A stretch of DNA of 64,000 bases from an uncultured Planctomycetaceae bacterium (GCA_963833985.1 CAWIAD010000001.1:384001-448000), one strand, 5' to 3'; positions 1-64,000 are shown, counted from the first letter of the stretch. Translations and numbers: made by a program. The notes: a model not told the origin generated them from the sequence alone.

Positions 1-1299
1 GGCGAGGCGGGCTCGCGGCGCCCAGCGAGCGCATTCGCGTGGGCCTGATCGGCTGCGGCAACCATGGCGTGTACTGGAACATGCCGCAGATCTTCCGCTG
101 CCCGGACGCCCAGATCGTCGCGGTCTGCGACGTGGACAGGACCCACCTGGCCGACGGGCAGAAGATGGTCGATGAGCACTACGGGCCGAAGGTCGGCTCG
201 AGCTACAGCCCGTGCGCGGCGTATGGCGATTTCCGCAAGCTGATCCTCGATCGGAACGTCGACGTCGTCTCCAACCACACGCCCGACCACTGGCACATCA
301 TCCCCGCGATCATGGCCGTCAAATGCGGCAAGGACGTGATCTGCGAGAAACCGCTGACGCTCTTCCACGCCGAGGGCGTCGCGCTTTGCAAGGCCGTCGC
401 GGAGCACAACCGCGTCTTCCAGACGGCGTCCGAGAACCGGTCCATCGACGTCTACATCCGCCTGGCCGAGCTGGTGCGAAGCGGCGTGCTCGGCAAGCTC
501 GAGCGGATCGAGGTCGGCCTGCCCACGGGGAACAACGACCTCCGGCTGGGCCCGCAATCGAAGGAAACATTCAACCAGCGTCAGGATCAGCCGGTGCCGC
601 CGGAGCTGGATTATGACACCTGGCTGGGCCAGGCTCCCGACTTGCCGTACATCCCGGCCCGGCTCCATGGTGCGTTCCGGTGGAACCTGGCGTTCTCCGG
701 CGGCGTGCTCACGGACTGGGGCGCCGACATGATCGACCTGCGCAGTGGGGGCACGACACCGAGCACACCGGGCCGGTGAGCGTTGCCGGCAAGGGAGACT
801 TCCCCCCGCGCGACGCGGTCTTCAACACGGCCCCAACGTTCGATCTCCATTACGAGTACGCCGACGGCGTGACCATGAGCGTCAAGAGCGACGGCCCGTA
901 CATCCGCTTCCACGGCTCCCACGGCTGGATTGCCTCCCCCGGCTGGCGCGGGCGCTCCAGGCGAGCGACCCGGAGATCCTCAAGACGAAGGTTGATATCG
1001 ACAAGGTGAAGGTGTATCACCCGAGCGAGATCGTCAAGGCGGGCGACGGCGGCAAGGGGGGCGAGCACCGCAACTTCTATGACTGCGTGAAGAGCCGCAA
1101 GCCGACCTACGCACCCGCCGAGGTCGGCCACCGCACCATCACCATCGCCCACCTTGGCAACGCCGCCATGATGCTGGGCCGGAAGCTGCGCTGGAACCCC
1201 GAGGCCGAGGACTTCGTGGGCGACCAGGAAGCCAGCGCCCTCCTGACGCGGTCTCAGCGTCATCCCTGGACCATGGAAAACATCGACAGGTGGATCTGA
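1..1299 (+). CDS. Gfo/Idh/MocA family oxidoreductase, 5'-truncated by the window edge and split by two frameshifts (~740, ~950)
   Basis: GLIGCG Rossmann motif, TPDHWH, CEKPL and DWGAxMID in 39..779. Family sequence continues in 680..1009 (QWGHDTE..) and 745..1299 (HRNFYDCVKSRK..LGRKLRWNP). Confidence 0.9.
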
Positions 1300-1320
1300 A
1301 ACAGGCAACAGGAGTGAACG

Positions 1321-2199
1321 ATGCGACTTGCCATCTCGACGCTGTGCGCGGCGCTTGTGGGGTTCTCGTTGGCCGCAGGCGCCGAGCCGCCCCTGCCCAA
1401 TCCGTTCTACGCCATGGACACCTGCACCAAGCGCCCGTACCCCAGGAACGACATCACCCCGGCCGAGCAGTTCGACCTGCTCAAGGAGCTGGGCTACAAG
1501 GGAATTGCCTGGACCGAGGAATCGCCCGGGGCGGTGCGCGCGGCCGTGAAGGATGCCGAGGACCGCGGCCTGAAGATGTTCACCATCTACTGCTCCGCCA
1601 CCGTGACCGGCGAGGGCGAGCTCAAGCCCTCGCCGCTGATCGTGCCGATCATGGAAACGCTGCGCGGCCACGACACCGTGATCTGGCTGCACCTGGGCGG
1701 CAAGGGGCCAAGGATTGACACCCTGTCGGCCGCGACGCCGGTCATCACGCAACTACGGCAGCTCGCCGCCGAGGCCGAGCGAAACGGCCTGAAGATCGCA
1801 ATCTACCCGCACATCGGCGACTGGACCGAGAAGTTCCACGACGCCCTGCGCGTCGCCCGGCTCGTTGACCGCGGAAACTTTGGGGTCACCTTCAACCTCT
1901 GCCACGCCCTGGCCACCGGCGACGAGGCTCGCATCCCTGCGCTCATCCAGGATGCCGGACCGCTCATCTTCCAGGTCACCATCAACGGCGCCGATGCCGG
2001 GATCGTCGGCCCGCGCTGGGACCACCTGATCCAGAACCTCGACCGCGGCTCGTACGATGTGGGGTCCGTGCTCCGCTCCCTTCAGAAGGCCGGTTACACC
2101 GGACCGATCGGCCTGCAAGGCTACGGACTGACGGGCGACCGCCGAGAGAACCTCGCCCGGTCGATGGACGGCTGGAAGAAGCTCTCGGCCGGTGATTGA
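1321..2199 (+). CDS. Secreted sugar phosphate isomerase/epimerase (TIM barrel, AP endonuclease 2-like)
   Basis: Signal peptide; IYPH, FNLCH and GYTGPIGLQ motifs; GGAG RBS upstream. Confidence 0.85.
   Translation: MRLAISTLCAALVGFSLAAGAEPPLPNPFYAMDTCTKRPYPRNDITPAEQFDLLKELGYKGIAWTEESPGAVRAAVKDAEDRGLKMFTIYCSATVTGEGELKPSPLIVPIMETLRGHDTVIWLHLGGKGPRIDTLSAATPVITQLRQLAAEAERNGLKIAIYPHIGDWTEKFHDALRVARLVDRGNFGVTFNLCHALATGDEARIPALIQDAGPLIFQVTINGADAGIVGPRWDHLIQNLDRGSYDVGSVLRSLQKAGYTGPIGLQGYGLTGDRRENLARSMDGWKKLSAGD
2108..2193 (+). repeat. Left copy of an 86-bp direct repeat (3' end of the isomerase gene)
   Basis: Matches 5383..5468 with 6 mismatches by manual alignment. Confidence 0.95.
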
Positions 2200-3139
2200 C
2201 TCACTGAACTCGCGGTAATTATCTTCCTCGAAATAGAAACGGAAACTCTTACGGCGCCGGATCGATGACAGCTCACCCGTCCGGGCGGCTGTTGCTGAAC
2301 GTCGGCAGGCGAGGAGCCAATGACTTTCCGCAGGCAGTGGAACGAGCCTGTGAGCTGGGATCGCAATTAGCGAAACCGAATCTACCGATCGTACCGACAG
2401 AGGCAATCAAGAGGAGCGGTATCCAAATGGGCAGCTTCGTTTTTCGACCCCTTCTGGAGTCGGTTGAGTCCCGCATAATGCTCTCGACACTGGCCCCACA
2501 GCCGCGTTACGTGCATCATGAAAAGCATCCCAATCTCGCGGTGCACGTTCACCATCCCGTCACGCCGATCGGGCGGGCGCCCGTGCTCACGCCGATGGAT
2601 ATTGTTGTGAATATCGCGGCGAACACAAACAGCCCGGTACTGGGAGGCACGATCAACCTCAGCCTGACGACGACCCCGGCGCCGAACTTCGTCATCACGG
2701 GCACGATGTGGACTTACAATGTAACGTACAGCGGCGTGACGTCGGCGTATCTGACGCCGCAGAGTCCCGGGCTCCTGAACGCGACGGTCTATCTATCTGT
2801 CCCCGGCACCTACACGGTGACGGCAGTCACGACTTACAGGGACAGCAATCCTTCAGGGCCGTCGCACGCGCCCACGAAAGTAACAACCACCTTTACGGTT
2901 CCCCCGCCCTCGGCGATCGCGAAGGACGGGGGCGTCAACACTCCGATCCCCATAGGCGCCTTGGACCAGCTCGTCGATGATATCAACACCCCCAACGGCC
3001 CGCTCGGCTCCTTCGCTCCGGGCCTGTTCCAGGAGAATCTCACCAACGTTGCGTCGTTGATTCCCAACTTCCTGTTAGCGTCGGGGTGGGGGCCCAGCGG
3101 ATACGGTCAGGCCTGGAACGTCAATCCGCCTCATCTTTA

Positions 3140-4492
3140 GGCGAGCGGCAGGTCTTAGTTTCCCTGCTGCTCGGTGATTCTCGGTTTGATAGTGATGTCA
3201 TACTTCGGCAGGGTCGCCGATCTTTCCAATCGAGCTTCGTACTGCTTCATCTCCTTGGCGGCGACTCGAACGCCATCGGGATACTCGCCGTGGAGGCGTT
3301 TCACGATCGGGTGCCGGCGCTTCCAGGTCATTCGTAGGGCGCATTGCAGGACCACCTTCAGGCAGTTCAGTAACACGCCGTTCCATTTCTTCTCCAGGGC
3401 CGACCAGCAGCGTTCAATCGGGTTGTATTTGCTGTGGTAGGGGGGATAGTACACCAACCGAATCTCCAACCCCGACCAGTCGGCAAACTGGACCATCCGT
3501 TTCAGGAACTGGGTCCGCCGACCGGAGTTCTTGGGGCCGTTGTCCAGATAGATCACCAGGCGCTTGACATGCCCGAAGCCTGACCGGACCTGCAGCCACC
3601 ACATGCGGAGCGCATCGGCCCAAGCGTCGCTGGTCTCGCGCGATCCGAACAGGAGCATCAATACCCCGGTCACCCGCATCACGATGCCGAAAGGGACCAG
3701 CTTCTCCTTGGCTGGCGGATCGTGATCCCATCCCTTGGCCACTTGACCGTCGGCGGCGGTCCTGGTTTTTCCCCCCACGAGCGTAATCGCCCAATCCCAC
3801 CTTCGCCTTGGTGTCCATGGAGATCTCCAGCGCCTCAGGATCGTCCCGAGCCTGTTGCTGCACCTCCTTCACGTTGGCGAAGATCGCGTCGGTCTCCTTG
3901 GTCTTCTTCAGCGGCCTGCCCTTCTGAATCCGCTTGAGGCGGAAGTTCATGCGGTTGAGGATGTCCCGCATGGTGCGCTCGCTGGGCAACGCGTCTCGGG
4001 GATAGCCCTTGTCAATCAAGGCTCCTCGCACCTCCGCCGCCGACAGGTTCATGTACCGTCGCGACGACTTCAGTTCCGGATCGGCGTAGGTATGGGGCTC
4101 GACGATCGCACGGATGTCCGCAGCCAGTTGCGGGTCCTTCTCTTCGCTGCGCAGCCGACCTCTCGCGACGAAATTCTCGAGACAGCGTATCCCTTGACGG
4201 GCCTCGTGCAGTCCTTTCAGGACCGTTTCTCGTCCCCAGCCGAAGCGTCGTTCAGCTTGGCGGGCGCTGCCTTCACAGAGTTCCGTGGCCACCTCGGCCA
4301 TGAACAATCGGCGCTGGTATCCGGTCAGCCGTCTGGCTCCCGAACAGATCAAGGCGTCGAGGCACTCAGTGGATCCTTCCATGACGGTTCCCCTCCCTGG
4401 TGTACAGACGGCAACAGGCCAGGCTCTAGCCTTGCATCATCTCACAGAACGGGGAAGCTCAATTCCGGGTAGATCTCGACGTGCCGGTCGCC
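3140..4492 (-). mobile_element. ISAzo13 family insertion sequence (1353 bp)
   Basis: Imperfect terminal IRs: GGCGAGCGGCAGGTC and the reverse complement of GACGTGCCGGTCGCC. 3-bp TTA target duplication at 3137-3139 and 4493-4495. Confidence 0.92.
3155..4382 (-). CDS. ISAzo13 transposase in two frames joined at a G6A5 run (3766-3776)
   Basis: ISMDTKAKV, DNGPKN and YPPYHSKYNPIERCW DDE motifs across ORFs 3414..4382 and 3155..3778. Confidence 0.9.
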
Positions 4493-4696
4493 TTACGACA
4501 CGGAAGGGATTTCGAGCATGCCGTACAATGCCTGGGTGGTTATCCCCGACGGAGCCGCGTTCGTATCCTATACGCAACAGCTTCAATACACCTGGCAGAT
4601 GACGGACGACCAGGGCGGCCAGCACAGTTTCACGGTGAGCCTGCCGTCCCTGAACTGGTCCTGGATCAAGGTCGACAAGAATAACTGGGAGGTTCA

Positions 4697-5343
4697 ATGA
4701 TCTGGCGCGCGTGCCGTCTGGTCGTCCTCCTGGGCCTTCTGATCGCCATGGTGATCGGATCGGTGAAGTACCGTCGTGGGATTGTCCCCTTGCCCGATTA
4801 CGAGCCCGGCAATCTCCCGCCGTGGCCCAAGCGACCTCTTGTGGGTCCGCCTTTCCCTACGCCTTATTCGCCTCCGCTTCCGCCCGCGAAGGTCTATACG
4901 GGAATCGATACCCGTCACCTGCCGTTCATGCCCGACCTGGAGTCGACCGGCCAGTTCAAGGTCCTGATCGAGCTCGAGGACCCAGGCGATCCGAAAAGTA
5001 TCGCGCTGGCCAAGGAGGTTCAGCGCGCGCTGGAGCGAGCACGGCCGGAGAACCCGAGCCGGATGGAATCTTTCCCAACCTGGAAAACCAACGATCCCTT
5101 GCATCCCGAGCTGATTCCGCTGGGGTGGTATCTCTCCATCAAACGAGTCAAGCGGCTGTCGGAAGGCAACTGGCGGGCCGTCGTTTTCGCGAATCCGATC
5201 TGCACGACGAAGGAGCGCAACCGCGTCCGAACCTTGAACCACCATATCGAGTATTACCGATACGTCGACGGCGTGCTGGAATTTGTCGGCGATGAGATTG
5301 ATCCTTACTTCGGTCAAGGGATCTTCCCGATTGTGCGCCCTGA
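4697..5343 (+). CDS. Hypothetical membrane-anchored protein (second islet gene); probable true stop at ~5341-5343
   Basis: ATGA overlap with the upstream gene, N-terminal hydrophobic helix, Pro-rich linker. As given, the frame reads through into the 5519 gene; one extra C in CGCCC-TGA would terminate it. Confidence 0.65.
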
Positions 5344-5382
5344 AAAGGACCATGACCCAAGCCTCCGTCTCTGCCTGCATTT

Positions 5383-5468
5383 TCGGCCTGCAAGGATACG
5401 GACTTGCGGGCGACCGCCGAGAGAACCTCGCCCGGTCGATGGACGGATGGAAGAAGCTCTGGACCGGT
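5383..5468 (+). repeat. Right copy of the 86-bp direct repeat (duplicated isomerase 3' end)
   Basis: Encodes GLQGYGLAGDRRENLARSMDGWKKL versus GLQGYGLTGDRRENLARSMDGWKKL in the isomerase. Confidence 0.95.
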
Positions 5469-5518
5469 CGATGAGTTCCGGAGACCTCGGTCCGTTTCGC
5501 GCGGGATGGGAGAGTGGC

Positions 5519-7309
5519 ATGCACCGATTGCTTGCGAACGTGGTGAACAGCACTCTGTGCACGGCGTGGTGGCTGGCCCTTGCTTTGGCGTGCCCGCCTC
5601 TCTCGGCCCGTGCGGATAACTTCGTGGTGGACGCTCAGGCGCCCGGGGCGGCCGATACGAACCCGGGCACCACGGAGCGGCCGTTCCGGACGATTCAGCG
5701 GGCGGTCGATCGTGCCAGGCCAGGCGATACGGTCTTCGTCATGGCGGGCAACTACGACGAACGCGTGCAGATCCGGCAAGGCGGGGCGGAGGGTCAGCCG
5801 ATCACGCTCACGGCCAGGCCCTGGCGGTCGGCCGTGGTCCGCGGCTTTGACGTGCACGCCAGCTTCGTCCGGATCGAGGGGTTCGAGATCACCGCGCTCC
5901 ATCCAGCCACGGCCGTGCAGCTTCACGGCGCGCACTGCGAGATCCTCGACAACGCCATTCACGACATGATGACGGCCGTGGCGGGAACAACCGGCGAGCC
6001 GACCCGTGGCACGAACCGCCGCGACTATTCCGCCGTGGCCCACCACCGCATCGCCTACAACAAGGTGGACCACTGCCAGTACGGCTTCATGCTCGGCGGC
6101 AACGACTGGCTCGTGGAAAACAACGAGGTGAACCGGCTCTTCATGTACACGCCGGGAAACCGCTACGACGACTGCGACTACACACGGTTCTTCGGCAAAG
6201 GCTGCGTGCAAAGATACAACTATTATCATGGTAGCATCGCGTCCGAGATCCGCACCGCGCACGTCGATTGCCTTCAGACCTTCACGGTCAACGGCGAGAG
6301 CGCGGAGGACCTCGTGTTCGACGACAACGTCTGCTTCGACTTCCACCAGATGTGCATGGTGGAGAGCACCTCGCACATCGGCAGCGTGCGGAACTGGACG
6401 TTCCGGAGGAACATCATCTCCACCAACTCAAAGGCGATGAGCGGGGGCTGGGGCCCGGACATCATCCAGACGCAGGACGTGACGATCGATCACAACACCA
6501 TCTCCAATGTGCGCTGGGCAACCATTGGCCTGCGCGGCAAGGAATCCACCGGCGGCCGGATCCGCAACAACATCCTCTGCCACGCCGAACGCGCGGTGAT
6601 CGCCGGCGACGGCGACTTCACCGCCTCCGCTCCACTCATCGAGTTCAACCTGACGTTCGACACCTCGCCCGCCCCCGGCGCGACGAACCTCAACGGCAAG
6701 GACCCGCTCTTCGTCGCCCCCTCCCAGCGGAACTTCCGGCTGCGGCAGGGAAGCCCGGCCATCGCCGCCGGGCCGGACGGCACCACGCTGGGCGCCCTGC
6801 CGTACCCCAACGTCTATTACGTGGATCCGCGCCATCCGGCCGCTGCCGACGAGCCGGGATGGGGTTATCCGGCGGTGCCGCTGAAGACACTCGCCCGCGC
6901 CTGCGACCTCGCGAGAACCGGGGAGACCATCGTCCTCCGAGGCGGCGTCTATCGCGAGACCTTGCGGCCTGCCTGCGACGGCGTGACGATCCGGGCGATG
7001 CCCGGCGAGACCGTCACCATCAGCGGCGCGGATCTCATCGAGGGCTGGAGGCGCGAGGCTGATGGTGGCTGGTCGGCCGAGCTGCCATCCCTCCCTGCGC
7101 ACGTTCTCCGCGACGGTCAGCCGTGGAGCAAGTTCGCGTACGATGGGGCGGCGAAGCGAATGATCGTGAATAGCGGCGACCCCAGGCTGCACGTGTACGA
7201 GGCGGTCGTGAGACGCCAGGCAGTCGACAAGGGCACACGCCAGGATGTGAAAATCGAGGGGATCGCCGTCGCGAACACCACGTCGGCCCCGGAGGGCACG
7301 GTTCCCTGA
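5519..7309 (+). CDS. Secreted right-handed beta-helix protein with two DUF1565-like domains
   Basis: Own RBS/ATG and signal peptide. PGTTERPFRTIQRA..PGDTV and YYVDP..PLKTL..GETIVLRGGVYRE motifs flank Asn-rich beta-helix repeats and DPLFV..NFRL..GSPAI. Confidence 0.8.
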   Translation: MHRLLANVVNSTLCTAWWLALALACPPLSARADNFVVDAQAPGAADTNPGTTERPFRTIQRAVDRARPGDTVFVMAGNYDERVQIRQGGAEGQPITLTARPWRSAVVRGFDVHASFVRIEGFEITALHPATAVQLHGAHCEILDNAIHDMMTAVAGTTGEPTRGTNRRDYSAVAHHRIAYNKVDHCQYGFMLGGNDWLVENNEVNRLFMYTPGNRYDDCDYTRFFGKGCVQRYNYYHGSIASEIRTAHVDCLQTFTVNGESAEDLVFDDNVCFDFHQMCMVESTSHIGSVRNWTFRRNIISTNSKAMSGGWGPDIIQTQDVTIDHNTISNVRWATIGLRGKESTGGRIRNNILCHAERAVIAGDGDFTASAPLIEFNLTFDTSPAPGATNLNGKDPLFVAPSQRNFRLRQGSPAIAAGPDGTTLGALPYPNVYYVDPRHPAAADEPGWGYPAVPLKTLARACDLARTGETIVLRGGVYRETLRPACDGVTIRAMPGETVTISGADLIEGWRREADGGWSAELPSLPAHVLRDGQPWSKFAYDGAAKRMIVNSGDPRLHVYEAVVRRQAVDKGTRQDVKIEGIAVANTTSAPEGTVP

Positions 7310-7441
7310 GCGCACAGCAAGGGGCAGATTGGAGCATTCTCCCATCGCTGCCGCAATAATCGCTCCCTCGCCGCGAACTTGTTTTCAGTTGCCTTCGGTC
7401 CGTCACGTCCCTCCTTGAATCCCTTGCTCCGAGGCAGCGGT

Positions 7442-9508
7442 ATGCCTGCACCTTACCGACGTATCCGTCGCTGGGTTCTGTATCCGGCGGCTGGAATCGC
7501 TTTGTTGTTCGTGGCAAGCCGGCTCGCGGATCGCCGGCCGCCGGAGATCCGGGAATACGCGGACGTACGCACGGAGTGGGAGCAGTCAGGTCATGAACGG
7601 ACCGCGCCCGAGAAAGCGCGTCTGGCGGCACGTAGCCTCGAAGTTGGCCGCAAGTATCCCGGGACCGCCGCCGGGATATCGGCCCAGCTCCTGGCGGCAA
7701 CCCTGGCCCCGGAGACGAGTGCCGGGCGAGACGCCAGGAACGAATTCGCCGGACAGCTGGAGACCGCGGATATCGGCAGCCTGGCGCAGGCCCTCGACTG
7801 GGGCCTGGGTCGATGGCAAGCGATCGAGGACCTCGTCCCGAAGCTCCTGGCTCGGGCGCGCCGATCTCCGGGCGACCCCCGAACGGCCCGGTTGCTGGTT
7901 GCCGTCTGCGACGCGACTCGGCCCCGAGACGAGCGCGATCCACCACCAGCGTACGTCGAGGCAGCGGACCTGATCGCGGACCAGTACGCCGATAGCCCGG
8001 AGATCTCCCATCTTTGCGAGGGCCTGGGAGCCTCGCCCAACGGCAGCCCTCCCTGGGCCTCTCGGTTCGAGCGGCACCTCCGCGCCATTCTCAGAGTGAA
8101 CAAGGATCGTGCGGTTCGGTGCACGGCCCTCTTCGCTCTGGCGTCCACATTGCAATCCGCCCTGGACGACCGGCAAACGGAAGCCAGAGCGCTCTATGAG
8201 CAGTTCTGCAATGACTTCGACGGCACGTTCGCGTATCCCTTTCAGCCCATCGAGCAGACGCTCAACTCGCTGGCGCACGACCAGCTCAAGGAGCTGCGCT
8301 TTCGCGCCGTCGGCAAGCCTGCTTCGGAGATCGTCAGCGTCGACCTGGACGGCCGCGCCATCACGCTCAGCCAGTACCAGGGGCGCGTGGTCTTGCTGAG
8401 TTTCTGGGGGAGCTGGTGCTTCCCCTGCATGAAACTCATACCTCGCGAGCGGGAACTGGCGGCCCGGCTGCGGAACGAGCCCTTTGCCATCGTCGGGGTC
8501 AACTGCGATCCCGACCTCGAGAAAGCCCGCCTCGCCGTCGCGAGCAGCCAGATGACCTGGTCCTCGTTTCGGAATCAAGGCACGAGCGGTCCGGCGATCA
8601 CGGAGCACTGGAAGATTCTGGGGTATCCCACTCTCTACCTGATCGATCACCACGGCATCATTCGCCGCCGCTGGATTGGTTCTCCGCCCGCCGAGGAGCT
8701 CGACTCGCTCACGGAAGTGCTCGTCGACTCGGCGCGCCGCCAGCTCTCCGTCGAGCAGACCGCAGAGGTCGTCGCGAAGTTGCGTCCGCCGACACCGACT
8801 CAGCCCTCCGCGCCGCGGGTCGAGCACGGCGCGGCTCGCTCGGGGGCCAAGTTCCTCGAGAAGACCCATCGCGATCCCGATGGAATCGAATCGAAGTATG
8901 CCCTCTTCGTTCCGGGCATCGCCCCCGGAGTGAAGGCGCTTCCCGCGATTCTCTACCTGCACGGAGCCGGCGGTCGCGGGTCTGACGGTCGCAGCCTGCT
9001 GGCCAACGGCCTCGCCCGGGCCATCGAGCAGAGAGGCGCGGACTTTCCTTTTGTCGCCATCTTTCCGCAGGCCCGCGCGGACGAGTGCTGGAGGGCCGGC
9101 ACGCCAGGCGGCAACCGCGCCCTGGCAATCCTCGATCAGGTGCGATCCGAGTACCCGATCGACAGCAACCGCATCGCACTCACGGGTCATTCCATGGGGG
9201 GTGAAGGGACCTGGAGCCTGGGAGCCAGCGAACCCCAGCGCTGGGCTGCGATCGTGCCGATTGCGCATGGCGCCAATTCTGGCCTGGCAAGAAGTCTGAA
9301 AGATCTGCCCTGCTGGTGCTTTCACGGTGACGCCGATGAGGTCATTCCAGTGGAGCAGTCCCGCGAGATGATCCGGGCCATTCAGGCCGCGGGAGGTCGG
9401 CCGCTCTACCAGGAGCTGCCTGGCCGCGACCACAACGGCTGCCCGGACCGCGTCTATACCCTGCCCGAGCTCTGGGAATGGCTGCTGCTCCAGGATCGAT
9501 CGAAGTGA
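7442..9508 (+). CDS. TlpA-like redoxin fused to an alpha/beta-hydrolase (esterase/peptidase)
   Basis: FWGSWCFPC and GYPTLYLID thioredoxin motifs; LYLHGAG, GHSMGG and FHGDAD..H hydrolase motifs. Confidence 0.85.
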   Translation: MPAPYRRIRRWVLYPAAGIALLFVASRLADRRPPEIREYADVRTEWEQSGHERTAPEKARLAARSLEVGRKYPGTAAGISAQLLAATLAPETSAGRDARNEFAGQLETADIGSLAQALDWGLGRWQAIEDLVPKLLARARRSPGDPRTARLLVAVCDATRPRDERDPPPAYVEAADLIADQYADSPEISHLCEGLGASPNGSPPWASRFERHLRAILRVNKDRAVRCTALFALASTLQSALDDRQTEARALYEQFCNDFDGTFAYPFQPIEQTLNSLAHDQLKELRFRAVGKPASEIVSVDLDGRAITLSQYQGRVVLLSFWGSWCFPCMKLIPRERELAARLRNEPFAIVGVNCDPDLEKARLAVASSQMTWSSFRNQGTSGPAITEHWKILGYPTLYLIDHHGIIRRRWIGSPPAEELDSLTEVLVDSARRQLSVEQTAEVVAKLRPPTPTQPSAPRVEHGAARSGAKFLEKTHRDPDGIESKYALFVPGIAPGVKALPAILYLHGAGGRGSDGRSLLANGLARAIEQRGADFPFVAIFPQARADECWRAGTPGGNRALAILDQVRSEYPIDSNRIALTGHSMGGEGTWSLGASEPQRWAAIVPIAHGANSGLARSLKDLPCWCFHGDADEVIPVEQSREMIRAIQAAGGRPLYQELPGRDHNGCPDRVYTLPELWEWLLLQDRSK

Positions 9509-9537
9509 TGCAACGGGCGATGCCGGATCGGACAGGT

Positions 9538-10548
9538 TCAATCCGCGCGGTCCAGAACAACGCGGTAGCGCGCCTTGCCGTGCGCAGATGGTCGAACGCC
9601 TTGTTCACGTCTTTCATCGGGAAATGCTGCGTCACCGGCCGGATCTGGTGTCGGGCCGTGAACTCCAGCATGTCGCGGAGCACGGCCGGGCTGCCCATCG
9701 GCGATCCCGAGATGCTGCGCTGTCCGCCGATGAGCGCGAACGCGGCGCGGGGATCGGCTCCGGGACCGATCCCACGGTGTGCAAGCGCCGCGCGGCGCCA
9801 GCGCATTCAGGTAAGCGGGCCAGTCAAGATTGGCGTTGGCCGTGTTCAAGATCAGGTCAAAATGCCCCGCCCGCTTCGCCATCGCGGCGGAGTCTCGCGA
9901 GTTGACCACGTGATGGGCACCCATCTGCTTCGCCTCGGCCTCCTTGCCGGGAGACGAGGAAAACGCGGTCACCTCGCAGCCCCACTTGTTCATGAACTGC
10001 AAGGCCATGTGGCCCAGGCCGCCGATGCCGATCACGCCCACCCGCTGGGTCGGCCGCACATCGAACTGGACAAGGGGGTTGAAGACCGTGATTCCCCCGC
10101 AGAAGAGTGGGCCGGCGTCCCTGGCGTCGAGCGCATCCGGCAGCGCGATTGCCCAGGCCGAGTGGCAGCGAACAAGGTCCGCGAAACCACCATGCCGGCC
10201 GACGATGGTCGGTTCCGCTGTCGAACATAAGTTATGATCACCATGCATGCAATTTTGGCAGTGCATGCAACTGCCGCTGTACCAGCCCAGACCCACGCGC
10301 TGGCCGGCCTTCAGGTTCTTCACCTGGCTCCCCGCGGTGAGGACCGTGCCCACGACCTCGTGCCCCGGTACAACCGGGAAACGGCTGATCCCCCATTCGT
10401 CGTCAATCAAGGCCAGGTCGGAATGGCAAATACCGCAGGATTCGACGCTGATATCGATTTGATCGGGACCGATCTCGCCGAGCGAGTACTCGAAGGGCGA
10501 AAGCGGCCCCCCCTTTTCCCGGACGGCGTGGGCGTGGACCGTGGTCAT
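9538..10548 (-). CDS. ahr: NADPH-dependent Zn aldehyde reductase (Ahr/YjgB-like), with indels near 9750-9800
   Basis: CGICHSD, PGHEVVG, CxxCxxC-C and GIGGLGH. The LIGGQRSISGS segment lies in another frame and the C-terminal GKARYRVVL is present. Confidence 0.85.
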   Translation of the reverse strand: MTTVHAHAVREKGGPLSPFEYSLGEIGPDQIDISVESCGICHSDLALIDDEWGISRFPVVPGHEVVGTVLTAGSQVKNLKAGQRVGLGWYSGSCMHCQNCMHGDHNLCSTAEPTIVGRHGGFADLVRCHSAWAIALPDALDARDAGPLFCGGITVFNPLVQFDVRPTQRVGVIGIGGLGHMALQFMNKWGCEVTAFSSSPGKEAEAKQMGAHHVVNSRDSAAMAKRAGHFDLILNTANANLDWPAYLNALAPRGACTPWDRSRSRSPRRVRAHRRTAQHLGIADGQPGRAPRHAGVHGPTPDPAGDAAFPDERREQGVRPSAHGKARYRVVLDRAD

Positions 10549-10615
10549 GGGGCGCTCCTTCTTGCGCGGACAACGGGCTGAATTGCGGATCAGTTCAGGC
10601 AGGTGGTCCTGTCAA

Positions 10616-13600
10616 TTACCCCAGCGTCACTTCCACGCACGCCAGCTCATTGGGCGTCAGGTCAAGCATGACGGAATCGCCGTCGAGGGAAAGGTCAACG
10701 ACCAGGTCGCCCTGGAAATCGATCTGTCGTGCCCAGGTCGGGTTCTGGAAGAAGCGTACCCGACAGCGCGAGGATTGCCCGGCCGTCTCCAGGAGGTGCA
10801 GCACCAATCCCCAACCCCGGCCCTCGCCGGTCGTCTCCACGAACTCGACCCGGCTGACGGCCACCGCCTTGTGGTCGACGTGCAGAAGCCAGCTGCGCGC
10901 GCCGGTTGCCGGTTCGCCCAGATCGGTGGGCACGACCGGGGTTGGCGTGACCAGGTCGAGTGCTGCCTGGAAGGGATACTCCAGGTCGAGCACCACGCCC
11001 ATGCGGAACGTCCGCCCTGTCTCGGCTCCGGCCACAAGCAACGTGTCGAGCATGCGAGCGCCGAACTTCTGGTGGTAGGCGAGGCCGCCGAAGAGCAGCG
11101 CCGTACGCTGGCGGCGGGTGGAAATGTCCAGGGCCAGCGGTGTTTCCGGACGGCTGAGCTCGGTGACCTCGGGAGTGAGCAAGACCGTTCGGCGCAGCAT
11201 CGAGCTGGCGTCGGGCCAGGCCCAGCGGCTGGCGAGGTAAACGGTCCAGGGGTCCGCACCCGCCGCGCGATCGAGCCAGCCCTGGTCAAGATCCGCCAGC
11301 GTGACTTCAATCTCCACGACCGGCCGGCCCGTCCAGAGCCGATAGCGTTGCTGGTAGCTCGCCAGCCGGGCGCCGCTGTACCGATCCACGATCGTGCCGG
11401 CCGCGGTGGCCTGCACGAGTGCGGGGCCGGCGTGGTCGATGTCGTAGCGATCCGCCTTCATCTGGCTGGAAAGAGGCTTGCCGTTTGTTTCACCCAGGCC
11501 GCTGAGCACGAGCTGCTGGGCGACCCGGGGCGTCGATTCCCCGAGGGCCATGAGGCCGCGAATCCCTCCCGTGGCCTCATCGATCTCGAGCTCGATGCTC
11601 TCGTTCTTGAGCGTTCGCCCGTGGGCGGAAAGGGCGCCGGGCTGGACGGGTGGGACTTCCAGGTTGGGTTCCGCGGGTACCCAGGCGTAGCCGAAAGCCG
11701 GCAGGTCCACGACCGCATACACGCCCGTGCCGGTGAACTGCGCTGCTCGCAGCGGTCCCTCGGGGCGAAGGTCGAGCGCTGCGTCCGGCAAGAGCACCGC
11801 GCCCCGGCGTGGCACGCCCAGCGGGTTGATCACGAGGTACCCGGGCCGGGGCGTTCTGGAGCGGCCGGAGTTCACCGCCAGGACGGCGCGTGAGAACTGC
11901 TCGGCCCAGGTCGATTCCAGCTCGGCCATGAGCGGCACCGCCGCGTCATGTTCGCCGGTCTCGATCAGTGCCTCCAGCTCCAGCGTCGCGAGCGCGCCGG
12001 GCGAGTCGGCCAGCGCACGGGCGTGCCGTCTGGCGTACTCTCCGGCGGAGCCGACGAGGGCGACGTCACGCCTGCCGCCCGGCCCACGGCCAGCGCCAGC
12101 GCCCGAACCCAGCTCAAGGCGTCGAACCGTGCACGCAGAGCGTGGTGCCGGGCCAGGCGCGAGATCGGCTCCGGATCGCGAGCGGCCGCGCCCTGGGCCA
12201 GGTACGGCGACTCGTAGAGGTCGGGATCGGGTCGGAACGTCTCGTAGGGACGGTCGGTGAGATGGAAGTAGTCGTTGAGCGTGACCCAGCGGCCGAGAAC
12301 CGGGGAGTAGGTCGCGGCCCGCCGCAGGTCTCGATACCAGGGTGCCACCGGCGCGGGCCAGTGGACCAGCGGCAATGTGGCCACGTGGTCGTTGCGCATG
12401 GTCGCCGCCATCCGCCAGGGAATCAGCAGCCCCTGCGCGGGCCGGTCCGCGGCCAGCGGGGGCCTGAGCAGCGTTTCCAGGTTGGAACCGTCGGGGCTCT
12501 CCCAGAGCCGCTTCACCTCACTTCGAACAGGGAAGCGGCCCGCGTCGAAGCCGAGGTGCAGTGCGTAGCGAAAGCCGAACCGCCTGGCGATCTGGGGAAG
12601 CTGCGTGAACAGCCCGAAGCGGCGCAGGGCAAAGGTCTCGACGTTCCGCTCCTCCAGGTGAGCGCGGTACACCTCACTACCGCGGCGGAATTGCCAGAGG
12701 ATCGACTCCAGCGGCAGGAGCGAGAGCTCGACCTCGGCATAGGGGCCGCCGGCGACGTCGGCCCAGCCGTCGCTGATTGCCTCGCGGAGCCGCTGGACTC
12801 CCTCAGGATCGCACCGGGCCTGGTCCTCCATCGACTGGGCCGGGGCCAGGAACGACACCGCGACGTGACAGTCCAGCGCCGCATCGAATGACCCGGCGGC
12901 CAGCGCGGAGTGCACCAGACAAAGGTCCACGAAGTAGGCGTCCACCGGGTAGAAACGCTCGCGGGCCTGCGTCAGCACCTCGAAGGCGGCGCGCAGCCGG
13001 TTCACGGCCGTGGTACGGTCGCAGCTCTGCCAGGCATCGGCGCCGGCGAGGACCTCGCGCGTCAGAGCCACTCGGTTGATGGCCGTTTCATGACCCATTG
13101 CCGAGGCCAGGTCGCGCAGCAGCCAGTGAGTGGCCCCAAGTGCCAGGAAGTCGTCGGCGATGGCGATCATGGCGGGATCGTCGGACGTCTCCGGGGTACC
13201 CACAGCGCCCAGGTGCTCCTGGAGCTGCGCGATCAGCAGAGCCCGGTCCGGCGCCGCCTCGAGTAGAATGGCCCCTGAATCCTCGGCCTGGGTTCGATAG
13301 CCCGAGGGCAGGCGGTCGAACTGTCCCGGCGGCAGCACGCGCAGCTCGCGCGGGCCCGGCGCGGAAGGGCTCTCGACCGGCTCGACCGCCGGCAGCTCGG
13401 ACGCGCGTGCCAGCAGCGACGGATGCCAGAGCGCGGAGACCGCACTCCAGATGGCCCCGGCGAGAGACTGGTCCAGGTCGGCCGGAGGCTCCTGGACGTG
13501 GTACGGTACCAGGGCGGTCAGCTTCCAGCCGCTCCGGGGCGGGGGTGCCTCGGCCTCCGGCTGGGTTGATGAGTCCGCATCCTCCGGGGGTGGCGGGACG

Positions 13601-13761
13601 TGGAATTCAGCCGGGCTGACCGCGGGATCGTCCCTCTGGAACGCCCCCTCCAGGTCCGCGGGAGCGGTGGCCGGAATGCTGGTCTGCGCCGCGGGATGGG
13701 AGCCGGCCGCGTCATCGGCTGTGGGCTGGTCATCTCCGGTATCCGAAGCCGCTGAGTTCAT
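10616..13761 (-). CDS. Large GH38 (alpha-mannosidase)-like protein, frameshifted at ~11970
   Basis: ORFs 11965..13761 and 10616..11938 are contiguous. INPLG..R..V.LPAFGY and HLLETAG..WARQIDF..L.PNE resemble the GH38 C-terminal architecture. Confidence 0.6.
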
Positions 13762-13765
13762 TCGA

Positions 13766-14521
13766 TCAGACTCCGAGCGCGTTCTTGAGCTCGCGGAGCT
13801 CGGCGGCGAGAGCCTCGCATTGTTTCCGCAGCACGTCGACATCGCCGCGAAGTGCGGCGATCTCGGTGCTCCACGCCGGTGCCAGGGCAGCCGCCGTGAG
13901 CTCGCCTCGCGCGGCCGACATCCGCACGGAGGCATCCTCGTCGCCGCCGGCAGCGTCGCTGGAGGCAAAGGCCAGCCGCACCTTCTCGAGCTCCTCGGGC
14001 GGATACAGCCCGTGCGTGAGCATGACACCACGCTTTTGACCCGGGGGCGAAAGGTAGACGACCAGCCCGCGCGGCACGAGCGCCTCCAGGATGGATTGCA
14101 GCGCGGCCAGGTCCGGAAGCGGCTCCATGCGGCTGACATGCGCCCGCAGCTCGCCTTCGGTCTGCGGACCGCGGAGCAAGAGATCGATGATCACGGCAAG
14201 CTCGGCCTTGCTGACCTTGAGCCATTCGTAGAGCGTGTGCTTCCACTTCGGCACGCGGCCGCTGGCGGTCTCCACCACAATCGTCGCGCCCTTCTTGCGA
14301 AGGCCATGCAGTGCGTCCTCGACGTCGTCCTGATCGTAGTTCGTGATCGGATCCCGGTTGCTCTTCTGGTTGCATCCGGCGACGACTGCCGCGACCGTGA
14401 GCGGATAGTACTCGGGCGTTGTCTTGCCCTTCTCGGCGAGCACTCCCACCACCCGCCGCTCGCGGGGCGAAAGAGGCACCCAGACCGCCCCCGGTCCACT
14501 CGTCGCTGCACTCTCGCTCAT
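13766..14521 (-). CDS. DUF480 (YceH-like) protein
   Basis: RVVGVLAEK..TTPEYYPLT..CNQKSNRDP and LLLRGPQTEGELR. Confidence 0.92.
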   Translation of the reverse strand: MSESAATSGPGAVWVPLSPRERRVVGVLAEKGKTTPEYYPLTVAAVVAGCNQKSNRDPITNYDQDDVEDALHGLRKKGATIVVETASGRVPKWKHTLYEWLKVSKAELAVIIDLLLRGPQTEGELRAHVSRMEPLPDLAALQSILEALVPRGLVVYLSPPGQKRGVMLTHGLYPPEELEKVRLAFASSDAAGGDEDASVRMSAARGELTAAALAPAWSTEIAALRGDVDVLRKQCEALAAELRELKNALGV

Positions 14522-14588
14522 GGTTCGTCCGATCCACGCACTCGCTGCCGAGACACCGTTTCGTACCAGCCTTCCGCCCGGCGTACCC

Positions 14589-15107
14589 TCACGGCAGCTC
14601 GAGCCGGAGGGTCTCGCTGATCCGGTTGGTGAAGTTGGCCAGTGCCACCGTCACGGCCAGCTCGACCATCTGCTGTTCCGTCAGCTTCTGCTTGAGCCGA
14701 TCGGCCAGCTCATCGCTGAGGATCACGTTGCGGGTCACCTCGTCGGCATACTGAAGCACGTCGCTCTGCAACTCATCGTAGATTTCGGAGCTTGCATAGC
14801 TGTCGGTCTCGTTCAACTGGCGCTCGTCGAGCCCCGCCTTCTTCCCCGCCTTCTTGTGATGTTGCAGGCAATAGCCGCAGCTATTGATCTCGGACGCCCG
14901 AATGTAGGCCAGCTCGCGCAGCTTGGGATCAAGCGTCATCCGGCCCAGGGCCCCGTTCATGGCGATGAAACTCTCGAGCAGCTCGGGGCTATGCGCCAGG
15001 ACCCTCAGGAAGTTGGGCACCTCGTGCCCACGGCCTTCAACCCGCTCGAAATGCGGCCGGATGCTCTCGGCGGCTTCCGACGTCTTCACGTAGCTGACAA
15101 GCGCCAT
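14589..15107 (-). CDS. Carboxymuconolactone decarboxylase / AhpD family peroxidase
   Basis: LRELAYIRASEINSCGYCLQHH motif. Confidence 0.9.
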   Translation of the reverse strand: MALVSYVKTSEAAESIRPHFERVEGRGHEVPNFLRVLAHSPELLESFIAMNGALGRMTLDPKLRELAYIRASEINSCGYCLQHHKKAGKKAGLDERQLNETDSYASSEIYDELQSDVLQYADEVTRNVILSDELADRLKQKLTEQQMVELAVTVALANFTNRISETLRLELP

Positions 15108-15125
15108 CGATGATGCCCCTCGGTG

Positions 15126-15389
15126 CTACAGGATCCTCGCTTCTCGTCCCGTCCGCCCAGATCTCATCGGACCATCGTAGCCGTCGGCAAGCCGTGCATT
15201 CAAGGCTGCCTCCGACCCCCGGCGGGCACGGTGACCGAACAGGTACCGTTCCGGGACGGGTACGAATCCGCGGCAAACCTTATCATCAAGCGTGATTCGC
15301 TGGCTCGGAACCCAGATCCGATCCTGCCGCTTCATGGGGAATGGGAAGACCTGCTCGTCGGCCATCAGCCCAACAGTCAGGTCAGCCAT
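15126..15389 (-). CDS. Small hypothetical protein
   Basis: ATG-started 87-aa ORF filling the gap in a minus-strand gene run; no motif recognised. Confidence 0.4.
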   Translation of the reverse strand: MADLTVGLMADEQVFPFPMKRQDRIWVPSQRITLDDKVCRGFVPVPERYLFGHRARRGSEAALNARLADGYDGPMRSGRTGREARIL

Positions 15390-15459
15390 GGCAGACCGTT
15401 GATCGGCCGAGCACGCCGGGGTGGGGGCATCTCGGCCCGGCCGGCACGAATGTGTGTCC

Positions 15460-16245
15460 TCAGATTTGCTTCAGCTTCTGGACGATCGCGGTGAAGTGCC
15501 CCGCGGGATCACGGCCCGGCTCCGGCCAGACGGTCAGGAAGCCGCCGTAGCCGATCTCTTCCAGGGCACCCAGATACTCCACCCAGTCGAGCGTACCGGC
15601 CGCGAATCCGAAGCCCCGTGGATTGGCAACCGCGGCGCGGGCCTGATGGGTGGCATCGCCGGCATAGGCGTGTGCCACCCAGGGCGCCAGCTCGCGGCAG
15701 GCCTGTGCCGGGTCGATCCCCGCCGGGAGCAAGCTCGCCGGATCGATGCTGGCGGCCAGGCCGCGTGCGTTCATCTCGTTGAGGAAGCCGCTCAGGACGT
15801 GTCCGGCCTCGGCGCCGGTCTCCAGGGCCAGGCGTACTCCGCGGTGATCGGCACGCTCCGCGAGGCCCGCCAGCGCGGTCGTGAACGCCTCCCGGCGCAC
15901 CGGGTCTTCCTGCGGGGGGACCTGTCCGGCTCGAGCCAGCACCAGCCCGGTCCCCAGCTCGTAAGCCAGTGCGAAGGCCGAGTCCGCCCGGCGGAGGCGG
16001 TCCTCCAGCTGCTCGGACGTATCAAAGCCTCTCCGCGTGGGAAGGCCCACGGCGATGAGCGACAGCTCCATCGTGCGCAGCATGTGCCGCAGCTCGCGCC
16101 GGCCTGTTTCGCCCAGGCGCTGGGGTGCCAGGTCGCCGACGGCGTCAAGCACCACACCCCGCGCGCCCAGCCGCGCGGCCTGTTCGATCTGATCGCGGAC
16201 GGGACGACTGGCATCGATCCGCAAGCCCAGTGCATGGCGAATCAT
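15460..16245 (-). CDS. Sugar phosphate isomerase/epimerase
   Basis: GVRLALETG, IDPA, GTLDW..L.EIGY.GFLTV. Confidence 0.85.
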   Translation of the reverse strand: MIRHALGLRIDASRPVRDQIEQAARLGARGVVLDAVGDLAPQRLGETGRRELRHMLRTMELSLIAVGLPTRRGFDTSEQLEDRLRRADSAFALAYELGTGLVLARAGQVPPQEDPVRREAFTTALAGLAERADHRGVRLALETGAEAGHVLSGFLNEMNARGLAASIDPASLLPAGIDPAQACRELAPWVAHAYAGDATHQARAAVANPRGFGFAAGTLDWVEYLGALEEIGYGGFLTVWPEPGRDPAGHFTAIVQKLKQI

Positions 16246-16397
16246 CGCGGGAGGATCCTCTGCTGAAGTCTCTGTGCCGGCGGGCGTTCCCGGACTACGA
16301 TTGTCGCGCGAGAGCATGGGTTGAAGCAATCCGAGAGATCGAGGATGATCAGGAAACGCTCGGTTCGGAAGACCCCCGCAACCTTCGAGGAACTCGT

Positions 16398-17846
16398 TTG
16401 AACACCAAGACGGCTCGGGCCCTGCCCGCAGTCGCCACTCAGGTCCTGGATGTTCCCGCCCACCGCCTGGCGTCGGTCATTGGCGGCTGGCCGCAGCCGG
16501 CGATTCTGGCCAGCGGTGCCAGCTTCGGCGCGGCTGGCCGCTACACCATTCTGGCCGCCTTTCCCCGCCTGGTGCTCGAAGGCACCGATCAATCCTGGCG
16601 GATCGTGACCGATTCCGGCAAGTCGCAGCAGGGCGTGGGAGATCCGCTCGCGGCACTGGCACGTCTGGCAGAGCGGTTCGACCTGGGAGGAACGTCGGAG
16701 CCTGACGAAGGAAGCGCCGGGCCGGACGACGTCCCCTTCCAGGGCGGCTTGATCGGTTTCCTGGGCTACGACCTCGCTCCTCGGCTGGAGCGGTTGCCCC
16801 GACGACACCCACGGGACTCGCGTCTGCCCGATCTCCGGTTCGGGCTCCATGACACGGCCGTGATCGTCGACCACCGCACCGGCGAGGCGGTGCTCCATTC
16901 TTGGGACCTCACCGGCGAAGGGGCGGATGCCACCCGGCGGCGGGCGCGGTCGTGGAGGCGGGCCATTCACGACGCGCTGGCCGCTCCGCCCAGAGTCCCT
17001 CGATCGCGGCTCGGGCCTCTGGTCGGCAGCATCGACCCGCCGGCTTACCTGGAGTGCATCCGGCGAGCCCTCGCGTACATTGCCGCGGGCGACATCTTCC
17101 AGGTCAACCTCTCGCAACGGTTCACGGCCCGGGGCACCGTCGCGCCGCTCGATCTTTTCCTGCGGCTGCAATCCGCCAGCCCGGCACCTTATTCTACGTT
17201 TCTGGGGTGGGATGATTTCGCCGTGATTTCTGCCAGCCCCGAGCTGTTCTACCGGACCCGCGGACGCTCCGTGATCACCCGGCCCATCAAGGGAACCCGC
17301 CCCCGGGACAGGGACCCCGACACGGACCGCCGGCTGGCGTCCGAGCTGGCCAGCGCGGCGAAGGACCGTGCGGAGCTGACCATGATCGTGGACCTGGAGC
17401 GCAACGACCTGGGGCGGGTTTGCGAGTATGGAACCGTGCAGGTGATCGACCCGCTGGCCGTCGAATCGTTCGCCCAGGTCCACCACCTGGTGGCCACCGT
17501 CGAGGGACGGCTCCGCGCCGCCGTCCGGCCGGTGGACCTTATCCGCGCCGTGTTCCCCGGAGGATCGATCACGGGCGCCCCCAAGATCCGTGCCATGGAG
17601 ATCATCGACGAGCTGGAACCATTGCGGCGCAGTCTCTACACCGGCGCCATCGGCTACCTCAGCCGGGGAAGCTCGAGCGAGTTCAACATTGCGATCCGGA
17701 CCTTGCTCGTGGACGGACCAGCGGTGAGCTACCAGGTCGGCGGCGGGATCGTCGCCGATTCGGACCCTCAGAGCGAACTGGAAGAGACGCTGCACAAGGG
17801 CAGGGGCCTGCGTGCGGTGATCGAGGAAGGGGACGCGTGGGCATGA
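16398..17846 (+). CDS. pabB: Aminodeoxychorismate synthase component I
   Basis: GDIFQVNLSQRF, SPELF, RPIKGTRPR, KDRAELTMIVDLERNDL and GGSITGAPKIRAM. TTG start follows a GAGGA RBS. Confidence 0.92.
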   Translation: MNTKTARALPAVATQVLDVPAHRLASVIGGWPQPAILASGASFGAAGRYTILAAFPRLVLEGTDQSWRIVTDSGKSQQGVGDPLAALARLAERFDLGGTSEPDEGSAGPDDVPFQGGLIGFLGYDLAPRLERLPRRHPRDSRLPDLRFGLHDTAVIVDHRTGEAVLHSWDLTGEGADATRRRARSWRRAIHDALAAPPRVPRSRLGPLVGSIDPPAYLECIRRALAYIAAGDIFQVNLSQRFTARGTVAPLDLFLRLQSASPAPYSTFLGWDDFAVISASPELFYRTRGRSVITRPIKGTRPRDRDPDTDRRLASELASAAKDRAELTMIVDLERNDLGRVCEYGTVQVIDPLAVESFAQVHHLVATVEGRLRAAVRPVDLIRAVFPGGSITGAPKIRAMEIIDELEPLRRSLYTGAIGYLSRGSSSEFNIAIRTLLVDGPAVSYQVGGGIVADSDPQSELEETLHKGRGLRAVIEEGDAWA

Positions 17847-18694
17847 TCTGGGTACGCGGGCAGATCGTCGCCGATGAGGCGCTGTCAGTCAGCGTGCTCG
17901 ACCGCACGTTCGAGCACGGGCTCGGGCTATTTGAAACTTTCAGGACCTGGAACAGCCGGCCGACCCTGCTTCCCCGCCATCTTGATCGCCTCACTCGCTC
18001 CGCGGCCGAACTCGGCGTGCCCTGCGACCGCGAGGCCCTGCCGGACGCCCGTGCGGTGCAAAGCTTGCTCGAGGCCGATGGCCGTCAGGGCGATGCCATG
18101 CTGCGGATCACGCTCAGCGGAGGGCTCTCGGAATCCGCTGGCTCGACACTCTGGATGCGTTCCTTCGAGCTGCCTCCGTCCTCGCCGGCAGGCATTGTTC
18201 TTGGTCCGGCCGGCCTGGCGCGGGTTGACATGCTGGCCCGACACAAGACCCTCAACTACTGGCCCAATCGGATTCTCTACCAGACCGCGCGCGACGGCGG
18301 GTTCGACGAGGCCTTGACCCTTTCGCCAGATGGGCACGTGTGGGAGGGGAGCCGCTCCAACCTGTTTCTGGTCATGGAGAATGAGCTCATCACTCCGCCC
18401 TCGACGGGCAAGCTCCTGCCTGGAATCATGCGCGCGGTGATCCTCGAGCGAGCGCCGATGCTCGGGCTCGAGGTCCGCGAGACGCCCTTCAGCCTGCTCG
18501 ACCGGCTGCTGGCGCCCGAGGAGATCTTTCTCTGCAACTCCGTGCGCGGCATCATGCCGGTTCATCGCTGGGGCGAGGCGGAATACCCTGCGCCGGACCG
18601 GTCACCGGGCGGCTCTGGAACGACATCTCCGGCTGGCTGGCGATGGAGGGAGCGCGCACATGAGGAACGTGGCCGAGGTGGTGCGCTGGCTTGA
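17843..18694 (+). CDS. pabC: Class IV aminotransferase / aminodeoxychorismate lyase; probable frameshift at ~18595, true end ~18663
   Basis: GLGLFETFR, HKTLNY, EGSRSNLF, LLPGIMR and FLCNSVRG; ATGA-coupled to pabB. Confidence 0.8.
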   Translation: MIWVRGQIVADEALSVSVLDRTFEHGLGLFETFRTWNSRPTLLPRHLDRLTRSAAELGVPCDREALPDARAVQSLLEADGRQGDAMLRITLSGGLSESAGSTLWMRSFELPPSSPAGIVLGPAGLARVDMLARHKTLNYWPNRILYQTARDGGFDEALTLSPDGHVWEGSRSNLFLVMENELITPPSTGKLLPGIMRAVILERAPMLGLEVRETPFSLLDRLLAPEEIFLCNSVRGIMPVHRWGEAEYPAPDRSPGGSGTTSPAGWRWRERAHEERGRGGALA

Positions 18695-19814
18695 AGAGTT
18701 CGCACCCGCCAGCCTGGCGGAGCCCTGGGACAACGTCGGCCTGCTGTGGGGCGATCCCGCAGCCGCGGTGGACCGCGTCATGACCTGCCTGACCGTGACC
18801 GGGCCGACCGCCGAGGAGGCCATCGCCGAAAAGGCGGAACTGATCGTGAGCCACCACCCGGTCCTGTTCCGCGCGCTCAAACGGGTCCGCGCCGATCTGC
18901 CGGCGACGGCGCCGCTGTGGAGCCTGGCACGAGCCGGCATCGCCGTGGCCAGTCCGCACACGTCGTTTGATAATACCGCAGGCGGCATCAACGACGGTCT
19001 GTGCCGCCGGCTCAGCCTGGCAGACGTGGTCCCGCTCCGTCCGCTGCCCGGCACGGGTTCCTGCAAGGTGGTGGTCTTCACACCCGAAAGTGACCAGGCC
19101 GCCGTGCTGGACGCAGTCTTCGAGGCGGGGGCGGGACGGATCGGCGCCTACCGGGAATGCTCCTTCAGCAGCCCCGGCCAGGGCACGTTCTTCGGCACCG
19201 AGGAGACCACTCCCTCGGTGGGCCAGAAAGGCCAGCGGGAGCGCGCCGCGGAGCTCCGTCTCGAAGTCCTTTGCCCTGCGCCGCGGCTGGACGCCGTGCT
19301 CCGGGCCATTCGCGCGAGCCACTCCTACGAGGAGCCAGCCATTGACGTCTATCCGCTTCAGCAGGCCGGTCCTGGACCCGGATCGGGCCGCATGGGAACC
19401 TACGCGGAGCCGAGAAGCCTGCACGAGTTCGCCGGCCTGGTGACGCGCGCCCTGGGACACGTTCCGGTCCAGATGGTCGGCGACCCCCGGAAGCCGGTTC
19501 GCCGCGTGGCGGTGGCGTGCGGCGCGGGGGACGATTTCCTGGGCGATGCCGTGGCGGCTGGAGCCGACGTGCTGCTCACCGGAGAAGCGCGGTTCCACCG
19601 CGCAATCGAGGCGGAAGCGCTCGATATTGGCCTCATCCTCGCCGGCCACCACGCCACCGAGCGCCCGGGCGTGGAGGATCTTGCCGAACAGATCGCCCGT
19701 GCGTTCCCCGACCTGACGGTCTGGCCGAGCCTCCAGGAGCGCGATCCCTTGCATTGGATCGACGCCGGTGAACCGCCCTCCGCGAGTTCGGCAAGAACGA
19801 TTCCGAATGTGTGA
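18660..19814 (+). CDS. Nif3-like dinuclear metal centre protein with PII-like insert
   Basis: WDNVGLL, SHHPVLF, HTSFD, HSYEEPAIDVYPL and GHHATERPG. Confidence 0.93.
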   Translation: MRNVAEVVRWLEEFAPASLAEPWDNVGLLWGDPAAAVDRVMTCLTVTGPTAEEAIAEKAELIVSHHPVLFRALKRVRADLPATAPLWSLARAGIAVASPHTSFDNTAGGINDGLCRRLSLADVVPLRPLPGTGSCKVVVFTPESDQAAVLDAVFEAGAGRIGAYRECSFSSPGQGTFFGTEETTPSVGQKGQRERAAELRLEVLCPAPRLDAVLRAIRASHSYEEPAIDVYPLQQAGPGPGSGRMGTYAEPRSLHEFAGLVTRALGHVPVQMVGDPRKPVRRVAVACGAGDDFLGDAVAAGADVLLTGEARFHRAIEAEALDIGLILAGHHATERPGVEDLAEQIARAFPDLTVWPSLQERDPLHWIDAGEPPSASSARTIPNV

Positions 19815-19907
19815 CCGACGGCCCTTCGGTTGCCGTTCGAATGCTGCCATCGAGCGGAGGCGGTCGCACACTCCACCACCATCTTGAGACGAATCCGGCC
19901 CGCGCAA

Positions 19908-19936
19908 CAAAAACCCCCCGGGGAAATCCGGGGGGA
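19908..19936 (-). terminator. Rho-independent terminator of the 20013..20444 gene
   Basis: CCCCCCGG-loop-CCGGGGGG stem, preceded on + by an A-run (U-tract on the minus strand). Confidence 0.6.
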
Positions 19937-20012
19937 AGAAAGAACGGAGAGTGCAAAACCCTGAGAGAACCCGCGGACGGCCCCGCGGCCCGGGGTTACG
20001 GCACCCGGCGAG

Positions 20013-20444
20013 TCACTTCTTCTTGGCCTTCGGGCCGCTCGTCGTCTCCTCGGTTTCTTCCGTGATCTCGGCGTCGACGTCGGCGTCGGCCTCCGCGTCG
20101 GCCTCCGGCACCACGTCCACCTCGGCTTCGGCTTCCACCTCGGCTTCGGCCTCTACTTCAGCTTCCACTTCGGCAGAACTTCCTTTGCCGGTGCGGGTGG
20201 CTGGAACGCTCAGATACATCTGATGCTCCCACTGCCCCGACCAGAACTGCCCGGCCCATCGCTGCAAGGAGATGGCGCGGACCGTGGGCCGATCCTCATC
20301 GCGAATCACTTCACCCCACGCCCCCGCATACGCCGCACGCACCTGCGAGGAACTCTCGCCCACGCAGAGCAACCGCTCGCCATTGGGAGCCAGGCAAGCG
20401 ACGGCTCGCCAGTCTTGCGCACCACTCGATCCACTGCTCATCAT
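20013..20444 (-). CDS. Hypothetical protein with an acidic AEVE/AEAE low-complexity tail
   Basis: Trp-containing N-terminal domain, repetitive acidic tail, KAKKK end, downstream terminator. Confidence 0.75.
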   Translation of the reverse strand: MMSSGSSGAQDWRAVACLAPNGERLLCVGESSSQVRAAYAGAWGEVIRDEDRPTVRAISLQRWAGQFWSGQWEHQMYLSVPATRTGKGSSAEVEAEVEAEAEVEAEAEVDVVPEADAEADADVDAEITEETEETTSGPKAKKK

Positions 20445-20957
20445 TGTTTATCCCCGCCCGGCACTCGCGTGTGATTCGAGCGCTCAACCTGGTCATCAAG
20501 ATGACGTGGCGCCGGGTCTTGAACCAACCTCAAATTCTGGATCTTACCGTCAACCTGTGATTCGTCATTCCGGGTTCGCCGCCGTGATCATTTATCCACG
20601 GATGCAATCGCAGTAAGTCATGATCGGGCTCACGATGGACGAACCATCGCGAAGGCCCGTATCCGCGACCAATCGGTAGAAGGGCGAAGGGCGGGCAACA
20701 GCGGGATGAAGGACACAGGGCAAGGCAACGACGACTCGTCCTGTGGGCGAGCGGCGATTCCCCTGCCAAAGACCGCTCACTCTCGAAGTCAACGATAGAA
20801 TTGTATCGTTTTCAAGAAGCCCCGGCGAATGAAATCAGGAAAAAAACTCCCAAAGTTTCTGAAGGATATCGGCCTGCGTTTTCCCGTGCGCTGGCCGTCG
20901 AGCGGGTTCCCGGCCGCACATGATGGCGACTTCAGGGCCGCCTCACACGAGGAAACC

Positions 20958-21967
20958 TTAGCGACTTTCTCCACTCCCCGGTGCAAGCCTCAGGAGTACT
21001 TTGCCACCCCGGGCCGGCGCATCGGCCTGCGCGCGGCCTCCGCAACCTGGTCCAGGCTGAAGACGGAGCCAATTCCGGAGCTGAGCACGTCCTGGCGGAT
21101 GAGGGCCGCGATCTCGCGGAAGAGCATGAGCAGCGACGGGATCGATCGATCGCGCATCCAGTGTCCTAGCCAGAACCCCTCGATGACCTTGCGGCCGGCG
21201 ATCAGGTGGCGGGGATCGATGCCGATGGGTTCTCCCGAGAGCGTGCCGTAGACGACCATGCGTCCGCCCGGCCCCAGCGAGCGGAACACCCCGGCGCCGG
21301 TCTCGCCGCCAACCGGGTCCAGGGCGTAGCGAACGCCGTCCTCGCCGACAATCCGCAGCACCTGCTCGTCGATCGGCCCCTCCGACGAGCTGATCACCGC
21401 GTCGCCACCGAGGCGGGCCAGCTCCTCCCTGGCTTCCGATCGACGCACGACATTGAGGGTCTTGAAGCCGTCGTGGCGGCCCAGCTTGATGATCATCTTC
21501 CCCAGCGTCGAGCCGGCCGCGGATTGCAGCAGCCACTGGCCCCTGGGCACCCGCAGCACGTGCCGCACGAGTGCCAGCACGGTGGCCGGGTTCACGAAGA
21601 ACGCGGCCGCCTGGTCGTCGGGGATCTCCGTAGGGATGGGACGGGCCTGGCGCGCCGGGATCACCGCGTATTCCGCCCAGTTGCCTCCGGCCGAGTTGAT
21701 CGCCGCCACGCGCTTGCCTTCCACCCAGCGGCCCAGGATGCCCGGACCGGCCTTGTCCACGATGCCCACGCCCTCGAAGCCCGGCGTGGCCGGCAGCCGG
21801 GGCAGCACACCATAGCGGCCGCGCACAACCAGCAGATCCGAAGGGTTCACCGGAGTGGCGATCATGCGCACGCGCACCTCGCCGGGGCCCGGCTCGGGAA
21901 GCGGAACTTCGCGAACCCCCAGAACCTCGGACGGCTCACCAAACCTGTCGAACACGGCGGCTTTCAT
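20958..21967 (-). CDS. Zn-independent MDR family oxidoreductase (enoyl reductase/quinone reductase-like), frameshift at ~21025
   Basis: PVNPSDL, PGFEGVG, VNPAT and QSAAGSTLG; the terminal GKVLL is in the 20958 frame. Confidence 0.85.
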
Positions 21968-22092
21968 TCCCTGGCACTCGCAAAGGTGAACCGATCCTCG
22001 CACGCGGCACCCCCTGGCGCCGCACTTGGGCAAGACCGAGATTGCGGTTATCTTAATGGCAGGATACCGCGAAACCTACCGGGAACACCCTG

Positions 22093-22968
22093 ATGGCAGA
22101 CCCACGCGAACAACTCCTCGTCACCACCGACTGGCTTGCCGAGCATCTGGACGTCCCCGAAACCCAGGTGGTGGACATCCGGGGCTATGTCGTCACCCGG
22201 CCGCTGGCACCCGGCGTCGAGCATGCCGACTACCGGGGCGCGCAGCAAGAATACCTGGCCGGCCACATCCCCGGGGCCGTTTACATCGACTGGACCCGCG
22301 ACATCATCGATCCCGACGATCCCGTGCCGGTGCAGGTGGCTCCCGCGGAACGATTTGCCGCGGCAATGGCCGAGCGCGGGATCGGTGATCAGACGCATGT
22401 TGTGGCCGTGGACCATTCCGGAGGCCAGTTCGCCACCCGGCTCTGGTGGGCCCTGCGGTACTACGGGCACGATGCCGTGAGCGTGCTGGAAGGCGGCTGG
22501 AACCGCTGGGTCGACGAGGGCCGGCCAATCCAGGACAGCAGTCCAGCGCCGCGGCGGGCCCAGTTCACGCCGCGGGTCCACGGTGCGCTTCGCGTCACCG
22601 CCGCGGAGCTGGCCGCGCGGATGGGCCAGCCGGACCTGCAAGTGATCGACGCCCGCGACGCCGGCCAGTACACAGGGGCGCGCCGCCGGGGCCCGCGCGG
22701 GGGCCACATCCCCGGCGCCTTCAACCTGCCGCGCGAACTATTCTTCGCCCCGGAGGGGGGATTTCTTCCGCTCGACGAGCTCCGCACCCGCGTTGCGCAG
22801 GCCGGGCTTGCTTCGGACCGTCCCCTCGTGGCCTACTGCAACGGCGGAGTCGCCGCCACCGTCGTGCTGTTCAATCTGGCCCGTCTCGGCTACACCCGCC
22901 TCGCCAATTACGATGGCTCCTGGAACGAGTGGGGGGCCAGGGATGACCTGCCGGTGGAGCGATCGTGA
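22093..22968 (+). CDS. sseA: Thiosulfate/3-mercaptopyruvate sulfurtransferase (tandem rhodanese)
   Basis: GHIPGA twice, YCNGGVAA active loop, YDGSWNEW. Confidence 0.9.
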   Translation: MADPREQLLVTTDWLAEHLDVPETQVVDIRGYVVTRPLAPGVEHADYRGAQQEYLAGHIPGAVYIDWTRDIIDPDDPVPVQVAPAERFAAAMAERGIGDQTHVVAVDHSGGQFATRLWWALRYYGHDAVSVLEGGWNRWVDEGRPIQDSSPAPRRAQFTPRVHGALRVTAAELAARMGQPDLQVIDARDAGQYTGARRRGPRGGHIPGAFNLPRELFFAPEGGFLPLDELRTRVAQAGLASDRPLVAYCNGGVAATVVLFNLARLGYTRLANYDGSWNEWGARDDLPVERS

Positions 22969-23250
22969 GCGTTCCATTCAACGTTGATTCAGGACCTTCT
23001 CGATCTCGCGGCCGAAGAAAGCCACCCTGAGCTGCTGGAAGGCTGCCTGGGTCATGGTCGATTCCGCGATGCCCATCTCCTGTGTGCGCGTTTTCCTCAA
23101 GAAGAATCCCCGCACACTCGGGATGCCTGACGAGGTTTTCCGGATTTTCTCGAGCTCACTGCCACGCGATTCTTCGGGTTCGGCAGGTTCGCAACCGTTC
23201 TTTGCGGGCATTCAGCAGGTTGACGCGGTCCTGGATTCCCGGGAAGCCGC

Positions 23251-23369
23251 TCCTTGTGGGACACGAATCCCGATCGTGTCACTTCTGCGATCTGATGGAC
23301 CAGGAATGGCACGATCGGAATCGTACCCCGAGAACGGGATGGCACGATCGGAATCGTACCCCACGAGGA
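23251..23369. repeat. REP-like inverted repeat with a duplicated right arm
   Basis: CTCCTTGTGGGACACGAATCCCGATCGTGTC pairs with GGCACGATCGGAATCGTACCCC(ACGAGGAG). The right arm occurs twice with a 33-bp period. Confidence 0.75.
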
Positions 23370-23650
23370 GAGTGGCCAGGCAGGGCCCTCAGCCCCGGGC
23401 AAGCGAACGGCAATCCTGTCCAAAGACTTTTGCGGAACTGCTTGGCAGTCAGGGCCTCCGGCTGCCTTTCTCGGAAGTATGCAAGCAACGAGCCAGCATG
23501 CTGCGGCAAGCGCCGATACACCTCTCATCCAGGCTCGCTCGCACGTACGGCAATGACCAGGCTCCCGAGATCGAAGTCAAGCGGCAATTCCGGTTCCGCC
23601 GATAACAACGAACGCAGCGAATCGGTTCTGTGTCCGAGGAGTTCCCGGCC

Positions 23651-24268
23651 ATGTCCTGGCGTGCGAGCTTGCTCTGGCTGGCTCTGGGCATGGCGTCAAG
23701 CGGCTGTGCCAGCGTCACCACAAAGATCACGGGTTCGGCCCGGGCCGGGGCCGAGGAGCTGTTGCTCACGGGCACTTCCGATCGGGCCATCTGCTCCATC
23801 GACTTCCGCCCGCTCGCCGGCCGCCATGTGTTCCTCGAGGCTGGTCAGCTCAGCGCGACCGATTCGGGGTGGATCATCTTCACGCTCCGCCGCGCGATGG
23901 CCCGCGAGGGCGTGCTTTTGGTCGGCGACAAGAAAGACGCGCAGATCGTCGTCGAGGCGGCCGTCGCCGCCTATGGAACCGATGAGGTTGATTGCCGGGT
24001 TTCTCTCCCCAGCACGCTGCCGCTGGGGATGATGCCCATCTCCACCGGCACGTCGGCAACCGGCGGCCTGATCCAGAAGAACCGGCAGGATGCCGTCGTC
24101 AAGCTGGCGCTTTTTGCCTATGACGCGAAGTCCGGACATCTTGTCTGGGAATCCGGCGATGTGATCGAATTCGGCCGGCTCTACCGCCGATTCACTGGCA
24201 CCAGCAACATCAGCCGCGAGACCTCGGAACCCGAGCTGGAGGCCTATCCACCGCGAGGCCTTCCCTGA
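23651..24268 (+). CDS. Planctomycete hypothetical lipoprotein (DUF6655-like)
   Basis: Lipobox-like SSGC, R.G.EELLL, VEA.VAAYGTD, VVKLALFAYD..SG.LVWESG. Confidence 0.7.
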   Translation: MSWRASLLWLALGMASSGCASVTTKITGSARAGAEELLLTGTSDRAICSIDFRPLAGRHVFLEAGQLSATDSGWIIFTLRRAMAREGVLLVGDKKDAQIVVEAAVAAYGTDEVDCRVSLPSTLPLGMMPISTGTSATGGLIQKNRQDAVVKLALFAYDAKSGHLVWESGDVIEFGRLYRRFTGTSNISRETSEPELEAYPPRGLP

Positions 24269-24316
24269 TCGTGACCGAACCGAATGCCGCCCGATCTCCG
24301 CCCGCCACCTACAATC

Positions 24317-24535
24317 GACAGGCAAGAATGCCTGTCCTCCTAGCCTCTCCACTGCCCACTGCCGCCCTGGTGGGCCTCGCCTGCGGCTCGACCCACCCTA
24401 CAAACTGCCGACTGCCTACTGCCCACTGCCGCCTGCCCACTTCCGCCCTGGTGGGCCTCGCCTGCGGCTCGACCCACCCTACAAACTGCCTACTTCCGCC
24501 TGCCCACTTCCGCCTGCCCACTGCCCACTGCCTAC
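24317..24535. repeat. REP cluster: two identical 48-bp GTAG-type REP units embedded in CTGCCYA heptamer repeats
   Basis: 24362..24409 = 24443..24490 (minus strand GTAGGGTGGGTCGAGCCGCAGGCGAGGCCCACC). An additional hairpin GACAGGCAAGAATGCCTGTC lies at 24317. Confidence 0.9.
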
Positions 24536-25815
24536 CGCTCATCAATCGGCACATAATCGACTTCCTGCGGCCCCATATAAAGCTGGCGAGGACGGGCGAT
24601 CTTGTTAGTCGGATCCGCGTTCTGCTCTTTCCAGTGGGCGATCCAGCCGGGCATCCGGCCGATGGCGAAGATGACGGTGAACATGTTTCGCGGTATGCCC
24701 AGCGCCCGCATCATGATGCCGTTATAGAAATCGGCATTGGGGAAAAGGCGGTGGTCCACGAAGTAGGCATCCTTGAGCGCCTGTTCTTCCAGCCGTAATG
24801 CGACGTCGAGCAGCGGGTCGTGGCTCCCCAGCCGGTCAAGCAGCTTGATCGCGGCATCCTTGAGGATGGCCGCGCGGGGGTCGATCTGCTTGTAGAGCCG
24901 GTGACCGAAGCCCTTGAGCCGGAACCCGCTCTTGCTGTCCCTGGCAAGGGCGAGCGTCTGGTCGATGGTCATATCGGCACGCTCGATGGCCTCGAGCATC
25001 TCGACGACGGCGATCGTGGCGCCGCCGTGCACCGGCCCCCAGAGCGAGCAGATTCCCGCGGCGCACGATGCGAACAGGTTCGCGCGGCTGGAGCCGACGA
25101 TCCGGACCGTGGTCGTGCTGCACCCCAGCTCATGGTCGGCGTGCAGGATGAGCACCAGGTTGAGCGCCTCGACGATCTCGGGCGGGGCGATGTGCTCGGC
25201 CAGCGGCTGCGAGAACAGCATGTGCAGGAAATCGCCGGCGTACGATAGCTTGGGATCCGGGTAGACCAGCGGATAGCCCATCGACCGGCGATAGGAATAC
25301 GCCGCGATGGTCCGGGTCTTGCTCAGGAGCCAGGCCGCTTCCTCGTCGAACTCCTCGCCGCCGGTCCCCTGGAGTCGCGGGTAGAAACAGGCCAGGGTGT
25401 TGACCATGGAAGAGAGCATCGCCATGGGCGGCGCGTTGACCGGAAAACCCTCGAAGTGGTGCTTGAACGATTCATGCAGAGACGCGTTGGCTGACACCTG
25501 GGCGCTGAACCGGGTCAACTCCCGCTCGGGCGGCAGCTTGCCATAGATCAGCAAGTAGCTGGTCTCGACGAAATTCGAGTACCTGGCAAGCTGCTCGATG
25601 GGAATGCCGCGATAGCGCAGGATCCCGTTCTCGCCATCCACGTAGGTGATGCCGCTCTCGCAGATCCCGGTGTTGGCGAAACCGGGATCCAGCGTGATCA
25701 GCCCCATGCTGGAGCGCAGGGACGAGATGTCGACGGCCAGCTCACCCTCCGCGCCCTCGACCAGCGGCAGATCGATCGTCTTCTCGCCAAAGCGAAGCTT
25801 CGCGGTACGCCCCAT
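24532..25815 (-). CDS. gltA: Type II citrate synthase (divergent)
   Basis: LDPGF.NT, ILRYRG, LHADHE, HGGA, GFGHR, DPRA, PNADFY, GRMPGWIAHW and RPRQLY. Confidence 0.9.
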   Translation of the reverse strand: MGRTAKLRFGEKTIDLPLVEGAEGELAVDISSLRSSMGLITLDPGFANTGICESGITYVDGENGILRYRGIPIEQLARYSNFVETSYLLIYGKLPPERELTRFSAQVSANASLHESFKHHFEGFPVNAPPMAMLSSMVNTLACFYPRLQGTGGEEFDEEAAWLLSKTRTIAAYSYRRSMGYPLVYPDPKLSYAGDFLHMLFSQPLAEHIAPPEIVEALNLVLILHADHELGCSTTTVRIVGSSRANLFASCAAGICSLWGPVHGGATIAVVEMLEAIERADMTIDQTLALARDSKSGFRLKGFGHRLYKQIDPRAAILKDAAIKLLDRLGSHDPLLDVALRLEEQALKDAYFVDHRLFPNADFYNGIMMRALGIPRNMFTVIFAIGRMPGWIAHWKEQNADPTNKIARPRQLYMGPQEVDYVPIDER

Positions 25816-26221
25816 GGATCTGCGTCCCCCGTCAGGACAGGTGCTGGGAGTTCGTCAGACCGCAATTATACAGGCGATCCGGCGCGGAAAACCAAGGGGC
25901 CGCGATTCCACCGCGGCCGATTCCCTTCCACGCGCGGAAGCAACGCGGAACGCCAGACCCGCGAGGCCAGCAACCCGCCCCTTGGGAAAGGTGGAATCGG
26001 ACCCGGCCATGGGTGCGAGGCTCTTGTCGCTTTCCCGGGCAGAACATAGCTTATACATCTTCGCCGTCTGTGAGCGCTCCGCGTCGGCAGGCCTGCGGGA
26101 ATGGGCCGCGACGCGGGACGAGGGGATGGCGATTCGGTTCCGCCTGCATTGGCTGGACCCCTGCCGTCTGTACCAGGGCGGGTTGCCGGCCCAACCGATC
26201 GAACTGGAGGGAGAATCGCGC

Positions 26222-26857
26222 ATGCGTCCACATGATCCCAGTGATGACGGCGGGCCTCCGGTCCCGAGCCGTCGCGACTTCCTGCGGGGGTCGGGCCTGG
26301 CGGCGGCCTCCGCCGTCCTGACCGGCAGCGCCCAGGCCGCTGTCGAGGAAACCGCCTCGATCCAGGAGGCCGCCCCGAAGATCGTCTCGGGCGAGGTGGA
26401 GATCACGCTGAAGATCAATGGCCAGGAGCGCACGGTCAAGCTCGAGCCGCGCACGACCCTGCTGGACGCGCTGCGGAACCGTCTCGATGTGACGGGTCCC
26501 AAGCGGGTCTGCGACCGGGCAAGCTGCGGCGCCTGCACCACTATTGTCGACGGTGCCACCGTTTATTCCTGCACCACGCTGGCGGTCACCTGCCAGGGCA
26601 AGACAATCGAGACCCTGGAGAGCTTCGAGACCGGCGAACACGGCGTGCCCCACGCGTTCCACCAGAATGACGGGCTCATGTGCGGCTACTGCACGCCGGG
26701 GTTTGTGACCGCCTGCAAGGCCATGCTCGACAAGAACCCCAACCCGACGCTCGAGGAGGTCCGGAAGGGGCTCGACGGCAACATCTGCCGGTGCGGCACT
26801 TACATTGGCGTCCTCCAGGCGGCCCTCGACGCGGCCAAAGCGATGAAAGGAGCCTGA
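26222..26857 (+). CDS. Tat-signal 2Fe-2S subunit of a Mo-hydroxylase (PaoA/YagT-like)
   Basis: SRRDFLRG Tat motif; CDRASCGACT, CGYCTPG and NICRCG. Confidence 0.92.
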   Translation: MRPHDPSDDGGPPVPSRRDFLRGSGLAAASAVLTGSAQAAVEETASIQEAAPKIVSGEVEITLKINGQERTVKLEPRTTLLDALRNRLDVTGPKRVCDRASCGACTTIVDGATVYSCTTLAVTCQGKTIETLESFETGEHGVPHAFHQNDGLMCGYCTPGFVTACKAMLDKNPNPTLEEVRKGLDGNICRCGTYIGVLQAALDAAKAMKGA

Positions 26858-26860
26858 GCT

Positions 26861-29005
26861 ATGGCCCTCACCTGGCCCGAGAATCCCCGCTTGATTGGCA
26901 CCCGGATCACCCGGCTTGATGGCCTGGCCAAGGCATCCGGCCGCGCCAGGTATCCCAGCGACGAACGTCCCGAGGGGACCCTGTTCGCGGTGATGCTGTA
27001 CAGCCCGCACGCGCATGCCAAGATCAAGTCCATCGACATCTCCGCCGCCGAGAAGATGCCCGGAGTGAAAGCGGTGAAGGTGATCGCCGAGGCAGAGGCG
27101 ACCCTCCGCTACCAGGGCGACGATATCGCCGCCGTGGCCGCCGAGACCGAGGAGCAAGCGCGTGACGCCGTCCGCGCCATCAAGGTCACGTACGAGGTGC
27201 TGCCGCACGTCGTCACCGAGCAACAGGCGATGGCCCCGGATGCTCCCAAGGTGTTCTCCGGAGGCAACGTCCGCAAGGGCCGGGCCCAGACCAAGGGGAA
27301 GGCCGAGGACGACATCGGCAAGGCCGAGGTGGTCATCGAGGGCACTTACAGCGTCCCGGTCATCACCCATGTCTGCCTGGAGTCTCACGGACTGACCGCG
27401 AAGTGGGACGGGCCGGACAAGCTGACGGTCTGGTCAAGTACCCAGGCCGTGCAGGTGGTTGCCGGCGAGCTCGCCGAGGCGCTGAGCATCCCGGTGGCGA
27501 ACGTCACCGTGCTCACCGAGTACATGGGCGGCGGGTTCGGCTCCAAGTTCGGGGCCGACGTCTGGGGCCGCACCGCGGCCGAGCTGGCCAAGCAAGCGGG
27601 CCGGCCGGTGAAGCTCTTCCTCGACCGCGTGCAGGAGCATCTCGCGGCGGGCAACCGTCCCAGCGCGACGGCCCGTATCAAGCTGGGAGCGAACAAGGAC
27701 GGCAAGCTCGTGGCGATGATCGCCGAGACCCACGGTACCGGCGGTGCACGGGGCGGATCCAACTTCCCCCTTCCTTATGTCTACGATGTGCCGGCCGCGT
27801 CGCGTACGCACAATGAGGTTTTTGTCAACTGCGGCGGCGCCCGGGCGATGCGTGCTCCAGGCCATCCCCAGGGCTGCGCGCTCATGGAAGCGGCCATGGA
27901 CGACCTGGCCGACAAGCTGGGCATGGACCCGCTCGAGTTCCGGCTCAAGAACCTGGGCGAGGGCGACTTCCGCACGCCGCTCTACCAGGGTGAGGTGAAG
28001 ATGGGCGCCGAGCTCATCGGCTGGCGCGAGAAGCGCAAGCCGCGTGGCCAGAACGGCGGCGGGCCCATCCGCCACGGCCTGGGCATGGCCCTGCACCAGT
28101 GGGGAGGCGGCGGCACCCGCGACAAGAAGGTGAGCTGCACGATCAACCCTGACGGCTCGGTCGAGCTCAAGGCGGCCACCCAGGACATCGGCACGGGCGC
28201 CCGCACGATCCTGGCGATCATCGCGGCCGAAGTGCTGGGGCTCAAGCCCACCGACATCATCTCGAACATCGGCAACTCGTCGTTTCCGCCGGGGCAGCCC
28301 TCGGGCGGATCGACCACCAGCCCGTCGATGGCGCCACCCTGCCTGGACGCCGTCACGAAGGCCCGCGACGCGATGTTCCAGAAGATCGCCGCCAGCGTGC
28401 AGGCCGCGCCCGCGGACCTTCAGCTCAAGGACGGCCAGTTGCTGGTGAAGGGCCAGCCGGCCATGGGCTGGAAGGACGCCTGCCGCAAGCTGCGCATGAC
28501 GTCGGTCACCGAGACCGGCAACGCCGAGGAAGGGCTGGCGGCCTCCGGCGTGGGCGGCTGCCAGTTCGCCGAGGTGACCGTCGATATCGAGACCGGCGTG
28601 GTCCGGGTCAAGAAGATGGTGGCCATTCAGGATTCGGGCCTGATCATCGACAAGCTCACCTGGGAGAGCCAGGTCTACGGCGGAGTGATCATGGGGCTGA
28701 ACTACGGCCTCTTCGAAGAACGGATCATGGATCCGCAAACCGGCGTGATGCTCAACCCCGACATGGAGCTCTACAAGCTGGCAGGCGCCTCGGACATTCC
28801 GGAGATCGTCGTCCGGGCTTACGAGCCGCCCGATCAGAAGGCGCGAGGCGTGATCGGCGTGGGCGAGCCGCCCACGATCGCGACCGCGGCCGCCATTGCC
28901 AACGCGGTGACCAACGCCATCGGCGTGCGTGTTCCCGAGTGGCCGATGACTCCACGGAACGTACTGAACGCCCTGGCCACGGCCTCCAAAGAAGGGAGGG
29001 CATGA
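26861..29005 (+). CDS. Xanthine dehydrogenase family molybdopterin-binding subunit
   Basis: GGGFGSK, AMRAPG, QDIGTG, SGGSTT and GVGEPP. Confidence 0.93.
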   Translation: MALTWPENPRLIGTRITRLDGLAKASGRARYPSDERPEGTLFAVMLYSPHAHAKIKSIDISAAEKMPGVKAVKVIAEAEATLRYQGDDIAAVAAETEEQARDAVRAIKVTYEVLPHVVTEQQAMAPDAPKVFSGGNVRKGRAQTKGKAEDDIGKAEVVIEGTYSVPVITHVCLESHGLTAKWDGPDKLTVWSSTQAVQVVAGELAEALSIPVANVTVLTEYMGGGFGSKFGADVWGRTAAELAKQAGRPVKLFLDRVQEHLAAGNRPSATARIKLGANKDGKLVAMIAETHGTGGARGGSNFPLPYVYDVPAASRTHNEVFVNCGGARAMRAPGHPQGCALMEAAMDDLADKLGMDPLEFRLKNLGEGDFRTPLYQGEVKMGAELIGWREKRKPRGQNGGGPIRHGLGMALHQWGGGGTRDKKVSCTINPDGSVELKAATQDIGTGARTILAIIAAEVLGLKPTDIISNIGNSSFPPGQPSGGSTTSPSMAPPCLDAVTKARDAMFQKIAASVQAAPADLQLKDGQLLVKGQPAMGWKDACRKLRMTSVTETGNAEEGLAASGVGGCQFAEVTVDIETGVVRVKKMVAIQDSGLIIDKLTWESQVYGGVIMGLNYGLFEERIMDPQTGVMLNPDMELYKLAGASDIPEIVVRAYEPPDQKARGVIGVGEPPTIATAAAIANAVTNAIGVRVPEWPMTPRNVLNALATASKEGRA

Positions 29006-29995
29006 TCCTCATGAATGCTTTCGACTTCGCCGCCCCCACCACCGCCGACGAGGCCGTCAAGCTGCTGGACGGCCCGAACACGGCGGCCCTCGCCGGCGGG
29101 ACTGACCTCCTGAGCCGGATCAAGGACCAGGTGAGCACGCCTCAGCGCGTGGTCTACCTGAAGGACATCAAGGCGTGCGCCGGTATCTCCGGCGACGCCG
29201 GCTCGGGAGTGACCATCGGCTCGGGAACGCTGCTGGCCGCCATCGTCGAGCACAAGGACCTGCGCGGCCTACCCTGCGCTCTGGCAGTCGACCTTCGAGG
29301 TCGGCACTCCGCAGATCCGCAACATGGCCACACTGGGCGGCAACCTGCTCCAGCGGCCGCGCTGCTGGTACTTCCGCTCCGGCAACGGGCTGCTCGGCAT
29401 GAAGGACGGCAAGAGCCTGGTCCGCACGGGCGATAACCGCTACCACGCCATCTTCCTGACCGAGGGCGATGCCCTCTACGTCAACCCCTCCAGCCTGGCC
29501 GTCCCGCTCATCGCCCTGGGGGCCACGGCGACCATCAAGGGGCCCAGGGGGGAGCGGACCGTCCCGGTGGAGGCGCTTTACCAGGTTCCGAAGACCGACC
29601 AGGAACGAGAGCTGACCGTCGCACCCGGCGAGCTCCTCACAAAAGTGATGATTCCGCCGGCCCGGGGGAAGAACGCGTCCTACGAGGTGCGCCAGAAGCA
29701 GGCGCATGACTGGCCCCTGGTGCTCGCCTCGGTGCACCTGAACCTGGACGGCGAGCGGGTCTCGGCGGCCCGGGTGGTGGTCTACGGCGTGGCCCCCGTT
29801 CCCTGGAGGAGCAGCGACGCGGAGAAGGCCATCACCGGCAAGCCGGTCACCACCGAGACGGCCTCGGCCGCCGGCGAGGCGGCGACCGCGAGCGCCAGGC
29901 CGCTGTCGATGAACGCCTACAAGGTGGGTCTCACGAAGACCGCGGTCAAGCGTGCGCTGCTGGCCGCCGTGGACAAGCGGTACTGGGAGTATTGA
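29002..29995 (+). CDS. Xanthine dehydrogenase family FAD-binding subunit, frameshift at ~29268
   Basis: AGGTDLL in the first frame; PQIRNMATLGGNLLQRPRCWYFR and GVAPVPWR in the second. Confidence 0.9.
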
Positions 29996-29997
29996 CC

Positions 29998-30225
29998 ATG
30001 GCCAGCCCTGATTCGACCAGCCTGCCGGTCGCCACACCCTGCCACCATCTCCGCAACAAGGGGATGTACGTTTACAGCGACGGCCAGGGCCGCGACGTCC
30101 ATGAAGACTACGACAACACCATCTACTGGTGCATGAAAACCATGAAGGAGTTCGGGCCGGACGACGAGCAGGTCGCCGGTCACGACTGCCGCAACCCGGA
30201 GCGAACCTGCTACGAGCCGATCTGA
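29998..30225 (+). CDS. Small Cys-rich hypothetical protein ending the Mo-hydroxylase operon
   Basis: CHHLRNKGMY..YWC..FGPDD..C..RTCYE; adjacent to the FAD gene and followed by a terminator. Confidence 0.75.
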   Translation: MASPDSTSLPVATPCHHLRNKGMYVYSDGQGRDVHEDYDNTIYWCMKTMKEFGPDDEQVAGHDCRNPERTCYEPI

Positions 30226-30310
30226 TCCGCTCGAATCCCGACCGAGCCTGGCCGATCCGATCAGGCAGCTATGTGGACGGCTTCAAGCTCCTGGCCACTC
30301 TTTTCATGAG

Positions 30311-30350
30311 CCCCGGTTCCGGCCCGTCGCCGCAACCGGGGTTTTTTTTT
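30311..30350 (+). terminator. Rho-independent terminator
   Basis: CCCCGGTT..AACCGGGG stem followed by T9. Confidence 0.85.
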
Positions 30351-30688
30351 GGTGCGCCCGGCGGACGCGCCACGGTTGCCCGGCGGCATCGGGCCGGCGG
30401 GTCACTGCTCGACTTCGACCTTGATGAGAGGTGTGCGGCGCGGCGCGATGCGCGGCCGGGACACGCCCGCCAAAGGGTCCGCCAGGGCCGGCACAACCGC
30501 CAGAGTCCACGGCCACCTGGAGTGAGTGTATGAAAACCCCAGAGAGACTCGATTTTCTTCACGAATCCGTCTTGATGTCGAAGGCTCGAAACGGCATTCT
30601 AATATGCGTCGTTATCCTGGTTGGAGATGACGACAGCTCATTTCCATCTGGACACTTCCCGATCTGATCCAAGAAGGAGTGACGAATC

Positions 30689-30817
30689 ATGGGTGACGCA
30701 CGCGACACCGCGAAGAAAAAGAAGGCCGACGAGAAGAAGGGCAGCAAGACCGCCAAGGCGCCCGCCGCCAAGCCGGCCGCCGAAGCGAAGCCGGCCGCCA
30801 AGGCGGGCAAGAAGTAA
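30689..30817 (+). CDS. 42-aa Lys/Ala-rich small basic protein (absent from the ORF track)
   Basis: AAGGAG RBS; MGDARDTAKKKKADEKKGSKTAKAPAAKPAAEAKPAAKAGKK*; strongly GC3-biased codons. Confidence 0.75.
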   Translation: MGDARDTAKKKKADEKKGSKTAKAPAAKPAAEAKPAAKAGKK

Positions 30818-30913
30818 GGCTGATCGAGCGTTGATCATCCGAATTCGGGCAGGCGGCCGTCATGGCGTTGCAGAGCGTGCCGGCCGCGGCCCGGTTCGCA
30901 GCCGAGGAAACCG

Positions 30914-32064
30914 TCATCGCTTCTTGATCTCCGGGATCGCTCGCTCCGGCTGGCGCCACTCCCGCCGGGTGTCTTCTTCAGTCTCCAGACAGTCGCGGGC
31001 CGCATCCAGGCTGCGTGCCGTCAGTGCCACGGTGAACGGGTGAGAAGGCACGGCGAATTGCTCATCGGAAAGCTGCCAGGCCAGCAGCAGTGCCGACCTG
31101 GCCAGGGCCGCTTCGCCCCCGCTGCTCCAGAACCAGTGCATCCAGAGCAGCATCCGGCGGTAGAGCTCGAGCCGGTGAATGATCCTGTGCTCGAAGAGGA
31201 ACCGGAAGGCCCCTGAATCGCGCTTCGGGTCGGCGGCGACCCGCCCTTCTCGCAAAACGATCTCCTCGGCCATCTCGAAGGTCAGCGGCGAGCGGTCCAG
31301 CCAGGTGGGGCATGCGCTCAGGACCTCGTCAGCCTCCGGCGCAGATCCCGGCCCTCCGGCGGTTCCGCCCCGCCGTCCATGGCCGGAGCCGGGAACGGTG
31401 CTGGCTGGAACCGGTTCCCGAGCGTCTTCTCCAGCCACTCCAGTACGGTCGGCGGCGTATCCGGACCGCTGAGCCAGAAGGTGCCGGCAAGCAGCCTCAG
31501 CGCGAGCTCGCGGTCGCCCGCGATTCCCAGGCTTCCTGCCTCCTGATGTGCCCCTTGCAGCAAGCCTCGGCCGCCCTCCGCGCTGGTCTCTACCTGGCCC
31601 AGCACGCCGGTGATTCCACGCTCCACATCGCAGAGGAACATCGCCGTCGCAGGACCATTCCAGCGTGTCGCCGAGAGCACGATCGAGGCGCGCCCGGCCC
31701 CATCGACGGCAGTCACCAGGCAATCGACCAGGTGGGGCCGATCCACCTCGTCAGACCGGACCAGGACGCCTGGCGGACGCACGCGTGCCCGGGCCGCCAT
31801 GGCGGCGGTTCGGGTCTGGAGGTCCGGCGAAGCGGCCAGAAGCTCCAGTAGCCGGATCACGCCCTCGCCCCGCGGCACGGCGGTGAGACCCTCGATCAGC
31901 TTGACCCTGGTCTCGACGTCAACCGCTTCGAGCCCCTCGCAGGCCTGCCGGCAATCCTCGGGGCTGCGCTCCAGGTCGGCAGCCAGCTCTTCCAGGGAGA
32001 TCGCCGGCACCAGGGGAGCCACCTGCGCCGGGGCCTGCCCGCCAGCCGCCGCCAGGTCATCCAC
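30914..32064 (-). CDS. Hypothetical protein, frameshift at ~31330; start uncertain
   Basis: ORF 31318..32343 (CLVTAVDGAG..FLCDVERGI) continues into ORF 30914..31723 (DEVLSACPTW..HPFTVAL). Confidence 0.6.
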
Positions 32065-32143
32065 GAGCGGGCGCTGTCGCCCTGGATGGAAAGGTTCAAC
32101 GGGGCCGGACTGTTCCAACGTCGTGGCTCCTGAACCCGCGAGA

Positions 32144-34159
32144 TCACCAGAGCTGAAGGGAACTGGGGCTGCTCCAGACCAGCCCGAGCGGCCGGTCCGC
32201 CCGGCGATAACCCGCACGCGGCTCCAGGACCGTGTCGTAATAGCGGTCCTGGCCATCCTGCCGGCGGAACTCGAAAAGCGGCAGGGTACCCGGCAGCGCC
32301 CGGCCGGCGCCCGGAGCGAGCACATAGAACAGGGGCGCAGCACCCGGTTCTATCCCCTGCACGCCGGTTTGACCAGCCGACTTTGCGGCCAGTACCGATC
32401 GGCCCGATACCGGGTCCCGCTCTTCGAAAACCGCCAGCGCCGCCAGACCAGGACGTTCGGGAGCGAAGAACGCAAGTGTCCGCGGCGTACCCATCCCCAC
32501 GCCGGCTGAAGAGGGCCTCAGCCGGGTCTCGCCCTGGCCCTCCTGGAGGCGGTACACGGGAACCGGTAAGGCCAGCCGTGGGTCGGACAGGTCCAGCTGG
32601 TACATCAACTGGTTGTAATCGTAACGCGGGGTCGGATCCTTGTTGCCCGAGAAGGTCGCCGTGTAGGTCCCCTCGAAGTGGATGATCTTGCCCCCATCCT
32701 GGTCGAACAGGACGTGATGCTTCGGGTTGTAGAAACTGTAGTCGTCGTGGGTGACGATCTTGCGCGCGTACACCCACGGTCCCAGCGGGGTATCCGCCTC
32801 GGCGAACCAGACCTCGCCCAGGAACGAGCTGCCCATCGTCTCGACCGCGATCAGGACCCAGCGCCGGCGGTACTCATTCCAGGCCACGGTCCCGCCGTGG
32901 GCCAGCACGGGCTTGCCGGACTGCACGTCGCGCAGGCTCAGCAGCAGCTCTCCGGGCTTGAGCCGTCCGGCCTTGATCAACGTCTCTTGCTGCTGCTGGG
33001 AAACTAGCTGGGTCCGCGCCTTCCAGCCATAACGCGGGCGGCCGTCGGCCAGACGATCCACCTGTTGCTGGTCGCGCCGGGTTCCCGGTGCCAGGCAGGT
33101 GAAGGCCTCCCAGGCGTCGGGGTTCGCCAGGGAATCGGGGTCCGCCGGAACACGCACGAGCGGGAAGGGACTGCAATAATAGATGTAGTCGCGGTTGCCG
33201 TCGCGATGGAGGAAGGTGTGCCCGCCGGGGTGCTCGCCAGGAAATGCGGCCGCATCGATGGGAAACTCGGCGCGCTTTTGAAATCGTCGCGAGCGCGGGT
33301 CGAATTCCACCAGCCCACGCTGGTAGAGATCGAGCGGGGGACGGATCTTGGCGTAGCACGCGAACATGCGTTCCTGGCCCTGGCGATCGCGCAGGACCGC
33401 CAGCCCCGTCACCCAGGTGGGGCCGGGACCAGGCATCTCGCAGGTGGGACGGGCGAATCCGTTCTGGTCCAGGAAGTAGCTCAGGTTCACGCCGAGGGCC
33501 GGGTCCAGCCCGCCCTTGCCGGGAAGCTCGGAGGTCGCGCCGGGCGTGTGGAAGTTGCCCAGCGGATAGCCGGGCCGGTTCGTATCGCCCCAGAACCAGA
33601 AGACCTTGCCCTGGTAGAGCGCGGTCAGCACGCTGTCCTGGCCCAGCACCTGGCCGTTCAGAAGCGGCTCGGCAATCGGGACCCGGGCGCCGGTGAGCAG
33701 GCTATCGCGATAGATGCCCGCCCCGGTGACGCGGTAGAGCCGCCGCGCGATGTTCAAGCGATCGATGGTGATCCGCGCAGTCCCTCCGGGGTGCGTCTCG
33801 AGCGCCAGCCCGCGATAGCCGAAGCCGTCCCTGGGGTACTCGTAGCCATGGCTCTTGACGTGGAAGAAGACCTTGCGGCCCAGCAGCCCTGGCTCGTCGA
33901 ATGCGACGATGCCGTTGCTGTCGGTCACGTAGCGAACCTGGTGCACCGTGCGCAGCTCGACCAGCGGCACGCCCCTGCCGGTTTCGCGATCGACGACCTC
34001 GATGCGGAACGGCCGCAGCTCCGCGGCCGGCGGTTTCGGATCCTCGGCCCCGGCGGCGGGCCGCGGGGCCGCCATGGCAGTCAGTATGAGCAACAACCCA
34101 GGGATGGCTCTGACCGGGGGTGTCACGCGACCTCCTTGCCCTGCAACGCGGCCGCTCAC
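32144..34159 (-). CDS. Secreted hypothetical protein, probably a beta-propeller (DUF4185-like)
   Basis: Signal peptide; GRGVPLVEL..TDSNG, FWFWGDTN and YSFYNPKHH..FEGTY. Confidence 0.75.
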   Translation of the reverse strand: MSGRVAGQGGRVTPPVRAIPGLLLILTAMAAPRPAAGAEDPKPPAAELRPFRIEVVDRETGRGVPLVELRTVHQVRYVTDSNGIVAFDEPGLLGRKVFFHVKSHGYEYPRDGFGYRGLALETHPGGTARITIDRLNIARRLYRVTGAGIYRDSLLTGARVPIAEPLLNGQVLGQDSVLTALYQGKVFWFWGDTNRPGYPLGNFHTPGATSELPGKGGLDPALGVNLSYFLDQNGFARPTCEMPGPGPTWVTGLAVLRDRQGQERMFACYAKIRPPLDLYQRGLVEFDPRSRRFQKRAEFPIDAAAFPGEHPGGHTFLHRDGNRDYIYYCSPFPLVRVPADPDSLANPDAWEAFTCLAPGTRRDQQQVDRLADGRPRYGWKARTQLVSQQQQETLIKAGRLKPGELLLSLRDVQSGKPVLAHGGTVAWNEYRRRWVLIAVETMGSSFLGEVWFAEADTPLGPWVYARKIVTHDDYSFYNPKHHVLFDQDGGKIIHFEGTYTATFSGNKDPTPRYDYNQLMYQLDLSDPRLALPVPVYRLQEGQGETRLRPSSAGVGMGTPRTLAFFAPERPGLAALAVFEERDPVSGRSVLAAKSAGQTGVQGIEPGAAPLFYVLAPGAGRALPGTLPLFEFRRQDGQDRYYDTVLEPRAGYRRADRPLGLVWSSPSSLQLW

Positions 34160-36228
34160 GGACTGGAATCCCGGGAGCGCGAGCGGGGCGGATCAAAGGG
34201 CAGGCCACCAGGCTCGTCGTCGTTCTCGTCGAAAGGGTCGATCTCGTGCAGCAGCTCGGCATGCTCGTAGAGCGCCGGATCGATCTCGCTGAGGAACCGG
34301 CTCCTGGTGGCGAAGACCATGGGGCCATTGGCCCCCCGAGTGATGGTGGAAGGATAGCTGAGAGTCAGCTCGTTCCTGGACCGGCTCACGGCCACATAGA
34401 AGATGCGCCGTTCTTCCTCATCGCCGCCCGGCTCCTCGAGTGCCCGGCGGTGCGGGAAGCTCTCCTCGACGAGCCGGATGACGAAGACGTGCGACCATTC
34501 CAGCCCCTTGGCCTGATGCACGGTGCTCAGCACCAGCAGCTCGCCGGGCTCGGCAGCCTCCACGCTGTCCATGCCGTAGACGTCGCCGGCCAGCAAGAGC
34601 TCGGCCAGCAGCCGCTCCAGGCTCTCGTAGCGCGCGGCCAGGACGGCAAACTGCTCGAGATCGGCCAGCCGGTTCTCCGGGTGGTCGTACTTTTGCCGCA
34701 GCATCGCCGGGTAGCCGCCCCGGAACACCGCCTGGATCGCCGCCGCCGGGTTCCGCTGGGGATCGGCGGCCCGAAGCTGCCGCAGATCGCTCACGAACCC
34801 GGCGAAAAAGCCCTTGCTGCGCGCTGGAACGACGGCCATGGTGGCGGACGACGCAACGGCCTCGAGCGGGTCGGCCGCCCGGCCCACCTGCTGGTAAACG
34901 GCCGCGGCCGTGGCCGCACCGATGCCGGGCAAGAGCAGCAGGACCCGCCGCCATGAGGCCTCGTCACGCGCGTTCTGCACGATCCGCAGATACGCGAGCA
35001 CGTCCTTGATGTGCGCCTGTTCAAAGAACCGCAACCCGCTGCGCACCGTGTAGGGGATGCCCCGCCTCAGGAGCTCGCCCTGCAACAGCACGCTGTCGTA
35101 GTGGTTGCGATAGAGCACAGCCATCTCGTTCAAGGGAACGTCCCGCTCGCGGGCGTCGAGGATCTGCTGGCAGACCAGCTCGGCCTCCTCGTAGCCGTCC
35201 GCCGCGGCTGCGACCAGCGGGCGCAGGCCGTCGCCGCGAGCCGAGACAAGGTCCTTGGGAAAGCCGGTGCGGTTGTGCCGGATGGACGCGGCCGTGAAGG
35301 CCACGATCTGCGGCGTCGACCGGTAATTCACGTCCAGCCGGAAGGTGCGTGTGCCGGGATGGCGGTCAGGGAACCGCAGGATGTTGTCGTAGTTCGCTCC
35401 CCGGAAGCGGTAGATCGACTGGGCGTCGTCACCCACGGCGGTGAGGTTGTCCGCTCCGGCCCCGACGATGGTCTCGACAATCTCGACCTGGAGCGCGTTG
35501 GTGTCTTGCATCTCGTCGATCAGGACGTGCCGGAATTGACTGGCCTGGAAATCGAGCTGATCGGGGAACTCGCGCAAGAGGCGCAGCCACTGGATCAACA
35601 GGTCGTCGTAGTCCAGCGAGTTGGCCGCCTGCTTCCTCTGCTGGTAAGCCAGGGCGACCGCCTCGATCCGCGGCAGCCATGGCACGCGCTCGGGCGACTG
35701 CATCGCGACGACCTCGCCCAGCGGCGTGCGGGTATTCAGGCTGAAGCTGATCAGGTGCTCGATCTCGGCAGGCCTGGGCGCCAGTCGCTCCCGGGACGCA
35801 AACCCTGCGTCATCCATCGCCAGGCGCATCAGGTCAAGCTGGTCCTCGCTGTCCAGAATCGTGAAGTTCGGCTCGTAGCCGAGCAGCCTGGCCGGCCGGC
35901 GCAGCAAGCGGTTGCCGGCGTGATGAAAGGTGCCGGCCCAGATCTTTTTGGCGTCGCCCCCGATCAGACTTTCCAGCCTGTGCGTCATCTCGCGTGCCGC
36001 GCGGCGGGTGAAGGTGACCAGCAAGATCGATTCAGCCGGCACTCCGCGGGCGATCAGGTACGCCACCCGGTACGTGATCACGCGCGTCTTGCCCGATCCC
36101 GGCCCGGCCAGGACCAGGTTGTACCCGTCAGGCGCTGTGACCGCGGCGCGCTGCGAGTCGTTCAGATCCTCGTGCATGTGCTGCTGGAGCCGTGCCGGCA
36201 ATGAGTGCCTGAGGACGATCTTGCGCAT
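34156..36228 (-). CDS. UvrD/PcrA/Rep ATP-dependent DNA helicase
   Basis: AGPGSGKT, DEMQD, VGDDAQSIYRFRGA, NYRST, STVHQAKGLEW and EERRIFYVAVSR. Confidence 0.95.
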   Translation of the reverse strand: MRKIVLRHSLPARLQQHMHEDLNDSQRAAVTAPDGYNLVLAGPGSGKTRVITYRVAYLIARGVPAESILLVTFTRRAAREMTHRLESLIGGDAKKIWAGTFHHAGNRLLRRPARLLGYEPNFTILDSEDQLDLMRLAMDDAGFASRERLAPRPAEIEHLISFSLNTRTPLGEVVAMQSPERVPWLPRIEAVALAYQQRKQAANSLDYDDLLIQWLRLLREFPDQLDFQASQFRHVLIDEMQDTNALQVEIVETIVGAGADNLTAVGDDAQSIYRFRGANYDNILRFPDRHPGTRTFRLDVNYRSTPQIVAFTAASIRHNRTGFPKDLVSARGDGLRPLVAAAADGYEEAELVCQQILDARERDVPLNEMAVLYRNHYDSVLLQGELLRRGIPYTVRSGLRFFEQAHIKDVLAYLRIVQNARDEASWRRVLLLLPGIGAATAAAVYQQVGRAADPLEAVASSATMAVVPARSKGFFAGFVSDLRQLRAADPQRNPAAAIQAVFRGGYPAMLRQKYDHPENRLADLEQFAVLAARYESLERLLAELLLAGDVYGMDSVEAAEPGELLVLSTVHQAKGLEWSHVFVIRLVEESFPHRRALEEPGGDEEERRIFYVAVSRSRNELTLSYPSTITRGANGPMVFATRSRFLSEIDPALYEHAELLHEIDPFDENDDEPGGLPFDPPRSRSRDSSP

Positions 36229-36414
36229 GCATTTTCCCGGGGGTAATGCCGGTTGCTCTCTGCCACGTGACCACGCGATTGTACCAGTTCGATCCGGGTT
36301 TCTCACTCGGAGCAGGCCAAGAACCAGGGCCGTTTCTTATGCTGCCGTCCATTCCTTCTCAGTTTCCGTTGCGACGGTCCGGCACCGTTTCATAACGGCC
36401 CTGGCGAGCCGATT

Positions 36415-36446
36415 GTGAGGTGCGTCCGGCGCAGCGACGACGCACC
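36415..36446 (+). repeat. Single REP unit (same family as 46757)
   Basis: GTGAGGTGCGTCCGGCGCAGCGACGACGCACC versus GTAGGGTGTGCCCAGCGCAGCGACGACGCACC. Confidence 0.75.
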
Positions 36447-36480
36447 GGTACCAGGCCTTGCCAGCGCCGCCACAACTGCG

Positions 36481-36567
36481 GGTAAGAAGCCGCTCAGCCG
36501 GCAGGCGATACGCAAGTTCGCTGACTATTTCCGAGTGGACGTGAGCGTTCTTGCCGCATACTTTTGA
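36481..36567 (+). pseudogene. 3' remnant of a HigA-like HTH antitoxin gene
   Basis: Translates GKKPLSRQAIRKFADYFRVDVSVLAAYF*, resembling the end of an Xre/HigA HTH; no start or N-terminal part. Confidence 0.55.
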
Positions 36568-36694
36568 TGCCGACTCGAAGGCGTAGCGAGAACCTGAAGG
36601 GAACAGAGCGAGGAAAACGTCGACCGGCGGCCAGGCCAGCTCTCCCGGTCCAGCAACCGCAGGCAGAGGGTCACGACGCAATTCGTGAACAATT

Positions 36695-37821
36695 CTACGG
36701 TAAGCAGGTCGCGCCGATACCGAGACCCTCATGGACTCGCTGGTCGCGGCGTCGCCATATCGCGATCGAAGGCCACCCCATCGAACGGGACGACGATGAT
36801 CTTGCTGCCATGCGCGTCGTTCCCCCGCTCTTGATCCTTCGGGACGTCGAGGACCGCGAAGGTGAAATGAGTCGCGTGTCCATTCTTCAAGGAGCACTCC
36901 GGGACGCTCCATCTTCTCCCAGTGGTTCACCGTCCCGTCCGAATAGCGCACAAAATCGGTCGTCGGATCATAGGCCAGTCCCCGGAACGTCCAGCCGCTC
37001 TTGCCGTCGGTGGACGTCAGGTGGTACGCCTTCCGGGCACTCCAGCTATTGACCACGATGTGATAGAGCCCCCCACTGAACCAGATCACCGGGTCTTCCA
37101 GGTTGCGCTGGGGCAGGTTGCGAATTCCCGGGTAGATGCTCGGACCCTGGACCGTGTAGGGCCCGAGGATGCCATCCTTGCTGATAAGGATGGCGCCGGA
37201 GCGAGGTACGATCATGAAGTCACCATCCGGGCGCACCATGATGCTCACGTTGGACATGGCTCCGCCCCGGCGGAAGGCGTTGGCTGCGACCTTGATCGAG
37301 CCGAGAGCCTGCCACGGTCCGTCCGGGGACGTCGAGACGAACACATCGCCGGGCCGCGTCTCGCTCACGACGACGGCGTAGCGTCCGTCGGGCAGCAGAA
37401 GCGCCGTCACGTTGTGGCCCTTGCCACCCTGGTTGTCCGGCCAGCAGAGCCCCTTGTCGGCGTAGGGCCCGATCACCTGATCGCTGACCGCGTGCACCGC
37501 CAGCGAGCCGAACCAGCCGTTATGGCCTTTCGCCTGGTCCCATCGGCTGGCGAAGAGGTGGTACCGGCCTTCGGGTCCCTTGAGGATCTGTCCGTCCCAG
37601 TAACACCACCGCTTCATCGAGGTGTCTTCCAGGCCGTTCTGCGGATCGCGCGGCAAAACGCCCGGCGCACCCCAGACGTCCGAACTGAGACGCCCGCGGA
37701 TCGGCATCGGCAGGAAATAATCGATCAAGGTCTTTTCGACGGCAGGCTTCGGACGGTCCTGAGCCGTGGCGGGCAGGCCGCCCAGGCAGGCGATTGTGCA
37801 CATCAGAAGGAAAGGCCACAC
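36695..37821 (-). CDS. Secreted glycoside hydrolase (GH43-like five-bladed propeller), frameshifted near 36885; end approximate
   Basis: YWDGQI, YHLFASRW, GHNVT, EDPVIW and KMERPGV; the C-terminus is garbled by indels. Confidence 0.75.
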
Positions 37822-38159
37822 AGTGAACTCCTGTTACGAGGGACCCGGTCCGGCTGGCACGACGCCCGTGCGTGTCAGGACCGGCCGCAGGGGCGGACCC
37901 CCGCTTCGTTGAACATGATGACATCTCTCACGAATCTGGCATCTGCACTGACAGTTCAGGGCCAACCTCGAGTCACGCTCCAGGGCGGCGCTGACTGTGG
38001 ACTTGATGGTGATCGGCCCGGTCTCGCTCTTGATCGCGCCCGTACAGTCTTGGCGTCGAAACTTTGAGGGTCAAGCGGGTCTCAATCCTCGATCCAACTC
38101 TCCCGAACGGAGCGCGATGTCCAGGCGCTCGGAGCAGATCGGGAGCAACTCGGCGGCAA

Positions 38160-38265
38160 CTAAATAGATCCTCGCCTCTTGGAATGTGGGCCAGCCGCCC
38201 TCGGCTGGCTCAGGACGGCCGAGGGCGGCCGTTCCACACTTTCCCTCTTACGGGGAGCTATTTAG
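38160..38265. mobile_element. 106-bp MITE-like element carrying a REP doublet
   Basis: Terminal IR CTAAATAGATCCTCG versus the reverse complement CTAAATAGCTCCCCG (13/15). Internal palindromic doublet GTGGGCCAGCCGCCCTCGGCTG..CGGCCGAGGGCGGCCGTTCCAC. Confidence 0.7.
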
Positions 38266-38447
38266 GGGCCAGCCACACCCGAGCTTTGGGCGGCCCCTTC
38301 GTACTCCATCGTACTCTAGCTTATGGTGGCGGGAGGCACACGCGAGCGGGCTGAACTGGCCAGAGAAGATTCGCCTGGTTTTGGCAGGACGTGGTTACCT
38401 GCGGTAAGCTGTTCAAGAGGCGAGACACACTGGAGCCGAGGCCGACC

Positions 38448-38732
38448 ATGACCGTCAACATCGAACTGAGACCCGAAGAGGAACGAGCCCTTCTTGAACG
38501 GGCTCGGAAGAGCGGCCGCGACGTGACTCAGTACGTTCACCAGGTATTGGCAGAGCATCTCCGCTCCGGCCAGGGCTTTGAGGCCCACTCCCGGACGTTC
38601 GACGAGATCCTGACCCAGGTCCGCGATGGGTGGCAACAGGCCGGGATGAGCCCAGAGGAAATCACCGAGTTGTTCGAGGAGACCGGGGACGAGGTTCGCA
38701 AAGAGCGACGGGCGCGCGAGGAGACCCCGTGA
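38448..38732 (+). CDS. Small RHH/CopG-like protein, putative orphan antitoxin
   Basis: MTVNIELRPEEERALLERARKSG.DV..YV strand-helix-helix pattern followed by an acidic helix; GGAG RBS. Confidence 0.65.
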   Translation: MTVNIELRPEEERALLERARKSGRDVTQYVHQVLAEHLRSGQGFEAHSRTFDEILTQVRDGWQQAGMSPEEITELFEETGDEVRKERRAREETP

Positions 38733-38934
38733 GCCAGGGAGGCCTTCCCGGCGGATCCGACCGTGCCAACCCCCCTCTCTGGCATCCCAGAACGCGGGTG
38801 GCGTTCCGTGACCCGTTGAAGGTCACAGCGACCCGCCGAAAATCAGGCCGGGCATACCGGCACACCTGCTTGACGGCTCGCACTTTGCGCCGCAAAGTAA
38901 ATGGCTCACAAAACGGTTCCTCGGTGAGGGCGAT

Positions 38935-39766
38935 GTGATGGAGAGTGGGCCAGTCGGCGGGGCTTCACGCGAGCCGGGCATCAAGAGGGCTTTCTCCGAG
39001 CTTGATCGGCTGTTACGCGGCGAAGCGACACGGGCGGCAGAGTTGCAGCGCGGGGCCATCGGCGTCGATCCCCTGCGGCTGTCGCTCGATTCGATCGCAC
39101 TGAGTATGGTTTACGGGGCCTGCATGGGAAGTTTTGCCCTGTTCTCGACCCGTAACGTCAGAGTTCTTCAGGTCGCGGCAAGCTTGGTCAAGGTCCCGGC
39201 GTTATTCTTCCGGACCTTGCTGGTGACGTTGCCGTCCTTGTACGTCTTCAACGCGCTCGTGGGATCGCGACTCAGCTTCGCCGCGGTGGTGCGGCTGCTG
39301 GTGGCCACGACGGCCGTGATCACGGCGGTGCTGGCCTCGCTGGGACCGATCGTCGTGTTCTTCTCGGTGAGTACAACGAGCTATCCTTTCATCCTCCTGT
39401 TCAACGTGGCCACCTTCGCGGTCTCGGGCGTTCTGGGAATGCTCCTCCTGCTTCAGACCCTGCACCGGCTGACGTCTTCCGCAGCGGCCCCTGCTGCCAG
39501 TGCAGGATCCGAGCCCCGCGCTGAGCGAGCGTGAGCCCGCAGGCCCACTCGACCCGATCGACGATCGCGCCCTGAGCCGGCACGTGAGGACGATCTTCCG
39601 TATCTGGATCTTCGTGATCGGGGTGGTGGGGGCTCAGATGGGCTGGGTGCTCCGGCCGTTCGTGGGCAACCCCATGGCGCCGGTCCAGTTCTTCCGCGAG
39701 GAGAGCTGGAGCAACGCCTACGTCGTTGTCATCGAGATGCTCTGGAACGCGGCCACGGGTCGATAG
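38935..39766 (+). CDS. Multi-pass membrane hypothetical protein, frameshift at ~39500
   Basis: KVPALF..TLPSLYVFNAL.GS and W..V.GVVGAQMGWVLRPFVG.P split across two ORFs. Confidence 0.75.
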
Positions 39767-39926
39767 CTGGCCGCTCGACTCCAGCTCCGTTGCAGCCACC
39801 AGGTCCTTCAGAACCAAGGGCCGATGCCGCCAGGAGTCCGGGGCGATGCGCCGGGCATGCCGCGACCACGAAGCACTTGCCGCAGGCCACGCGAGGTGAG
39901 AGATTATCCACTACGGAGGTGAACCC

Positions 39927-40724
39927 ATGGCGAATCGACGAGAAATCTTGGCGGCGGCCGCAGGCGGGCTGGGGCTGCACTCACTGGGCGGACGGGTCGA
40001 GGCCGCGCCGCAAACACCGATGGGCCACAACCGGCGCGACCTCATCGAGCTGCGCCGTTATGCGGTCAAGGACGAGGCTCAGAAGCAGGGCCTGGTGGCA
40101 TTTTTTCGAGACGCCGCCATCCCCGCGCTGAATCGGATCGGGATCACGCCCGTCGGCGTCTTTCATCCCGAGAAGGACCTCAGCCCGGTCTACGTCCTGC
40201 TGCGGCACGCCACCATGGAGTCACTGGTGGCTTGCAACCACAAGCTCCTGGGCAACGAGGAATTACTCAGCAAGGGGTCCGAGTTTTTGAACGCGACCGC
40301 CGACAAGCCAGCCTACCAGCGCATGGAAAGCGCGCTGCTCCTGGCGTTCAAGGGAATGCCCACGCTGGACACGCCGGTGAAGAGCCCCGGACGGGTGCTC
40401 CAGTTGAGAATCTACGAGAGTCCCAGCGAGCGGACGGGCCAGAAGAAGATCGAGATGTTCAACGACGCCGGCGAGATCGCCATCTTCCGCCGCGCGGGAC
40501 TGCGCCCGGTCTTTTTCGGTGAATCGCTGGTCGGCTCGAAGATGCCAAACCTCACGTACATGCTGGCGTTCGAGAGCCCCGAGGAGCTGAAGGCGAACTG
40601 GGCCAAGTTCGTGGCCGATCCGGAATGGAAGAAGATCAGCCAGATGCCCGAGTACTCCGACAAGGCGATCATCAGCGGCATCACGAACCTGATCCTCAAG
40701 CCGGCAGAGTGCTCGCAGGTCTGA
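39927..40724 (+). CDS. Tat-exported NIPSNAP family protein
   Basis: NRREIL Tat-like motif; ELRRY, LRIYES, PNLTYML and W.KF.ADPEW. Confidence 0.88.
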   Translation: MANRREILAAAAGGLGLHSLGGRVEAAPQTPMGHNRRDLIELRRYAVKDEAQKQGLVAFFRDAAIPALNRIGITPVGVFHPEKDLSPVYVLLRHATMESLVACNHKLLGNEELLSKGSEFLNATADKPAYQRMESALLLAFKGMPTLDTPVKSPGRVLQLRIYESPSERTGQKKIEMFNDAGEIAIFRRAGLRPVFFGESLVGSKMPNLTYMLAFESPEELKANWAKFVADPEWKKISQMPEYSDKAIISGITNLILKPAECSQV

Positions 40725-40977
40725 CCCGAGCCCCGAGCCGGGAACCCGTCATGGGCGCGCGCTCCGGTGCCCCAGTGAGGTCCCCGGCCGCCCCTCCTGA
40801 ATCCGTCCACGCCGGCCGCGGGGAACTTTGTACCCTCGGCTATGCTCAGCTCCCCGCCCGTGCCGCGCGGTTCGCGGTTTCCCCGCGCCCGCGAGCCGCC
40901 GCCAGCCACCCGTGCGCACCAATGCGTGTTCATGCGCACAGAATGCCAACCCGCACACGAATCCGACGGAAAAAAGC

Positions 40978-41006
40978 TTGATCCGCTGTGCGCGGAGTTC
41001 TATAAT
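40978..41006 (+). promoter_or_regulatory. Sigma70 promoter of the feo operon
   Basis: TTGATC (40978-83), 17-bp spacer, TATAAT (41001-06). Confidence 0.8.
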
Positions 41007-41010
41007 TGCT

Positions 41011-41029
41011 ATTGAGATTCAATCTCAAT
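41011..41029. promoter_or_regulatory. Fur-like operator (perfect 9-1-9 palindrome)
   Basis: ATTGAGATT-C-AATCTCAAT, just downstream of the -10 box and upstream of iron-uptake genes. Confidence 0.8.
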
Positions 41030-41112
41030 TGAAACGCCTTCGCGGCGGTCTCCGCGATGAAGAAGTGGTGTTCAAGAACCGGCTCCGCACTTTGGAAGAG
41101 CGAGTCACAGGC

Positions 41113-41388
41113 ATGAACGCATGGGGCAAGGCGGTCAGGAAGGATGCCGACAACGAACTGATTCCGCTTTGCCGGCTGCGAGCGGGCCAGGGTGGTTGCA
41201 TTGGCCACATTGTGGGTGGTTGTGATATTGTCCACCGTCTGCGTGAAATGGGGCTTTACGACGGTGCCCAGGTTCACATGGTCCGTCCCGGAAGCCCCTG
41301 CATCATTCGTCTCAGGGGGCAACGGCTCGGCTTTCGCATGGATGACTGTGCATGCGTGATGGTACGCGTGGGTGCGATGGCTTCCTGA
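41113..41388 (+). CDS. feoA: Ferrous iron transport protein A
   Basis: HRLREMGL..G..V.MVRPGSP.IIRL.G.RL motif. Confidence 0.9.
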   Translation: MNAWGKAVRKDADNELIPLCRLRAGQGGCIGHIVGGCDIVHRLREMGLYDGAQVHMVRPGSPCIIRLRGQRLGFRMDDCACVMVRVGAMAS

Positions 41389-41415
41389 CGGACTGGAACA
41401 GCAGGCCGGGCAAGT

Positions 41416-43698
41416 TTGGCAAGCTCCTTTTCTCTTCATCCCCTCCAATTGATGCTTCCCGCCGATCGCAGCACCTGGATCATCGCCCTGATCGGCAACC
41501 CGAACACGGGGAAGTCCACGCTCTTCGGCGCCCTTTCCGGTATCCCCCAGCGCGTGGGAAACTATCCCGGCGTGACCGTGGAGAAAACGGTTGGTGCGGT
41601 AGCGCACGCCGGCAGCCGCTGGACGCTGGTGGACCTACCGGGAACCTACAGCCTGGCTCCCCGATCTCCCGATGAGATGGTCGCGGTCGACGTCTTGCTG
41701 GGCAGGTCGGCCGATCTTCCTGCACCTGACGTCCTGGTGTGCGTGGTGGCGGCGAACAACCTAGAGCGCAACCTTTACCTCGTCAGCCAGGTGCTCGAGC
41801 TCGGTCTGCCCGTGGTCATCGCTCTGTCCATGCTCGACGTGGCGCACGATGATGGGCTGGAGGTTGATCCCGCCCGCCTGAGCCGTCAGCTCGGCCTTCC
41901 TGTCGTGCCGGTCCAGGCGCATCGCCGCCTGGGATTGGACGAGCTCAAGGACGCAATTGCAGAGGCCGCGAAGCAACCCGGCGCGAGTCCCGCGAGTCCG
42001 TTCCCGGCTGCATTTCGTGCCGAGGTGCAAGAGCTCGAAGCGCTGCTCGCCACAGCCAACGGGCATGCCGGGGAGCACCACTTGCCCCGCTACCTCGTCG
42101 AGCGGTTGTTGCTGGATACCGGCGGCTACATCGAGAGCCACCTTCCCGCTCTGACGAGCCGACCGACCGTGCGCGACATGCTTGCGCAGGCGCGCGAAAG
42201 GTTGAGCCAGGCCGGTTTCCCGGTTCCGGCCGTCGAGACCATGGCCCGCTACGCCTGGGTGTCGCGCGTGCTCGAAGGTGTGGTCGTTCATCCCGCCGAG
42301 CCGGCAAGCACCTGGGGAGACCGCCTCGATGCGATCCTGACGCACCGCGCCTGGGGCCTGCTGGCGCTCGCGGTGGTCTTGCTTCTGGTCTTCAGCGCTG
42401 TCTTCTCCTGGGCACGATGGCCCATGGAAGGGATCGAGGCGGCGATCGGCTGGCTCTCGGTACAGGCCGAGACCCGGCTGCCGGACGGCCCGTTGCGCAG
42501 CTTGCTGGTGGACGGCGTGATTGGGGGCATCGGCGCGGTGGTGATCTTCTTGCCCCAGATCTTCATCCTCTTCCTGATGCTCACGAGCCTGGAAGAATGC
42601 GGATACCTTGCGCGTGCCGCGTACCTGATGGATCGGGTGATGGTCCGGTTCGGGCTCAGCGGCAGGTCGTTCATCCCCTTGCTCTCCTCGTTCGCCTGTG
42701 CGATTCCGGCCGTGATGGCCGCGCGGGTCATCGAGAACCGGCGCGACCGGTTGACCACCATCCTCATCGCCCCGCTCATGAGCTGCTCCGCCCGCTTGCC
42801 GGTGTACACGCTGATGATCGCCGCGTTCATTCCCGACCGCAGGTTCGCGGGGGGACTGATCGGTCTCCAGGGCCTCGTCCTGCTGGCGATGTACGTGCTG
42901 GGCGTGGTGGTGGCCGCCGTTGTGGCACTGGTCCTGAAGCGAACCCTGCTCCGAGGTGCCGCTCCGCCGTTCCTCATGGAGTTGCCCGCCTACAAGTGGC
43001 CCGCGCCGGGGGTCGTGCTGCACCGGATGTTCGACCGGGGCTGGGACTTTCTGCGCAACGCGGGCACGATCATCTTCGCCATCTCCATCGTGATGTGGGG
43101 TGCGCTCTATTACCCGCGCATCTCCCCGCGTGACCTGGCGCCGCTGGCCGCGGAGCAGGCGCGCCTGGAGCACGAGCGCGACGACGCCCGGACCGCCGGC
43201 CACGTGGAGGCAGCGCAGCGCGCGAGCGCCTCTCTGACGGCCATCGCCAACCGCGTCGAGGGCGCCGAGAAGCGCCAGAGCCTGCTTGGCCGCGTGGGCC
43301 GGCTCATCGAGCCCGCCGTGCGGCCGCTCGGTTGGGACTGGCGCATCGGCAGCGCGGTCATCGCCTCGTTCCCCGCACGCGAGGTCGTGGTCGCCACCCT
43401 CGGGGTGATCTTCGACGTCGGCCGCGACATGGATACGCCCGAAGGAACGCAGAAGCTGGGCGACGCTCTTCGCTCGGCCTGCTGGGCCGACACCGGCCGG
43501 CCGCTGTTCGACGTTCCCGTCGCGCTCTCGATCATGGTCTTCTTCGCCCTTTGCGCCGAGTGTGTCTCCACGCTTGCCGTCATCGGCCGCGAGACGGGTG
43601 GCTGGGGCTGGCCCGCGTTCACCTTCTGTTACATGACGGTGCTGGCCTACGCGGGAGCGTTTCTCATCTACCAGGCCACGCACTGGCTGGGAGCGTGA
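41416..43698 (+). CDS. feoB: Ferrous iron transport protein B
   Basis: GNPNTGKST, VGNYPGVTVE, DLPGTYSL, GYLARAA, SCSARLPVY and AREVVV. Confidence 0.96.
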   Translation: MASSFSLHPLQLMLPADRSTWIIALIGNPNTGKSTLFGALSGIPQRVGNYPGVTVEKTVGAVAHAGSRWTLVDLPGTYSLAPRSPDEMVAVDVLLGRSADLPAPDVLVCVVAANNLERNLYLVSQVLELGLPVVIALSMLDVAHDDGLEVDPARLSRQLGLPVVPVQAHRRLGLDELKDAIAEAAKQPGASPASPFPAAFRAEVQELEALLATANGHAGEHHLPRYLVERLLLDTGGYIESHLPALTSRPTVRDMLAQARERLSQAGFPVPAVETMARYAWVSRVLEGVVVHPAEPASTWGDRLDAILTHRAWGLLALAVVLLLVFSAVFSWARWPMEGIEAAIGWLSVQAETRLPDGPLRSLLVDGVIGGIGAVVIFLPQIFILFLMLTSLEECGYLARAAYLMDRVMVRFGLSGRSFIPLLSSFACAIPAVMAARVIENRRDRLTTILIAPLMSCSARLPVYTLMIAAFIPDRRFAGGLIGLQGLVLLAMYVLGVVVAAVVALVLKRTLLRGAAPPFLMELPAYKWPAPGVVLHRMFDRGWDFLRNAGTIIFAISIVMWGALYYPRISPRDLAPLAAEQARLEHERDDARTAGHVEAAQRASASLTAIANRVEGAEKRQSLLGRVGRLIEPAVRPLGWDWRIGSAVIASFPAREVVVATLGVIFDVGRDMDTPEGTQKLGDALRSACWADTGRPLFDVPVALSIMVFFALCAECVSTLAVIGRETGGWGWPAFTFCYMTVLAYAGAFLIYQATHWLGA

Positions 43699-43701
43699 TC
43701 C

Positions 43702-43920
43702 GTGATCGAGAGCTGGCAAGACGTCGCGGCCCTGGGAGTCGTTGGCAGCGCGGTCCTGTACCTTGCCCGGCTGGCCTGGCGGGCCGCGCTGAGCCGTGGG
43801 ACGGGCGGCTGCGGCACGGGCTGCACGAAGTGCACGAGCCGCGCAGAAGTTGCCGGCGCAGCGCCCGGCGAGCCCGCACAGGTGGTCTCGATCGGCCCGC
43901 TCCATCAAGGACGAGCGTGA
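43702..43920 (+). CDS. FeoB-associated Cys-rich membrane protein
   Basis: TM helix followed by CGTGCTKC; directly after feoB. Confidence 0.8.
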   Translation: MIESWQDVAALGVVGSAVLYLARLAWRAALSRGTGGCGTGCTKCTSRAEVAGAAPGEPAQVVSIGPLHQGRA

Positions 43921-44094
43921 ACCCTCACCGGGACGTGAGCGCTGGGCCGGGCCGGAGCCAGCGTTTCCTGAAGCGCATCGGGAGATCCTTCCCGCATGGA
44001 CTAGCCCCTTGACACTGGTGGATGGTGCTTGTTTGATGCATCCAGCGTGCAAGCCTGGAAACAACGCCTCTCCCGAAAGCATCCGCCCACAACC

Positions 44095-45486
44095 ATGAGC
44101 ACTGAAACCAAGACATCTCCCGGCCAGCTTCCCGGATACATCGCCAGCGCAACGCCGAATCCTCCCGCGAACCGAGCGCCGTGGTACAAGAACACCGCGC
44201 CCACCTACGCTGGGATCTTCCTCTGGTTCGTGTTCTGGGACTCGATCGCGGGGAATGCTCTGGCGGCAGGCGGGCTGGGCGCAACGCTTCTGGGGATCTT
44301 GCTGGGTGCGCTCATTTGCCACTTCCTTTTCTACCTGGTGCCCGGCCTGCTGGGCATGAAGACGGGGTTGCCGCTCTACGTCGTGGGCACGTCCACCTTC
44401 GGGGCCATCGGCGGGCTGATCATGCCGGGGCTGCTCATGGGCGTGCTCCAGTTCGGCTGGCTGGGAGTCAATACGTTCGGGTCCTCCGACGCGCTCTCGA
44501 GAGGTCTGGGCGTGCCGGGGCTGTACATTCCGCTCTGCATCGTCTGGGCGCTCGGGGCGGCATTCGTGGGGCTCAAGGGAATTCAGTACGTCGCCAGGAT
44601 CGCCACCTTCCTGCCGCTGATTCCGCTGGCCGTCCTGATCATCGGGCTGGTGCTCTTCGCCGGCTCCGCGGCCAGCTACACGCCTCCGGCTCCCGCGGAG
44701 GGGCAGCCGGGCGGCGGCTTGCAGGCGATCCTGCTCATGGTCTCGGGCATCGTGGGGTTCTTCGCCACGGCCGGCGCGGCGGGCGTTGATTTCGGCATGA
44801 ACAGCCGTGATGGCGACGATGTGCAAAAGGGTGGTTACGTCGGCATCATCGCGGCGATCCTGCTCACGGCCGGCATCGCGGCGATTGCCCTGGCAGGCGC
44901 CCGGGCAGCGGCGGGTGCCGAGGGCGGGGTGGCCCAGGTGACCGATGCGCTCGCGACCAGGCTACCTTCCAGCTTCTACGCCCTGGTGATGATCGGGCTG
45001 ACGCTCGCGGCATTCCCCGGCGCCTGCTTCTCGTCGTTCATCGCGGCGAACAGCTTCAAGACCGTGATGCCGAAGATCAATCCGTTCCTGTCCGTCGGCA
45101 TGGGTGCGATCGTCAGCATCCTGCTGGCCACGATCAGGCTGCCAGGATCGGACAAGCCGATCGCCGCCAACCTGCCCGGCGTCTTCGGCATCATCGGCGC
45201 GTCGTTCGGGCCGATCTGCGGTGCCATGGTGGCCGATTACCTGCTGGCAGGCAGACGCTGGTCCGGTCCGCGCGCCGGATTCAACCCGGCCGGCTGGATC
45301 GCCTGGGCGCTCGGGTTCGTGGTCGGGATCTTGCCCAACCTCCACGGCATGAACGCCGCGATACCCGATGTACCCGCCGCCCCGGTGGCCGCCTTCATCG
45401 TTGGCTTTGCGGTCTACTTCGCCTGTGCCAGGATCGGCCTGATCTCCTCGGTCGTGCCGATGCCGAACCGTGCGGATGCCGCGTGA
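44095..45486 (+). CDS. Cytosine/purine permease (NCS1/CodB-like)
   Basis: About 12 TM helices; LGMKTGLPL..STFG, QFGW, FGPICG..ADY and GFNPAG..AW. Confidence 0.85.
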   Translation: MSTETKTSPGQLPGYIASATPNPPANRAPWYKNTAPTYAGIFLWFVFWDSIAGNALAAGGLGATLLGILLGALICHFLFYLVPGLLGMKTGLPLYVVGTSTFGAIGGLIMPGLLMGVLQFGWLGVNTFGSSDALSRGLGVPGLYIPLCIVWALGAAFVGLKGIQYVARIATFLPLIPLAVLIIGLVLFAGSAASYTPPAPAEGQPGGGLQAILLMVSGIVGFFATAGAAGVDFGMNSRDGDDVQKGGYVGIIAAILLTAGIAAIALAGARAAAGAEGGVAQVTDALATRLPSSFYALVMIGLTLAAFPGACFSSFIAANSFKTVMPKINPFLSVGMGAIVSILLATIRLPGSDKPIAANLPGVFGIIGASFGPICGAMVADYLLAGRRWSGPRAGFNPAGWIAWALGFVVGILPNLHGMNAAIPDVPAAPVAAFIVGFAVYFACARIGLISSVVPMPNRADAA

Positions 45487-45501
45487 GCGGTGCGGGGGCT
45501 G

Positions 45502-46236
45502 CTACTGCGCGATGAGCGTGGCGATCAACCCGGGCGGCTTCGTTCCTGGAACCACCACGCGGTCGCCGGGGAAGAGCTGGTAGTTCGTGAGCGTGTCGCC
45601 GCGTTCCCGGATCCCGCACCAGTCGATCTTGAGCACCTGGTCGGGAGTGCCCGGCGGGTGCGGACGCACCAGGTAAGCCTTCTCCGGCAGGCTGTTCGAC
45701 CGCAGCCCGGCCTGGAGGATCGCGTCCAGCACGGTCTCGTTCCCCTTGATCGGGAACCGTCCCTGGGTGGTCACCGCGCCCATCACGTAATAGTACTTGC
45801 TCTGCACGTTCGCCAGGCGGACCGAGACCCGATATGGCTGGTCGATCTTCTGTCCCTGTTGCATGGCAACCGCACGGAGCTGCTGCGCGATCTTCTGCTC
45901 GACTTGCTCCAGCGTGAGCCCGACGACATACACATCACCGGCGAAGCCCAGGTCGATCACGCCGTCCTGCTGGACCGTGAAGGAACCTGGATTCCAGTCT
46001 GGTGGCATGGGCCGGACCGCGATGTCCAGCTCATCGGGCGGCTCGACGACGTACGTTGGCATCGTCACCTTGTCGAGCTCGCGGGCCTGCTGAGGGTCGA
46101 TGTAGCCGTGATCGGGGATACGTCTGGCTTCGTGCTTACGTCCGGTCCCCGCACAGCCGGGAACCAGCACGAGCCAGACCGCCGCGACAAGCGCGCAGAT
46201 GCGCCGGGGTTGGGCGGAATGCATCCCTGCGATCAT
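45502..46236 (-). CDS. Polysaccharide export (Wza/SLBB) lipoprotein
   Basis: Lipobox VPGC; YVVEPPDEL, VQQDG.IDL, GNETVLDAI and NYQLFPGDRV. Confidence 0.88.
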   Translation of the reverse strand: MIAGMHSAQPRRICALVAAVWLVLVPGCAGTGRKHEARRIPDHGYIDPQQARELDKVTMPTYVVEPPDELDIAVRPMPPDWNPGSFTVQQDGVIDLGFAGDVYVVGLTLEQVEQKIAQQLRAVAMQQGQKIDQPYRVSVRLANVQSKYYYVMGAVTTQGRFPIKGNETVLDAILQAGLRSNSLPEKAYLVRPHPPGTPDQVLKIDWCGIRERGDTLTNYQLFPGDRVVVPGTKPPGLIATLIAQ

Positions 46237-46469
46237 GGAACTGGAACCTCGTGGATCGTTTGTGGTCCTGTCGCGGCTTCCCCCGTCCAGTGCGGTCGCA
46301 CTCCGATCAAGACCGTTCGGCCAGCGCTACTCTACGTATTCGGCAAACTCTCACAACGGCATCAGCGAAAGTTCGAGATTGACCAAAGTTTCTTGCCCGG
46401 ATACCGTACCCGCGCTCGGTGGCCCGGGCAGGTGGACGATTTACGAACGCAGACAATGCAGAGGCCGTC

Positions 46470-46727
46470 ATGGAAGACATTGAAAAGGTCGTGCATGGCT
46501 ACATCTTGAACGAGTTCTTGCCCGGGGAGGACCCCGCGGAACTGACCTCGCGCACCCCGCTGATCACAGGCGGGATCCTGGACTCGATCACGACGCTCAA
46601 GCTGGTGGTCTTCCTTGAAGAACACTTCGGCATCACGGTCGAGGCCTACGAGGCCGGCGTCGAGCACCTGGACTCGATCGGCCAGATCGCCCGGCTGGTC
46701 GCCGAGAAGGCGAAGGCGGCCGCCTGA
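46470..46727 (+). CDS. Acyl carrier protein
   Basis: GILDSITTLKLV.FLEEHFGI phosphopantetheine motif; small acidic protein. Confidence 0.88.
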   Translation: MEDIEKVVHGYILNEFLPGEDPAELTSRTPLITGGILDSITTLKLVVFLEEHFGITVEAYEAGVEHLDSIGQIARLVAEKAKAAA

Positions 46728-46756
46728 TACGTGGAAACCTTGGCATGAATTCGCGT

Positions 46757-46873
46757 GTAGGGTGTGCCCAGCGCAGCGACGACGCACCATGCCGTTCCCA
46801 CGAACAGCGTGCCAGGTGTGGATCCGGCTCAATGAGCAATTCGGTGCGTCGTCGCAGCGCTGGACGCACCCTC
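46757..46873. repeat. GTAG-type REP doublet (inverted pair)
   Basis: GTAGGGTGTGCCCAGCGCAGCGACGACGCACC ... GGTGCGTCGTCGCAGCGCTGGACGCACCCTC between convergent genes. Confidence 0.85.
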
Positions 46874-46989
46874 CCAGCCAGCACCGTGGGACCCACCAAT
46901 CCGGTCGAATCGCCAATGCGGCCAGGGACAATTCCGGTCCATTCGAGGGCGTTCAATCGGCCGGGGCGGCGAGTGAGCGGCCGGGCGGG

Positions 46990-48613
46990 TCAAATCTCTT
47001 GCAGCACCAGGCTGCTCTGGCGCAGGTACTGAACCAGCTCACGGGTGAGCGTGCCGGAATTGTCCATGCGCGGCACCTTGTTCTGGCCGCCCAGCTTGCC
47101 GCGGGACTGCATCCAGGAGTTGAACGATCCCGGCCGGGCGACGATGAGCGACGGCAAGGGGAGGCCCACTCCCGCGCGCGATGGGCCAGGTAGTCGGCGT
47201 TGCGGCGCGCGAGGTCCGCGTCGAGCCGCCGGAGGAAGTCCTCGGGGCCGGCGGGCCTGTCGAGGAACTCGATGACGTACTGGTGATATCCCAGCGCTCC
47301 CTCGAAGACCGGGCCGACATGCCACTCGCGGACGGCCGCGCCGGTACCGGCGGAGGCAGCCGCGATGGCCGCCTCGATCTCCTCGCTGATGAGATGCTCG
47401 CCGAATGCGGAAAGCGTGTATCGCGTCCGCCCCGTGAAGGTGAAAAGCGGCGGGTCGAGCGACTCGAACCGCACCGTGTCGCCGATGATGTGCGCCCACA
47501 TCCCCGCGCACGTGGAGACCACGATCGCGTAATTCACTCCCTGCTGCGCCGACCCCAGCCAGTGCCGTGTCGGGCTCGGCGCATCGAGCTCTGCCACGGG
47601 CACGAACTCGTAGAAGAGCCCGTGGTCAACGATCAGCCGCAAGAGCTCGGTCTTCGGGTCGCCAAACGCGATGAACCCCTCGGAGCAGGGATAGGTTTCC
47701 TGGAGGCGGATCTGCGGACTTCCCAGGATTTTCTCGAAGGCCGAGCGGTACGGGTCGAATTTGACCCCGCCGTGAACGACCAGCTCCAGGTCGGGCCAGA
47801 CCGCGGCGATGCTCGAGGCCCCGGTACGCTCGAGCACGCGTTCGAAGAGCGTCAGCAGCCAGCTCGGAACACCGCTGATCAGGGTGATTCGTTCACGAAT
47901 GCTCAACTCAGCGAAACGCGCCAGCTTCGTCTCCCAGTTGGATTCGAGCGCCAGTGCCACCGGAGGAAATGTGTAGGGCGCAGCAGCGGAGAGAGTTCCA
48001 GGGCCGCGATGCCGCTCAGGTCGCCCTGGCGCACGCCGGGCGCGGGCTCTTCCAGGAGGGCCGTTCCACCCAGGAAGAAGAGGCGGCCGTGAAAGAGCCG
48101 GGAATCCGGCCGGGCAGCCAGGTGCGCGGCCACCATGGTCTGGGCCGCCTTGCGGTTCGAGACGACCATCTCGCGGGAGACCGGGATGTACTTGGTGGCG
48201 CCCTGGGTGGTTCCGCTGGTCAGTGCCAGGAACGGGATGCGGCCCGGCCATGTGAGGTTCTCGAAGACCGGATAGCTGAGGCGGAGATAATCGTCCCAGA
48301 GCGCCTCGTAGGTTCGCAGGGGAACGGCTTTCTGGAACCCGTCGATGCCGTCGATGCGATCGAACCCGTGGTCGCGGCCGAACCGCGTGCCGCGGGCGGT
48401 ACGCACCAGCCTGAGCAGGGTCCGCTCCTGGGCGCTGCGGGCATCGAGCGTCTCCAGGGTAGACCGGCGCAGCCGCGCATGCAGGTGGAACCCGGCATTG
48501 ACCAGGTGCCGGACCGGGCGAGACCCGGCGAGACGTACGACCGTCGCACTGGTGTTCGCAAGCTCCCGGTGCGGCGGTCGATCGACGGACTCAGGCGCTA
48601 CGGTGCTGTTCAT
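46990..48613 (-). CDS. GH3 family acyl-acid amido synthetase, frameshifts at ~47970 and ~47175
   Basis: TSGTT..KYIP, SGVPSW, YPCSEGF, IGDTVRF, GRT..FGE and GKLGGQNKVPR across three ORFs. Confidence 0.9.
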
Positions 48614-48619
48614 CGCCGG

Positions 48620-49198
48620 TTAGATCTGCGGTTTGACCCTCCGGCAGAAATACGCGCCGGCCGGGGGCAGGTTGCGAGGCTCGAAAGCGAACCGGACCTC
48701 TTCGAAGAACCGGCGGTAGAACCGGAGATAGACCCAGGGAAGCTCGGTGATCTGGTTGAACGTCCCCTCCGGCTTGAGGACCTGGCGAACCACCCGGAAA
48801 AGGTCGAACTGGAGCGCGCGCGGGAAGGAGGGCACGGGTAAGCCGGAGACGATGTAGTCGGCCTGGCCAATGCCCCGGTCGGCCAGAATCGCGGCCAGGT
48901 CGCGCACATCGCCCTCGACGATCTCCAGGCCGCCGGTGCCCGGGAAGCGCTGGCGGAGCAGCGTGCAGAAGTCGGGGTCGCGCTCCAGCACCAGCACTCG
49001 GCAGCCGGGCACGGCACGGGCGGCGAGCACCCGGGTGATCGGTCCGGTACCAGCGCCCAGCTCGACGATCACCCGCGCGCTGGCCCAGTCGATGTTGCGG
49101 ACCGTGGTGCGCGACAGCCAGGGGCTGCTCGGTGCCAGGCTGGCAATGGCGGTTCCCTGCTTGAGGAACTTGCCCAGGAACAGTGTGAAATCGCTCAT
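48620..49198 (-). CDS. olsG: PmtA-type lipid N-methyltransferase, probable OlsG (ornithine lipid N-methyltransferase) homologue
   Basis: APSSPWL, VELGAGTGPIT, IVSGLP and RNLPPA are rhizobial PmtA-family motifs. The olsG assignment is inferred from taxon and context. Confidence 0.6.
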   Translation of the reverse strand: MSDFTLFLGKFLKQGTAIASLAPSSPWLSRTTVRNIDWASARVIVELGAGTGPITRVLAARAVPGCRVLVLERDPDFCTLLRQRFPGTGGLEIVEGDVRDLAAILADRGIGQADYIVSGLPVPSFPRALQFDLFRVVRQVLKPEGTFNQITELPWVYLRFYRRFFEEVRFAFEPRNLPPAGAYFCRRVKPQI

Positions 49199-49246
49199 CG
49201 TGACTTTGTGAACCCCGGCTCCGCGGACGCAAGGCCGGCCTCTGGA

Positions 49247-50149
49247 TCACAGGCTCCCGTGTACCGGCCGCGACAGACTGGTGGCGATTCGAGACTTCGG
49301 CTTGGGCCGGCGGGCACGCTCCAGGAAGCGCTGGGGATCCAGCGTCGGGGGAACGACCTTGAGCTTGTCCTTGAGGTAGCGGACCACCAGTTGATTCACC
49401 AGGCGGGCCTTCTCGATCTGTGGCGCGTGGCCGCATTTGGGGATGACGACCTGACGGACCTTGAGGATCGCGTCGGCCGCGCGGATCGACCCGGGCACGT
49501 CGGAGATTACCAGGTCTCCCGCGCCCCAGATCACCAGTGTCGGGTGCGGCACGAGAGGGAGCAGGTCAGCCACCGAGTGGCCCACGGTACCCCGCAGGGT
49601 CCGCAGCACGCCCTTCTTCCACTTGCGGTCCTGAAACTTACGCTCGAACGCCTTGACAAGGTCTTCAGTGGCGAACCGTCCCTTGTGGAAGACCGACTTG
49701 ACCAGCGTGTCATACTGGCTGCGCTTCACGCCTTCCATGGCTGGCAAGTTCTCGTCTCCGTGAAATCCCGACGGGCAGATCAGCACCAGGCGGGAAACGC
49801 GCTCCGGGTGTTTCACGGCGTACTTGAGAATGACCTGGCACCCCAGGCTCGATCCCACCAGGTGGTAGGGAGGACGCTGCACGAACTGGTCCAGGTACAC
49901 CGCGAGCTGGTCGGCCAGGTAGTCGATACTGACCTCGCCTCCCGCATCAATGTGGGCATGCAGCGTATCACCGTCGTACACGAGGATCTCGGGGACCTTC
50001 ACGTCGAAATGGCGCGACAGGTGGCTCCTGTTGGCGAACCAGCTCTCGGGCTGCTCGGCCAGTCCGTTAACCAGGACAAGCGGTGCCCTGCGTTTGTATG
50101 TATGCAGCAGGCGGGGTAGGTCGAACCACTTGCGAACGTTGGGAGGCAT
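49247..50149 (-). CDS. Alpha/beta hydrolase or acyltransferase
   Basis: LVNG, GSSLG nucleophile elbow, WGAGD and GHAPQIE. Confidence 0.88.
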   Translation of the reverse strand: MPPNVRKWFDLPRLLHTYKRRAPLVLVNGLAEQPESWFANRSHLSRHFDVKVPEILVYDGDTLHAHIDAGGEVSIDYLADQLAVYLDQFVQRPPYHLVGSSLGCQVILKYAVKHPERVSRLVLICPSGFHGDENLPAMEGVKRSQYDTLVKSVFHKGRFATEDLVKAFERKFQDRKWKKGVLRTLRGTVGHSVADLLPLVPHPTLVIWGAGDLVISDVPGSIRAADAILKVRQVVIPKCGHAPQIEKARLVNQLVVRYLKDKLKVVPPTLDPQRFLERARRPKPKSRIATSLSRPVHGSL

Positions 50150-50503
50150 GATCTGCCGGGGCTCCTGGTGGACGCGACAAGGCCGGTGACAGGCCGAGCG
50201 TCTCTGCTCGCGAGAATTCAGCAACTCATGGTTCATACCGCATATCAACTGTAAAGAAGCTACCACGAGCATCACGCGAGTCCAACAGCCTGGCGAGCGG
50301 GTTCATCGTAAATTCATGTGCGTGCACTGCACTTTGTGCAGGTGCCGCAAGGTTGCTCGAATTCCATGGGCTGCTTGACGTTCGCCCGGACCGCACTAAA
50401 AGATAGGTGGCGGAAGTCTGGCCGGTCCATGCCGTGACCGGCTGATCATCGTCCGCTTGCTGTCCTGTGCGCCCGCGCGAGCGGCGGAACTGGGAGTCCG
50501 ATC

Positions 50504-51523
50504 ATGAGAGTCTTCATCACCGGCGGTTCGGGTCTCATCGGCCGCCACCTGGCCAGCGCCCTGGTCGGGTCGGGACATCAGCCCGTGATCCTCTCGCGGC
50601 ATGCCGACGCCGTGCGGCGAAAGCCGGAATTCCGCAGCTACCAGGTCGTCCAGGGGGACCCGACCACCGAAGGCCGCTGGCAGGAGGAGGTTGACGGCTG
50701 TGACGCGGTCGTGAACCTCGCGGGCCACAACCTTTTCGGGGATCGCTGGAACAGCGAAGTGAAGCGGAAGATCCGTGACAGCCGGGTCCAGGCTACCGAT
50801 CAGGTGGTCGCGGCAATCCGCAAGGCGCGGACGAAGCCCGGGGTCCTGGTGCAGGCCTCCGCCATCGGCTATTACGGTCCGCATGGTGATGAGGAGCTGG
50901 ATGAAACCAGCCCGTCGGGATCGGATTTCCTGGCCGTGGTCTGTCGCGAGTGGGAGCAGGCCGCCGAGCCGGTCCGGGACATGGGGGTGCGCCAGGCCAC
51001 CGTGCGGGTCGGCATCGTCCTGGCACCCGGAGAAGGGGCCCTGGCCTTCATGACCCCGATTTTCAAGCTCGGGCCGGGAGCGCCCATCGGCAGTGGCGGA
51101 GGCCTGCTGGGCACGGGGCAGCAATGGATGAGCTGGGTGCACGTCGACGACATCGCCGGGCTCTTCCAGATGGCCGTCGAGAACCCGCAGGCCGCGGGTC
51201 CCATCAACGGTACGGCGCCGGCTCCGGTGCGCAACGCCGAGTTTTCCAGGACACTCTCGGCAGTGCTCCGCAAGCCCTACACGCCCTGGCGGTTCTTCGT
51301 GCCGGTGGGACCGCCGGACTTCGTCCTGAAGCTCATGCTCGGTGAGGTCGCCGGGGTGGTCACCGCCGGCCAGAAGGTTCTGCCGGCCAGGGCCGCGGCG
51401 CTCGGCTACCACTTCCGCTTTGCGGATCTTGAAGCGGCGCTGCGAGACGTCTTCCGGCCCAGGACCGCCCCCGCGTCGCGACGTCATGAAACCGCGGCTG
51501 CCGGGGCCGGGTCGCATCACTGA
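50504..51523 (+). CDS. TIGR01777 family NAD-dependent epimerase
   Basis: TGGSGLIG, VNLAG, SAIGYYG, FLA.VC.EWE and GQQWMSWVH. Confidence 0.93.
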   Translation: MRVFITGGSGLIGRHLASALVGSGHQPVILSRHADAVRRKPEFRSYQVVQGDPTTEGRWQEEVDGCDAVVNLAGHNLFGDRWNSEVKRKIRDSRVQATDQVVAAIRKARTKPGVLVQASAIGYYGPHGDEELDETSPSGSDFLAVVCREWEQAAEPVRDMGVRQATVRVGIVLAPGEGALAFMTPIFKLGPGAPIGSGGGLLGTGQQWMSWVHVDDIAGLFQMAVENPQAAGPINGTAPAPVRNAEFSRTLSAVLRKPYTPWRFFVPVGPPDFVLKLMLGEVAGVVTAGQKVLPARAAALGYHFRFADLEAALRDVFRPRTAPASRRHETAAAGAGSHH

Positions 51524-51554
51524 GCCGGCACGAACGCCTTGACCATGCAGCCGT

Positions 51555-52880
<1,326 letters not shown>

Positions 52881-53278
52881 CAAACCACCCCGCGGCCGGC
52901 TGATCGCACGCCCGGAAATGCCGTGCTGCACTCGCGCCTGTCACTGCTGGCCATCATGCCACCACAACAGCGGCGCATGCCTGAGAGTGATGGTCACAAT
53001 AACAGATTGCCCAGAACCTCTCAATTCTGGGCTATGGCAACACCGAACGCCACACAAAGACATGGAAACCGCGGCACGATCCTTTCCCTGTTGCTCACAA
53101 TCGGCCTCACACCGATCTCCAATGGTCGTTCCGCATGCCGGAGGGGCGGGCCGCGGCGACGAGAATGTTAAGACACGCGCCGCGGACTCGACTCCCTCTT
53201 GCGGCCACCCGCCCTTTGACGGGACCATGGAGTTCTGCCCGGGTGGGGCAGGCCACGGCGAATCGGAAAGGAAAAAAC

Positions 53279-54181
53279 ATGGCGGGGCCGGTCGATCCTC
53301 AGCGTCTCTTGCGTGATTTCCCCAGGTGCAATGATTTCTTCGTCGGCATCGATAGCGACGGCTGCGCCTTTGACACGATGGAAGTGAAGCACAAGGAATG
53401 CTTCATCCCCAATATCATCCGGTCCTACCACCTGGCCGCTGTCTCCAAGTATGCCCGTGAGGCGGCCGAGTTCGTCAATCTCTACTCCAGGTGGCGGGGA
53501 ATCAACCGCTTCCCGGCCCTTGTCCTGACCTTCGACCTGCTGATGAAGCGGCCGGAAGTCCTCCGCCGGCACCACGCGATCCCCGCCCTCACCGGCGTGC
53601 GGCGCTGGATCGAGCGCGAGACCAAGCTCTCCAACCCGACGCTCAAGACTGAATCGACCGCCACCGGCGATGCCGACCTGGCCCTGGCGCTGGAATGGAG
53701 CGAGGCCGTGAACCAGACCATTGCCCAGGTGGTTCATGACGTGCCGCCGTTCCCGTTCGTCCGCGAATCGCTCGACAGCATGCAGGGCCGCGCCGATGTG
53801 ATGGTCGTCTCCGCGACCCCCGGAGAGGCGCTCGAGCGCGAATGGGCCGAGCACGGACTCAAGCCACTGGTCAGCCTGATCGCGGGACAGGAACTCGGCA
53901 GCAAGCGCGAGCACCTCGCGCTGGCGGCGGTCGGGCACTATGAGCCGCACCGCATTCTCATGGTCGGGGACGCACCCGGAGATCTCCAGGCCGCCGAGGC
54001 CAACGGGGTCCTCTTCTATCCCATCGACCCCGGCTTCGAGGATGATTCCTGGCAGCGCTTCTTCGAGGAGGGACTGCCGCGCTTCCTTGCCGAGAATTAC
54101 CAGGGCGACTACATGTCGGCCCAGATCGCGCGGTTCCAGCGGCTGCTCCCCGAAACCCCGCCCTGGCAGCAAGCAGGCTGA
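53279..54181 (+). CDS. HAD family hydrolase
   Basis: DSDG motif I, VVSAT, K and MVGDAPGD. Confidence 0.9.
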   Translation: MAGPVDPQRLLRDFPRCNDFFVGIDSDGCAFDTMEVKHKECFIPNIIRSYHLAAVSKYAREAAEFVNLYSRWRGINRFPALVLTFDLLMKRPEVLRRHHAIPALTGVRRWIERETKLSNPTLKTESTATGDADLALALEWSEAVNQTIAQVVHDVPPFPFVRESLDSMQGRADVMVVSATPGEALEREWAEHGLKPLVSLIAGQELGSKREHLALAAVGHYEPHRILMVGDAPGDLQAAEANGVLFYPIDPGFEDDSWQRFFEEGLPRFLAENYQGDYMSAQIARFQRLLPETPPWQQAG

Positions 54182-54302
54182 GCACCCGGCTCAGCGGCGA
54201 CCGCCCAGGTAACGAAACCCGCCGGCATGTGCCGAATCTGAGCTACAGTTGATCAGACCTGGTGCGATCACGCGCCGCACATCGCCTTCCCGGGGACCTG
54301 GG

Positions 54303-55031
54303 ATGCCGCAAAAAGATCGCCGCAATGCGCACCGCTACGCCCCGGCGCGGGCGGGAATCCGCATTGGCTGGTGGGAAGGCAACACGTTCCGGTCGAGTGC
54401 GGCCCGCTTCCGTAACGTCAGCCTCTCCGGCGCCCTGCTGCAACTGGACCCGATGAGCCCCATTCCGGCCGGCGCACGGGCCTGGATCTGCGTGGCCGAC
54501 CAGTCCGCCCCGCACTGGGTTGAGTCGGAGTTCGTCGAGCACTTCTCCGAGCCAGTCGATGCTTCGATGGATGCATTGATTCTGGTTCGACTGCGTTTTG
54601 TCGAGCCCTTTCCCTACGAGTCCTTCAAGACGGCCGTCTGGGACGACATCCAGCAGCGAATCGCACCGACCTGCGGCGACCCTGTCGTTGAGTCCCTGGC
54701 GCCGCAGCCCGCTCCGTCCGGCTCCCTCCAGGACACCCGGCGCCTGAGCGATGCGGATCGTCTCCGCTTCTTCCTGCAAATCGACACGCAGCCGCGTGCG
54801 GGCGGCCAGGGTGGTTCTCCTGCACCGGACGGGGCGGCCGAGCCCGACCAGCCGCCCACGCTCGTAGAAGCCTACCGGAACCGCCTGGCCGCTCCTGAAA
54901 AGCTGGCGTCGTTGCCGTGGGTCTTCATCCTGGCTTCGTGTGCCACGCTTGCGTGCTTGCTGGGCCTGGTTGTCACCGGCAATATCATCAGCCTGCGCCG
55001 CCTTGCCATCGTTCTCGGCCTGGCACAGTGA
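54303..55031 (+). CDS. PilZ domain protein with C-terminal TM helix
   Basis: RNAHR (RxxxR) and NVSLSG (NxSxxG) c-di-GMP-binding motifs. Confidence 0.75.
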   Translation: MPQKDRRNAHRYAPARAGIRIGWWEGNTFRSSAARFRNVSLSGALLQLDPMSPIPAGARAWICVADQSAPHWVESEFVEHFSEPVDASMDALILVRLRFVEPFPYESFKTAVWDDIQQRIAPTCGDPVVESLAPQPAPSGSLQDTRRLSDADRLRFFLQIDTQPRAGGQGGSPAPDGAAEPDQPPTLVEAYRNRLAAPEKLASLPWVFILASCATLACLLGLVVTGNIISLRRLAIVLGLAQ

Positions 55032-55058
55032 TGCATGTGTAGTGCCATGCAAGGTGGC

Positions 55059-56525
55059 TTACTGGAATCGCTCCGGGTCGGCGGCGAGGTAGTGAGCGCG
55101 GATCTCGTTCCGGGTGAAGTGGCTCTCGGAGCCCGGGTGGTTGCGCGCCGGCAGCATGGCGTTCAGGCACATTGCGCGGATCGGTCTTTCGAGCCGGAGA
55201 ATCCGCTCACGGCCGTCCGCGATCCAGGCCGCGGGCTCCAGCAGCGGTCTCATATCGGCGCTGATCCAGTCAAAATCGTGCGGCAGGGCGAGCCGGCCGT
55301 GGCGCAGGGCCAGGCCCGTGGCGAGCGTCTCACCGCCAAGCCACAGCAGAACCAGGGCGGAGACAAACGCGATCGAGGTGCTCCGGAATCGCCGCGACTG
55401 GACGGCATGGTCCAGGAGCGAGCCCATCAAGAGCGAGGCGACCAGGACCAGCGGGATCGCGCGTCGGACGCCCGTCGGGGTTGCAATGCTGTACAGGGCG
55501 GCGGAGCCCAGGGCAAGACACCAGAACGGCCACCAGGCGTTCGCCCTGCGTGTCGATGCGTATGCCGCCACGGCCAGCAACGGGATGAGCACAAACCCGC
55601 CGAGCGAAGGGCTCGTCGAGAAGAAGTAATAGCTGTGGGGCCTGTAGAACGACTCGTACATGAGCCGCAGGAACAGGATGGGCGAGCGCCCGAGCTCGAG
55701 CGTACCCCCTCCCCGGTAGGCATTCGCCGTGTTCACCCACCAGAGACCCGGCAACGACAGGACGGCGGCGAAGATGGCACCCGCCGAGATCGCCACGAGC
55801 AGCGATCGAGTGCTCCGCTCACGCCAGGCCCTCCAGCCCATCACGCCGAAGACCGGCGGCACGAACGCCGCACCGCCGCCGTAGACCAGCACCCCGAACG
55901 CCAGCAAGGCCGCGGCCAGGGGCCAGGTCCGGATCCGCGCGTTCCGGCCGATCACGAGGTAGAGCGCCAGCCCGCCGAAGAGCACTTCCAGCCCGGCCTC
56001 CATGCCCAGCCACGAGAACGACGAGAACCCCGGAAACACAAGGAGGCAAAAGCCGGAAAAGGCGCTGGCCGTACGGCTCAGGCCGAGCCGGCGCGCCAGG
56101 AGATAGGTGAGCGGTCCGGCCAGGGCCATGAGCACGGCCTTCATCTCGCGGCCGTACCAGAGGCCCGGATCCGGATGGACCGCATGCGCCAGCGCGAAGA
56201 GCAGGTGTCCGCCCAGGTTCGTGTCATAGCGGCAATGCTGGAGCCGGAGCGAGAGGAACACGACGTCCTTGAACGCGACCGAAGCCTCCTCGCCCGTGAG
56301 CCAGTTCTGGCGGTTGGCGCAATGCACGAGCGCCAGGTTGATGGCCAGGCCCGCGGCGCAGAGGGCCAGGCAGAGGCAGGCGTCGAGCCGCGGCAATTTT
56401 GCCGGCAGTTGCGGCGCGGTGTGCTCCATCACGTCCGCCATTGGTGGCATCTCCCGGAGAGCGGCGAGCCGGGCGAAGAACCTTGCCAGCGGCCAATCCG
56501 TGGACGCGAGGCCCGCACGCGGCAC
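55059..56525 (-). CDS. Polytopic membrane protein, possibly a GT-C glycosyltransferase; start uncertain
   Basis: Many TM helices; acidic GEE after TM1; TYLLARRL motif. Confidence 0.55.
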   Translation of the reverse strand: MPRAGLASTDWPLARFFARLAALREMPPMADVMEHTAPQLPAKLPRLDACLCLALCAAGLAINLALVHCANRQNWLTGEEASVAFKDVVFLSLRLQHCRYDTNLGGHLLFALAHAVHPDPGLWYGREMKAVLMALAGPLTYLLARRLGLSRTASAFSGFCLLVFPGFSSFSWLGMEAGLEVLFGGLALYLVIGRNARIRTWPLAAALLAFGVLVYGGGAAFVPPVFGVMGWRAWRERSTRSLLVAISAGAIFAAVLSLPGLWWVNTANAYRGGGTLELGRSPILFLRLMYESFYRPHSYYFFSTSPSLGGFVLIPLLAVAAYASTRRANAWWPFWCLALGSAALYSIATPTGVRRAIPLVLVASLLMGSLLDHAVQSRRFRSTSIAFVSALVLLWLGGETLATGLALRHGRLALPHDFDWISADMRPLLEPAAWIADGRERILRLERPIRAMCLNAMLPARNHPGSESHFTRNEIRAHYLAADPERFQ

Positions 56526-56678
56526 TCATCTTGGAGCGATCTTCGCGGCCTGTCAACGCGACTGGGGCCGCGTGATCCCCCGGTCCAGAAGATGACCCGC
56601 AACCAGACGCGTGGCGATGCTTTCCCCGCGCGCTTCCCGAGCATGCTCCGAAAGGTTCCAGGCGCGCGGCGCATCGGA

Positions 56679-57070
56679 TCAGACCGGTGCGTACCTGGTC
56701 AGCCCTGGCACCCGATCAAAGTCGGCATCGTGGCTGGCAAGGTTTGTCAGCCCGTTGGCCTTCATGACTGCCACGACGATTGCGTCGTTAGTCAAGAGCC
56801 CGTCGATTGACTGACCACCGCCGCCGATACCACAAGTGGTGGGGCAATCGTGAGGACCTGAACGCCCATCTGCGGAATCCCCTGCAACGCAGACAGGTAG
56901 TGATGAAGTTGTTGTACATGCCCGGGATTCTGCTTGAGCCGGGCCACGATCTTGCTGGGCCAGCCGAACCGGATTGCAGCTTCAAGAGTGATCAACCTGT
57001 GGGCGACCTTGCCGAGAACCAGCGTCGAGGTGTCTCCCGAGATGTCCCCCAGTTCCAGTCGGGATGGGAT
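56679..57070 (-). pseudogene. PIN-domain (VapC) toxin lacking its N-terminus, with a frameshift at ~56795
   Basis: TSTLVL.KVAHRL..., then LLTNDAIVVAVMKANGLTNLASHDADFDRVPGLTRYAPV*; the N-terminal DxN motif is missing. Confidence 0.75.
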
Positions 57071-57266
57071 CGTCAAGCTCGGGCGACATTGCAAAATCGT
57101 CGGCCGCTTCTGAAGAGCCTGTCCAGCCCATCATGCCTGCGGTCCGCTCGGCCAGGGTGGGGCCGATGTGCACGGTGACCTGGACCCTCTGGTGTTCCCT
57201 GAGCGGCAGGGGCTGAGAGAGTTTCAGCGCGCCGTTCTCGTAAATGGCTTCAACGGTCACGGGCAT
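56982..57266 (-). CDS. DUF104/AF2212-like antitoxin whose tail runs into the toxin remnant
   Basis: MPVTVEAIYENGALKL..PLPLREHQRVQVTV motif. Confidence 0.85.
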   Translation of the reverse strand: MPVTVEAIYENGALKLSQPLPLREHQRVQVTVHIGPTLAERTAGMMGWTGSSEAADDFAMSPELDDPIPTGTGGHLGRHLDAGSRQGRPQVDHS

Positions 57267-57497
57267 GGCCAGCGCTCCTGGAGTTCAACGGTTTCCGGTT
57301 GTGTGTTCTCGTCAGCAGGGTCCGAACCCCAATACCGTTGAAATAGCGAAAAGGTGAGTGCAGGCATAAGTTTGTCCCTCGTTCCCACGCTCCGCGTGGG
57401 AATGCCGTCTGCGACGCTCCGCGTCGATTGGGGCCGTGCCGAGGCTGGGAAATCCATGGGACGCCGAGCGTCCCGACCGGTGTTCCCACGCAGAGCG

Positions 57498-59078
57498 CTT
57501 GTCATTCCCGGAAAACTGCATGCATGCGTATTCAATTAGTGGTGTACATGTGCATTGATTCTCGCGCGCTCAAGCTTTGCTCCCCTTACGAGGAGCCGGA
57601 GCACCTTCATGCCGCGCCAGAGCGTGATCCAGCCGGGCATCCCGTCTCGTCGCCGGTTCATATGCCCACCGAGCCGCCCCAGGGCAAGCAACACGTCTGC
57701 CACGGTCTTGAGTCCACGCTCGACCGCCAGACCGAGCACCTCCAGCTCGGGCTCCTCCAGGCCAGTGCTTGCCGCGGGAGCTCCCGGGAAGCCCTTGCCG
57801 AGCTCGCGCAGATCCAGCAGCCGAAGCGCCACCACGCTCATCACGGCGATCGCAGCGAACAATCGGTTGCCCCGCTCCAGCTGCAAATCCTCAGCCTTCA
57901 TGCCCGTCTTGAGGCCCTTGTGAAACTCCTCGATCAGAAAGCGTGTGCCGTAGTCCATCACCACCATGATCGCAGCGCTGAAGCTCTCCGTCGGGCTGTC
58001 CGTGTAGAGCACCCATTCCAGCGGCGCGACGCCTTCAGGCGGGTCTTGCTCCCAGACCCGCACGAACCAGCCGTCGATCGGCTCGCCCGTGCCGGCCGCG
58101 CGGCCCGCACGCTCGGGTGCCCGCACGCGCACCGGACCACAACTGATCAGGAGCTTCGCGCGCGCGCGGCCTTACCATCGCGGCCACGCAGGTCCAGATA
58201 CATTCCCCCCACGGACGCCACGCCCACGATGTGCTCGAAGACCAGCCCGAGCCGCTTACCATCGGCCGGATTGAGCAGAATGCGATTTTGACTGACCCGG
58301 ATCACGAAACCGTGGCCTGCTGCGCGACAGGACTCCATGTACTCATGAATATCTGCTTCTCGATCGGCGACGCGCACCCAGCGGACCTCCGGGTTCTCTG
58401 GTGCCGGGCCAATCCGCTTGCCCGACTCGAGCCAGCGATCCGACTCCCGATCCCGGATCTGCCGTTGCCGCGATCCGGCCTGTTTCGGCGTGTCGGGATC
58501 CCGCGGGATGCGGATGAGGTATTGCTGGTCGGCGAGCCCCAGGATCGTGACCGGGGGCCGACGACCGCTCGCATCAGGTACGGGCGACGAGTCGGCACGC
58601 ATCGCAAGGATGGAGTGGAGGAGAAAGCCCTGCTGTCCCGGCTCCGAGTCACCAATCGGCCCAAGCCCGGGTATTGGCTGCTTGCGATGAGAGAACGAGG
58701 GAAACGTGGTGTCTTCGATGAGGAGATATCGCCCCGGTTTGCGGAGTTCGGCCATCACCAGTCGGCGGTGAGTCGCCTGGATCGCATCGGGGACCACCTC
58801 GCGTTCGTCGAGGAGGTCATAGGTCGCGTTGATGTCGTACTTGCGGGTGAACAACTCGGGGATCATCTTCCCGGGTTGCTCAGCGAGGGCCTCCGCAAAC
58901 GCCATGAGGCGATTCCTCCTGGTGCAATGGCCGAGCCTGATCCCGTCGAACTGCATCCGAGCCCATTGGGCGGGCGGGGACTGGTGGACTGACATCCCTG
59001 TGAACATAGTTGGCTCCATCCATGACCATGCTGGTAGAATCCAGCCAACCATGTTAACAAATTCTCGGGAATGACAAG
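57498..59078 (-). mobile_element. IS4 family (IS50/Tn5-like) insertion sequence, 1581 bp
   Basis: 13-bp perfect IR CTTGTCATTCCCG; 9-bp TSD CGCAGAGCG at 57489-97 and 59079-87. Confidence 0.95.
57536..59007 (-). CDS. IS4/IS50-like transposase, frameshift at ~58150-58165
   Basis: EDTT, VADREADI, Y..RF.IEEFHK.LKTG and RLGGHM.R..DG.PGW..LWRG. Confidence 0.92.
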
Positions 59079-59403
59079 CGCAGAGCGTGGGAACAAGTCT
59101 CTTGCAAGCCTCTTCCCCCCTTTTTGGTAACGCTATTTCAACGGTATTGGTCCGAACCCGGAAGGTAAAACCGGGGACCCTTTTGCAAAAGCAGATCAGG
59201 AATTCTCCGCATTCGCTTCGCGTCTGGCGGGGCTGTCATTCATAGCGATGGCATTCTCATTATATCGGGAATCACAAGGACCGGATGCAAGATGGAAATG
59301 GAAGCGGTTCCCCTTGTCGACGTAAAACGGGCTCATCCCTCGCGGCTCGTGCCGCGTCAGGCTGAAGCCAACAGGATTCTCGCATCCGCTCGGTTCATGG
59401 GAC

Positions 59404-63375
<3,972 letters not shown>

Positions 63376-63544
63376 GATGCGACCTCCAAACAACGGAAAG
63401 GCGTTTCTTCCGGTTTCTGCTCGGGCCACAACAGAGAATAAGGAGCCGGTGGCGAAACGTTACAGCAGCCTGAAAAAAATCCACGACCCGACAGATGGCC
63501 GGGAAACCTTCCGATCGGGCCGGACGGGGCTGTCGTCGCTCTCG

Positions 63545-63941
63545 AAGGCAGGAAGACCATGGAACCACAGAGATCACAGAGAGCACGGAGAGATGACCAT
63601 GGACGAGAGGAGGAATGATCGACGACGAAAGTTCAACACTCTAAAAGTCTGGAGAAGACCATGGAACCACAGAGATCGCAGAGAGCATGGAGAGAAGACC
63701 ATGGTCGAGAGGAGAAATGATCGACGGCGAAAACTCAACACTCTTGAAGGCAGGAGAAAACCATGGAACCACAGAGATCGCAGAGAGCACGGAGAGAAGA
63801 CCATGGTCGAGAGGAGAAATGATCGACGGCGAAAACTCAACACTCTTGAAGGCAGGAAGACCATGGAACCACAGAGATCGCAGAGAGCACGGAGAGAGGA
63901 CCATGGACGAGAGAAGAGATGATCGACGGCGTAAATTCAAC
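63545..63941 (+). repeat. Tandem repeat of about 4 copies of 100-102 bp
   Basis: CCATGGAACCACAGAGATC recurs at 63557, 63659, 63761 and 63861, with near-identical intervening sequence. Confidence 0.95.
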
Positions 63942-64000
63942 GGGATCATGGATTGGCCGAGGACCCGGGAGTTCGGGCAAGGCCAGGTCGGAATGAACGC

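Follow-up and report, generated by a model that had tools for sequence, protein, structure and literature searches.

An olsI-olsG-olsH ornithine-lipid locus of a planctomycete and a neighbouring carrier protein that may serve a separate proline-derived acylation system

Gene Organization of the Locus

The window analysed here is a stretch of 64,000 nucleotides from an uncultured Planctomycetaceae bacterium (GCA_963833985.1, CAWIAD010000001.1:384001-448000), and positions are counted from its first letter. The host genome consists of 10.16 Mb in 2 contigs and is 96% complete. It is likely to belong to Isosphaeraceae because the nearest relatives of the window's carrier protein bear that label.

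Three genes are located in tandem on the minus strand. olsI (49247..50149, 300 aa, with AGGAG upstream) matches the NCBIfam model NF052614 for an alpha/beta-hydrolase-fold ornithine-lipid O-acyltransferase. It is followed after 48 bp by olsG (48620..49198, 192 aa), matching NF041658 for an ornithine-lipid N-methyltransferase, and after a further 6 bp by olsH (46990..48613), matching NF052613 for a GH3-like lyso-ornithine-lipid synthetase and split over three frames. A stand-alone carrier protein of 85 aa is encoded on the plus strand (46470..46727) and matches NF052616 (ACP_for_OlsHI). The carrier gene and olsH are convergent, and 262 bp separate their stop codons. On the other side of the carrier, a gene for a Wza-like polysaccharide export protein (45502..46236, minus strand; Pfam Poly_export, E 2e-13) is divergent from it. 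As sequence matches, the NCBIfam hits of OlsI, OlsG and the carrier are not due to chance. In the initial annotation, three tightly spaced minus-strand genes were described as facing an ACP. All four genes lie where it had placed them, but the broken frame of the GH3 gene had been missed. A scan for promoters and terminators at the locus returned 0 promoter-like and 3 terminator-like sites, no more than expected by chance.

The Trio and the Published Ornithine-Lipid Operon

OlsI scores 467 bits against NF052614 (cut-off 385), and 205 of 281 residues (73%) are identical to the protein of Singulisphaera acidiphila (S. acidiphila). S101, D212 and H241 are invariant in all 13 aligned sequences and probably constitute the catalytic triad. 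The three pieces of olsH match positions 3-196, 190-464 and 461-522 of NF052613 with 319, 513 and 90 bits, and show 125/188, 193/265 and 34/60 identical residues to S. acidiphila OlsH, respectively. All three GH3 nucleotide-binding motifs are present in these pieces, and the serine essential to OlsH (S115 there) is among their residues. The first two motifs do not differ from those of S. acidiphila OlsH, while motif 3 is similar and differs at two positions.

The initial annotation had proposed conservation of the trio and a search for olsB and olsF as checks. A search of 40 relatives returned olsH orthologues (best E below 1e-70) in 25. The order olsI-olsG-olsH is kept in 23 of them, counting one genome (G003) whose trio spans two contigs, and in the remaining two, olsG adjoins olsH. 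No match to PF13444 or PF19576 is found in the host genome at its 96% completeness. We take these two Pfam families to cover OlsB and the OlsF N-acyltransferase, respectively.

In S. acidiphila, Sinac_1601-1600-1599 constitute one operon, according to the accessible text of PMC12493201, from which the following facts are also taken. OlsH produces N-acyl-ornithine from a free fatty acid, ornithine and ATP with Mg2+, and requires neither ACP nor CoA. OlsH and OlsI alone rebuilt ornithine lipid (OL) in E. coli extracts. Deletion of olsH led to the loss of trimethyl-ornithine lipid (TMOL) and to slower growth; a second, unidentified lipid, which was not ornithine-labelled, was also gone. In that accessible text, the term ACP appears twice, once for the independence of OlsH from ACP and once for the possible donor of OlsI, given as "acyl-CoA or acyl-ACP". 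OlsG and the pathway are treated as established in the parts available of a review (PMC12971839) and of PMC5352709.

OlsG of the window scores 357 bits against NF041658 (cut-off 350), and 144 of 189 residues (76%) are identical to the S. acidiphila protein. OlsG is related to PmtA and methylates phosphatidylethanolamine too when in E. coli, as the accessible part of PMC12971839 states, which would fit an enzyme acting on phosphatidylethanolamine only. However, the PmtA model gives only 61 bits here, with a cut-off of 250, and the gene has a fixed position between olsI and olsH. Together with the OlsG score and the 76% identity, this makes a pure PmtA function highly improbable.

The three genes are thus orthologous to those of the published olsI-olsG-olsH operon, and it is likely that they direct the synthesis of an N-trimethyl-ornithine membrane lipid. 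By analogy with S. acidiphila, OlsH would activate a fatty acid with ATP to acyl-AMP and transfer it to ornithine, yielding N-acyl-ornithine; OlsI would O-acylate this product; and OlsG would carry out the final N-methylation. The roles suggested earlier for the GH3 protein (formation of the N-acyl-ornithine amide), the alpha/beta protein (acyl transfer) and the methyltransferase (completion of the lipid), as well as the independence of the route from OlsB, agree with the biochemistry of these orthologues (PMC12493201, accessible text). Its proposal as a new candidate pathway does not hold: the GH3 route was published for S. acidiphila in 2025 in the same paper, and the window adds one more member to it, nothing beyond.

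Two Single-Base Deletions in olsH

As assembled, the translation of olsH ends at 47903 after 236 aa, ahead of nucleotide-binding motifs 2 and 3. None of the three pieces reaches the NF052613 cut-off of 620 bits, and no single intact frame covers the gene. DNA alignment with relatives shows that a single base is missing near 47975 and another near 47176.

The frequency of frameshifts in this assembly was estimated from a genome of the same genus (G004), in which 20 stretches of 20 kb at even spacing supplied 175 ORFs. Matches were found for 133 of the ORFs, and 78 were orthologue-like (at least 55% identity and at least 60% cover). Fourteen of these 78 genes are frameshifted in the host assembly, corresponding to 16 shifts in 94 kb, or 0.17 per kb, versus 2 of 82 genes in the reverse test, which served as the control. 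Two of the 78 test genes contain two shifts. The dN/dS values of olsH are 0.12-0.24 against 11 relatives, compared with 0.09-0.22 in nine pairs of relatives, and relative-rate tests show no excess in seven of seven cases (chi-square 0-2.25). Judged from these substitution patterns, olsH is under purifying selection.

Because the dN/dS values resemble those of relatives, the rate shows no excess and the frameshift background is high, the breaks are considered recent and an assembly error is the likelier cause. We infer that the two deletions are probably sequencing or assembly errors. The alternative is a genuine loss of olsH function in this strain, which would then produce no ornithine lipid by this route. 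In its favour, two deletions occur in one gene, for which the chance in a 1.6-kb gene at the genome-wide mean rate is ~0.03. Real inactivation is nevertheless unlikely: apart from the high background, the matched pieces contain no in-frame stops before the natural end, olsI and olsG are intact, and the knock-out in S. acidiphila grew more slowly (PMC12493201, accessible text). Purifying selection and the lack of a rate excess also speak against it, with the reservation that a very recent loss would look the same.

The host genome encodes a second GH3 protein (~25% identity). It was ruled out as a replacement for OlsH as it is located in a ketosynthase cluster.

Sequence Features of the Carrier and Its Linkage to olsH

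The carrier scores 152 bits against NF052616, whose cut-off is 130. D38-S39 is invariant in the alignment, and the serine attachment site is present. In the PDB, the protein matches peptidyl carriers best, namely 2MY5, 6CXT, PltL (2N5H) and PigG, and D-alanyl and fatty-acyl carriers rank behind them. The nearest solved relatives are thus of the PltL/PigG type, which, together with the serine site, points to a likely prolyl/pyrrolyl type II peptidyl carrier. It is the only carrier of this type detected by tblastn in the host genome. An AcpP-like protein is encoded elsewhere, and no fatty-acid-loading enzyme was seen beside the carrier at the locus.

All 22 genomes of the family with olsH contain the carrier. 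The distance between the two genes is at most 300 bp in 13 genomes, at most 3 kb in two and 17 kb in one, and the genes are on different contigs in six; in S. acidiphila it is 2.8 kb. In seven family genomes where the carrier is far from olsH, its downstream neighbour differs, and a Wza-like or phosphodiesterase gene is kept in all seven. Among 21 planctomycete loci grouped by hand, the Wza-like gene adjoins the carrier in 15 and olsH in nine. Three genomes of another family, which are 97-99% complete and have olsI-olsG-olsH, show no match to the carrier, and their matches to the ligase and the oxidase described below are weak and generic only. Carriers at loci that lack ols genes likewise score above the NF052616 cut-off (133 bits at L068 and 137 bits at L064). 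The NF052616 carrier is therefore not a required companion of olsH and olsI.

Candidate Partners of the Carrier in the Host Genome

Two candidate partners were found by tblastn. One is a PltF-like ligase at G000:C2:5234103, on contig C2 of the host genome. Its pocket region comes closest to PltF (E 3e-50) and PigI (2e-35), both of which are proline ligases, and nine of what we take to be the ten pocket residues, by the numbering assumed for the alignments, are the same as in PltF. The other is a PigA/RedW-like oxidase at C2:4390295, nearest to PigA (408 of 500 bits) and RedW (403 of 650 bits) and below both cut-offs. An SGNH protein and a membrane protein are encoded upstream of the ligase. 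The structural model of the membrane protein (pLDDT 92) matches MBOAT structures in Foldseek, with DltB first; the assignment comes from the fold search, and neither Pfam (PF03062) nor a PDB sequence search found it. An LpxL-like gene follows the ligase (E 0.008, a weak match below the cut-off).

In the host genome, the ligase and the oxidase are unlinked to the carrier, whereas in distant homologues they are clustered with it. None of 13 ligase loci contains a carrier of this type at a distance of 1.5 kb or less. Oxidase and carrier are 4-12 kb apart in G014, G017, L066 and S. acidiphila, the distance in S. acidiphila being 12 kb; S. acidiphila also has the ligase (74%). No paper describing a pyrrolyl-MBOAT system or such an envelope decoration was found in the literature searched, which covered few subscription papers.

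Neighbourhoods and Distribution of Carrier Homologues

Homologues of the carrier were collected from 15 of the 64 parts of the collection, at 63 loci, a few of which repeat stretches of another locus set. Forty-three of the 63 loci hold a proline-type ligase, a PigA-like oxidase, an MBOAT-like gene or an SGNH gene. olsH is present at nine, and only one locus holds both olsH and a partner gene. At the 42 more distant loci, grouped by hand, partner genes are found at 37 and olsH at none. In three genomes of one distant genus, the carrier is directly followed by the ligase, and there is no GH3 match at E<=1e-50.

In the 24 genomes of the family, the carrier is found in 22, the ligase in 23, the oxidase in 22 and the MBOAT-like gene in 23. 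The comparison also covered 16 genomes of the class from outside the family. At the thresholds applied, none of these matches the ligase, the oxidase or the MBOAT-like gene, and the carrier has weak matches only (E 1e-15 or worse, in five genomes), none at orthologue level. This pattern of presence and absence amounts to a single family boundary plus three genomes from one further family. As these genomes are kin and not independent evidence, the co-occurrence represents one or two events, not many. In a sample of 200 genomes from the phylum, GH3 at E<=1e-50 is found in 27, none above the OlsH cut-off, and the carrier at E<=1e-20 in three. The two sets do not overlap, which is weak evidence since those GH3 proteins are not established as OlsH.

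Function of the Carrier

Rather than working with OlsI, the carrier probably belongs to a Dlt-like system for proline-derived acylation. The PltF-like ligase would load L-proline on Ser39 of the carrier, and the PigA/RedW-like oxidase would oxidise the prolyl-carrier towards a pyrrole-2-carboxyl group. The MBOAT-fold protein and its SGNH partner, encoded beside the ligase, would then pass the group to an acceptor in the envelope. The PltF-like ligase, the PigA-like oxidase, the divergent MBOAT and the SGNH protein are likely to be the parts of one split system. We consider it reasonably likely that the protein under the NCBIfam name of ornithine lipid biosynthesis ACP carries the prolyl/pyrrolyl group for this system across the family, including S. 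acidiphila, and that the system decorates an envelope molecule. If the carrier belongs to a separate proline system, its position beside olsH would represent gene order inherited within one family.

The carrier could instead act as a dedicated donor of acyl chains to OlsI, or supply a 3-hydroxy acid to OlsH. The name and score of NF052616 (152 vs 130 bits), the presence of the carrier in all 22 olsH-bearing family genomes, in 13 within 300 bp, and the "acyl-CoA or acyl-ACP" allowed for OlsI (PMC12493201, accessible text) are consistent with such a role. However, OL was formed in E. coli extracts without the carrier (same source), three genomes with olsI-olsG-olsH have no carrier match, and a carrier distant from olsH keeps its Wza-like or phosphodiesterase neighbour in seven of seven genomes. 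The passing of carriers at non-ols loci by NF052616, the AcpP-like protein elsewhere in the genome and the lack of a fatty-acid-loading enzyme beside the carrier point in the same direction, so a role as donor or supplier is unlikely. A connection of the two systems, in which OlsI or the LpxL-like protein moves the prolyl/pyrrolyl group from the carrier onto a lyso-ornithine lipid, would account for the conserved adjacency of the carrier and olsH, for the LpxL-like gene after the ligase, weak as that match is, and for the second lipid that vanished in the olsH knock-out (PMC12493201, accessible text). That lipid was not ornithine-labelled (same source), the carrier cluster occurs without olsH outside this family and olsI-olsG-olsH occurs without the carrier; such a connection is very unlikely.

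The participation of an ACP in the trio, raised speculatively in the initial annotation, is thus not favoured: OlsH needs neither ACP nor CoA, OlsH and OlsI suffice for OL in E. coli extracts (PMC12493201, accessible text), and the relatives and partner genes of the carrier suggest a proline-loading system. An ols trio next to a carrier of a separate proline-loading system is, taken as a whole, a probable reading of the locus. What the locus offers beyond the trio is the probable reassignment of the carrier. Should this protein prove to be a proline carrier, the curated family name of NF052616 is wrong, and the acyl donor of OlsI is to be sought among AcpP, acyl-CoA and phospholipids. S. acidiphila, now genetically tractable, would then have a complete set of parts for a so far uncharacterised system that acylates the envelope with a proline-derived group.

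Comparison with Known Systems

The closest known counterpart of the trio is OlsH/OlsI/OlsG of S. acidiphila (Sinac_1599-1601), with the same three genes in the same order and strand and 57-76% identity. Both loci have the same carrier nearby, and neither genome has an OlsB/OlsF-type match. They differ in the two single-base deletions of the window's olsH in this assembly, in the distance from the carrier to olsH (262 bp in the window vs 2.8 kb) and in the phosphodiesterase gene, which precedes the carrier in S. acidiphila and is not beside it in the window. The OlsB/OlsA and OlsF pathways lead to the same lipid product as OlsH, OlsI and OlsG, but their enzymes are unrelated and use acyl-AcpP; PF13444 and PF19576 are without a match in the host genome.

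The proposed carrier system resembles the starter modules that turn proline into pyrrole, PltF/PltL/PltE and PigI/PigG/PigA, in the PDB matches of the carrier (PltL/PigG), the pocket of the ligase (PltF/PigI) and the models matched by the oxidase (PigA/RedW). Unlike in those modules, the host genes are dispersed in the genome and coupled to MBOAT-fold and SGNH proteins, not to PKS/NRPS lines, and the oxidase is below the family cut-offs.

The logic of MBOAT-SGNH transfer in Dlt and Pat is described in PMC12148441, in whose accessible text proline is not mentioned. Compared with Dlt (DltA/DltC/DltB/DltD), the host system has a proline-type ligase pocket, an added oxidase and an MBOAT protein invisible to PF03062 and to PDB sequence search. 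It nevertheless shares with Dlt and with MBOAT-SGNH acyltransferases the combination of a ligase, a carrier, an MBOAT fold and an SGNH protein, and the top Foldseek match of its membrane protein is DltB.

Neighborhood and putative partners of the carrier

A Wza-like export gene (45502-46236 in the window) is divergent from the stand-alone carrier protein gene (46470-46727, plus strand) and is conserved next to it. This conserved neighbor could hint at a polysaccharide acceptor. In 9 of the 21 hand-grouped planctomycete loci, a gene of the alkaline phosphatase superfamily (PF01663; 520-570 aa) lies immediately upstream of the carrier on the same strand, as at locus L062 (4340-5971) and its equivalents; in the genome of the window, the PF01663 gene does not adjoin the carrier.

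The likely partners of the carrier are encoded elsewhere in the genome (G000). One group (L138:7564-12721, corresponding to G000:C2:5231563-5236720) consists of consecutive genes for an MBOAT-fold protein, an SGNH protein, a PltF-like ligase, and a weakly LpxL-like protein, after which come two SGNH-TPR genes on the opposite strand. The other likely partner, a PigA/RedW-like oxidase, is encoded apart from the ligase group (L139:6296-7441, corresponding to G000:C2:4390295-4391440).

Surroundings of the ornithine-lipid operon and additional GH3 genes

Divergent from olsI is a YfcH-type epimerase gene (50504-51523), which is conserved next to olsI in many relatives and is followed by a Ser/Thr kinase gene (51555-52931). 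The ordinary iron transport genes feoA-feoB are at 40990-43698. Across the whole assembly, frameshifts were observed in 14 of the 78 test genes (~1 in 5); thus, genes that look split elsewhere in this genome, outside this window, should be interpreted with caution.

In two relatives, olsH is present in a second copy (G018:C156:44084-45640 and G015:C7:237051-238614). The second GH3 gene of G000 is intact and ~25% identical to OlsH. It lies in the stretch L142:1901-9221 (G000:C1, near 1657652-1666200), where the gene order is carrier, two ketosynthase genes, hydrolase, second GH3, and DUF1571. Distant GH3s resembling it are present in many relatives.
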